Below, in pieces: positions 1-64,000 of a stretch of DNA of 64,000 bases. The notes beneath the pieces are model-generated. The model was not told the origin of the DNA. It saw only the letters and a list, made by a program, of their open reading frames with translations, and ran no database searches. The stretch comes from Paragordius varius. Its lineage: Eukaryota; Animalia; Nematomorpha. The stretch lies in assembly GCA_964247055.1 (NCBI GenBank), contig OZ176053.1, positions 8,556,001-8,620,000 of the forward strand. The letters are read 5' to 3'. Within the stretch, counting starts at the first letter, position 1; every line of letters begins with the position of its first letter. The position numbers and the translations under genes are program-made.

Positions 1-1609
1 ATAATTTATTTCCGACGAATAAGGCTGCCTGTCTTTGGGAGATTTAAACGAAAGTGAAATCAATGAATCATAAATTAGTTTATCCAATTCCAGTATGATG
101 GTGAGATGGTAAATTAAACGCCAAAATTTTAGCAAACCCTGCATGTCACATATCAATATTCACCCCGTTGATTTAACACTGTTTAATTAATTGTCTCATG
201 TTTATACAAAATAAAAGAAATAATCTAAATGTTTATCCTGTTTCACAGAAAAATAAAAGAATATAATTGTAAAGTGTGAATGGAATAATAGAGAAAATAT
301 TTGTAAAGATTACGGCAATCTATGCAAAAAGGATAATCTTTCGGGTACAAATTACAAATCATAAAAAAACATTTTGAGGGAGAAAAAAAATAATAATTCC
401 CAACATAAATTAAAAGTAAAATATATTGTAATAACCTATTTGGAAGTTGTCGTTTTTTTGTGTCATCGACAAAAATAAAGCTATAATAATTTTTATATGA
501 TATTCTCATTAAACTCCCAAACAATTAATATCATTAGAGGCAAAGAGAAATATAATATATAGCTAAAACTAACAAAAAAAATATGGGACAAAGTGATTAT
601 TGTGTAATATATATAGAAAGATCCATTCATTTACTAAAAAGTATAAAAATAGATGGAAAGACACATCCAGAGAATAAAGCAGAAAATCATCCCTTACCAA
701 ATTTAATAATGGCAGAAGAAAGTATAAAGGAACAGGATAACAGTTATAGCGTATAAACATCACATACATAGAGAGACTAAAAATCTCCGTTCTGCAATAA
801 TATTACATTCTTACATATAATGAACAAATATCTTAAGACTATCTGACTCTGTCTCTAATTGGCACAATATTGTTTGTTTTATGTAAGGACATACATATAC
901 AAATCTTCTTTGATCTTTCAAGACAAAATATATTAATGTATAATGATATAAGAGGATATGATGAAAATTGTTGACCCTATTTTAAAATTATGCTTAAAAT
1001 TAATTCTAAAAGCAAAAAACTATATTTTCACCGCTCACCTTATATAAATGTTAAAACAAAAAATACACCTTAAGAAGGCAAAATATGTCCTCATCTGTAC
1101 AATATCACAAATTGAAAAAATGTAGGATGATACAATTTTTTGTTGCTTTAAATTACTATATAATAGTTAGAAACCAGAACGAGAGAGATCACAATAGAGC
1201 AAGGACTCTGGAACTTAGAATAGATCCGCAATGATATTGCGTATTATTTTATTTTAATATATAAATTCTACTGTCCCTAAAGTAAAAAATAAACTAAAAT
1301 TAATAAAATAATAATATTCCTTCCTAATAATACAACATATAATGTATATTAATTCTTTAAATTTGTATAACACATCATCATATCCTATGATGCCTGCATG
1401 TTTGGTTAAGTTTTAGTTTTCCAAATATAAAATTTGTCCCATCATTAGACATCTATCATGAGTTTAGAGCAGTTTAAGCTGTAGGATGAATGTTAAAGAA
1501 TTTCCCCGTATTATATCTATTGATTATTTTCAAGAGTTATTCATTATTCCCAATATTACAAAAGAGGATCTACATGGGAAAAAACTGGACAAAACAACCG
1601 TGTACTGTA

Positions 1610-1654
<45 letters not shown>

Positions 1655-2572
1655 TATTCAAAAGTTTGGTTAACATTACATCATCATCATATATCTTTTT
1701 TATACTTACTCATTTATACGGGATGTAGCTCTTGTAAAATTAATATTACATGTAAAAAATAATTGTATATATATATTTGTAGTGTAATTAAAAATATATA
1801 GTATATATATATATATATACCCTGTCAAATATTGTTTTGTTAAAAAAAATAACCATATATAGTGTATATATTTTTTCACATCAACATACTATTGACATGG
1901 CTTAATATTTGTTGTTAAAGCCGCGTACAAAAAAAACAACGTTTTTACTATACGGACATGAGAATTTTGTCAGAGATGGCCTTATATTACAGCAATAAAG
2001 AGTATTCTTTCACAATAAAAGATTATTTTAATCATGGTTAAAGTTTTATAATAAAATATTTTTTTAATCATTCACTATTTGTTTTATCCAAACTTATATT
2101 ATGTTAAACCATAGATCCTATGATTGTTACTTCATGGTGTAAAATAGAATATTTTTAACGCTAAAATAAACTGAAAAGACGGCTACTAAATTGATGGGAA
2201 TTGTGATGATATTTGATTCCTAATATTTGTGGTAACAAAAAAATTATTAACAGTCACATTTTATTTGATGCTAATATAACATAAAATAAATCCACTAATG
2301 GACAAATTTAAACCTTTTCGAGCACCACCATTCAAAATTTTAAATTTAGGCTAATTCAATGTTCTAAAACCAATTCTGAAAGTTCTGATCCCCCAATCAG
2401 AATTTCGAGATATTACGGGTTTTTCAAATGTTCAAAAACAAGAGAAAAAAGACAGATCAAATTAAATTTTATAATAATAAGTAATAAAGCGTTTTAAACT
2501 GCATCTTTTTAATATAAATAAGTCATTTAAATATTAGGGAGAAAAAAATTGTACGGGTATAAACACTAAAAT

Positions 2573-2623
2573 TTAGGGTTTTTTAAAAGCTAATTTTACA
2601 TACACACACACACGCACACACCT

Positions 2624-2654
<31 letters not shown>

Positions 2655-2830
2655 GATATTTTGTGGTTTAAATCATATGCTTTCAGATAAGGTACAGTTA
2701 TTTTGTTAGTTTGGGTATTTCTAGGAGTTATGAGTGTTTTTCTATTCGGGGAATTCTTGAATAACAATCTAATTATTTCTCGTGGGTGTTCTTTATTTTC
2801 CATTGGATGCGGTATATTATGAGTTTCAGA
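2573..2830 (-). pseudogene. possible Penelope-like element fragment (RT to GIY-YIG linker)
   Basis: HPREII...KITVPYLKAY..NHKI resembles the YP..FI...LPY linker of Penelope-like elements. Short, and ends in a microsatellite. Confidence 0.3.
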
Positions 2831-5800
2831 TATAGGATCTTAAGGATACATTAAATTTTAAATCCATATGAAAAAAAAGAATATGAAGATGATTTAAAAG
2901 CAATAGAGGATTTATGTTGTGTCATGAAAAAATTAATACAGTTTCGTAGACTTAGGATTTTAGTATTGATAGCAGCGTAATCAAGTGATTATAATGCTTT
3001 TATTTCAACATGGCAATTAACTTATCATATATATATATATAGTGTAACCATACCAAATCACAGAAACACATCTATTCGAAGATACTCTCAAACTCTTTTA
3101 TTTTCAGAAAAAATATAAGTTATTTTATATAATAACATTTATTTTTCAATATAAATCGATATAAAAAATTTAAAAAATTGAATATTTATTTATTTTATGA
3201 ATTTAAAATAATTTATATAGCATTAAAATTGCATGTTCTAAAATTATAATAAAAATTCTGCCTTATTATCTCACTTGTAACGACTTGTTGGTTGCATATA
3301 TTTAAACATAAATGCACGAGGAATAATTGTTTTTTTAAATCAATACATAAACAAACAAATCCAAAAAAATCCTGTCAGCGCCCTCAAATATTTTCGTTTT
3401 GGCCTTTCCATAGCATTAATTAACAGAAAATGCAAAAATGGACTGGTGCGAACCCTTGTTGACTAGTCTTATTATTAAAAGTAAATTAATAACCACAATT
3501 ATCAAAAAAATTTCAGATATAAAATTATCATAATTTTAAAGATGTATTTTTCTCTAAAACTTGAAACAAAACTATTTTAAAGTTATTTTAAATAATTTTT
3601 CGATAAAAAAAGAAAAATATTAAATAAATTATATATGTCTATAAATTAACATAAATTAAGAATATTTATAGAAATTCTAGAATTTTTAAGTGAGCCTTAT
3701 CTTTTACTGTCCATAGATATAGATGTATATATTTATATTAATGATAATTTTAATAGAGACTTCTTCTTTATAATTAAAAATAATATTTTAAATATATGTA
3801 ATTAAATATTTTTATATAAAATCATTGATTGTTAGTATGAACACCAAATTATGAAAATCAAAAATATGGTGTTTAGATATGTTTCAATATCTATTTATAT
3901 CAATAAATATTTTCCATTTTTGCCTACTGCTGTCAAAATACTTGATGTGTATAGATGGCTATAACAAAATAGTTGTTAAAATAAACTTTTTATGGGCTAA
4001 TGTTAATAAAAATGGTTTTGTTTTCTTTTATAAAATGTGAAACCATTGACCAAAAATAAAGTTGCTCTAATAAAAATATTTTACTGTATATATCAATATT
4101 CAGTCTTTTTTATTATTGTTTCCATGTTTGATATATATATCTTATCTTTTATTAACAAACTTAATTAATCCATATTGCAAAATCAGAAATAAAATTATAA
4201 GCGATGAATTGTATATCATGCGGCAATTCTCAAACCCATATATTTTTACCAAATTCTATGGATCTTAATAATCAGGAGCCTACGCTTGTAAAAAATGGAT
4301 TATTATAAAACCGTATTTGATAGACCGGAATCGATAACTTTCCAAAATAAAAAGTTTTTATACGCATTAAAGGACTATTAAGGAGTTTGTGTTACTTTTA
4401 TATATTTAAGACTTCATAATCTTTTGGAGGAATTGACTATCTTAGATCAATTTTGATTTCTATTGGGCCAATTTAAAAATATGCGACTAATATAAAATCT
4501 TCATCGCTAATTTCTGCCGCCAAATATCTCATTAGAAAGAGAAAACCGGGATTCAAACTAGATCGTTGGAGCCGCCAGACCAAAAATATGATTTTTAAAG
4601 TTTGTAAATGAAAATAATTACCAATGCTGTTTTAATAAAGCTCTAGATTTGCATATTGCACTATAATTGACAATTAAATTATTTGACATGATGGTACTTT
4701 GAAATGGAAAAATATTATAATTTTTTTTGAAAATAACGGCTAAATATTTAGGCTAAAATATTTTTGCTCCATTTAAATGTATACCTATGATTTTGTATAT
4801 AAAAATTACGATACCAATGTGCAAAATTTAGTGCAGTTGTACTCAAACCACGGCTAACGGGCCACATACGACCCTTAAAGTGCTTTTTTATGGCCAGAAT
4901 CATTTATTAAATTTTTTGATGTACTTATTTTGAATATAATTATCTGCAAATCTGTCAAAAAGCTGTGAAAAATTTATCGATATTAAATGGTGCACGGCCC
5001 TTGAGATAAGAAAAATGTTTTTTTCGGCTTTTTAAATTTTATGATAGGTACCACGAAAAGTTTCAAAATGGATTTATTAAAATTCCTAAAATAAATTTTT
5101 GGAATATAAAAATGTGATTTTTGCCCTTTTAGTTGTCTTTTGTAAACAAATAATAAATATTTGTTTAACCAATTAATTAAGTTACAGATTCACAGTTAAT
5201 TAAAAACAGCTGACTATTAAAAGTAGTTTGTTATATGAATAATTCAAAATATTACCATTGCTATCAAAACTTCTTTTAATAGTTCTGATATTTTATATAT
5301 TAAAACTCGATATGGTTTCAGAATAAATTATATTATTTGCATGTAAAAAAATTTGATCATGTAATTGTTTCCAGCAAATTAAATACTGTTAATAACGGTT
5401 TAGTGTAGCCTTCAAATTTTTTCCTGCTATATCCAATTTTGGATTTACTTATTTTTTTGGTAAGTTGTGAATAAAAGTTTATTAAAGCTAAGATGTAATA
5501 TTAATTAATCCATAACTGTGGAAAAATTAATTGTGTCTATAACATACATATTTTAATATATGTAAAAAAGCTGAGGAGACTAATATATTACAAGGAAGGA
5601 TTTCCTCAGATCTGGTCAGTCAATGTAAAATCTTAATATTTTATCTATCCAACAAATGTTTTATATATTTCTTTGTTTAGATAATTTAATTAAAGAGGAT
5701 GTACTTATTTAACACATATGCAATTATCATATTATCATTTTATATCGTTGTTATTGATTTTTTAAGCATAATATAGGTTTGGCAAAAATTAACGGAATAT

Positions 5801-7512
5801 CAATGTTTATATTAGGGAGTAAAAAAAACTTAATATTATAATTTTTGGCTTAGGCATGAGAAGAGGTCATGATCCATTAAAACACCGTAATTAAAAGATT
5901 TTAACAAAAAAATAATTATATATTTTAATAAATAATCTTTTTCATCCATGGTGGATTTTTTATTCAAAATTTAATAATTATATTATATCAACTCCTATAA
6001 AATAATCAGGGATAGGAAACCATAGGCTTGGGTTCCGGCATCGCTTATTTGTAAAATAATTTAAGTTTCGGTTGGATGATTTTGAAATTTTAGAGATTTC
6101 CTTATTTTTTTGGTTAAATGTCAAAAGATAATCACATCATGTATATTATATTTCACATAATATTGGGTACTTTTCCATGAATATAAAAAAATACTTTTAA
6201 CCGTTAGGAACCCAAGGCAAATTTGTTTTTTTACACTTTTAGCTGAACATATAATTTTTATATATTATTCTTCCGCTAGTCAAAAATTGTGACAGCTCCA
6301 AACCATCGAAAACGAAAGCACTTTAAATTGGTTTAGAAAATATAGCTATAATATAGTAGGGTTGTGTTCAGATGGGTTTTTTATGCACAAAAATGAAGTT
6401 TTGTCACCAACAAAAATGTAATCATGTGGGATAAGTAACATTTTCTGATATTCCAAATAGGTAAAGCAAAATATTAAAAAAAGTTTCAAACCGTTTCCGT
6501 TCATAAATAGTTTTTAAAGAATCTTTTGGTTTCGGTTATGGTCTGACAAGTTCCGTCAGTCTATCCACCTCCACAAAAATTTTAAAATTAATATATTATC
6601 TATTTTAGTAACAATGTTCAAATTGTCAAAAAAATTGGGACGACATCCGTTACTTAAAAAATATTTAATACAACTTATATGATATTAATACTTTCCTTCA
6701 GCTTCATAACTTTATTGCGTTTGCTTATAATTCTGAATCAAATAATAATGAAAATATATAACAGCAATAACGGAACGCATTGGCTTATAATAATAAAATA
6801 TAGTTGCAAAATATTGTGGCATCTTTTTTTAAATCTATTTTACTATACCAATAAAGATAGGCCGGATATCCATATATATATATATATATATATATATTTC
6901 TCATAAATCATCATCAAACAAAAATAATGAAAAGTGTTAAAAATAATTGGTTTTTAATTTGGCGATCTAATACTTTGACCTATTATTCTGTCATATAATA
7001 CTAGTGACTTAACGTAGAGATATATAAAAAAACATTATTAAAATATATATCTTTTTGTAATTTTTCCATACCTCGATATAATCCAATCACCAAGAAAGTA
7101 ATTCAATAAATAGATTGGATTAAAAAAAATTAACAGACAATAAATCTAAAAAGACAAATAAATTTCACACATTTGTTTTCCCATCATAAATAATATATAA
7201 TAATTTCAAACTTTTATCATATACGTGATTTAATATAAAAGCTATAAAAATGGTTCTATGTTTCGAAAAATGGCTATGTATAAAACATCTCAAACTCGCT
7301 GATTGAACTTCGATATCCGCCATTAAAATCAAATTTATTTTAATATTAAACTTTACTTTTAGACAAGAAATAATTTTGGTACATGCATCCGAAATTAGTT
7401 ATATGAATTTTTCTTGATTAAAAATACCCTAGATATTTAGTTATAAAACAAGTTATTAGTGACTCATGTAAGGGATGTTTATTTGCAAAAGAATATATTG
7501 CTAGTTCATTTT

Positions 7513-8093
7513 TTAACACTTCGATTCAAATTGGGGTATCTAAATACCCCAGACTAAATTTGAGTTAGGATTTTCAATAAACTACTGAAGGAAACGGTCC
7601 CAATTTATAAATTTATGCTTCTATCCTAATAAAAAATATATAAATATGGCAAAATATCTAAATAAAATTTTGTTTTGAAAAAAAAAGTTCCAGGTCAAAC
7701 TACTTCGACGCCATTTTTATTTTACATTTTTGCAAAATATCGTCTTCATTTAATTTTAAGGGTAAAATTAAAGCTAATTTTTGTTTTTAAATTACATCTA
7801 ACATTGATAGAAATAGAAAAAGCGGTTTATTTTGTATTTTTCAGTTTTACCATTGCACACATGTCACGTTGACTAAATTTTTACCTTTCGGTTTTAGCTT
7901 AAAATAAGTAATATCAAGTATTTTTGAATAAATTTTTTTATATACTTCGGTTAATTAATGTTATATTAATGCAAAATTTTGCCATGGTTTCAATTTCTTC
8001 AATATTTTTAAAAAATTTTAACAGGCCTGGGGTATTTAACAACCCCAATTTGAATCAAAGGACTAAAATGAATGTGTTGTATCCAAGTGTTAA
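7513..8093. mobile_element. TTAA-flanked non-autonomous DNA element (piggyBac-like MITE), copy 1
   Basis: TTAA|CACTTCGAT at 7513 and ATCCAAGTG|TTAA at 8081-8093 form terminal inverted repeats. The interior is homologous to 14843-15356. Confidence 0.75.
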
Positions 8094-8418
8094 TTTAATT
8101 TTCATAATCTTATATTATATATATTTTTCTTGACTAATCTCCAGATGATGCCTATGGCGAAAATTTGAGAATTAATAATTTATATTTATTTTTACGTTAT
8201 TATACGACGATTTTAACATCATTTACATTTCAAACCCTCGTCGTTACACACGCAAATTATAAGTTTTAAATAAATAAGCCCCTTTTTGTGAAATATATGT
8301 ATGTGAGAGACCGTATAAAAAATCGTAATAATCATATTGTATTTGGAATTTTTTTAAGTCGTAGATAAAAAACGAGTAAATAACAGCAAATGGTACAAAA
8401 AACCTTAGCTTTTTAGAA

Positions 8419-8676
8419 CAGATATGTCGAACACCCGGCCCGCGAGACGCATGCGACCCTCCAAAATATTTCCGCAGTTTGAGAGACACAATATTATACG
8501 TAAGCTAAATAGAATTGATTTTCTTAACCGATTATGTTTTTCCAAATTTTGGCATGGACCTGCAAATATTGCTATAAAAGGTTTTTACAGTATAATGTTT
8601 AAAATCTAATAAAAAATTTGATATTGCCCATATATTTTGCTACGGCCCGCAAAGCCATTTATTTTTGACATCCCGG
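8419..8676. mobile_element. hAT/Charlie-type MITE
   Basis: Ends CAGATATGTCGAAC / TTTGACATCCCGG, internal GGCCCGCG motifs, and near-identical 8-bp flanks TTTTAGAA / TTTAAGAA. Confidence 0.7.
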
Positions 8677-8868
8677 TTTAAGAATTTAGAGACGCCATCA
8701 AGAGAAGAATCAAAATCAAAAAATAAATGATTTATGGCAAAAAAAACAATTAAAAATTGAAAATGAATTAAAAGCACACTGCTTACTGTCAACTGATTCT
8801 ACCAATATAAATGATGTTATTGAATTATTAAAAGATATCAGATGATTGTATAAGTATGTTAATATATA

Positions 8869-9990
8869 TAGAGTGACCAGACGTCCCGCTTTTTTAACAT
8901 TTGCCCCGCGTGCTACTTTTTCATAAGTCCCGACTTTTGGAATCCAAATAAATTTTATAAACTCATTGATTTACGCTTTTTATGTTCGTACTGCTAATTG
9001 AACAGTCAGATCAAGTCTGCTACTTTCGCTTACCATATAAAATTATAATAAACTAATTTATTTATGATATAATTATTTTAGATTTTTAACAAAATGAGTA
9101 GAAAAGAGGATGTAAACTCACCGAGGAGTTATTAAGAGCTGAATTTCCTTTTATTAAAAAATTCAAAAAGGACTACATAGTTAAATGCCAAACATGCAAC
9201 TGCGAATTCAGTATTTTGCAAGACGGAAAGAATGATATATTAAGCATTTAGAGCAGAAACATAAAAGACGTTAAACCGTCAGGATATCATGAACCATATA
9301 AAAAGGTGTTATACCAATTGCAAAGATTATTTAGAAGACTGGACGGTACAATTCAATGATATTGATCCTTTTTATTGTTACATTAAAACCAGAATATACT
9401 TGGTACGATGTTCAAAAATCCTTTGTATATTTATCTAAAATTCTTAAATAGTAATATTCCTGAAAATGATCTTTTTAATGAAGTATCATTGGTTAAAAAA
9501 TATATTGATAAAGAAAAGCTCAAATATTGGGCATCAGAAAAAATAACAGTAGAGGACAAATGGTTGGAAATATTTCATCATTTTGAAACAAACTACGTTC
9601 CTAACAATAAAGTTTCAAAATATGTGGAATCAGCACTCTCTTAACCCGGAACTAACGCTGCGACTGAACGCGTTTTTTCTACAATAAATCAAGGGTAGAC
9701 ATCCGAAAAATCAAAATAAATGTTGAAACTCTGAAAGCCATTTTATTGTCATATATAATTTAATAAATTCTTGTGAAGATTTTTATATAATATATTAAAA
9801 AATGATAACAACTCAAACAAATTTACTCAAATAACAAATATATTGAGGAATAAAATATTATACATTTTTTAATACTTACTAATTGTATTAATTTAAAAAT
9901 AAAATTTTATGATATTATTTTTTGTTAGAAAATATTTGATAGTAACTCCCTTCGTTCAGAGTCCTGCTTTTTTCATTTAAAAATGTGCCT
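8869..9990 (+). mobile_element. internally deleted hAT transposon (transposase pseudogene)
   Basis: Left end TAGAGTGACCAGACGTCCCG. N-terminal Zn-finger remnant CQTCNCEFSI..GKNDI.KHL at approx 9090-9265. hAT C-terminal dimerisation motif PGTNAATERVFS...ETLKAIL at approx 9645-9780. Multiple stops and frameshifts. Confidence 0.85.
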
Positions 9991-11159
9991 ATGTATGTAA
10001 CGTAAGCGCACAAAATGCTAAAACGGAAAATCGCGATTGTAAGAAAATAGGTCACATATAAGACATGGTTTTCTTATGATTAAAACAAGGTCAGTTTTAA
10101 TTATATTTTTTTCATAAATAGCTATAATTTTAAAAAAATTTGAAATATAATAAGTTTAAGTATTGAAAAGTAATCATAAAATAAGTTTTTATACAATAAA
10201 AAGCAATAAATGTAGGGTACAAATAACTGTGTTGAAATGTGATAGAAAATTAAATAAGTCCTAACTTTGGGTGTTCAACTGTTAAAATATAAAATTCTTT
10301 TTAAATTAATATTTACACCATTTATTTTTAATAATTTTTAGTATAATAATGGTTATATTATGGTTTTGTGGCCTTTTTAGATAATTTAATGATTATAAAT
10401 TAACCTTTTCCAATTATTTATTATTGCATGACTTATAGAGAAAATACAACAGAACTAAGGCGGGTTAAAACACATATATAATATTAATTGAAAAAAGGCT
10501 TATGTTTCTTACGTTAAATTTATCAAAAATTAAGCGTTTTTATTAATTGGAAAAACGTTTCTAGACTGGGAATTATAATAGTGTTAAATTGTAATTAACA
10601 TATTAAAGAAAAAAATTTCTCCTAACATTTTTATTTTTAGTTTTTTTGAGAACTTTTAATGACATTCATATTAATTACATTTTATTTAAAATATTTTAAA
10701 AGTTTTCAATATTAGAGGAACAAACATAGAAAAGTGACATCTATTTATAAGGTTGGCAACAAGATATATATAGGTTTATAATTGATATAATTAATATTTT
10801 AAATGCTAAATGTGGATTATAAAGCCAAACGGGACCAGGGTTTTGTAACATTTCATGACTTTTTTGATTCTTTGTACGCGATGACATATTGGGTAGTTTT
10901 ATATCCCACAGCTATGTCTTGTCAATAAACTACTCTTTTAAAAGTTATTTTTATTTAAATTAATTAATAAATTCTCTTCTTTAGATAAAAAGTTTATATT
11001 TTTTACAGTTTTGTAACTTTTAGAGTCTAAAATTGGGACAGCTCCAAAGCATGATTCTCCTTAACAGCTGATTAATCAATAAACATGTTTTTGCTGGTTA
11101 AATGAAATTTTAAAAAGCTTCTAAAATTTATTATTTACATTTTCTTTTTATAAAAAATT

Positions 11160-11345
11160 TATAAAGTGATAAAATGGCGACGAAAAAGTTTTGAGGTTTT
11201 TTTACAATTATAAATTTTTTTGTATTATGCGCCTAAAAGGCTAAAGAAAGCATCTTTTTAAATTTAGCCTGATTACTTTTAAGATATTCAAATTTCAAAT
11301 CTCTCTGGGGTATAAAACTACCCCAAAAGGTCAAGAATTATTAAT
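11160..11345 (+). repeat. dispersed repeat family (further copies at approx 30915-31080, 62040-62220, partial 63950-64000)
   Basis: Shared AAAATGGC...TTTGAG...TTTTGTATTATGC.CCTAAAAG.C.A.AGAA..CAT block; the GATATTCAAATTT...ATAAAACTAC.CCAAAAG block is shared by the 11.2 kb and 62 kb copies. Confidence 0.7.
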
Positions 11346-11932
11346 TTAATTATTTAAAAATTTGGCTATTAATCTAGGCATAACCTACCATGTTAATTCA
11401 GCAAAAAATAATATAATATAATATCTCAAACCGAATTAAAAAATTACATTTGTATATAAATTGATTGCATCAAAGTCATATATTGGTTAGGAAGAACTTT
11501 TAAATGGTTTATAGCGAAAAAAAATTTATGTAGCAAATATGATTTAAGCTTATTCATGCTTAACACTAACACATATGTCAATGATTTAGTCCTTGGTTAC
11601 AAATTGAGTTAATTGAGTAGTTTGTATTTTGACTTTTCAAAATACGGAATCAAAAAACAAAGCCAATATTTATATTATACTATAAATAAAATGAATGAAC
11701 ATAAAAAAACATATATTTAATAATCAATCACTTGATATTTCATATTTTATAGTTTGATTGGAACTCTTTTATCACATATAATATTAGGTTTATCCTATTT
11801 AGCCGGAGAAAAACTAAAATAATTTACTAGAAGTTTTCTATAAAAAAATGGGGTGAAATAGTTCGACATGAAAGTTGTTTAAAAACTAAATTTTGTTTTT
11901 CATATTGATGCATATATAATTAAGTTAGTCGG

Positions 11933-12191
11933 CATATGGCTATCAACACAAATGGTTTCGCGGGCCGCATATATGGCATTAATGAATACTTTATAGATAT
12001 TAAACACAAGACAATAAAAAATGCAAAAAAGAATTTATTTCACCATTTTTTTGGTTCAGTATCAATTTAAAGGGCTTGATAATAAACATCAATTTTACAA
12101 GATTTTGTGAGCATGTTATAGCAAATTGTTTTCCAATTTTTTCGCACAGCCACACATTATATTTTTAGGGACCGTATGTTAAACACCCCTG
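11933..12191. mobile_element. hAT-type MITE, same family as 21126
   Basis: CAACACAAATGGTTTCGCGGGCCGCAT matches the 21126 copy; right end GTTAAACACCCCTG. Confidence 0.6.
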
Positions 12192-12212
12192 TTCTAAAAG
12201 CTTCCATATTTT

Positions 12213-13452
12213 TATTAGTTACCATACAATCTTTGTTCAAAGGTGTTCTCGCTGGTAGAACATTAAAACAATTTAGATAACAATAATGTTTACATATATT
12301 TATGCATTTCTTTTACTAAGTGAAACCGATTTCTAACCAATAATATGGCTCTTTACTGTTAAGTTATTATAAAACTTTATTTAAAACTTACCTAGAGCGG
12401 ATGTATTAACTCTAATATTGCCGGGGTGACGAATTTGAATGGAATATAAGAATAAATCCACCAAAATGGTCCATACAAAATATCTTGGAAAAATTATCAA
12501 TTTTACACAAATAAAATTACCGGTCATATATTTCATGTACAACCATTGAATTCGATATTTCCCTGATAAATATAAATTTTAAATGTTTTAATATTTAAGC
12601 GCACCTGGTAATGTATTCAATATACTATTTTATATGAAACACATTATTTCTACAGTATATTTAAATTTTTATTCTCATGCACAAATTTAATTGTTTAATT
12701 TTTTACTAAGGAATCAGTAATATAAGAATAAGTTATTTTTATTCAAATTTTAGTATTGAATTTGTTTTTGGTACATTCTTTAAATACTGTATTATCCGTC
12801 TGGTGATAGAAATTTAATTTATATTTTATTAATTAAAATTGAGATTTAAAGCCTATAATAAAAGTTATATTTAATATAATAAAAGCATATTCTTTTGGTT
12901 GTAATGTATAATATTTCAAATAGTGTTTAGAAAATTTGCATACTGGCATATATAATCAAATAATGGATGGTCCTTCTAAGATCAATGGTTAACCAAGAGG
13001 GTTTAAGGACACATTGGCCTACTCGAAATATAAATCAATATAAATAATTTATATTTATTTTTAAATAAAATTCGTTAATGGTTAGTATATATAATTTACG
13101 AGCAAATTACAGTATTTATAACATAATAAATACACGAATTCGAGCCTGTTTGTTGGTTTTATAATCTAATATACTAAATATAGTTATCGCAACTCGGCAT
13201 TTGTGCGCTTAAATAGCTTATTATAGAAGGGCCGAAAAATTTATACATCAGAGTCCACATCTAAAAATTATAAAATATTATTTTGCATAATTTAGTATAT
13301 AATGTATATTTGTGATAAATTTTGAAATAAATAATTTAGCTTCTTTCACCAAAGATTTTTTATTTCGGATAATGTGGGCAAATTTTGTGATTTTTCGATA
13401 TGGAATAGCACAAAGTGATACCAACTTTCTTAAATCATTAGTAAGGTCAAAA
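12213..13452 (-). CDS. orphan multi-micro-exon gene (partial; 5' and 3' ends unresolved)
   Basis: Consecutive GT-AG junctions keep one frame open: exons 12975-12944, 12799-12775, 12624-12605, 12562-12521, 12483-12392 and three more down to about 12213 give KDHPLFDYICQRIIQYLKNYIEYITREISNSMVVHEIYDRYFVWTILVDLFLYSIQIRHPGNIRVNTSALVKSHIIVKEMHKYIENTFEQRLY. Upstream exons at about 13452-13350 and 13260-13135 are less certain. Confidence 0.6.
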
Positions 13453-13489
13453 CTAAAAACACCATAGTGAATCTGGTAGATTTTTCTTC

Positions 13490-13534
<45 letters not shown>

Positions 13535-14842
13535 GATTTTATTTGTTTGCCTTGTTTACTTTGATCTATTTGCTGTTATCTTAGCCTAAATGGCAATATA
13601 AAAACATTCCTGCTGAGTCCGATGAGGGTAGAATAAGGAGGAGAATTATGGCTACATTATAACTTACACTGCATAAATCGGAGGGTACAAAAAACTCTCG
13701 ATAAAATACTTATATTCTGATAGGAAATGTATCAGAATTACCATGGTGCTTTTGGTTTTAGCTTGTATGAGTAATTTAAGAAAGTATTTTATATTTTGGT
13801 AACTACTACATATCAGAAAATGGCATTTGCGCACATTTTGTTAATATTTGGGACGAAAACTTAAAGCTTTGTTCCAAAAAATATCACTAATATATATCAT
13901 AAACTATATATAAAAAGCAATAATAATATTATGAAATTATAAATTTTAGATGTAGCATCCGAAAGTCCAAAATTTTTGGATCCATCTATTATGTGCAAGT
14001 TCTCTTAAAATGCAAAAATGCTGATATTGCGAAATAAAATTTTACGCTAAATTTTGATATTAATAAAAGTTTTTTCCGAAAAAAGGATTTTTGATCTCTT
14101 CCCTCCAACGTCCAATCAATCCAACGCCAAATCTAAAATCAAAGATAAAATATAAAAATACAGGATAAGGTTTGTATATTAAAAAACATATCTCACCCAA
14201 TATATTATTTATTAGTATTATTTTTTAGCTTTAAATATAGTGTATAATTATCTAAATAATTAAAAAAGTTATTACTTTCGCCACTGGCTTCCCCACCTCT
14301 CAGCATTTTTCCAGCTTTTTCGTGTCAAAATAAAGAATCTCCTAAAACAGTTTGCGTTATTTTAAAAAAATCATATTGATAACCATAAAATTAAAAAATA
14401 AAATCATCTTAAGCCTTGAATTTTTATTTTAAAATTGTCCAAAATTAAAATGATATATTCAATGCACAAGCTCGAAAATTTTTTTTAATATAATTATTGT
14501 TGACTGAATAATATACGATTTTAATAGATACACAAACTTTGATAGATGGAATGGGGAATCTGAGAAAATATCTCATCCAAAGCCATATATGTGAAACATA
14601 GCATGTTGTTGGCAATTAACATTGTTGGGTTGAAAATAATGTAGTGTCTTACATCCAAATTGTGTTCATAAATAAGTAAGATGGGAATAAATGTTTAATT
14701 TCAATCATTTTTTGTTTTCACCCATACGCTACTGTAATTGTTGGTCAAAAATAATGTGGATTGGTCAACATAATAAGCATATTCTAAATAACAAAAACAA
14801 ATAAACCAAGCGGTTAATTTATCAATAGTTTTGCCACAATCT

Positions 14843-15356
14843 TTAACATTTCGATTCAATTTAAGATATCAATATACCCCAGATATATTTGTTTAAATAT
14901 TTCTACAAAACTACTGAGGAACGACCCCAAATTAATGCTTCTGTCCTAATAAATTTATATAAATAAGCCTAAATATCTAAATTTAGTTTTGATTAAATTC
15001 CATAACAAGCTACTTGACACCATCTTTATTTTACAATTTTTTTGAAAAATATCGGGTTCATTTATTTTTAAGCTAAAATCAAAGGTAATTTTTTTGAATA
15101 ACATTTAGTATTAATAAAAAGAGAAAAATGGTTTAAGTTTGCTAATGCACACAAGTCACGTTGAAATTTTTACTTATGGGTTTTACTTTAAAATAGGTAA
15201 TATAATTTTGAATGAATTACTTATAATTTGTTTATAAATGTAAAAGTACAAATCCTTTGCCATGGTTTAATTCCTTCTTTGAATTATTTAATAAGGCCTG
15301 GGAAATATGCCAATTTGAATCGAAGGGCTAATGAATATGTTGTATTCAAGTGTTAA
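14843..15356. mobile_element. TTAA-flanked non-autonomous DNA element, copy 2
   Basis: TTAA|CATTTCGAT ... ATTCAAGTG|TTAA. Shares internal blocks (AACTACTGA, TAATGCTTCT.TCCTAATAAA, TTTGCCATGGTTT, AGGCCTGGG) with copy 1. Confidence 0.75.
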
Positions 15357-15678
15357 GAGAACAAGCCCATTTTGGATGAAAAAAATTAAGGATTTTCCGA
15401 GCCGTAGCCAGAGTTAAACTGCGAAAATATGCTTCAATTGAAAAAGATAGATTTATATAATTTTGAGAATCTTTATATATATATATATATGTTTAATCTA
15501 ATTTCATATTTTTACAGTATATAGATAAGTTTAGTGGCCGGACTATGTCATTGAAAGTTATATATTAGCGTTTAAATATATTGCGTTTAATTTATCGGCT
15601 ATTTTGTAATCATTTATATTTGTCAGCTGTTTTGCATAATGATATTAAATTGGATGTTTATTTAAATTTTTTCAGGTA

Positions 15679-17420
15679 ATGTGCCAGTTAGAAAAAGGGT
15701 CTAATATTATAATGGATCCATGTGGCCCATTAGATGTTAATTTTTCTCGTTCAGCCACAGGAATGATTCTTATTACGCAGATGGTTAGTTGTTAAATGAT
15801 TAATTTAAAATGTTTTTATTTTAAAGGATACTTATTTCATTTAAATTAAAAGTTTTTAATATTTAGCACTTTAAAAAATATAATGCTCAATTGCCTTATT
15901 CCCGTATCTATAGTTTTTATGGCATTACAGAGAAAAATGTTTTCTTCAATTACACCGATATCTATCTAATAATTCAGAATACATATTCATTCTAAAACTT
16001 TTTTGCTGATAGTTTGTCGCATTGTTAGCATTTTTAACGGTTGAATTCTCGACATGGTGCTTATTTTCTACAGGAGCCATGCGGACATTCACCTCACTCG
16101 CTTTCCTAGTGTTTTGGATCAATATGGTTTTTCTAGTCATATTTCTTTGCAAGGTCCCTTACAAAGTTACTTCCGTCAATTGGCTATTAATTGTAAGTTT
16201 CTTTTAACTGTTATAATATAATTAACTATATCAATTAATTACGAGGCGTTTTAATTGCAATCGTTTAATGGGCCCTTTAATTTTTAAATTCTAAATTTAA
16301 AAATTATTAACTAATTTATAGACGTTTCTTCAACAATTTTTATGTGCCCTCTTTACCATTGTCGCCATAATAGTTTTGGCTATCAATCCATGTACTATCG
16401 GACAAATGATTGGAGTGGTATGTATTTGTTTTTACGATAATACCATTTACTTGCACTATTTTAATTTATAATTTTGATTAAACACTTACTTTCCTTTAAT
16501 TATTATTTTTTAGTTTATTGCGGTTGTCCTTTTACTTTTTTACCTGCTTGGGGCTCTGTTAGTGTATCGTAATCTCACTCATCCTGACAGAGCGACCGAA
16601 CCAATGGACCCAGTAAATGCAAACTTACCAGAAGTCACCAATGTCCATAAAAGTATTAAGGATAGGATAAATCGAATAGCATCTCATGCGACCACGACCC
16701 CTCATCACAGTGATATTCAACAACATGTTGAAAGGCCTTACCCCGCTTCCTCAACGATTCCACCTCATCCCGCCTCTTTAGATGCCGATGGCCATATCAT
16801 TAATCCTAATACTTATTTTGTAAGCCCTGCGAATGTGAACGTTGACCCAAATGAACGACGCATAGAATATTATGGAGGTGATAAACCTCCAACGTATAGC
16901 TCCTCCACCAATTATATCCCACACAAAACTTTTGCCGGTGATGTGAAACCTATTGTACCGCCCCCACCCTCTTCGTCATCCACAACATTTTCTCAACAAC
17001 CGCTGTACGCTAATAATATGGCAGAATCTACGGTGGATCACAGCCATCCACCCAAACCTACCGGTCCTTATCATCCCCCTCCTGCAAACACCAATGTAAA
17101 CATTTATTGAAATATCATTTTACATTTACCCGTTTAAAAATTTTGTCCAGCTTGATTGTTTATAGTTTCCACATAGTGTGCTATAGAAAACCTAATGCTT
17201 TTTATTTTAGGTGGTGAAAAATGATTCCAATCCTACAGTTTTTGCTACTTCACTCGAAGAGCAATTAAATAGGAATGAAAAACAACCAAGTGATACTTCT
17301 TCCAGTGGTCCTCCACCCATATTCCTTAAAATGAATTACCCTCCACACCCTCCGCCCCCTTCTAGTGGAGATAGACCTCCGACACCTCCTTACAGAACTA
17401 CGATTCAAGCCGATACTTGA
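15679..17420 (+). CDS. MARVEL-like four-TM protein with long Pro-rich cytoplasmic tail
   Basis: Exons 15679-15783, 16013-16192, 16322-16417, 16514-approx 17094 and 17211-17420 join in phase 0. Four hydrophobic segments (MILITQMFVALLAFL; FTSLAFLVFWINMVFLVIFL; VNWLLITFLQQFLCALFTIVAIIVLA; MIGVFIAVVLLLFYLLGLCLVY) resemble the MARVEL pattern. The tail is Pro/Ser-rich. Confidence 0.7.
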
Positions 17421-18238
17421 AAATTATAAATCTAAATCTCTCACTGCTAGCAAAAAAACAGCATTATAAACAATTCATGTAAAAAAAGTATTTGCCTTAT
17501 CATACACAATATAATGAAAATATTCCAAAATTTACTACAGTTTTTTTATATTCTATATGATCGCGAAGAAGAAACTGTTATATTGATGCTCATGTGTCAT
17601 TTCAATTTATCATATATTAAATGACCTCTAAATATAAATCGCTTAACAAACGCGTCGATATATTTTGACTCTAAAAAAATTAGTGAATTAGTATTTCAAT
17701 GTCTGAACTTTATGAAAAGAAAATTATAAGTTAAAGTAAACCGAATAATCATTTTTCTTCCGATATATTATTTCTATTTAAATACGATTTTTATTTAACC
17801 TTAATATGTTATATAAAATATTATATACATCGACTTGCATAAAAATACCCTGGAGCGGTTTTATTTTTCGTACATTATTATATAAACAACATTTGTTCAA
17901 TTTGCAATATTTCTCTATAGTTTGATCAATAAGGCAATATCAATATTTTTTAATCATTATTTTTATATATGCGAGAAAAAAACGGGAAAACGTAAAATAT
18001 TTTGATAAAACAAAAACTTGTCATTTTATTTATTTAAAATAATTTTAAACACCTATGTGACAATAATGCAAACTATATTATGATATATTTTTATTATTAT
18101 TGGATATAAAAATATTTTTTTTGCTAATTTTTACAATCAAAATTAACAGTTTTTTTATTTTATACTCGCAATACATCTACATTTTTCATTTGATCCATAT
18201 ATACATATAATTTATTTGTATAGCAATCATATTTCACA

Positions 18239-18283
<45 letters not shown>

Positions 18284-21125
18284 TATAAAATATAGGACAA
18301 AGAGTAACTCTATACTTTAAGAAATAAATGAATATATATATTTATATATATTATATTATATATAATCTTTATTTGAGGTTTAAATGGCTGTAATAGTTAA
18401 ATTCTCATAAATTTATTGAAAACTGAGCTATATCCAAAATTTTCTATGCAAAAATATTAATTATATGAAATTATTTATTGATAAATGCTTAACACATAAA
18501 ATTGAAAAAATTATTTAACATTTAAAAAAATTAAATTTTAATTTTCAAGGTTACAAAGCGCAAAAAAATTTCAATGCCGTTGTACTTTTATAATAACTAA
18601 TGGATTTAAATAAATATATAATATGATAAAGTATGCGAAAAGATGGTCGGTCACATTTAATATTTTTAAAGTTTTAATTTATAAAGAGAGTCTTTCCTAA
18701 CCTTGATTTAATCACAAATTTTTATGCTCTAACATATTTTATTTTACAAAATAATTTAATTAAAATAATTTTTCATAATTAACAAATTATGATATTTATT
18801 TTTCGGAGACAGAGAGAAGATAGATATGAAATCAATAAATTACATTAATAAGTATAATGCGACTTTCTTTTATCATTTTAACATAAATTTATTAATATTC
18901 TCAAATATTAATAAATATGAGATATCATGCATTTTATCTCACATTAATTTGGCTATTAATGCATTCGATAACTGGTTAAAAAAATATATTTTTTAAACGA
19001 AAATTTGGGAACTAATTTGTTTTGGTATCGATAGAGATAAATAATTAAATATATTAAAATGTTGTAAAATCTGGACTGAAACGACACATAAAATAAAACA
19101 TGATCACACTATCACATTATTACATAAATATTTTTACAGCCGGCAATTTTGGAGCCACAATTTTATATTGATTTTTACATTACACTACACTGTGATATAT
19201 AATTAATTATGTGTGGAAAAATTGAAATCAAATTTTGCGCTTGCCCGTAAATTTTCCACCTTTGAAAAGTTATAAAAGAAATTGATTCGTAAATGAAGAT
19301 GAATACTATTTATTTATCTATTACGCTTTTGCGTCAACATAACTCGCATATCCCAAATAGATAGTGATAATGCCTGCTTAATTCAGGGACCGATTTCGAG
19401 ATTGGACATCGACATTTAATCGCATTTTTTTATAATATTTTTAGACAAGCTTATTGGTTGTATAAATTTAAATATTTTACCCTTTTCTTTTTTTGAAATA
19501 GCGTTTTTTTCATATTAAATGGGTTAATAAACGCATTAAGATTTATACAATAAAACTTGCGTCATTGGTGTTTTGATATTAATATTGAGAGATTATCCAA
19601 ATTTAAATTATTTTTATTTTACATAATGACTTCACCTACTTATTATGACCTTATGTGGTGCACGTGTATACAATTTTTCAAAATTTTGGTATCTAGCAGA
19701 TAATTACATAATATTTTATGTAAAAACTACTTTACTTAAATCAAATTTTGGCTTTTGTTGAATATTATTCTAAATTAGAAGCAAACGCATTTTTTAAAGC
19801 TTTATATTTGTAGAAACATCTTCTACATAGATTAATCGAATTTTTTATCTGGTAAATTTAAAAGCGTGTTCGCCAAGATTAAAATGTATATGGTTTTTTA
19901 AAAAAATAAGTAAATTTGGTGGCGGAACATTTTTATGTAAAGGATACTTTCTACAATAATTTAAAACGTTTTAAATTTTATGCATGCTTTAAAAAAACCT
20001 CCTAATGCGATTTTTTTGTTAAGTTTGATTATTACAGCAAATTATGCTTGTTAAAATAATTTTTGTGATAATCTTGTATATTTTTATCCATCTCTACGAG
20101 TCTCATAAATGGGTAGCAAAAACTGAATTTTTACCTATTATCATATGATTTATTTCTTAATGGCCGTAAACCCCAAAGCTAAAAGCACCATAACACATTG
20201 TTATAGTTTGTAATTTCCAAAAACATTCACTTTCCAGTTATTAATTTGACATTGCACATCCATAAAATCTATATTAGTTTGTGATTGAATAATATAGATC
20301 CCTGTATTCACACAAACTGGAGAAGGGTAACTTTTTCAAACATATTTGTTTCGTACCATCCTTTATCCTGTAAATGACTCTCTTTATTTCAAAATAAATC
20401 GGTTATTATGTCTCACTCATTTGGATTTGTTTGCTAGCAGATTATTTGGCCATTCTTATTGCTCGAATTCAAACCTAACAAGTTAATATATCTCCTGACC
20501 TTAATTCATTGATTGATATTTAATATCCATCAACTAGCAATCCCAAAAACTCTGAAAAAAAAAATTACTCTGATCCCCAAAGTTTGCTTGTTTTGGTTGC
20601 CTTTTCTTTCTCCATTTATATTATTAACTAAAATCAATTTAATCACTCTAGGAAGTTATAAAAGCGAAGACAACATCTACCACGTACCACCACACAATGG
20701 ACAAATAAGAATACTTCACCGCAACACCGACCAATATCATTAAATAATTTTTTTATTTGAAAAAATTATAAGAGAGCACAATTTTTGTTAATGCGTAAAA
20801 AGGTACATAGGAGTATTTTTATAAACCCAATTTTAAAAATTTTGAACCGAATATAACTCTTATCATATGGTAAACGTTTATTAGTTTTCTAGATAGTTTG
20901 AGCTAGCATGTTGATATTGGCACAACGAATTTAGTTTGTTCTTAAATGTATTGCTTTAAGGTCAAATGAATTTAAAAGAATCAATTATGCATGTGGTATT
21001 ATTTGTCGCTTTTTCAAAATTTACCTTCATCGTTAGATAATTTAGCCGGAGTTACATTCTATACATTTAAAAAACAGACATTTATTGCTTAAAGCTGACT
21101 TTGAATTAATACTTAACCTCTAAGG

Positions 21126-21370
21126 CAGGGGTGTCCAACACAAATGGCTTGGCGGGCCGCATTCACAAAATACATGGGCAATTATCAAATATTATAGATT
21201 TTAAACATAACATTGTAAAAACAACTATTTATTTTAACACTTTATGCTAGGTCATTAATTCGGAAGAAAATTTTTTTAAGAAAATCATTTCATTTAAATT
21301 ACGTAAATTTTTTTATTTGAAATTTCTCGCAGGCTGCAGAAATATTAGAAGGCCGCGTATGAACTGCTTT
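21126..21370. mobile_element. hAT-type MITE (right end degraded)
   Basis: Left end CAGGGGTGTCCAACACAAATGGCTTGGCGGGCCGC. Confidence 0.6.
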
Positions 21371-21593
21371 AAAGCTAAAAGCCAAATCTATATAAAAGCT
21401 GTTTATTTTCAGTTCAAGGGTGTCATCACAATTTACCTATATATTGATGACATTGAAGTTGGTGTCTGGCGCAATAATTTTACCGATCTTAAGCGTTCTC
21501 TTTTATTGCTTTATTTCATTAACAAAACAACTTAGGGCACTCATGTAAGACCGCAATTGTATGCTATCTGACACGCACAAAATTGTTATTGGG

Positions 21594-21832
21594 CAGAGGC
21601 GTAGCTTAAATTTCTGGTGCCCGGTGCCTGAATCCATGATGGCGTCCCCTCCCCCTCCATGCGACCCCTTGCATTCAAATAAAATAATAAAATTGTCATG
21701 ACCACTCATATTGCGTGATTTTTTATGTATTAAATGTAAATAACTATTTTTTTAAAATAAAATAAAAAAATTTAAAATCTGGCGCCCCCGCTCAGTGCAT
21801 CAGCCCCCTTCCCCCCTCTAGCTACGCCTCTG
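21594..21832. mobile_element. GC-rich MITE with perfect 13-bp TIRs
   Basis: CAGAGGCGTAGCT (21594-21606) and AGCTACGCCTCTG (21820-21832). No clear TSD. Confidence 0.8.
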
Positions 21833-22289
21833 ATCGCAGGGGCCTAATGAAAAATATAAGTGATTTACCTTAAAACTCAAGGTACGGGTGGAAATCATTT
21901 TTATTAACTTGATCATATAATGATACTTGTTTAGATGGCTAAACCTTTGTGAGGCATTAGTTTGCATAAAAATAGCGATATGTAAAGAGAGGAACCGGCT
22001 AACCTCTTTAGGCGGGAGGTTAATTTAACCTTTATAGCGGCCCAGAAGTTCATCAAAAATGGTAAAAAAAATGATATTGCTTGATAATGTTGTGGATGTT
22101 ATGCATTGACTATAATATTTTAAAGTTTCTGAAAATTATTTATTTATCTCCTAAATTTTTTCCATTTTAAGAATTGTAAAATAAGTTTTCTTAGTTCTAT
22201 ATAATATTATTTAATATTGCATATTTTAGTCACATTGGAAGACATTCAGCTTGACATAGGCACTCTTTCAAATTTGGTTTTTACATGTT

Positions 22290-22550
22290 TTCACTCGTGC
22301 GATCGGTCATGTGAGACAACCTGTCTCGCCATAAAACTTTACCTATAGCGTCTTCTGCTTTTAGCTAGCTCTCTTTTTTTTGTGTCCCATCCATCTTGTT
22401 TTGGGCCGCCCACGTCTTCGTTTTCCTTCAATTAATCACTCTCTATTGTTTTTGAATATAATTAGAGTCTCCTTTCGATGTGCAACCAACCTAGCCTATT
22501 TGTCATTATTTCCGCTACTGGTTTAAAATCTGTGCTCCCACGAATATATA
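22290..22550 (-). mobile_element. RTE LINE 3' remnant
   Basis: Minus strand reads RRRGRPKTRW-like and ELAKSR-like C-terminal RTE motifs, with stops and frameshifts. Confidence 0.6.
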
Positions 22551-24664
22551 ATTTTTTAAACCTCACCTTTCAAATTAGTCCCTGTAATTAGCTGCAAAAT
22601 CACGTTTTTTGCAGAATATATTTCTAAAAAATCGTGGTTACGGAGCTTTATTATAGGGTAAAAATTATTGCTGAGCGCTTTAGATGCATAAAAACACCAA
22701 ATAAAGATACCATGTAAAATACATATCTGGGATTTGTAACTCATACTCTTTCTTTATGAATGGGAATATTATTAAGGGGCAGTTTTAATATGAAAAATTT
22801 TGGTTCTTATGAAACCATACCCGTAAAACAGTTAAAGACAGTCTAATTACTGAGAGATGGATTTAATTTAGTTTTTCTCGTCCATTTTTAATTAATGCAA
22901 AAATTTGATGAGGATAATTATCGGTGAGACATGTCCTTGAAGTGTCACAGGGTTAGCTAGATATAATTTTTAATCTTTCAAGATTAAAATTCGAACAAAT
23001 TAGGCGTTTTATCACAAATACTTTTTAATGTCATAATTTACCATATTCTAAAAATGCTTTATCGGAAAATCTCGGATTTTGCGTGTATTTTTAAAAAACT
23101 TGTCCAATTTAGGAGAGGCTATAAATATGAGACTTTCTGAGCTCTTATTTAAAAATAATTTGATAATATTATTTTGCTTTTTGAATATAGTTTATGATAC
23201 ATTTTAATGATATATTTGGATTGGAGCAATTATTTACCCAAAAATTTTCTTCAGCATACTGTGCTTAAATTTTGCGACTTGCATGAATCATTTACCAAAA
23301 AGAGATAATATAGTTTTGAATGACTAAACAGGATATACTCCCCTATGATTATGTGCACGGTGTTGCAAGGGATATTTATCGATATTTTTGGACAATTTTT
23401 CCCTGATTGAATAGATGATATTACTATGGCATTTTTCTTTTGAAACAAGCGGAATGCATTTTTCGAGAAATTTCGCAAGTGCATTCATTTTTTCCTGGAA
23501 TCAACGTCGAACATTAAAAAAGGTTTTGGGTAACATAGCATTTTATTGGTTGATTTCTTCAAAATAGGTTGATTTTTCAAAGATTTCATTTATGTCTAAA
23601 ATGAGATAGATTATCATATTTCATTCTTTATTTCGCTTCGTAGTGGTGAGGCGAATTAATTTATTTAAACATACCTGTTAAGATTTGCATATTATGCATA
23701 ATACATTAGAAATATTTTTAAAATAATAAGAATTAGAAGTGTTTTAAATTTGCAGTTTTCTTCCTATTATTTTGTTTTGGCACTTTCCCCAATTTTCATA
23801 GATAGCCATTATTAAATTAAGACCCATAATCAGTATATTTGACCAAAACAACGCTATTATTTAAATACCATTTCACATAAATGAGGATTTTATGCAAAAA
23901 ATTAAGTTTCATATTTTGTTTTTGATGAACCACATTACAATATAAAGCTCTAAATTAATTTTTAAAATTTTTTTAGAAACTCTAAAGGCCGTGGCAACCA
24001 GGCGAAGCTTTGATGTAAAATGTCTTTTACAGAAATGAATTACGATATTCCCCCACTTATTCTTGCATGTTTGTATCATAGTTCCATAATTGTTTATATA
24101 TTATAGAGTTTGGTCAGATATAAAAAATATATCAAGTTTAAAAACGATTTATTAACTCTCTATTACCTTTTGTGATAGTTTTATATCCTAGAGCGATTTG
24201 AAACTTGAATATATTAAATAGAAGGTATTAAGTCGGATTTAATAACATGCTTTCCTTATCATTTTGGACGTAATATGCAAATTTTTTGTAATAACGTAGA
24301 CTTTTTTGCTGCCATTTTTAGACTCGAGATGTCCTCTGTAAAAAATATAAGCCTTTTTAATTTATACATGAGAGCAATATTTGATATATTAATATCTAAA
24401 AAAACTTTAATAGTTTATTTACAAAATTGAGCTCTAAATAAAACATTTACCATAATATTTATTACTATTTTAATGCCTATAGCCGTTAGTTTAAAGTATT
24501 TATATTATTTACTATAAAAATAAGTATAATAATTCTTATAATAATTTTGTCAAAATTCACTCCATCGGTAAATTATGAATATATTTTTGCGATAGTCGTT
24601 CTAAAATACATGGTTAAGAACATTTTATTGTTCGTTTTGTTATATTCATCTGTTTCCTTAGACG

Positions 24665-25204
24665 ATGAAGTTTTACCAAAATTTAATTTTAGGATTGATT
24701 TGTGTGCTTTTAGCGGCTTCAAAATATATCCAGGCCACGGTAAAAGAATTGTCAAAGTCGATGGCAAAGTAATTTTTTATTGATATATAAGGTTCATCCA
24801 TTTATCAATAATAAAGCTGCTGCGATGCATTTGAATAAAACAAATCCTCGTAAAGTTCATTGGACTGTTTTGTATCGTCGAAAGCATAAAAAGGGATTGC
24901 AAGAAGAAACTACTAAAAAACGCACTAGGAAAGTTACTAAATTTCAACGAGCCATTGTTGGTGCCTCATTAACCGAAATTATGGCTAGACGCAATCAAAA
25001 ACCTGAAATACGTAGAGCTCAAAGGGAACAAGCTATTAAGTTATATATTATTAGTAATTATAGAGCTGCCAAAGAAAAAGTTCAGAAAGTTAAAAAACCA
25101 GTAGTTAAGGTACATTAAATTATATATATTTTTAGGAAAAATCAAAAGTGAAAGCTACTCAGAAGGTTATGAAACAAGCACCAAGAGTTGGGGGGAAACG
25201 ATAA
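24665..25204 (+). CDS. RPL24: 60S ribosomal protein L24 (eL24), 5 exons
   Basis: Spliced translation [31 protein letters not shown]...[18 protein letters not shown]...[10 protein letters not shown]...REQAIKAAKE...[12 protein letters not shown] introns at 24670-24692 (23 nt), 24769-24791 (23), 25040-25063 (24) and 25110-25135 (26) restore the frame. Confidence 0.97.
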
Positions 25205-25242
25205 ATTTTCTAAAAAAATAAATTATTTTCTTTCATTCATAA

Positions 25243-28200
25243 ATGAACATTGTTTTATTGTTTACCATTGTTAGTGTTGGGTATTGTTCCTTATCTAATT
25301 TTGTTGCTAAATATATTTATTGGCAAAATGTTTCATATACATTTAATTCTAAGTTTCATGGTTGTCAAGTATGTTTTTAAACTTTACAAACAGGTCAATC
25401 ATACTAATAATATATCTATATTTAAGTGTAATAATGTGAATTTTTTCACTCGATCTGTGTATGAATTTTTACGCGTTTGTTGCGGTAGTTCTTTTTCATG
25501 GTCAGGGAATTTAAATCATCTTCCCCAAAACTCAAACAATTTTTTTTTCGCTCTAACTTCACGCAAAGAGTTAAAATTTTGGTTAATTTTAGCGTTCAAT
25601 TTTATGGGAATCCGTGTACATTTAGTTACTCATATGCTTTCTGGGGTTGGAAGCATTGGAAAAGGGAATTGGATTGGATGGCCCTTCAAGGCATTAATAT
25701 GGCTCTGGCTTATACCGGTTATGAAATGATATTGCTTAAGGTTAAACAATTGAAAAATATTTTCCTATTAAAGCTAAACATAAAATTAAAATGACATTGG
25801 AATTAGTTTGGTGGATCAACCAATAAATATATAGTCGGGTTTTCTAAAAAAATTACTTAAAAAAACCACAAAATATGAATTAGAAAAGGGTAAATTTTCG
25901 TATGAATGTTGAATATACACGGTACGCCAAATGAATGTCTATAAACTTTGTATTATTTAAGCCTGATTATAATAAATTTGTATTTTAAAAATTGAGGCGA
26001 GAATTGGAAAAATTTAATCTTTTTATGTTAGGCAAAAAGTCGAATAAAATACAGTGATAAACGCGTTAACTACATTTTATTTTATCTTTATATGTATCAT
26101 AATTTTAATCAACAATCCGGTACAAAGCGAATGATTTTCCGATCTAGTGAAAACCTAAATGTTTAAAATGTATAGGGTCAATCTGAATGCGGGAAGGCAA
26201 AATTGATCGGTAAAGAGTTTAATAGTAAAAAAATAATAAGTCCCGTGCTAAACTTTATTTAAACCAATTTTTGGTTTTTTAAATTATACACCGTTATGTT
26301 TGCTTTTTGGAAGGTGTCATTCTTGGTTGTTTAAAACGGTGTTTCAAAATTGATTTAAAACACGGAAATAATTTAATTAGCAAATTTATCTGACTAAAAC
26401 CGGATTTATACGCCTAAAATCGGGTTTGGATATCAGCCTAAAGCCGCCACTCCTCTAATATCCAATCGGTTTACGTTTTTATTGTTTAAATTTTTAATCC
26501 CTAACATTTACTTCAAGAAATTAAAAATTCTAGCAAAATATTTCTGTTTTGCTGTATTACAAGTTATATATGGCAAATTTTGGGTTTGTCTAAGCACTGT
26601 TTTTTTCAATAATGTCCAAGAACCTCTTATTTGTTTTAATAATTTATAACGATTTGCGATTCTTATATATATTCAGTTATTTAAACCATGGTTCACGGCC
26701 GCATGGGAGTAGAAATGCTTTTTTATGGATTTTTTTGATATACTGATTTGGAATATAAGTATTTGCAAACGGGGAAAATATTTATCCACTGCACGCCCTT
26801 AAGAGACAAGAAAAATATTTTTTTCAACCCTTTAATTTTTTTGGTGAGTACCACTGTGATTGTTTTATTGAATCGGTCTAAATTATCAATATTTAAAAAA
26901 AATTATTGAATAATGCAGACTATTATTTATTCCGATACAAAAAACAAATAGGCTGATATTTTTATATTTAATAATTTAATGATCATTCAAATATAAAATA
27001 TATTTTAAAGGTTTAACTGAGTAAGTATTTAAATACCGACATAAAAATAGCTCTCATCACCTAATTAATATTCAGAAAAGTATTTTCAATGAAAGTTAAC
27101 ATCCCCCAAAAATCTATTTATCCGAATTTTCCTTTTAATCTATAGAATTTGGAATAGATAATAATTGTCTTTTGAAGTGATCAATAATGTAGCATCTTTC
27201 AAGTTAGATATATTTTTATTATAAACCTTAGGGTTTAATTATATCATACATTTTTATAATTATTTATTAATTATCTGTTAGACCTTCTTACGCCTTGGTC
27301 TGGCTGAGGATGATATATACGACTTCTTTTCTGGCCCATCGTATTTGGCTTGGAATAGAATGGGAAACCTACGCTCTTTGGGTTTAAATTTTAAGCATTC
27401 TTCGATAAAAGATAGCATAAAGATTTGGTTTTTGGAACAGAGTAAACTTCAAACCCAAATTTTGCAATATATGCGCACTTTAAACATAACAGCTGTAATG
27501 CCAGGCTTTCCAGGATTCGTTCCGTATCTGTTATTTCGTAAAATGTATCCAATGAACAAAATAATCCAAACATGTAAATATATAAAATTTCTTTGTTTGA
27601 TTAAAAGACAACTCAATTTAGTGAGTATGACAAAACAAAAAGAAAATTTTCTATCATTAATTTATGTATGAGTCTATTACAAATTCCAAATCTTAAAATT
27701 CGGTCGACTAAAAAATACTAATCCAGAAAAGTTCTTATAACCAAGAATCTTTACGTATCAAATTTACTCCGGTTCCATATTAATTCTGTTAAGTTATTTA
27801 GAAAAATTTTAAATTTATATACATCATTAAAATTGAAGAAATTCTATAATTTATTTAAGTATCATTATCTTGTGTATTTTTAACAAATAGCGGCTTGGGT
27901 TCATTTGAATTCCAGTTACTGTTGTGTGGGCTTCATTTATCCATCAGATCCATTATACCATAAAATCAATGAGATATACCATCAAGAGCTGACCAAATTA
28001 TACGGCTGGCACGAATACTTTATCATAGATTCGTTCAATGAAAACGCATTCAATTTCAGGTATTTTGGAATATATAGCGTACTTAAATTGTGTTGCCTTA
28101 TCGTAAGATATGTGTTTTAGCGATTATTAATATTAAACATTAAACATCCTGGTCAAACATATATTAATATGAATTTTAAAAACTAAACTAGTAATTCAGA

Positions 28201-31200
28201 TGAAGTTGCCTTAATAGGATCAAGTATTTCGTCATCCCTGACGAACATTAATTCAAGCTTTGTTTGGATTATGCAGAGTTGGACCTTCTACGATATAAAA
28301 ACATGGAAATTCAAATATATTTCCGCATTTTTGAACGCAATACCCAAGGTTTATATTTTTCTTTAATTTTTAATCAAATTTTGTTTTTCTTTTTATACAT
28401 AGTGCAAATAATATATTTTAACAATTCAATTAATTAAAAAAATATTTTTTAGAATTAATCATTGAGAAATATATTTTTTACGATATAGGGAAAACTGATC
28501 ATTCTGGATTTAGCCGGTGCCATGTTACCATTATATAAATTAACAAATAACTTTTATGGCCATACTTTTATATGGTGTGTTTTGCATAACTTCGGAGGTA
28601 CGAACGGAATGCAAGGAAACTTAGCAAAAATTGTTAGGGTAATAATGATTATTATAACAACCATTGACATTAAAATAAGATAGTTTGAACAAAATATCTC
28701 TGAACCCTTTGTAATTTTTTTAAAAAATTAAAAGTGTTTGTGCGCAGTTTACCGACTTTTTCTATTTTAGTATTCTGGAATATATATATTAAGGTAAATG
28801 GGGTTTCATACAGAAATAAACACTTGTCACTGTAGATAAGACGCCGCCCTGACGTAACCCCACACTCACCATGCAGGGATCAGTTACCCCGTGATTTGTG
28901 GAAACCATAGCAGTCGAATTTGAGAAAATTGAGAACATGTTAATTAAATGAGTTGAAATTTCTAGCTGTTTTAAGTAAATAAATGATTATGTTAATGGAA
29001 TCAAAAGCCTTGGAAAATCCATAAAGCACATATGGATTTCTAAATCAAATTCTATGTGTTTCTCCATTATCCATCTCATATTGGCTATCATATCTCTATA
29101 TCCTCGCCCTTTTCGAAAACCAGCCTGAGTAATTGATATTTTTGGTTCTAAAATGGATTGAAGGCGTTTTTGAATAATTTTTAAGAAGATTTTAGATTTG
29201 ATATGTTAGAGTTATTGTTCTATAATTTTCCATATTTCGGGATGATTACCTTTTTTAGAATAGGTATCAGAATAGATTTACCCCAATCCTTAGGAATTTT
29301 TTCCGAGTAAAAGATTTTTTGAAAAAAATTGTGGAGGATATCCAGTGGATTTTTATGATTTCAGAGGACACATCATTGTGAGCCTCTTCCAGTGGTTAAA
29401 TGTTTTACAGACCGTTCCACTTCTTCTAGCATAGGAGGATCTTTTTCTTGGGTGCTTTCATTAAAAATTTTAGTGGTTTTTGTTTCATAGAGGTTGGATA
29501 TGTGATCGTGCCAAATTTCTAATATTTTGGCCTAATCCGTGACAAGATAATTATCAGCGTTTCTCATGGGGCCGCGGTAATTATAATTTTTATTTTGTTT
29601 TATCTGTTTTGTTTGGGCAAAAGTTTTGATTTGGCTTCGGTTTCTAGCTCTTCACAAAATTTATTATAGTGATTGTTTTTATCCGTCCTTGTGCTGTTTT
29701 GAAAATTGCTGTTTAAAATTTTGTATTCACTCCAATTCCCTTTGACTTTTGCTAATCTGCGTTCTTTAGCTATGGCAAGATTATTTGCTGATAGTTTAAT
29801 TTTATGTGGATGGTTTGTAAGGCGATATAAATTCATCGGCAAAATGTCAAAAATATGGGCTACATATTAATCTTTCTAAAACAAAGATAATACAAATTAA
29901 CCTGAAAGTTGCAAACGCTTCAATAATTGTTAGCGGGAATTCTATTAAAACAGTCAAAAGTCACACATATCTCGGGAGCTAAATACGTGGTGATAATTGT
30001 ACTCCCGAGATAAAACGAAGGGTAGCTATGGCCAAAACGGCCGCAAATAATTATAACAAAATTTGGGCATCCCATGATGTCTGCTTAAAAACGAAAATTT
30101 CACTTACAAATGCAATCGTTTTTCCAACTTTCCTCTACGGGTGTGAAGGTTGGACTTTAAAAGATTCCTACGGATAATAAACTCCTTTGAACTCTGGATG
30201 TGGAGAAAACTCTTACAAATAAAATGGACGGATAAAATAACTAATAATGCAATTTTGAAAATCGATTCCAATATGTGATTGCTTGGAATGTCTATCGGCA
30301 CCAAACTATCCTACTATGGCCACATTATGAGATCTAATTCACTGGAAAAATACTTGATGTTGGAAAAAGTTAGCTGTACACGAAAAAGGGGCTGAAGAAG
30401 TAAAGACGGATGGACAATATTCAACAAGAAACCCATGCAACCTTGGCAGACCTCGCATTAAAACTAAAAAGTGCAATTTATGGAGAAGTTCACAATCGAC
30501 CCCGATTGTAGCAATACACACACACTGTAGATAGGAGTAATATGCTTTTAATTATGGATATTTCCCCATGTTATTCGCCACACTGTATGTTAAAAGTTTC
30601 CATTTTGTAAATATTTTCATTTTATTAATTAAATACTTTTCCCCTTTTTTATATGGATTACATATTGGGGTGTTTTTATTTCACAAAAATTGGTAAAAAA
30701 TTATTATTCTAGATTATATATTATTATCATATTATTTCTACTACTATAATTGACAAAAAGTTTCAATTTAGTTTAATGAGAGTTTATAATTTGGATATAT
30801 ACCATTTGAAAAACAGCTAATTTTAAAATAATATAATTAGCGAAGACTGATCAAATATGAGCAACATCATTTAGAATTAACCATATTTTATTGCCAATTT
30901 TTTAGCGATTTCACAAAATTTTAAATGGCGGTGAGAGTTTGAGATCGATTATTGTATTTTCCATTTTAAAAAAATATTTTATGTATAATGCACCTAAAAG
31001 GCCATAGAATACATATTTTTAGATTTTCATGGAGACTTATTAAATTATTTATATTTTATGCTGGTCAGAACCCAAAAGTTTAATAACTATGCTTTGTTTC
31101 ATAGGGTTTCGAAGATGTATCAAAAGTTCACAATTGCATTGGGATTGGATCATCTATGGAAGGCATCAATCAAAACGATGTAGTTTATGCATTAGTTAAT

Positions 31201-34022
31201 GATCTTAGGTGGAAACCAAACTTAAATTTAACAGAATGGTATGGATAGTTTGAGAGATTAAATGTAAATTATCGAATAATCGCAAAAAATCTTATACCAA
31301 GGGTCAAAAATGCCTAATTTTAATAAAATATAAATACTAATTTCATAATACTGTGATGTAAAATTTAAAAATGATCTAAGCCAAATATTTCCCACAACCC
31401 CGATCATTTTTCCATTCTAATATATTTTAATGCGTATCCCCTCTAAAATATTATTTGTAAAAATGGATAATTTTAAACAACCATTTGAACGAATTGGCAT
31501 GTATTAAAATGATGATGCTTGTTTATATAAGAATTAGTTTTTATTTAAAGAATATTGCTTTAATATTTTGGTCTTTAGTAGCCATAAATTATAGTTGACG
31601 CTTTATTTTTGTCACATTTATTAGGATTGTGGATTATAGCAAGCGAAGATATGGTTTTCCAAATAACACACAGCTAACATCTGTTTGGTTAAATTTATTG
31701 GTAAGGCAAATTATATATCAAAAACCTATTTATTTTAACTTTTGCAAAAATATATATGCATATAAATAACTAGCTCTTTTATTATAATATATTCTTTGCA
31801 GAACTAGCTTATTATTTTAACATGCAGTGTTCAGGGTCGGAATATAAATTTAATTAAGATAGAGATCCCTATAATAACCCTTAACTTTTTGTTTTAACAT
31901 TTAAATAAACCGTCAAATAGTTATATAATTAAAATATATCGAGTATTGAAGAATCATATCTCCATAAGGTTATATTTCAAGCTAACCAAATAGTAACTAT
32001 GGTTAACACTTGTCATTATGCAGCATTTTATATTTATATTGGTTAAACAAACCTTTATAGAAAAAAGGATGATGTTGATAATTCAGGAATCAAAAACATA
32101 ATTAAGATTTTTGTCGATTCATGTCACATCGAAAAAAATTGTGAACTACGCCATATTTTTTTAAGAATTACTCTTGAAAAATCATTTTTATTTTCAGTAC
32201 TTACCATCTCCAACTGGTCGAGAATGGTAGCCATTATGTTATGTGTACATATTATTCAATGTTAATCGGTATAATATAAACTAACAGGGATATTCTATCG
32301 GGTAGCCAAAACTTTAAATTTTCTTAGTTTAATGGAATTACTGCGAATTTTCACATCACTTAGTTTCGACAATCCAAAATTATTATTTTTATTATGATTT
32401 TGTATACCAATTTTATTACTTTATTTTGTTAAACATATGCCATATCAATGAATGTTTAGTGTTAGATTATTTGCCAATAATACTTAACGAATTAAGGACA
32501 ATAATATTTAATGAAAACAATCTTTGTAAACTAGGGCTTAATTCAACCTCCAATTATCTTAATAGCTCTTAATGCCTTATTCAAAATATATTTTAATTTC
32601 GAGCATAATTTTATTGTATGTAGGACACTGTATATTCTCATCAAAATGGCTTAAAGTTGCGATCAAATAAACATCCATTCCCTGGACATGGAAATTATCT
32701 TATAACCCAAATGCCTTCGCTCACTTTAGATTTCGATTTGGTAGTTTTTTAATTAATTAGCCTTCACAGTGGCCTGTTTATGAAAAAAATAAAATATAAT
32801 TATAAAAATAGATTTATTTTTTGGGGTGATTGATGAATTAGCCCTGTTTCAATTTTTTATTTAATATGGCATCTGAAATATAAAGCATATAAGGTTTAAA
32901 AACCGTAAAACAAAATTCATAATCATAAAAATACTAAATAAAAAAGCTTATATAACCCTCACCACAAGCTATATTTATTAAATGTACATTTTTTTTCATT
33001 ACAATACCTATATCGGGTTAGTATTTAATATATAGAATTGATTTGTTACTTGTATAATTTTATTTTATAGATTCCGTACAATAAAACTTTATTCGATCAA
33101 ACAAGATATATTATAAATGATTTTTACTGGAATCATAAGATACCACGCATCCCCAAGACATTTTTGTATATATATTATTTTTTTCTAAGGGTTTATTTTG
33201 GTATAAAAATTATTATATTGTGGATACAATAACAATTTTTGATTTTCGATTTAAGTTATTTAAAATGTCAAAAAATTAATTTCGTTACAATTTAAAGATA
33301 TGATTTGGCAGACATTGAACGACAATGGTATCAAAATAAATTCAATTCCATATATCAAATGATCAAAATGGCTTACAAAAAGAAGGCTATCAAAGATTTG
33401 CAGTATTTAAGTAGTTTATATGATGGTAAAGGATAACATTTATTTAATTATAAACCAATATTTAAGGTATATTAGATTCAAAATGGAAGTATTTTTTATT
33501 CAAATGGATCAAACATTGGATAAGCACCAAAATTTCCGCCTAAGTAGTTGGTTAAAACAGGCTCAATCAAACGCACGTCCTAAACAATTGAAAGATGTAT
33601 TTTATCATAACGCTTTATCGCAAATATCGTCTTGGGATGTCAACAAAAATGTACGTACAAACAAAATTGTTTTAAGTATAATGCCTTTTTTTGTTTTTAT
33701 AATATTGTCATTTTAGTAGTAAAATAATTGGCAAACAAAACGCCAACTAATCAAATCTAATTGAGGTGCCAAAATTTTGTTTTTTTAAGTCGCAGTTTTT
33801 TTTATACCAAAACAATTTTAGAATGAGCTTATGGATTACGCAGCTAAACAATGGAAAGGTATGTTCTCCTGCTATTATGGGGCTAGGTGGTTAATGTTTA
33901 TAGATTGGTTAACCACGCACATTAACGGAGGAATGAACCAAACAGAATATGAGAACCAAGTTTGGAAACAAATTCAAATCCCTTTTGCGTACAATAAAAC
34001 TTATTTGCAATCATGTATGTAA
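25243..34022 (+). CDS. NAGLU: alpha-N-acetylglucosaminidase (GH89), multi-exon; last exon unresolved
   Basis: Signal-peptide-like start MNIVLLFTIVSVGYCS. Motifs [49 protein letters not shown], DSFNE (acid/base Glu), WIMQSW, FIWCVLHNFGG, GSSMEGINQN (nucleophile Glu), RYDLADIERQ, DYAAKQWKGMFSCYYGARW. Exons approx 25243-25368, 25394-25569, 25593-25740, 27282-27573, 27891-28060, 28192-28348, 28489-28638, 31105-31238, 31625-31700, 33298-33650 (split), 33822-34014. Confidence 0.93.
28828..30533. mobile_element. 5'-inverted, decayed RTE-clade LINE with 11-bp target-site duplication, in a NAGLU intron
   Basis: Minus strand approx 29850-28839 encodes the EN-RT linker and RT motifs (AGFRKGRG, MCFMDF.KAFD, GLRQGGVLS). 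Plus strand approx 29900-30522 encodes the C-terminus (YLGS, EIKRRVAMAK, FLYGCEGWTL, FELWMWRKLL, YYGHIMR) and ends in (CA)n. CACTGTAGATA occurs at 28828-28838 and 30523-30533. Confidence 0.9.
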
Positions 34023-34417
34023 CTACTGAACTTAATATTGTATACATTGTACTACCTACCATAAATCAATAAAAATTGAAATCAATATCATTTAAGATTT
34101 ACATTAAACAAACATTGGGGAAAAGGTATGTATTGATTATGTACCATAAACTGGTTTATTCCAGTACATGCTTAAAGCAATAAAATATATTGTGTATGGT
34201 TTGGTTAAAATTTATTAGAATATGTAGTATACATTATGTTGTTAAAATGTTAAGAATTAGGAATATGTACAAAATTAAAGAATGGTGCTTGCTATATTAC
34301 ATTAAATGGTAGAATAGATTATTTTGAGAGACAGAGTATAGAATTTTGTGTTTGAATTAAAAATTTTTTGGACAAAACAATTGATTGATTATTATTGGAC
34401 CAGTGGGATTAAAATCT

Positions 34418-34801
34418 TCATTTTTTCCCAGCTTTACCGCCTAATAAATCATAGGTAAAAATATAAGAATGTATGTTTGTTTAATTGAAAATTTACGACA
34501 ATATTGTAAAAAAACTATTATACCTTTAGCTGCACCCTTGGCAGCGGCTCCCTCTTTGGGTTTATCCCCACCAGCGGCGGTGGCTTTAGCGGCAGAACCA
34601 GCGGCGGCACCTTTGCTTGCTAAAATAAATCCAAGAAAAATTATAATAAAACAAAATTAACGTAGGAAAAAATTTTAGTCAAAGAGCCATTTTATTATCT
34701 TTATAGATTAAATTGGAAATTAAAATCATTTATACCATTAAAAACCATATATCCTATAATACGAAAGATAAAAATTAAAACAACTTACAATCTTTCGTCA
34801 T
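34418..34801 (-). CDS. small Ala/Gly/Lys-rich peptide, 43 aa
   Basis: Exons 34801-34789, 34619-34524 and 34440-34418 (both introns phase 1, donors GTAAG and GTATA) give MTKDSSKGAAAGSAAKATAAGGDKPKEGAAAKGAAKGGKAGKK*. It is a GC-rich island in an AT-rich background. Confidence 0.65.
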
Positions 34802-37371
34802 TTGGATGTGATTTGTTGAAGTTGAAAAAGTAAGAGGTTTAGAATAGGCGATAAAAGTTTAAAATAATAGAAATGAGACTGTGTATGCGCGTTCGTTCTT
34901 TTATATATTCATATAAATAACCAAGATCAGGTTAATATGTCATGTGATTTTAATTGTTTATATATTTTTTTTCGTTATCATTTTTTTAACTATAAAGCTT
35001 TATTGCGTTTATTTACAACATTTATATGTAAATTTATATTCTTTAGTAATAGGTACTTTTTGTTATAATCTATTGGCTGATGAAACTCAATTAGCACATG
35101 TAATAGTAAACCGCCTAAAACTTAACCTAAAAGTATATATTACATAAAGAGGTAAATTATAGTCCAATAGAAATTTACTGGACTTTTTGTTTTTCTCAAA
35201 ATATTAGATTAGGAGATTAAAATAAATTTAAATTAAATATATATATTTTCCGAAAAAATATTAATTTTAGTCTGCTAAAATATATTGGGTAAAACCTTTA
35301 AAAAAGGATTTTGGTCACGCTTCTTTATATATCCCATGGTTAATGGTCCATACAATATTCCACCATAATATGAACTGGCTTTGTAAAAAAAACTCACTAC
35401 ATGAATCATGATTTGATGTGTCCCACCTGAAGGCAAATTAAATAGCATTGAACCTTGGGCTGGACTTAACCCTATAAAAATAGCCCTTTAAACTTTTTGA
35501 AAATTAATTTGGTATAATCTAATTCTTAAAATATAACCATGATTGACTTTTTTTATTAGCTTCTCGTCTCTTCCGTCTGTTATATTTAATATTAATCATA
35601 TTAAATTCAGATTCAATTAAAGATATTTGTTACAATGTGTCGCACAGAGTCGAGCCATTTTTTTGGATTACTTTTTCTAAGCCTATCCGTGCAATATTAC
35701 AATTTCTTTGAAAAACTAAATTATTAAAATAATTTTAGAGAAAATGTATTTAAACACATGGATATATAAATGCTAGAAAGTCCTATTTTATGGGCTAAGA
35801 TGAAGTTGAGTCCTTTTTTATTTACTCATCTCTGTAAACCCTATATAAAATTTTCATATAATTTGAGAGTTTGATTGGGAAACTGGACGGTAATGACATG
35901 TATTTGTGTTGTTTATGTTAAATAATAAATTAGGTATCCAAAATAATACACAGTGGGAAAATCACATAAAATAATAGATAATTAACTAAGATATTGGCTA
36001 TTAAAAAAGGCTTAAACTATCAATGTATTTTTTAAGTTAGTTTTTGGCAAAAAATAATTAGAACGTAATGTTAAAATTATCGTTTCGATTTAATCACCAC
36101 GACGCTAGACAAAGCACAACTATCCATATATATGTTTGGTTTAGTATTTAAGTCATTAAGGTTGTATTGGAAATTTTTTGCCTTTATTCAAAGTTATTTG
36201 TTCACGTGCAAAATGGGTACGATTGTTAAGAGAGGAATTAATTAAAAACTAATTCAAGTTTTAAGAATTCATTCCTGAACCATTCTCATACATCGCTACG
36301 ATTCCAACTTTTTGACATGCAATCGCACTTTTCGACGATCATTTTATTCATCTAATACCCTGATTCGGGCTAATTTCTGAAAACCCGATTCGGTTCCACA
36401 TTTTTTTTCGACCGGTTTAGCCCTGCTATATATAAAAATCATGGTGCAACATCGAGTTTTTGCATTCTAAATTCTAACATAGAATTCAGTATCGTTTTTA
36501 GGGTTTTAATTCATTATCAAATTCATTCATAGTTATTAATACCAACCCAAACACTGACCATGTTATATAACACTGGTCAAAAAAATAATTTAGTATCCAT
36601 TAATAATGAAGTGATTTTTAAGACACATATTGTTTTAATTTTTACATTGAATATTAGAATTTGTTGCTAATTATAAATACTGTAACAACAATTCTGAGAC
36701 TAAATTTTAAGAATAACTAAAAACTAACTTCACAATATCCTTGATTTTTTTAATTTGCAATAAAAATTCTAATTAATGATCAAATTGCCATATTTGTCAA
36801 ATATGAGTAGCATCACATTTAGTTTCTGAACATGTAAATTCATTAAAACTCTAAATGTGCGGTGAAGTTAGTTTTTTGAAAGTAAGTGACATAAATGAAT
36901 AGATGTAGTTTGTGAAAACGTTAAAACTTTGTTTTCATAAGTTTATCATTTATTTTGATGCAAAACAGAAACGCACCGGTTTAATAATATTTACGTTAGA
37001 TGTACTTGATATTATTTATAGAGAAATATTCAGTATAACAAAAATTTTCAATCAAGTATGACGCGGATCGCATATTTGTTTATATTTTAGGATGATTGGT
37101 TAACTATTATGCCTTTTATATAATTAACTCTATATGATTATCTTTTTTATAAAATTAAATTTGTGGGATAGTAGGTCAGAGGCTAGAGGTGGGGGTTGTT
37201 TTAATAGGTTACAAAAAATAACGGAAGTAAATAGATTTCTGCAGTTAAAATACAGTGTATTATTTAAAAATAAACACTTGTGATAAAATTGGATAGTTGC
37301 TTATAAAAAATACACCTGAAACCATTCTTATTTCAAATAATGTTAAGAAAAAAAAAACAAAACGATTTTTC

Positions 37372-37374
<3 letters not shown>

Positions 37375-37433
<59 letters not shown>
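37375..37433. repeat. (TA)n microsatellite (others at approx 1611-1651, 6871-6896, 13491-13532, 18240-18277); G24 run at 37487-37510
   Basis: Directly visible simple repeats. Confidence 0.95.
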
Positions 37434-37434
<1 letters not shown>

Positions 37435-39730
37435 TAGCCTAAATCTCGTGCTGCTACGCAGCCCGAGGAAGTCCTTCAGACTTCTTGGGGGGGGGGGGGG
37501 GGGGGGGGGGCTATTTGAAAAAAGGGATCAATAAAATGATCTATATATGTGGATTAATTCGAAACATTATTTAATAGCTATGATCTCATAGGATTTTCTA
37601 AACGGTGCATTCATACTTATATATTGTTTACTGGTATAGAGGCCCCAAATTGACGGCTAACTGAAAAAACCGCTATACTATATATTTACTTTTTAATGGG
37701 TAATATTTAAAGCCTTTATTGAACTCGTATGGCTTCTTTAGTTTTTTGAAAATTAGCTCCAATGCCACACCATTTTTGTGTGGCGTCTCAGTTTTAAACC
37801 GGTAGACCCCTACCCATAGGCCTATATGGAAAAAGCGCAAGTTAAATTTTTTGCCTTTATAGGGAAAATATTTGGAAAAATCTTTGAGACCATCGTCTCA
37901 TGGATTTGAAAAAATACCTCAACACTAAATAATCCTTATATGTCGTATTTTTAGGGCATAAAGGCCCCAAATTAACGGTTAATAAAAAAGCCTGACCTTA
38001 GTTTTTACCTAGTTACGGGTAATGTTTCGAACTTTAAATGAGCTCATATGGCATAATTTTAAATTAGTTCCAAAATAATGCAATTTCTATATAGTGGCAC
38101 AGTTTTTGGCGGGTAGCTTCTTACCCTGAGGCAGGTTTAAAAAGCGTCGGGCAAAATTTTTGTCTTTATATGGGGATCATCTGGAATCATAATGTCCATA
38201 TGTTCATATAAGTTCTTGGAAATATTGCTTCATAACCAAAAAATTGTTCTATGGCGGCGATTATTGAGAGCGTGAAACTTTTCTTAGCGATTCATCGAAA
38301 TAACCCCTACACTAAAAAATCTGTTTTTTTAAGTGGTAATTTTAGGCCCTTGAACTCACATAGTCTCATAAGTTTTCTGAAATTCCAAAGGCATGCTGTA
38401 CCGATATAGTCACGCATTTTACGCGGGTAGCCCCCTACCTAGAGCCTATTTAACCGCTAATTTAAACCCGCTCGACTTAAATTTTTGCCTTTTTACGGGC
38501 AATATTTTAGGCCTTTATAAAACTTATATGGCCTGATTTCTGAAAATTAACTCCTAAACAACGCAATTTTGATATGGTGGCGCAGTTAGGCGGGTAGCTC
38601 CCTACCTAGAGGCCAATATAAAAAAGACGTTGGATAATATATTTTGCCTTTATTTGGGAACCTGGAATCACATTCCATATGCTCTTAAGAGTTTATGGGA
38701 GAATGGCTTCAAAACTAAATAATAGTTCAATGATAGCGCGTTTTTTAGGGTGTAAAGGGCCTATTTAACCGCTAATTTAAAAAAACCACTCGACTTAAAT
38801 TTTGCCTTTTTACGGGTAATATTTCAGGCCCTTATAAAACTTATATGGCCTGATAAAATTAAAATTAACTCATATACAACACAATTTTGATATGGTGGCG
38901 CAGTTGTAGGCGGGTAGCTCCCTACCCAGAAGCTGATACAAAAAATCGCTTGATTAAAATGCCTTTTTACGGAGATTGATTCCATATGTCCTCATTAGTT
39001 TTCGGAAAAATTGCCTCAAAATTAAAAAATTTTCGATGGTGGCGCATTTTTCTAGGCGTGAAGAGACTAATTAACGGCTAATTTTAAAAAAACCGCATGA
39101 TCTAAATATTTGCCTTGTTACGGGTAATATTTTAAGCAGTTATTAAACTCATATGGCTTGATAGGTTTTCTAAAATTTAGCCCCAAAAGGACGCTATTAC
39201 GATATGACGGGTCAGTTTTTCGCGGGTAGCTCCTTACCCAGCAGCTATCATCAAAGAAACGCAAGATTAAAATTTTTGCCTTTTAACAGGGAATATGGAA
39301 TCCTTATTGAATTTCTACGGTCTCATACCTTGCACGAAAAATAGATTCAAAAAATTATTTTTGTGGACTTAATTTTTTTGAAAAAAATGGCATTTTAAGG
39401 GGGGAGTGGGTAAAAAAGGGCCTAAATTAAAAAAGTGAGCCAACTATGTTCGGCGCAATCGAAAATAAGTAAAAAAATAATATTGGAAATCGAATAGTCC
39501 AATAGGTTTTCCGGAAAATTGTCTCAAAGACACCATTTTTGTGGACTTTTGTTTTATAGAATACCCGTTTTTTTACACGGGGTGGGCCCGAACTAGGGAC
39601 CTAATTTAAAAAAAGGGCGAAACTATTGTCGGGGTGATGTTATATTTTTTCGATATTTGGATTTGAATGGGTCTACTGGTTTTCCGGAAACAGATCACAA
39701 ATCCAACATTTTCCATTTTTATAAAATAGA
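37434..39730 (-). mobile_element. non-autonomous Helitron with internal tandem array
   Basis: On the minus strand: A|TCTATTTTATAAAA 5' end at 39730; GC-rich hairpin at 37467-37445; 7-nt spacer; CTAG|T 3' end at 37437-37434. Insertion is between A and T, next to a (TA)n tract. Confidence 0.8.
37620..39400. repeat. degenerate tandem array, approx 310-320 bp period (one approx 165 bp step)
   Basis: Core GCGGGTAGCTCCCTACC-like motif recurs near 37800, 38110, 38424, 38591, 38911 and 39222, with AAATTTTGCCTTTTTACGGG and AACTCATATGGC sub-motifs. Confidence 0.85.
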
Positions 39731-41987
39731 TATGCCTCTAATGAAAACTCATTAACTATATTAAATCTTAAAATATTTAAAATGTTTGGTCGTACATTCT
39801 GATTTTATTTAATTATGTTGGTAAAGATGTAAGACACTTTCTGTTATTTTCTGTCCTAATATTTAATATATAAATATACTCAGCCTACTTCCTTTAGGCT
39901 TTAATAAAATATTCTGAAATGTATCAAGATTATCATGGTGGTTTTGAGCTTTTACTACAAGTAATTTGAGAAAATTATTTAAACTTTTGTGGTAAGGGTT
40001 CCACATCAAAAAAAGAAAAGCCGCGCATATTTTATTAAATAACTTTTTTTAAGTAAAATTTAAATGCTTCATTCCAAAAATATCATTAAAATATATCATT
40101 ACAAAATTTTAATTTTAGATTTAATGCTCTACTAAATTTTTTGCACCTCTAACATGGGCTAGTTTTAAAACAAAAGCAAAAATCCGAGATTGCGCGATAA
40201 ATATTTCAAATATATACTAAATTTTGATATCACCTAAAATTATTTTTAATTAATTTTAGGTGATATCAAAATTTATAAAAATATGCATACTTTTTTCAAA
40301 AATTTAATTTTAACAAAATTTTACTAAAAGCGTACTTCAGCTCTATGGAAACTTTAAGATATTATTCACTTTTTCTATTAAATTTGATGATGCTGACATT
40401 TCTCACACTTCAGAATATTGATTAAAATATTCGGTCATCTCCAATATGTTAAACTAAAATTGCATAAATTTGTAAGCAAATAAACCTTTAAATAAAAGAT
40501 CTGAGGTGATAGAAGTATTTCGCCTCATCAAAATAGAAAAAGTGTTTTTATAATTAGAGTTTTTTTACATTTCCACCTCAAAATAGTTTGAAGTATGCTT
40601 CAACAAATTTGCTATAAATAAATTTTTTTAACAAATTTTCCATTTTTATACAATTTTTTTGATGTCTTTTTTGCGTTTATTTTAAATTTAGCCCATTTTA
40701 GAAGAGCAGAAAATTTTGGAACTTTCGGAGCCCACATCTAAATTATTTTAAAAATATTGTTTTGCTTTTTATATGTAGTTAATAATATTTTTTGGAATGA
40801 AGCATTCAGCTTTCAAAAGGTTTAAATGTCCTCAAATTTTGTTATTTTCTGATATTGAGCACTTATCACAAAGGTGTTAATAACTTTCTTAAATCACTCG
40901 TAAGCGCCAAAGTTGAAAGCCACAATAATCCTGATATTTCCTATTTCATCAGATAAATTAAATAATAATTTTTCATTTTATATCGTTGGTTAAAAGTGGT
41001 ATAAAATGATTATTTTGAATCCATTTTCTGCAGGGGTAAACTATTAGAACTAAACAATAGCCACATTTTTACTATAGCAATGGTTTTCTATAATGTGCTC
41101 AAATCGTAAAAGGCTTCATAAATAACCTTAATAAAAATAATTAAACAGTCTTTAAAAAGAGAAAGAGTAATAACAAAAATTATCAATTATAGTGGTGAGA
41201 TAATATTTTCCCTTTATCATATTAGTAACTTTATTATAATTTTTCCGAAAAAAAGTAGGTTATAATTATATCAATTTTTTAGATAATTATTAAAAATATA
41301 CAGATCATGATCAAAATATTTAAATTAGAGCGTATATTAACATACCATCAACCGTAGAAAGCCCCTTTTAATCTAAATATTAGGCAATTTTTAGGTAGGT
41401 AAAATTTTTTACTGAAGCCAGGTTCGACCGATAACGTATTAGACTTTGTTTGGTTAATCTCCTAAAAAATTTATTTTTGCGCGAAAACACTAATAGTATT
41501 AATTAATGTGTAAACTCTTTTTTATTGAGATCGTAATTAATAAAGCGGACGATAGAGCACCCAAACATATTAATAAGAGTATGATTGATTGTAAAACTTC
41601 TATTTCACATCGGTACTTATATAGTCGTATTTTATATCTTTAATCAATTTATGCAAAAAAATATTTGTACAACATATATATATATTTTTAAATGCGGCCA
41701 CCAGATGCAATCTGAGCAACGATGCTGTATATGTGTGTTGGAAAAGGTTATCATCAGGTTGTTGTTTCTCCAGCAATAGCTAGTTTCCATGTTTTTTAAA
41801 GATGAGTTTGGATTCCGCAAAATTTTATTTTTACCAAACATATTAGGATGTGGCATAGTTTTTTTCAGTAAGGGTTTAAAAATCTCAATTTCTCATACAA
41901 AATTCTTAATAATTCTTTATTTAAACTTTGTGAATTTTTTATAATAAACATGATTATTGATTACACACGATATTTAACAATTCCGTA

Positions 41988-44964
41988 TTAAATTATATAA
42001 AATATTTTTCTGTAAAATAATCGCAGCGGAAGTATATTTCGGTCACGATGTATCGTTGGGTTAGTACCTCGATATTCGTACAGTCGCAAAATTTTGAGGA
42101 AATTATAATTCAATTTTCGACAACGCTCCAAAAAAATATCTGCAATGGTTGTCATGAGAAAAAGCGATATATATGGATTTGGAATAGTGTGCTTTAATGT
42201 TCGGGTTTCTTGTAAATTGGTTGTAATGTTACCACACACTTCACGCAAAAGAGAATTGAAATTGTCAAGTTTTTTCTTTAGGGGTGTTAGCAAACGATCT
42301 TTGTTACGCCATACTGAGAGGACATCGTTAGATGCTAAATTGTGCTAAATAAATGTAATAAAGCTAGTAAAATTGTTTGATCCGAAAATTAGATGTAAAT
42401 AAATTTTTATTTAGCAATATAATAACCTTGATAAAATTTTATGATATACAGATCATAAATGCTGTTTTTGTTTAAAAAAATGTGTTAAATTTTGGATTCC
42501 CTAAAATGATATTTTGTTATCCAAAAAACAGGGTCCAACGCTTTATAATGCAAAAAACATACTGCGCAAAATATTATTATCGTTATTTTGCATATCTTAA
42601 ATATGGATTGATCCTAACATTTTTATCCTATCCAAAAATATTGAAAATTTACGGAAAGAGTGTAAATTATTTTACTTCCATTTGTCTTACCTATATTTTT
42701 TGATTTTAAGAAAATTAAATATACACCATATGTTTATGCAAAAATATAATTAAACAGTTTGGTAATTTAAATATTTAATTGAAGGCGTTTTTGGGGTTCT
42801 TCTATTCAAAGAGAATAATATATGTAGGTTTTATTAATGCTATCTCGTAGATGGCAAGGCGGTTTTTTTAAAACTTTAATTTTATAAAGTAAAAGGTAAA
42901 TGGGTATATAAATTTATTTCCCCCAAATAACTAGGGGCTACATTTGAAAAAGGTAGAGATATAACACTATTACTTTTTTAAATGAAAAAAACCAAATGCT
43001 TTTACCAAATATTATAACAACTAAAACCTTTTGGATTTCGAAACACATGGTATTTAAACTGTAAGAAAAAACCATAAATTGTTTTTGGACTTTACACTAC
43101 ACATAAGTGAAAAAGAAGCTATATAACGAACCAATTAACAAAAATTTATAAACAATAAGAATATATTAACTCATTTATTATGATAAAAAAAAGGTTTTTA
43201 CACCCACACACACAAGAAATTATTGGATAAACTGTAGGCAGGAACATAAAAGAGAATCATTCATGCTATGAAACCATAATAAATTTATTAATAATGAAAA
43301 AAGATTCTTTGGACAAGTCCACTTTAATTTTAAAACGATATTACAAATTGTTTACCTGAGAGAGCTAACTATTATTGCCAAATATTCAAATATAAATACA
43401 CACTGGAAAAATATAATTAGCAGTTATTTACAATAAAATAAATAAAAGGTGGTAGCATTATATAAATATTGAGGTGGACATACTTTTAATAAAATTTCAT
43501 TGGGTAAGAGGACATTATTTTGAATCGTGTGAAAAGGAATGCTCCGTATTAAATTAACTTGACCTATTGCATCGCACACATGATTGGATAACATTAAAGA
43601 TTCTTTGGTATCACATTCTAAATAAATAAAGTGTGTGTCATTTTATTAAATTTAAGCATTAATCCACTAAAATAACATTAAATAATAATTATTTACGAAT
43701 GATATAAATTTAAGGAATTATATATAAAAGTATTATAATATACCTATTACACCCCAAATTCACCCTAAAAATGAAATATACCTTTTTTCGGGCTAATATA
43801 ACTCATCATTATTATAAAGTATATCTTTATGACACAAAATTTATTATTTTTTCAGTATTATATTTATTATTATTAAAGGAAATTTTTTAAAAATATAGGT
43901 ATTCTGATATAAAACAAATATTTTATTTTTAAATTGTTTAATTGTGTGTAAATGGTTAATACATTTATTCAATCTAACATAATTTTTCTCCAAACTCATT
44001 CATTTAAAATCAATATTAATTAATTAAATAAAACTTTGTAAGGGTCCATTAATCTTATCCTGAAAACGCTCAAAACAAGAACTTTCTAGCATTTATGGAA
44101 CAATATAATAAAAAACAATGATGATTATATAAAGCTTTAATAATTTTTATGCGTTATATATTTAAATAATTTAAACTAGGACAGAAAAAGAAATATTAAA
44201 AATTAAGCGACCAAACATCTTTAAAAGGCTAAAAAACTATTTTATAAGGTTTAATTAAAAATAAGTAAGGAGTTAGGTGGATGATTTTGATTAAGTTATT
44301 ACCAGTTAATTTATTTTGATTCTAAATAAATGGTGAGTTTTATCAAAAATATATATTAAACTTAAATACTAAAATTAAGCTTATTTTTCTATTTAATTTT
44401 AGGTTTAAATAATTCATGAGATTAATTTAGTAAAAAGTTTAATCAATTTACTTAACATTTTAAGTGGTATTTGATATAAGGGTAATTGTATTGATCGATG
44501 GTATTTTAAGTAATTATCCAATGTAACAAATGATAAATTATTTGTGTCCTTTCTTGCATTAATCATAGCACCTAAAAGGTTTGTATTTTCTTCGTCTTTA
44601 GGTATAAACTAAAATTATTTTTTATATTTTGATATACATAGAAAAGACTTTGGGCCACTGGATTTACAGGTGGTGGGGAACGAGCAGATAAATTTTTTAT
44701 AGTTTCATTCCAAAATGTGTATCTAATGTTTGCCAAATCTTTATTGCTTGTATTCTCTAAAATATGAATTTAATATACCAACAATCTGATTTAACAATAT
44801 ATTAAAAGCTTGTAGGGTAAAAATTGGGGCTTTAACAATCTTGGGTGCTAATAGATTGCAAACATATCGTTCATAATCATAAACCCTATCATATATACAT
44901 GGCTTATTAACTTGGATTGATGGACACAATAATTTAAAATACTTTCCACATTTATCGTTGCCAT
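41988..44964 (-). CDS. NDUFAF6: complex I assembly factor 6 (squalene/phytoene-synthase-like fold)
   Basis: Spliced MATINVESILNYCVHQSKVYDYERYVCNLLAP...IFTLQAFNILL...IRYTFWNETIKN...PVAQSL...GQVNLIRSIPFH...LPNEILLKHNL...RNILPLRLFY. Introns 44911-44886 (26 nt), 44778-44757 (22), 44637-44609 (29), then longer ones. Exons at approx 43617-43484 and 42344-41988. Confidence 0.88.
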
Positions 44965-45843
44965 ATGATTTTACATCCGCATGCTATTGAAATCTCGCTT
45001 ATATTTTATAGCAGTGGTGAGTAAAAAATTTATGTCAGTAGAGACATCTCAAAGAGTAACTGGAGATTGGTGGAACGAACGCGGTATTTACAAGGCCCTA
45101 CATTCACTAAATGGATTAAGAGTTTCAATTTTTGGGCTTACAATTAGGTTCCTCTCATAGCGCAAACATTAACGAAAAACGAAACAAGACCTTTTGACTT
45201 ACAAGGCAAGAAAATCTTAGATATTGGTTGTGGCGGTGGAATATTAACGGAGGTATAGAACTGAGACTTAAATTTAGCCATTAGCAAACATGGGCGCCAC
45301 TGTAATAGGCATAGATACAGAAGAGAATTTGGATATTGCACGGCAACACAAATCGTCGCTTAATAAAAATGTGCAAGAAAACATAACATACATTTCAAAA
45401 ACTATAGAAGACTTTTCTTTAAAAAATCCAAGAAGTGTGGATGCATGTGTTGCATCTGAAGTCGTCGAACATGTTGATAATTTGGATTCCTTCTTACAAG
45501 GGTGTTGTGATTCCGTTAAAGTAACAATACATTGCAATAATTAGCCAGGAGGTTTTTTGATTATTACCACCCTTAATCGAACGTTTTTGTCCAAAATATT
45601 GGCAATATATGTAGCCGAATATATTTTACAATTAGTTGAAAGAGGTATACATGATTGGAATAAATTTGTCAAACCAGAGTACATAAAAGAATTTATTGAA
45701 AAAAGTAATTTATTAATTAATATTATAAAGATGGTTTTGTGGTAACCAAATTATATGGTATGCTATACAATCCCTTGAGCAATAAATGGTCTTGGATCTC
45801 TCCGACTCATGTTAATTATGCATTATGTGCAAAAAAATTATAA
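44965..45843 (+). CDS. COQ3: ubiquinone biosynthesis O-methyltransferase; 5' end ambiguous (ATG 44965, 44981 or 45032)
   Basis: GDWWNERGIYKALHSLNGLRVPLI, SAM motif ILDIGCGGGILTEPLA, VASEVVEHV, KPGG..ITTLNRT, HDWNKFVKPE, YNPLSNKWSW. Introns 45122-45147 (26 nt), 45253-45277 (25), 45521-45544 (24), 45705-45730 (26); stop TAA 45841-45843. Confidence 0.95.
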
Positions 45844-46101
45844 TTTTGTATCATCAATAAAGTTCTCCATTAATTTTGGTATTATTTGATGTTGATTTGT
45901 CTAATTATATATTATAAACAAAAACCTCTATAATATTAATTTGGTCTGTTATTAATTTTCTGAATTCCACCAGTGCATTTTCTGCCTTTTCGTACAAATG
46001 TAGTTGCTTGTAATTAAGGTTCAATTTCTCCCGAAGTTGTAATTTTAAAAGAGGTACATTAACGTTATCCATTTGTGTAAATGTGTGTATGAATAAATAG
46101 A

Positions 46102-49100
46102 ATGGAACGAGAAAAAACTTTGTTAAAATGGGTTTTTAAAATAATAGTTATAATAAGATTACAACCATTGTCCCGGACGCTACTATTAATGATTTACAGA
46201 ATGTTAATTTTTTGGATGATCTGTTTCATAAATAGTATAAAGTTTGGTAAATTTAGTTTTAAGCAGGAATCAAACCATGTTTTACCTATTGTATTAATTT
46301 TAATTCTAAATATAGGATGAGCCATTTGATTTGATACAAGAGATTTCTTCTCATCTGAATTGCGATTTATCGTACTTAAATGCTTTAGGTTACATTTTTT
46401 AAAATATTAAGATCCATCAATAATTTATATTAATATTTTGGAATTGTTTGTGCCTTGCGTAGTAAATTCTGATAATAAAGAAAGTATACGCTTAAATAAG
46501 TTTCAGAATACATAAATGATATTATGATGATGGATAAGGAAGATCAAGAAATAATTAAAGAAATTATAGTGCAAGTTTTTTCAATGAAAATAATTATTTT
46601 TTAGTATGAAACAAATGTTAAAAGCTCTCATCCTAAGGTGAACATAGTTTTAATTTTAAGATGGATACTTTAAAACGGCTACAAAATGAAATTTTAATAT
46701 TGACTCAAGATAAAAATGATCTTGTCACCAAGAACCAATTATTAATTGATGAGGTTGGACCATAAAATAATTTAGATAAATAATCTCAAATCGGAAAATA
46801 ATGTGATTAATCAAGATTTTACCAATGAAGACATTGATTTATGTAAAAATCAAATCCAAAAATTGACGAATGAACTTGCCAAATGCAAAGATGAGTTATA
46901 TAGATTGGATAATGGTTTGCATTATTTGCTTATTTAAAATGTTTTGCAACAATTATTATAACAATAAAAATTCTGGTTGTGTTACCTGATTTTTTGTGGA
47001 AGTTTTTTTTATTAAGTTAATTTTTTAATGTTGCGAGACAGTTAACTTATTTTGGACACTTCTTTTTGTAATGTTATAATGAATTATTATTACCCATTTA
47101 CAAATTAAGCCTTTTTATGGTATTTTATTGGTTAGAACTTTATAATTAATATAAGGGTTATTCAACACGCTTTTTTCGGTACGCAAAAGTGCTCTAAAAA
47201 ATGTTAAAAAAATAAAAAATTTGATTTGAATTAAAAATACACGATTAGTTGAAAGATAATCCAATGGCCCAAAATAAATAGCCACAAAGATTTTATGTTG
47301 GAAACGCCTGATTTTATAAATATAGGATAGCTTTTATGGACTAATACACGCATTTATTAGGTTTAATTAAAATTTAAATTAATTGGTTAAAACTATTTTG
47401 AATAGCAAACATTAATTTTTTATCAAATATTATTTAAAATCTACATTTTACGCGCTAATAAGCTCTTTTTTCCATATATTTATGTTACAAAGTTATATCT
47501 CATTGATATTTAAATTTATTTTTTTGTGTGATTAGCAAAAGATGATTATGAAACTCAAATAAGTGCACTTAACCGTGAAATTATTGGCTATAAGAAAAAA
47601 GTTTTTACAATGAATGAATATAAATTTATAGGAGGAAGAATTGTCTAATTTGGCAGTAGATGTACAAAAATATAAAGATGAATTGGATATCTACAAACAT
47701 TTGTCGGAAAAAATTGTAAAAATTTTATCAATTATTTACTTATTATTAATATAATGTATTATGTTTAATAATCGTAGAAAACCAAAATATAAGGGTAATC
47801 TACATTATGTATTTATAATTTAATTAAGCGCCATTTTTTTAATATCCATCAAATGTTAGTCTTCGAAATTGAAGGTAGCTGAATCGAGATAATTTTTTAT
47901 TGCTGTTTTCCAATCTTCTCTATTTTCCGCATCTTTTATTTTTATTTTGGCCTCAGTAAGATCATCATATTTAGTAGTGATCCAGCTTTTGAAGGGTCTG
48001 CCAGGCTTTATGCTAGATGTGGAGTAGGACATCATTATATGCATATAATTATCTGGTGGTCTACGATGGCAGCCCATCTTAGTCTTTTGGCTCTTAGAAA
48101 GGGGTCGCAATGATTTTGAGGATTTTATAGGGATCGAATTGATTATTAATATTATAGAGTTTAGGATTATGTACAAAATTGTTTAGGTATTTTGGATACA
48201 GAGTTTTAGAATTTACCAAGGTTAGACTTTGTCATGGGCCACTGTAGTTTAGCGCAGGACGTATAATGATAGAATATAACTGCGAATTCGTTACAAATTT
48301 GATGAATTTATTATTAATTATGTGTGTTTGTCATGTTTCCATTCTTCAGATGATCTGTGTTTGAGGCCATCACTGATACCTCCCTTGGCTATATAATCAC
48401 CCAATATTTGAAGTGGGTAACAGTTTCGTAATTTTTGTTCTGAGAGATTGCGTTTAAATTTGGATCTCGTGGGTAAGTTATCGATGCTTGAGCAAGTAAA
48501 GGCATCTACCCTAAGTGATTTTAAGTTGGTGCATTTCTTATGTATCCAGAAATTACATTTAGCACACAATATAATTTGCCTTCACAACTAGACTGCAAAT
48601 TCTACATGGGTACTTAATCGGCTTCATTATATTATTATACATTAATTTTGTTTAGCTGGGATCGATTTTGAGACCATGATTTTCCAAGCAATTTGTTCAT
48701 TTGTCAATAGATAGAATGAGACCGACTTCAGATGAATCCATTATAACAAGGTCATCTGCAAAGAGCAGTTCCCAGAGTAAACCCTCGCGAATATTCTTTG
48801 TAACCTCATCAATTATTATGATAAACAGTAAGGGACTCAGGACAGAACCTTGGTGCAGCGCTGAGTTTATATTGATGAAGAAATCATAGAAGGTTTTGAT
48901 ATGGGCTTTGCAGACGGAATATAGCACATTATGTTTTGGATAATCCATTCTTCAATCCATTTTCTTCTTAAGGCCCTAAATAAAATATATGATTTTGATC
49001 TGTTTTAATATATCCATTTTAGTGTTTTCAATTTAATAATTTATTGTTTATCGTTTAATTTCTTATACGATAAAATACATTACTTTGAAAACCAAATTAA

Positions 49101-51439
49101 ATTTAATAATTGAATTGCTAAAGTTTTTTCTATTTTTGATATTGTTTATTGTAAAAAACATTTTATTAAAAATTTAGTTTTTACATGAATTGCATAACTT
49201 TTTTTGAAAGTTATCGCTTAATATTATTGATTATTACATTATTTGGATAATTTTTTTATATTCCGGGTGTATTTAGCCCCGTTACGAAGCAACAATTGAA
49301 AATTACAAGAAAAAATTGGAAGAATTATCTTTTAAGAACGGAAACTTATCTGATGAACCTTCTCATATACCTAGTGAAAGTGAATGGGAAAATGTAAATT
49401 TTTTTAGCTAGTAAAAAATTAAATTTTTCAAAACATATATCTATAGAGGTTATGGATATGATTATATCATGTAGGCAATATAATAAATCTTAAAAATATC
49501 AGGAAGATTACCCATTAAGAAATCAAATTCTTTTAATTAATTTTTTCACACATTAAAAAAAAAATTTATTTCAATTTTAAGGATATCATTTTCCATATTT
49601 TTTTTCAAATTTCCATATTACAACAAACTTGGTCAAAAAAATTAATACCATCATTGGATAGCTTTAATTTTCATTTTGATTTAGTAAAATTGGATAGCTT
49701 TTTTATTTATGTCTTTTCTATTGATTATTTATGGACATGCTCTTTCATAACCGGATTAGGAAAAACGCAGATTTAACGTACTTAAATCAGAACTTGATGC
49801 ATTGAAAATTACTCATCGTGAACTGGTCACATCACAACAAGATGTTCTTTTAACCCTCGAACAACTGAAAAAGGACAAAGAGGCCCTTTTACTTCAAAAT
49901 AATATGTTAGAAACTCAAAGCCAAGTATGTTACTTAAACTTAGTTTTTCTTTATATTTGATAATAATGGTAATAAAAGGGATTTTTTCATAAAAAAAATT
50001 ATTTGTTAGAATTTAGCGCGAGAAAAGAAGAAATTGGAAGATCAAAATGACTATTTGAATTTATGCATGGTTAAAGGTAAGACAAATAATGAAAATTCCA
50101 AATTAAATAATTTTAGCAAATTGCATGTTATAATATATCTTTTAATTATTTTAGTCAAAGAATCTGATAATTCTAGCACCCCCAAAAAGTATGAATCATT
50201 TTAATGTTAATGTTTAGTAAAACTGATGTTTCGGAGGCTCTCATAAATAAAGTAAATGAATTAGAAAAGGCGTTAGAAGAAAAGGATAGCTTTTACATGG
50301 ATTACCTGAAAAAAGCAAAAATGGTGTTTTTTTATTTTTATTAATTTTTATATTTTTTAACAAATGCACCCTGCTGAATATATTGTATTGAGTTGTCAAC
50401 CACATTTATACGACATATAATAATTTTAATATTTAACTACACAATGTAATGGTTTTGGATTCATAAATTATTTTAAATTTGGATATGTCTGGTAATGATA
50501 CTTCAAAAATTAATTTGTCCTATATATATAACAAACCATGGGACCCATTAGCCTAACGTTCCCAACAAATTGCTTATTTTAATCATTAACTCTGTTTCTG
50601 ATTTAAGTACTAACTTTTCAGTTATAATTTCTTTAAGTTTAATATACCTTTTCATTAACTTATTTGTTTGTTTGGTGTTTATTTTTACTTTTGATTTTCT
50701 TAATATTCAAAATTTATATTTATAAAAAATAATTTATTTCATTTCGAATGAATATGGAGTATTACATTATAATTTAATATTGACTACTGTACTTGATAAT
50801 AAAATTTAACAAATCAATATTAAATTGAAATTTTCTCTAAATATAGAGTTTACCCTATACTAACTTAATTTTTACCATTCTTTAATTTAAATCCTTGATG
50901 ACATAGACAAGACAAAATTTATTAATTTTATTTATTTTTAGATTATCGAATCATTGAAACAAAATGCGAAACTTAATGAAAATCAAAGCGACGAATTAAA
51001 AAATCTCAAGGTTTATTTTCCATTTTTATTTTTTAAATTTAAATTTTTATAAATAATTTTCACACCTTTTAGGAGGAAAATGAACGGTTAAAACAAAACC
51101 AAGAAACTATTGCACAAGCTTGGAATAATATGGTTTTTTTATTAATATATAACAGAATTTAATTTCGTTTAACTATTACCAATTAAATTAATTTATTAAT
51201 GTTTTAAATATTTTTTAGTTAATATATTATATATTTTAAACTTTTGATAAAAAACCGATTGATCACTTTGAAAAAAATTTAATCATTTTTTAATTGCCTA
51301 ATATAATATAAAACTATTTTTACTATAGGCCCTAAAGATGTATAAGCAAAATATGAATGAAACGTTATCCGATACACTGTGGGAGCATAATTCCTTTCTT
51401 AATAGACAACGGGAAATTCTCCTTTCCAAACCTAAATAG
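46102..51439 (+). CDS. HOOK: HOOK-family microtubule/dynein adaptor, about 19 exons, about 500 aa
   Basis: N-terminal Hook domain (TLLKWITT..., LELFVPCVVNSDNKEKYINDIMMMDKEDQEII), coiled coil (YKDELDIYKHLSEK, EATIENYKKKLEEL, YMDYLKKAKMI) and C-terminus IAQAWNNMAL...SFLNRQR. All joined by in-frame GT-AG junctions. Confidence 0.85.
47856..48950 (-). mobile_element. decayed RTE LINE fragment (RT core to 3' end) in a HOOK intron
   Basis: LHQGSVLSPLLFII...ELLFADDLV, a Cys/His cluster CAKCNFWIHKKC...FTC, LGDYIAKGG, and C-terminal GRPFKSW...DL...ENREDWK. Frameshifted. Confidence 0.88.
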
Positions 51440-52642
51440 ATTTTGCAATAAAATAGAATATTTATTTAATCTTGACATCATTTATTTAATAAATTATATT
51501 ATTTATAACTGTTAGAGTATTTTTAAATGGGCATTAGTTTTGGAGAAACATAAAATACAAAAATATTTTTGGAATATTTTTCAAAACTACTTAACTATTC
51601 ATTATTATAATAATCTATGTTAGTTTGCATGAATTTATAGAAATTTAATATAAAATTTAATAATCCCTTTTGTTTTGGGTGACCTAATTAGGCGTTACCG
51701 AGTTTATATGAAAGAAAATAATTTTGGGCACTAAGCGGCATACAGACAAATTTAAGCAAAAATCAAATAATTAACCGCTGTTTTCATTTTGTCTATATGT
51801 AAAACGCTTAAAAATTTAGCATATGTCTGTATTAATATGAGAAACATTAGAAAACCAAAGCAATTGAAGGAGCTTCTTGACCAAAAATTAAGTCTCCAAG
51901 TAAAATTATGGTTGTTATTGGTAATATGTAAGCATATAATGAATTATCTCATGAACTTAAAAATAAATAATTTTAAAGCTTATATTTAACGTCACGGGGT
52001 CTAATTGTCCTACATAAATTTGACCAATTTTGTATAAATCTATAGTTTAAAATTGGTTATTTTGAAGATATATTATAGATGTTATTAATGATTTTATTGT
52101 AATTCATAAATGATGATTTCAAAAGTAAAATGTTTTATCGTGATTTGATTTTAATAATACTTATTAGGTTTTTTTGGGTGTTTAGCTAGTTATTAGCAAC
52201 GCCACAAAAATAGTTTTATTCATAAAAATTTAATTTTTAATTTAGTTTTTAATGTTTCCAATAATTATACAAACCTATGAATCATTTTGCATTTTAACTA
52301 TATAATACTAAAACAGCTGTTTAATATTTGTTTTTTGCATTGCTTAACCCATAAATTTGTTGGTTTCGGAAAGCCTATTACAAGAGTCTTTTGTGTAAAA
52401 GAAGATATGTATAGTTTTACATATATTTATTGGTAAATTCCAATAGTATATTTATAATATTTTAATAAAAATGGGCTATTTTTGGACGAAATATTTTAGG
52501 GTGTGGTTTATTTTATTGGCAAAAATATTTTGACAGTTGTACAAACATGCCTGAGTTTAAACATCGTGATAATTAATATAATATTTATAAAATATTATTA
52601 CTCTCATTTATTTGATAAAAAGTTCGCCTCTTTCTCCTCAAA

Positions 52643-53218
52643 ATGAGTATTAAATGTAAATACTAATTATTTAGCCGAAATTAAGACTATATCTGTCGAT
52701 TCTGGACATATAAATCCCAAAAAATTGGAATTCACCATTAAAGACGATGTGTCTGGCGAAAAATTTGATGTTAAAATTAAACGTGACAAAGATGATTGGG
52801 CTTACACTGGAGAAGCAACCGATAGTCAAGGAAACAAATATAATGCAACCTTTAAAGCATATTTTGGTTTGGTAAGAGCGGTTATATTTCTTTCCCCGTA
52901 AATTTTTAATTAAAACACCTTGTTATTAACGAAAAAGTTATGTTTTCACAATTCAACTGTATTTCCAGGTTTTATTTATTTAATTGTCTTATGTTATTAC
53001 CACCAAATTTGCCATAATAATTAAAGTTTTTTATATAATCAATTTTCTTGTAGAATGGGATTATGACAGATGCCGTGCAGAAATATATAGTGGAATCCAC
53101 TGCCTTAGTTCGACAATCTGATGGCGATTTGGAAGGCATTTTACCCGTTGATATTATGCAGAGCAATGATTTCAAATGCAACGTAACTGGGAAAGTCATT
53201 AACAATCCTAAAAAATAA
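52643..53218 (+). CDS. ADAM/reprolysin (M12B) prodomain-like protein, copy 1, 124 aa, no catalytic domain
   Basis: Exons 52643-52655, 52675-52871 and 53054-53218 give MSIKSEIKTISVDSGHINPKKLEFTIK...DWAYTGEATDSQGNKYNATFKAYFGL|NGIMTDAVQKYIVES...GILPVDIMQSNDFKCNVTGKVINNPKK*. Paralogous to copy 2 with the same intron positions and phases. Family call is by motif recognition only. Confidence 0.6.
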
Positions 53219-54499
53219 TTCTGATTTAACATCCATTTTTTGATTTTTAATATGTCCGTATATTTTAGATTAGTGCTTCTAAATTCATTATGTATTGAAT
53301 ATTAAATTTATTATGCTATCATATTAATAAAATATAGTTTAAAATAATATGTATCTACTGCGAATTTGGTTCATCTAATGAACCAATGTTTATTGAATGA
53401 GCGTTTATGGCTGAAACTATTTATAAAATGTTGAATCGATAAATATTGAGAATGTTGGCGTTGAGATAATTTTTGGAACGTGTTTAGGCCCATTCAAATT
53501 CAAAAAAAATATTTTATAAAATTTGTCTCATATAATCGAGCTTTCGATAAGCCCTTAATTAAGTGCTACTATAGGTGAAAAAGGGGGGTTTTAAGAAATA
53601 AAAGTCCCTATCAGAAAAACAGGTCCGTTATATAATGGATTTATTTGTTTTATTATGAATGCGCTGACTATAGTCAGGCGACTTTAAACCGATCCTCCGC
53701 GAATTGATAAAAAATATCTTTAATTCTTTTAAACAATTTTTCGCCCAAGATATGAGACTAAAATCACTACGACTGGGTAGGGTCTCTGTAAACTATTCCA
53801 CCATATGAAAAAAAGTGCCTTTAAAGCAAATTTTTCCAAATTTATAAAATTATACAACCTAATAATGGTTTAAGGCTTAAGATTCTTCGGAAATTAGCAG
53901 GCCGTTTTGTTGAATAACCCTCGGGTGGGACACCCTCTAAGTGAAATACACAATACAAAAAATTGTTTTCATCTTTGTTGCCGATAAAATAAATATTTAT
54001 AACTAATGAGGTGTCGGCTACACATGACAAGGCGGCAGAGTATAGCCAGAGTATACCATTTGCACTTCAATAGTGTCCTTGAACACTTCAAGTTTCTTAA
54101 AATTTGTAAATTTGAATTTTACATAAATTTTAAATGTATATTTTTATTATATTATTTTTTTATATACTTATTTATTATATATTTATTCATTTTCAGATAA
54201 AATTTTTCGTTCAAAAACTACTTTTTTTGTTTCAAACTAAGTTTTTCCATTTCCACAAACTTATTAATTTATGATGTTTTTTATGAAAATTTGTAATTAA
54301 TAACCCAGAAAAGCTATATATTTTTTAATTACGTGATAAAATCATACTAATATGTAAAATATTTAAGAAATTAATAAAGATAGACTGTTTCTTAATGATT
54401 AATAGCTACTGATCTAAAATCTATGTTAATAAAAATAATTAAATAGATGAATAATACACGGTTTGCTTGATAAAAGTTTAAAACAAAACAAAAGTTTAA

Positions 54500-54590
54500 C
54501 CAACTTGAAATGTTCAAGGACCAATTTGAAATGTTCAAGGACCAACTTGAGGTGTTCAAGGACCAACTTGAAATGTTCAGGGACACTCTC
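54500..54590 (+). repeat. 21-bp minisatellite, about 4 copies
   Basis: CCAACTTGAAATGTTCAAGGA unit repeated with few substitutions. Confidence 0.9.
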
Positions 54591-55657
54591 GAAGTTTAAA
54601 TGGTATATATTGAAAGGTTTAAATATTTAAGTTAAAGTTTAAAGCAGTTGCTGCATGTGTGAATGTAAACATTTGGTTATATAAATTTTAGCTATGTTAC
54701 ATATATATAGTAAAAATTGAAATCATACGGACAAAACGTAGAAATAAAAAGACAAATATTTTTTTCAAGACAATCATACTTTTTAAATCTAGATTTAAAC
54801 TCATTGTTTGAAACTGCAAAGTATAAAAAAAAACGTATATTGGTAACATAATCAATTATATATTTTACAATTTTAAAATGGTAATATAGGATTAAGGTTA
54901 ACAAACTGTTGTTGTTTTTGGAAAAAAATATTTGTCTTTATTTTACTTTTTGTCCGTATAATCTTAGTTTTACTGTAAGCTTTTAATTTAAAGCAATCTC
55001 AAATCTTATATCTCTAACCAATTTTTTATGGCCATCATTAAAATTTGGAATTCAATTTTTCATGAAAATTAAATAAATCGAGTTAGAATTTTGGCTACAA
55101 CATAATCTTTATTCCATTTTCACATTTTATATATAAAATTCCCTCAGTCAAATTTTCACATCGAATGTTTTCCAAAAATACTAAGTAAAAACGGGGTCTA
55201 ATTTAGAAATATATAAATAATTTTATAGTTAGTGACGGGCATTTTACTCGGGCTTTTTTTGCAAAATATTTTCGTGGATTGAGTTGATATAAGAGCATTT
55301 CAGTGTCTATTTTAAAGAAACAAAATTGTTTTTTGATAACGCAATCTTTACACATATATTAAATATAAGTAATCATTAAGGTAAATTACATTTGGATTAA
55401 TAATGTGTGAATTTATTGGCTAAATGATAACCTGATTCCTAATATACCAAAATTGAAGTTATTAATTATTGCAAAGGAAACAAAAATATTGATTAACAGA
55501 TGGTTAAAATATTAGTTAAAAAAATATTTTGGCACCACAAAACAATTATGTCATCCAAAATTAATCCAATAACACTTGTATAAATAAGTATCTGGAAAAC
55601 ATATATAAAACATTTTTAAAACAATTTTATTTTCCTCCAAGAAAAATTTATTTGCGC

Positions 55658-56913
55658 ATGATGAGTATATTTTTTTTCTTAATTAAATTATTATCTAGCT
55701 GGTCAAATCGATAAAATTAAGGTGGATCATGGTAGAATAAACCCGAAAGAATTGAAATTTGATCTGGAATTCAATGATAAAAAGTTCAAGCTTGACCTTA
55801 AACAGAATGGGGACATTATTAGCCAAAATTTTGAATCAAAAGACGAGGCTGGAAACGTGTACGGGAAACAAATGAAAGATTGGGTTTATGTTGGAGAGGG
55901 CAAAGATGAAAAAGGCATAAAATATGTGGCAAATTTTACGGCCTATTTTGGATTAGTAATTAATTAATTAAACCTTTTTTAAAAAAATATCGATATACTA
56001 TGCGATCATACTCATTTTGATATTTGAATGCTTATTATTTTTTTCATTCAAAACTAAAGTTTCAATTATTGACTTTATATGAGTAAGTATACATTGGTTG
56101 TCAAATAACAGAAAAACAAAGAGAAATTTTATTGTCACACAGCTAATTTTTCGCTTTGTACTGTTATTAGTTAATAATAATACTCTTTAGTGCATATGCT
56201 ATCTGGCAATATTTTATACAAAACTAGCAATGTACATTTTTTACAGACTGTAAAAGCGCCAATTCGTTAAATCTGGTAAAATTGGAAAAAATGTTTTATG
56301 GACTTAATTATCCGGATATTACATATTAAATCAAATACTTTAATAAAGACCATTTTATAGTTTTAATAAAATAATAATACACAGTTTAAAGTCTCTTTTT
56401 TTTCTTTTTTATTAAAGAGTAAGGTAAATTGTATCCGGACTTGTCAAGGCTTTAACACTCACCTGCCCAGGACTGACAGTGATGAAAGAAAAATTGCCTA
56501 GTTTCGGGATTCCAACTCAGGGTCAAAGTATAAGAGTCCGCCCTATTAATATTAATAAAAATATTTATAAAAGCGAACCTACCCGTTTTTGCGGCAAAGT
56601 AGTGGTCTATTGTTTATTTACTATTTTAAGAAATTTATGAAGGAATTCATAAACAATTTTAACCGCCTTTCATTTATATTTAATTGGAAATATGAAGTTT
56701 GTGAATTTCTTAGGCTGTCTTTTAAACACATACAGATAGATTAGACATTAACTAATCTCAATAATTTATTTCTATATGGAGGATGGATATTTGAATTCAA
56801 CCCAAGGAAACAATAATTTCAAGATGAGTTCAAGTGAAATCATTCGAGAAACAACGTATGATGAAGTTGGAATCCTCCCACTCAAAATCGAGCAAAACAA
56901 TATGTCTGATTAA
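55658..56913 (+). CDS. ADAM/reprolysin (M12B) prodomain-like protein, copy 2, 131 aa, no catalytic domain
   Basis: Exons 55658-55664, 55699-55955 and 56782-56913 give MMTGQIDKIKVDHGRINPKELKFDLEFNDKKFKLDLKQNGDIISQNF...DWVYVGEG...VANFTAYFGL|DGYLNS...GILPLKIEQNNMSD*. It resembles the propeptide pattern L.F.L...F.LDL..N..I...F...Y.G.......A.....GL.G. Confidence 0.65.
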
Positions 56914-57058
56914 CTTTTTTAATTATACAAATGTATCTAAACTGTATAATCTAAATTTATTGTATAATAAAACAAATTCTATTCATGTGCAAATATATCA
57001 CAGTAGTTAGTTATGATCTAGATTAATTTAATGATAATAAATCATTTTTTTTCAATGA

Positions 57059-60000
57059 TTAATTGTTGAGATAGGTACTAAAACGCCGTGTGTGAAAAGT
57101 GTTATTGCGATCAGTGTAAGGATAAGCCCGGAAAGTTCCTAATTTTTGACCGTTTGTATCATAATGCAAAAACATAAAGCATTCTTGGCAAAAGAGTGAA
57201 GGATCATCTGGTACGTGGGAATCTTCAAATGTTATATACCTTAAATCAAAAATATTATATTATATATATTATTATTCGTACTTTAAATATTAAAATAATA
57301 ATAATGTGCTGATATTTTTAATTTTTAAATAAATTGCCTTGCTGAAAATTTAATAATTATTTGAAAAATATTTAACGCATCAAATCGATATTCTTTAGAT
57401 CATATATAAATAAAGAGCGTGATACCTTCATAAAAACAATATTTAAGGTTAGTGATTTTATTACAATTTTTCTTAAATATGGAAAAATTATTATAATTAT
57501 TTTATATACCTGGCGATGTTACTGTTACATACATAACAGTATTTAATTTTTTCCGTTGATGTGAAAATGCGTACGGGGTAAAGAGAACCATTCTGTAAAT
57601 CATCTCGACCAGCTAATCTATAATAACATATATAGGATAAAGTAAAGAAATTAACATATAAAAATATTTCATCCTAATAATTAAATAAAAATGTCCAATG
57701 TTCCAAAATACATGGCTATTTCAAAATTTTAAGACGTAAAAAATGGAAATTTACCTAATATCCGATATGATAAAAAGATGTTGACAATCCCCTTGATGGA
57801 AAAACATGTACGGCTTTCCAATGCAAATTTCTAAATCCTTAATTTGGGTATTTTCCATTATCTTGGTTTGGTAGGGACCCAAACCATGTGATTCCCCCCA
57901 CGGTATAATAGGTCTATATATAGTCAATTATAAAAATATTATACTTAAGTATTATAAGTTTAAAACAAATTATGCACACTGATATCGTTCGATAAAAATT
58001 GGAGTTACTTATTGCGAGTGTTGTTCATATTGTTTTATATATATGTAATTTTGAATAACAATTTAAAATATATGCATAAAAATAATAAACACAAAAAGTG
58101 TTTTATTAAAAAATGAAATTAATTTAAGGTTTAGTATGAATAAATTAATGGCAAACTTCATAATTAACTAAAAGTTTAAAAAATATTGGGTTAAATATGG
58201 ATTTTTTTCTCATATTCATATAACAACTGATATATAAACAAAATTTGAAAATATATTAAAATCTAAGTATGATAATATTAATCTTTATAGCCTGTTTTCA
58301 CCCCAAAATATGCCAATAATATATTCCACATAACTTTACCAATAATATAGTATAAAAGTTTAATAAATCTATACGCAGAGTAATCAACGTTATTGGTACT
58401 GCGGGTATCATTATAAAAGACATTTTCGATCAAAAAAAATCCCGATTTGAAAATATCTTTGGAGAAAAAGGAAACGGGCTTAGTTGGATTTTCACTAATA
58501 TCTTCATAAACGCCATAATCACAATCACAAAATATTTTATCCCTCAGTTCAGCTAGGGTATTTGATCCAAGGCATTCAAATCGTTGATCAATATTCACTA
58601 TCTATAAATATATGTAATATGTACAAAACGCAAAAACTTAAGGAATAATATATGTTTTATAAAATAAGCAATATATTTTGATCCTTGATTATTAGCCACC
58701 TGATAACGATTGTGAAATACATAATTTAATTCATCAGTGGTATTCACCAAAATTTTTTGAAGGGCCAAAAAATGTTTTTTTATTGTATCACAGGCCACAA
58801 AACCGATAAATTTTTCATAGCTGCGAGAAACATTTCTAGATAAATACTCATATAAGTATATCAAAAAAATTGATAAAAATTTAGGGCCACATTCGACCCC
58901 TGTTTACCTCTAAATTAATCTGTTACCAATACTGTCATTCCTCATTATGCACACAAACAATAGGTTGAAGGATCAAGGTTCAAAAATAATGATTGCCTTT
59001 AAAAATAATGTTAGTCTTTTCTTATGTCACATATTTATAATTTCAATTGTACATAAACGAAAAATATTTAAATGAGAATAGGCGAATGTAATCCATTAGA
59101 ACTATTTTACGCGGAGGTGAGTCAAAAAGATGTATATAAATTATTGCGACATGATGACCAAAAATCATAAAGAATGGCGGTATCAAAAAATATTAAACGC
59201 AATTTTGGATCAATTTTTTGGAAACAAATGTTAATATATAGAAGAGGGATGCTAAAAGGTAAAGCGATCTACTAAACATATTCTTCCCCATTTAAAATAC
59301 TTAATTAAAGAAATCAAAACAAATTAGTGTAATATAAAATTCCCATGTAGAGTTTAAGCACAAAAACAAAACCGGATTTGAGAATTCAGGATTTTTTATC
59401 CGATTTAATATGCAAAAAATGCGATTTAAGAGCCAAATGTTAAATAAAGCTAACGTCTTCATAATAAATCTCCCTATACCTAAGTTAATAGCCATTTATT
59501 GATAATTTTAACTTTATCTTTATTTATAATCAAAGATATAAATACATATATAGATATATTTATATTAAATTAAAAAAAATGATTTTTGATGCACAATATA
59601 GGAATATGAAGTTTATTTATTAAATTGTGTAAAATCAGAATTTCGAATAACAATGCGATAATTTATTTTCGATATAAATATAATATCGTCTTTAGGAATA
59701 CAACCATACAATCTAAAGTTCGCGCTTTTATTTGGTGAGATTTTAATTATACATAATTTAATTAAATTTTATATTATTAAAATGTACAATATGTCAGCAA
59801 GTAATATTCTTTTGTCCTCAACTTTATATATATATTATGATGTGATAGTTTATATAAAATTATGTACAAGGGGCATAAAACACAAACCAATATTGTTCTT
59901 ATTCTTAATTACCAGATATTTTGAAATTGAAACCGATTACAGGAAGGTTCCAACTACGGAATCGGTAATTCAAAAAAACCTAATATCATAGATAAGTTGT

Positions 60001-60683
60001 ATTATAAAAGGTTATCTTTAAAATTAAATGAGCCAAAATATATTTTTCGATAATTTCTAATACTCATATATGTTTAAAAAACAGCCACAAATATTTATGT
60101 GAGACATAATGCATAAAACAAGAAGTAATTGTAAATACCATTGTGGAAGGACATATTTTTTGATCGGTATAAATTTGATTTGGTATATAAAATGTGAGTG
60201 TAACTATAACTTCTGGGCGTTTTATTGTCATTTCGATAGGAAACTTAATCGTTTTTAAATAGTCTATCTAAAAATTAAATAATTTTTATACCAATTCTAC
60301 GTCTTTGTAATTGAAAACGTTTAACATTGATTTGTAATAATTTTTCTTTTTATTCTTGTCCATTTCTTCCTGATACCTAATTTATTATATTATGTAAATA
60401 CTTAAGACATTCAAGTTTAGGTTCATCAAACTTTTTTTCATGATAATTGGCAAAAACATGGGGTCTTAATATAAATAACATTAATATACCCGCATTTTCG
60501 ATGAATTTCCTTGAATACCTTTTCGGGTAATCCAAGAAGACATTCAATTATCTCCAAACTATCAACATCATCAATATTGTGAATCAAAAATTTCTTTGCT
60601 TTAGTGGTATCTTCTAAAAATTGCTGGATGTTAACTTTGGGTATTTTAGAACATTTTGCAATTTGGGTTGATAATTTTTCCAT
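57059..60683 (-). CDS. SNAPC3: snRNA-activating protein complex subunit 3 (SNAP50)
   Basis: RPEVIVTLTFYIP, QRFECLGSNTLAELRDKIFC, KDIFKSGFFLIENVFYNDTR, IGKPYMFFHQGDCQHLFIISDIR, YCYVC, PDDPSLFCQECFMFLHYDTNGQKLGTFRAYPY. Introns 60489-60465 (25 nt), 60401-60377 (25), 60291-60268 (24), and an approx 1.5 kb intron at about 60138-58603. Confidence 0.9.
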
Positions 60684-60712
60684 TTAAATTTCAAATCATG
60701 CTTATTTTATGA

Positions 60713-62936
60713 ATGCTCGAAAATTTTAATCCTGAAGTATTTAAAATCGTAGACGAAAGGCCCGTAACTGCGGAAGAACTAGATGAGAATATTATTGATA
60801 TTATAGATGAAAGAGAGATTTTTGGTAATTAAAAAATGAAATTTTAGATTGGCTAAGAAAAATCAATGACCCTGAACACCCTTTGACATTAGAGCAGTTA
60901 AATGTTGTTGAAGAAAAAAATATCCATGTACTAATGTTTTAATTTTAGATTGATCAGAAAGATAAAGTAATTAGCGTTAGCTATACCCCTACTATTCCAC
61001 ATTGCAGCATGGCTACATTAATTGGGTTATCCATTAAAGTCAAATTACTTCGTACCCTCCCCCAAAGCTATAAAGTATATTTTTATTCAATATATTAAAA
61101 TTTAATCATATACATATGGTCAAAAACAACAAATAATTGCGATTTGTTTTTTATATTTAACATCAAATAAATCAGTCGTGCTCACCAAAATTTTTACTGA
61201 GCTGCAAGAAATACATTGTTTCTAGGGCCACACCATATGATACCAATAAAAATTTCATAGCAGTTTGACATATTTGCAGATTATTTATACTAAAATAAAT
61301 ATAAAAGGAAAAAGTCTCTTTTTAGGGCCGCGGTTTGAATACCCTTGCTTAATGGTTACCAAGATGTACCATGTTACGGATAGTATATATAGAAATAAAG
61401 GTTTTGCATTTTCTTTTTAGATTTAAAGCTGCTATAGTTTTCCACAATGAAGAGCCAATTTTTTTGGTTCTTGGTTTAACATTAGATTTTTTTGTTTAAT
61501 TATAAGATAAAGTATTTTTGTGTCATCGGCTACTGTACTATTTCGTGTAATTGTAACGAAGTGTGTTTTCATTTTTTGGATACGGTCAAGATTAATGCGT
61601 GTCGATATCGTATTTAATTAATTAACCAATAAAATGACCTTGCTCTCTGTGCTCATTAATTTTATAAAATATAACACATGTTTTAAATTGATTAAAATTC
61701 TCCACTTAAGAAATTTATATATTAACTGGATTTATAACGAAGCCATTTGTTTCCCCCACTATTGTTTCGGAATTAGAATTTTTAAAACTATGACATTACT
61801 TTTTTGTACTAATTTACATTTTGCAGTAATTTTATATCCCAAAGCTCAATTTTGTCAATAAATTTGGAAAGTTATTTTATTAAAAATTTAATTATCATAC
61901 ATTTTTAGCTTGTATTTTTTACAGTTTTCTCCTCCAAAACACGATTGAGAACAGCTGCTATTAAAATTACATACTTTTACATTTACTGACCATAAAATAC
62001 ATTGTTTGCTTGCATTGTAAGATTCAAAAAAATTATAGAATTAAAATGGCTGCAAAAAAGTTTGAGATGCGGATTTTTTTACTTAACAAAAAAAATTTTT
62101 TGTATTATGCCCCTAAAAGCTAAAGAAAGCATATTTTAAATTCGTCTTAATATCTTAAAAATTTTCTAAGATATTCAAATTTTAATTCGCTTTGGGATAT
62201 AAAACTACTCCAAAAGATAATGGAGTGTTAAGTTTAAGCAATATTCACATAAGGTTGTCATATACTTATGGGCTAATTGAAAAAAGACACTTAACTAAAA
62301 GCTACGCCTTTATATTTGGTATTTAGGACCAATATTTTATTATATAGTCTAAAAATTAATTAGTATTTGTGGGCGCTTATTGAAAACAAAGCCAATTTTT
62401 AAACAAACGATTGATATATGTAGCTTGACGATGAGCATCGCATTTAAATAAAATATTTGCTTTTATATTTGAAACATTAGAAAGGTTTTATGCTAAATTG
62501 CTTCAAAGCCCAGTACATACATTTTTATTAATATATTAAAAATTAAGAGATGCAAAGAACACAAATTTTATAAATAGATTAGATATAAGCAAATTATACT
62601 AGAAATTAATTAATATACTGTTTTTTGTCGGTCGCATTTATATAATTCTTGTAAAAATGAAAATTTGGGATTATTATAAAAATAATTAATAAAAGTCATT
62701 TATTTTTATATTTTTTATTGTAATTTGAAACAAATAATAATTTTAAAAAATTGTTTTTTATAAGTTTTAATAAAATCTTAACATTGTATTGCATTTAGAT
62801 TGATGTGAAAATTAGCCCGGGAACACATTCTTCGGAAACAGCTATTAATAAGCAATTGGCTGATAAGGAAAGGGTCAGTGCAGCACTAGAAAATCCTCAT
62901 TTGATTGATGTTGTAAATAGATGTATTGCCGAATAA
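60713..62936 (+). CDS. CIAO2B: cytosolic Fe-S assembly component 2B (FAM96B/MIP18)
   Basis: [10 protein letters not shown]...[25 protein letters not shown]...[27 protein letters not shown]...[36 protein letters not shown]. Introns 60825-60847 (23 nt), 60928-60948 (21), 61075-62798 (1724). Confidence 0.96.
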
Positions 62937-64000
62937 ATTTGTTGCGTACAAATATAATAGATAAATAAATCAAATTAAATTTGATTTTTAAAGTCTTTTT
63001 ATTTTTAATAAGGGAAGGGTTTTAAAAATTAGATGTTTTTTGGGCATAAACAGCTAAATGTTTTTTCCAATTAATTTGCTTTAACATGCAATATTAGTTA
63101 AAATATTTATTAATTTTAAATTTTTATTAAAAGCGATTTTTAATTTTTTTTATATCAGCATTATTGATATATTCACTGTATATATCTTTTTGCACAATAA
63201 TGAAATTTTATGATTGACTCTATTATATGCTGAGGTACCATGGGGTCCAATCAAATTTAACACGTTAGCCAATTTTGTCTTAAACAAAAATTATTTTTCT
63301 GTAATGATCATTTAATATTTCAATTATTTATATATTAAATAATGTAACCATGAAATTAAAATACCTAACTTTTGTTTAGTTATAATAATATATTTTAAAA
63401 TGTGCTTGTAAATTATGAGACATTCAATTCTTAAATTGAGGGAGAATGTTTAAGAATTTCCGGATAAATGATATAAACTAAAAAAACTTATTTATAAGTA
63501 TTTTGGCACTTTTATGGCATGTAGTTAAGCCCTTAAAATTACCGTGTATGCTAATTTGATGCGTAAAGTAAAACTAGTAATGATTCTTCAATAATTTTAA
63601 ATTTTCCGAGAAAGGGCGTCGGGCTCAAGAAATTATTGTAAAAACAAAAACTTCAAAAAATTTAGTGCCAAAACATTTGATAATTACGCCGAGTTTAATA
63701 CAGCCTATTTGTAAAAACTCATCAAAGATTCTTAGCACAGCAAATGGAATTGCACCAATTTAGGGTGTTTTTAAATTTGCCAGAAAAATTTGGAAAACAT
63801 ACAAATACTGGTTATATCAAAAATATACTAATTAACAACATGGTTTTCCTTATATAAAAAAGAAATTTTTTTGATAATTTGCACCAAAGCGCAAGCTGCG
63901 TTTCTATACAATTCGATGCAGAAAATAAGATCTATCGAGTCTTTTGATTTAGAGTATTTTATGCCCTAAAGCCGGTATTAAAAGCCAAAATGGCGCCAAA

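Follow-up and report, generated by a model that had tools for sequence, protein, structure and literature searches.

Divergent gene pairs and the NDUFAF6/COQ3 locus

Bidirectional gene pairs that are served by a short common promoter, with divergent transcription starts less than 1 kb apart, are known from mammals and compact eukaryotes. Like these, an NDUFAF6-like gene and COQ3 of the hairworm Paragordius varius are divergent, with start codons within 100 bp of each other. Both are housekeeping, mitochondria-related genes, and the elements of their promoters would have to be common to the two or interleaved. The distance between the two ATGs (0–67 bp, likeliest 16 bp) is at the extreme short end for bidirectional pairs. 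Unlike the pairs of compact genomes, this one sits in a genome that otherwise holds kilobase introns and repeats.

Each member of the pair also has described relatives. COQ3 resembles the UbiG family (TIGR01983) in being collinear across the whole profile, in carrying the SAM motif LDIGCGGG and in having three introns placed as in COQ3 of Gordionus sp. It differs in its very short N-terminal extension, with 29 residues before the WW motif in the favoured gene model where the median over 169 homologues is 57, and its introns have shrunk to 24–26 nt. NDUFAF6 belongs to the SQS_PSY family, and its Drosophila orthologue, Sicily, is reported from the cytoplasm as well as from mitochondria, with a co-chaperone role in the cytosol (PMC6339878). 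The NDUFAF6-like gene of P. varius has partial, sub-threshold but collinear SQS_PSY matches, one N-terminal and one central; just 11 residues precede its conserved region, none of them basic. Ultra-short spliceosomal introns (<30 nt) are the remaining point of comparison: the locus has seven, three of which occupy the positions of 40–100 nt introns in Gordionus.

The two genes were found by direct reading and translation of a 64-kb window, by which we mean the whole 64,000-nt stretch of contig OZ176053.1 that was analysed. NDUFAF6 (minus strand) and COQ3 (plus strand) lie head-to-head, almost without spacer, in a very AT-rich genome (27% GC). The gap between their ATGs is 0, 16 or 67 nt, set by the COQ3 start that is chosen, and what the locus poses is chiefly a question of gene models. 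On balance, COQ3 appears to start at ATG 44981, 16 bp from the NDUFAF6 ATG. Elsewhere in the window, a second divergent pair was observed, with about 349 bp separating its ATGs.

COQ3 gene structure and identity

The plus-strand gene has the following features.

44981–45121, plus strand: first coding exon in the favoured model, an uninterrupted frame (start ATG 44981, alternative ATG 45032)
45122–45147, plus strand: micro-intron 1, 26 nt, needed by the frame; its removal brings ...HSLNGLR next to VPLIAQTL..., the flanking exons are collinear on UbiG, and it is absent in Gordionus
45148–45252, 45278–45520, 45545–45704 and 45731–45843 (including the stop), plus strand: remaining exons, with micro-introns of 25, 24 and 26 nt

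When the exons were searched singly against TIGR01983 (NCBIfam), all five gave collinear matches at profile positions 3–29, 32–65, 66–144, 145–196 and 200–228. Their scores (19.1 + 28 + 56.1 + 58.3 + 19.4 bits) can only be summed roughly against the whole-protein cut-off of 102.95, which no exon passes alone. Profile position 3 falls on residue 21, at 45041. A class I SAM-binding motif (D/E-x-G-x-G-x-G) is present in exon 2 as LDIGCGGGILTE, and exon 3 matches Methyltransf_11/12/25 (Pfam). All source-named proteins among the closest matches to exon 3 are ubiquinone biosynthesis O-methyltransferases; the top match is from the butterfly Leptosia nina and the second from Gordionus sp., with 48% identity across the whole exon. 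In a local BLASTP among the fetched proteins, Gordionus gave the best match to exon 3, and the first exon matched residues 17–56 of Gordionus COQ3 (E 2e-11). By its sequence, the plus-strand gene is COQ3. A PDB sequence search with exon 1 returned weak UbiG matches alone (E 1.7). A word-index protein search with exons 1 and 3 gave no candidates, and it also missed the genome's own open frames. Searching with Gordionus COQ3 identified no nearer hairworm relative or transcript.

The NDUFAF6-like gene

The minus-strand gene is read as follows.

44912–44964, minus strand: exon 1, MATINVESILNYCVHQS plus 2 nt; start at 44964–44962, TAA at 44973–44971 two codons upstream, codon-usage log-odds +3.8 bits
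44886–44911, minus strand: micro-intron 1, 26 nt, gttaat...gatag, which holds the frame from exon 1 to VYDYERYVCNLLAPK
44779–44885, minus strand: exon 2, matching Pfam SQS_PSY profile positions 4–37 (14 bits, E 0.042)
44757–44778, minus strand: micro-intron 2, 22 nt, required by the frame
44638–44756, minus strand: exon 3, open frame ...NTSNKDLANIRYTFWNETIKNL...
44609–44637, minus strand: micro-intron 3, 29 nt, required by the frame
44453–44608, minus strand: exon 4, 3' end approximate, open frame FIPKDEENTNLLGAMINARKD..., followed by an intron of about 0.8 kb
43483–43620, minus strand: exon 5, ends approximate, matching SQS_PSY profile positions 145–189 (24 bits, E 3.7e-5)

Further 3' exons probably run to a stop near 42938, the boundary between exons 5 and 6 being approximate. 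The SQS_PSY (PF00494) matches of exons 2 and 5 are collinear, each under the gathering score of 26. In the ESM Atlas, the first match to exon 5 was an 'NDUFAF6' cluster (0.89), which is a lead only. These two sub-threshold Pfam matches and the Atlas lead suggest that the gene is NDUFAF6-like. The N-terminal motif YC...YDYERY...L matches human NDUFAF6. Exons 3 and 4, searched singly, had no Pfam match, and a PDB sequence search with exon 5 gave nothing meaningful. An Atlas query with exon 4 returned HSP90 fragments, which were dismissed as spurious since the exon has no HSP90 match in Pfam.

The sequence-only reading had placed the NDUFAF6 start at 44964–44962 behind an in-frame stop, and translation bears this out with the TAA at 44973–44971. 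It is the only ATG from which the conserved YC..YDYERY region is reached with at most one micro-intron. The N-terminus has a composition score of -4.0 and a net charge of -1, and is not of the basic, acid-free kind expected of a presequence. In the sole reachable gene model, NDUFAF6 as predicted is without a presequence-like N-terminus. The TAA blocks all upstream-exon acceptors bar one weak purine-rich AG at 44943–44942, so an upstream exon could supply a presequence only through that single acceptor. NDUFAF6 would then be made without an N-terminal presequence, and some or all of its action may be cytosolic, as has been reported for the fly orthologue Sicily.

Micro-introns and the CATATG palindrome

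At the locus, the reading frame calls for seven GT-AG introns of 22–29 nt. Every sequencing run in which the locus was found is of DNA; contigs of four runs aligned to it cross all introns unspliced, one run carries a divergent haplotype, and the one RNA run examined gave no contig there. Positions 44886 and 45147 are the 3' ends of the genuine first micro-introns of NDUFAF6 and COQ3, each of 26 nt. Micro-introns at 5' ends are common here, and RPL24 has one after just 5 nt of coding sequence. Two further features bear on the start of COQ3.

44962–44967, both strands: palindrome CATATG, which contains the minus-strand ATG of NDUFAF6 and a plus-strand ATG at 44965–44967
45017–45038, plus strand: candidate intron gtgagt...gtcag, 22 nt, needed only if COQ3 starts in the palindrome

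It had been proposed that the two starts abut in the palindrome, with zero intergenic bases, and that COQ3 is brought into frame with ATG 44965 by splicing out 45017–45038. The parts of this proposal are all present. The segment gtgagtaaaaaatttatgtcag begins with GTGAGT at 45017 and has its AG at 45037–45038; its 22 nt and GT-AG ends fall within the genome's 21–32 nt class of introns, and its removal gives MILHPHAIEISLIFYSS joined to VETSQ..., in frame. The donor is of consensus type, the acceptor is CAG, and introns of 22 nt do exist at the locus, since NDUFAF6 intron 2 is of this length and required by the frame. The clustering of micro-introns at 5' ends, as in RPL24, also fits, and ATG 44965 would be the first AUG if transcription began upstream of it. 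Among random 76-nt sequences of the same composition, an in-frame ATG was reached through any 20–30 nt GT..AG in 4.9%, whereas a path with a GTRAGT donor occurred in 0.03%, a feature chosen post hoc. GTGAGT is a rare hexamer in a genome of 27% GC.

Nevertheless, of the three possible starts of COQ3 this one is the least parsimonious. Unlike the micro-introns of the locus, the candidate is not needed by the frame, which from ATG 44981 stays intact with the segment kept; plus-strand ATG 44965 reaches COQ3 only via an optional splice of 22 or 25 nt. Gordionus COQ3 has no intron at this place, its first exon being continuous. The GTG donor is also atypical: the candidate was compared with 16 convincing micro-introns (the seven at NDUFAF6/COQ3, eight picked by eye elsewhere in the window and the first intron of RPL24), in all of which the +3 base is A or T and in none G. 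The resulting protein, MILHPHAIEISLIFYSSVETSQ..., would have no presequence; its N-terminus contains one acidic and no basic residue, and has no local alignment with that of Gordionus. The codon-usage log-odds of the path are -4.3 bits. A COQ3 start in the palindrome is thus very unlikely, and the common CATATG is probably a coincidence. The plus-strand ATG would be a by-product of the palindrome around the NDUFAF6 start, and the most that its transcription could add is an upstream reading frame of 19 codons.

The start codon of COQ3

From ATG 44981, the predicted protein begins MLLKSRLYFIAVVSKKF, and the frame 44981–45121 opens with MLLKSRLYFIAVVSKKFMSVETSQRVTGDWWNERG.... The sequence-only reading had given this start a GAG acceptor; none is needed, as 44981–45121 is a single open frame in phase with the COQ3 domain without splicing. 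An unspliced in-frame ATG was found in 18.5% of random 76-nt sequences of the same composition.

The candidate N-termini were compared by a composition score for which the N-terminal 16 residues of 126 COQ3 orthologues served as training set. ATG 44981 scored +4.5, which is also the median for true COQ3 N-termini (n = 126; mean 4.3, sd 3.3), a value reached by 1% of internal 16-mers and by 8% of stop-free ATG-plus-16-codon stretches in the window. Gordionus COQ3 scored +3.7. The scores for ATG 44965 and ATG 45032 were -3.7 and -6.7 respectively, and the former falls under 97% of true COQ3 N-termini. With a net charge of +4 and no D or E, the N-terminus from ATG 44981 has the character taken for a presequence (basic, acid-free and hydrophobic or hydroxylated over the N-terminal 15–20 residues); those from 44965 and 45032 lack it. 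The earlier statement that both proteins have no obvious presequence therefore stands for NDUFAF6, and for COQ3 only if ATG 44965 or ATG 45032 is used; it fails with ATG 44981. MLLKSRLYFIAVVSKKF, which is short, basic and devoid of acidic residues, is probably of the mitochondrial-presequence type and resembles the Gordionus orthologue in composition. In residue order, no likeness between the two extensions beyond composition was detected (shuffle p = 0.55).

Codon usage puts the 44981 frame ahead of the 44965 frame by 3.6 bits. The 44981 extension itself scores no better than random open frames, the 16–17 codons before ATG 45032 giving too little power. Start context is weak at all three ATGs, with no purine at -3. 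Use of ATG 44981 requires a transcription start within 44966–44980 or leaky scanning beyond AUG 44965. An NRF-1-type site at CGCATGC around ATG 44981 was considered and dropped (three matches in the window versus 1.3 expected).

ATG 45032 had been named as an intron-free alternative in frame with COQ3, leaving a 67-nt gap, and translation verified its frame. It is preceded by an A-rich stretch, and no other start gives two promoters as much room. Position 3 of the UbiG profile falls at 45041. The protein would begin three residues ahead of the UbiG-type domain and be devoid of a presequence; several database COQ3 entries, perhaps truncated models, start at the domain too. Its use would take a transcription start between 44982 and 45031, or re-initiation after the 19-codon frame that runs from 44965 to a stop at 45022–45024. 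Against it, the N-terminus scores like internal sequence, and the 17 codons upstream are open and presequence-like. COQ3 works in mitochondria, and its orthologues have N-terminal extensions, as the position of the WW motif in the 169 homologues indicates. A start at ATG 45032 is hence regarded as unlikely.

The true 5' ends could also lie elsewhere, if a distant upstream exon or trans-spliced leader joined an acceptor such as, for COQ3, ttatattttatag followed by C at 45011/45012; the annotated starts would then be neither the true N-termini nor the mRNA starts. The acceptor ending at 45011 is good and T-rich, a further AG ends at 45014, and nematodes, the sister phylum of Nematomorpha, use spliced leaders. 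However, a micro-intron to the acceptor at 45011 is excluded, because there is no GT 20–32 nt upstream of it. Any long first intron would need to extend across the partner gene, although the usual first intron here is tiny, and for NDUFAF6 the in-frame TAA leaves the one purine-rich AG. Literature searches on Nematomorpha, for spliced leaders and for features of introns and intergenic DNA, were negative, spliced leaders in the phylum being unreported in the literature searched. Such distant 5' ends are improbable. With COQ3 starting at ATG 44981, the locus would, at somewhat better than even odds, be a bidirectional gene pair of the ordinary kind, though an extremely tight one, the first exon of COQ3 being unspliced.

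Promoters and 5' ends

The spacer is so short that each core promoter would be placed in the first coding exon of the other gene. Whichever of the three ATGs COQ3 uses, the geometry implies that core promoter sequence, 5' ends or both would have to overlap that exon. Two elements are candidates.

45003–45010, minus strand: TATAAAAT, 39–46 nt upstream of the NDUFAF6 ATG, in COQ3 codons 8–10 of the favoured model; putative promoter element
44933–44941, plus strand: TTTAAAATA, 24–32 nt upstream of 44965, in NDUFAF6 exon 1; a weak AT-rich motif, common by chance, with a putative promoter role

From base frequencies, a TATAAA is estimated to occur by chance in a 10-nt target of this composition in about 2% of cases. 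TATAAAAT, within COQ3 codons 8–10, would serve NDUFAF6 as a promoter element. The two transcripts would have 5' leaders of less than about 20 nt, or 5' ends that overlap. The motif GGTATAACTA showed no enrichment and is absent from the NDUFAF6/COQ3 junction. Earlier claims of promoters inside coding exons and of overlapping divergent transcription thus gain support from geometry, with 0, 16 or 67 nt between the ATGs, and to that extent by inference.

Comparison with Gordionus

In Gordionus, the first exon of COQ3 is one unbroken stretch that encodes a K-rich N-terminus, and no intron falls in the region. The COQ3 introns of 25, 24 and 26 nt in P. varius sit at the same codons as its introns of 40, 100 and 49 nt. 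No NDUFAF6-like sequence was detected within 10 kb either side of Gordionus COQ3 (tblastn with all NDUFAF6 exons, E above 0.05), and no called gene lies upstream of it. The conservation in relatives that had been suggested as a check is accordingly absent around Gordionus COQ3. Since the pairing is absent there, the idea of two respiratory genes kept together as a selected unit of co-regulation is left unsupported.

Significance for hairworm genomes

It is possible, though doubtful, that the locus reflects a genome-wide architecture in hairworms. Divergent genes would have start codons 0–20 bp apart and interleaved core promoters, with TATA-type elements in the partner's first coding exon and overlapping mRNA 5' ends. 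First exons would be doubly constrained, by protein code and by promoter, and some mitochondrial proteins, here NDUFAF6, would have no room for a presequence and use another route or the cytosol. A presequence-less NDUFAF6 would suit the cytosolic role reported in flies. For annotation of hairworm genomes, optional-looking micro-introns beside start codons can mislead gene models. If the spacing is truly 0–16 bp, the pair would be a test case for two RNA polymerase II promoters with no non-coding DNA between the genes, and could show whether animal coding exons double as core promoters.

Structure and identity of the two genes

COQ3 and an NDUFAF6-like gene lie head to head in the window, and the reading frame requires all seven of their accepted micro-introns (GT-AG introns of about 20-32 nt). 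Contigs from DNA runs were collinear and unspliced over all seven, as in one gapless contig spanning 44833-45834.

Features of the NDUFAF6-like gene and COQ3
44964-44912, minus: NDUFAF6-like exon 1
44911-44886, minus: NDUFAF6-like micro-intron 1, 26 nt
44778-44757, minus: NDUFAF6-like micro-intron 2, 22 nt
44637-44609, minus: NDUFAF6-like micro-intron 3, 29 nt
beyond micro-intron 3, minus: NDUFAF6-like long intron, containing a probable very high-copy repeat
45121, plus: 3' end of the first COQ3 coding exon
45122-45147, plus: COQ3 micro-intron 1, 26 nt
45253-45277, plus: COQ3 micro-intron, 25 nt
45521-45544, plus: COQ3 micro-intron, 24 nt
45705-45730, plus: COQ3 micro-intron, 26 nt
45843, plus: COQ3 stop

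The spliced models of both genes were searched exon by exon, not as joined proteins. The five COQ3 exons, each searched singly, gave collinear matches to NCBIfam TIGR01983 (UbiG/COQ3) that covered profile positions 3-228, with position 3 at 45041. Of the closest relatives found with the largest COQ3 exon, the second-ranked was COQ3 of the hairworm relative Gordionus sp., which was also the exon's top match in a local BLASTP among the proteins fetched. These relatives and the GC content (27% in the window, 26.9% in the Gordionus assembly) are consistent with a hairworm origin. On the minus strand, Pfam SQS_PSY matched exon 2 (profile positions 4-37, E 0.042) and exon 5 (positions 145-189, E 3.7e-5), and an Atlas look-up with exon 5 returned an NDUFAF6 cluster as top match (0.89). 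The gene is quite likely NDUFAF6, an identification weakened by the exon-by-exon searching.

In two DNA runs, about 230 nt of the long NDUFAF6 intron (43702-43935) reached a word depth close to 200,000, compared with about 700 in the flanks. Numerous contigs join or terminate in this segment. It occurs once in the window and probably represents a dispersed repeat of very high copy number. Public run X3, labelled as another organism, was identical to the window wherever the locus was covered, and run X4, from another sample bearing the matching species label, showed 23 differing positions and 4 gaps over 1.4 kb (44908-46305). The species labels of these runs may be mismatched with the source of the assembly.

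Start codon of COQ3

An exhaustive search of in-frame paths, with at most one GT-AG segment of 20-32 nt, gave three possible starts, which therefore lie 67, 16 or 0 nt from the NDUFAF6 ATG respectively.

Candidate COQ3 starts and N-terminal composition scores (log-odds, residues 2-17 of 126 long-extension COQ3 orthologues against their mature parts)
ATG 45032, plus: unspliced path; score -6.7
ATG 44981, plus: unspliced path; score +4.5
ATG 44965, plus: via 45017-45038 (22 nt) or 45014-45038 (25 nt); score -3.7
True COQ3 N-termini: mean 4.3, sd 3.3
Gordionus COQ3: score +3.7

The sequence-only reading proposed that both genes may start within one CATATG, with the 22-nt intron spliced. Its letters are correct: CATATG lies at 44962-44967, with the minus-strand ATG at 44964-44962 and an in-frame TAA at 44973-44971, and GTGAGT begins at 45017 with an AG at 45037-45038. 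Its GAG acceptor for ATG 44981 was an error: no acceptor is needed, as 44981-45121 translates unbroken.

The choice among starts was weighed on indirect, sequence-based evidence, which puts ATG 44981 at somewhat better than even. Only 1% of internal 16-mers score that high, and in the window as a whole the figure is only 8% for arbitrary stretches that begin with ATG and lack a stop. In codon usage its frame leads the 44965 frame by 3.6 bits, with a score no higher than that of random open frames. A start at ATG 45032 is unlikely, and an unseen upstream exon or leader is given the same low probability.

A start at ATG 44965 is less probable still. In its favour, the GTGAGT donor is rare at this base composition, and an in-frame path with so strong a donor arose in only 0.03% of random sequences, but one with any GT..AG arose in 4.9%. 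Micro-introns do occur at the very start of coding sequence: in RPL24 (24665-24692), ATGAA is followed by a 23-nt GT-AG micro-intron (24670-24692) and then G ATT GAT TTG TGT..., so a micro-intron is possible behind only 5 nt of coding sequence. Against this start, the frame does not require 45017-45038, and the N-terminal score falls far from the true mean. The candidate donor also has G at +3, a base absent from that position in 16 convincing micro-introns of the window, which carry A or T. Of these, seven belong to the present locus, one is the RPL24 first intron, and eight were chosen by eye for protein-like flanks, including those of a CIA2-like gene.

The N-terminal part of Gordionus COQ3 (XP_065315805.1) lacks an intron, its unbroken first exon encoding MKFKIKCAKYFGILKNY... 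Three introns fall at identical codons and phases in both species: 40, 100 and 49 nt in Gordionus (10283-10322, 10566-10665 and 10826-10874 of the fetched locus L001) against 25, 24 and 26 nt at 45253-45277, 45521-45544 and 45705-45730 respectively. In contrast, intron 45122-45147 has no counterpart there. Counting against ATG 44981, the extension from that start showed no order-level similarity to that of Gordionus (p = 0.55).

A second palindrome, GCATGC (44979-44984), contains ATG 44981-44983 and a minus-strand ATG (44982-44980), which opens a tiny frame, ATG CGG ATG TAA, upstream of the NDUFAF6 start. The CGCATGC core looks like one half of an NRF-1-type site but shows no enrichment in the window.

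Mitochondrial presequences

The conserved region of NDUFAF6 was reachable only from ATG 44964 in the in-frame path search. Acceptors upstream are blocked by the in-frame TAA two codons before the start, and the only AG within exon 1 (44943-44942) is purine-rich, against the T-rich acceptors used at the locus. The N-terminus is therefore MATINVESILN-YC...; it contains one acidic and no basic residues and has a composition score of -4.0. The proposal that both proteins lack presequences thus holds for NDUFAF6 at gene-model level and fails for COQ3 from ATG 44981; COQ3 probably retains a short presequence and NDUFAF6 probably has none. The fly orthologue Sicily is described as cytoplasmic and mitochondrial, and as a cytosolic co-chaperone (Zhang et al., 2013, as summarised in the review PMC6339878). 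On that summary, an NDUFAF6 form without a presequence has precedent.

Promoter geometry and conservation of the pair

The gap between the two ATGs is at most 67 bp whichever start is used. The junction holds two candidate TATA-like motifs:

45010-45003, minus: TATAAAAT, 39-46 nt upstream of the NDUFAF6 ATG, within COQ3 codons 8-10 if COQ3 starts at 44981
44933-44941, plus: TTTAAAATA, weaker, about 24-32 nt before 44965 on this strand, within NDUFAF6 exon 1

As a TATA box for NDUFAF6, TATAAAAT would place starts at roughly 44975-44982. If both motifs were used, the promoters would be interleaved, and the transcripts would either share up to about 20 nt or carry very short leaders. This layout is a prediction, because AT-rich motifs are common in the window.

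In the 10 kb flanking Gordionus COQ3 on each side, no NDUFAF6-like sequence was found, and no genes were called upstream of COQ3 there. The pairing is therefore lineage-specific, and the suggestion of a co-regulated, selected unit finds no support. A second divergent pair in the window, a MDKNKKK... gene (60363, minus) and a CIA2/FAM96-like gene (60713, plus; micro-introns 60825-60847, 23 nt, and 60928-60948, 21 nt), has about 349 nt between its ATGs, so near-zero spacing is not universal among divergent pairs. The abutment within CATATG is most likely a coincidence. What stands of it is a real and very tight head-to-head pair of NDUFAF6 and COQ3, an arrangement of an already known type.
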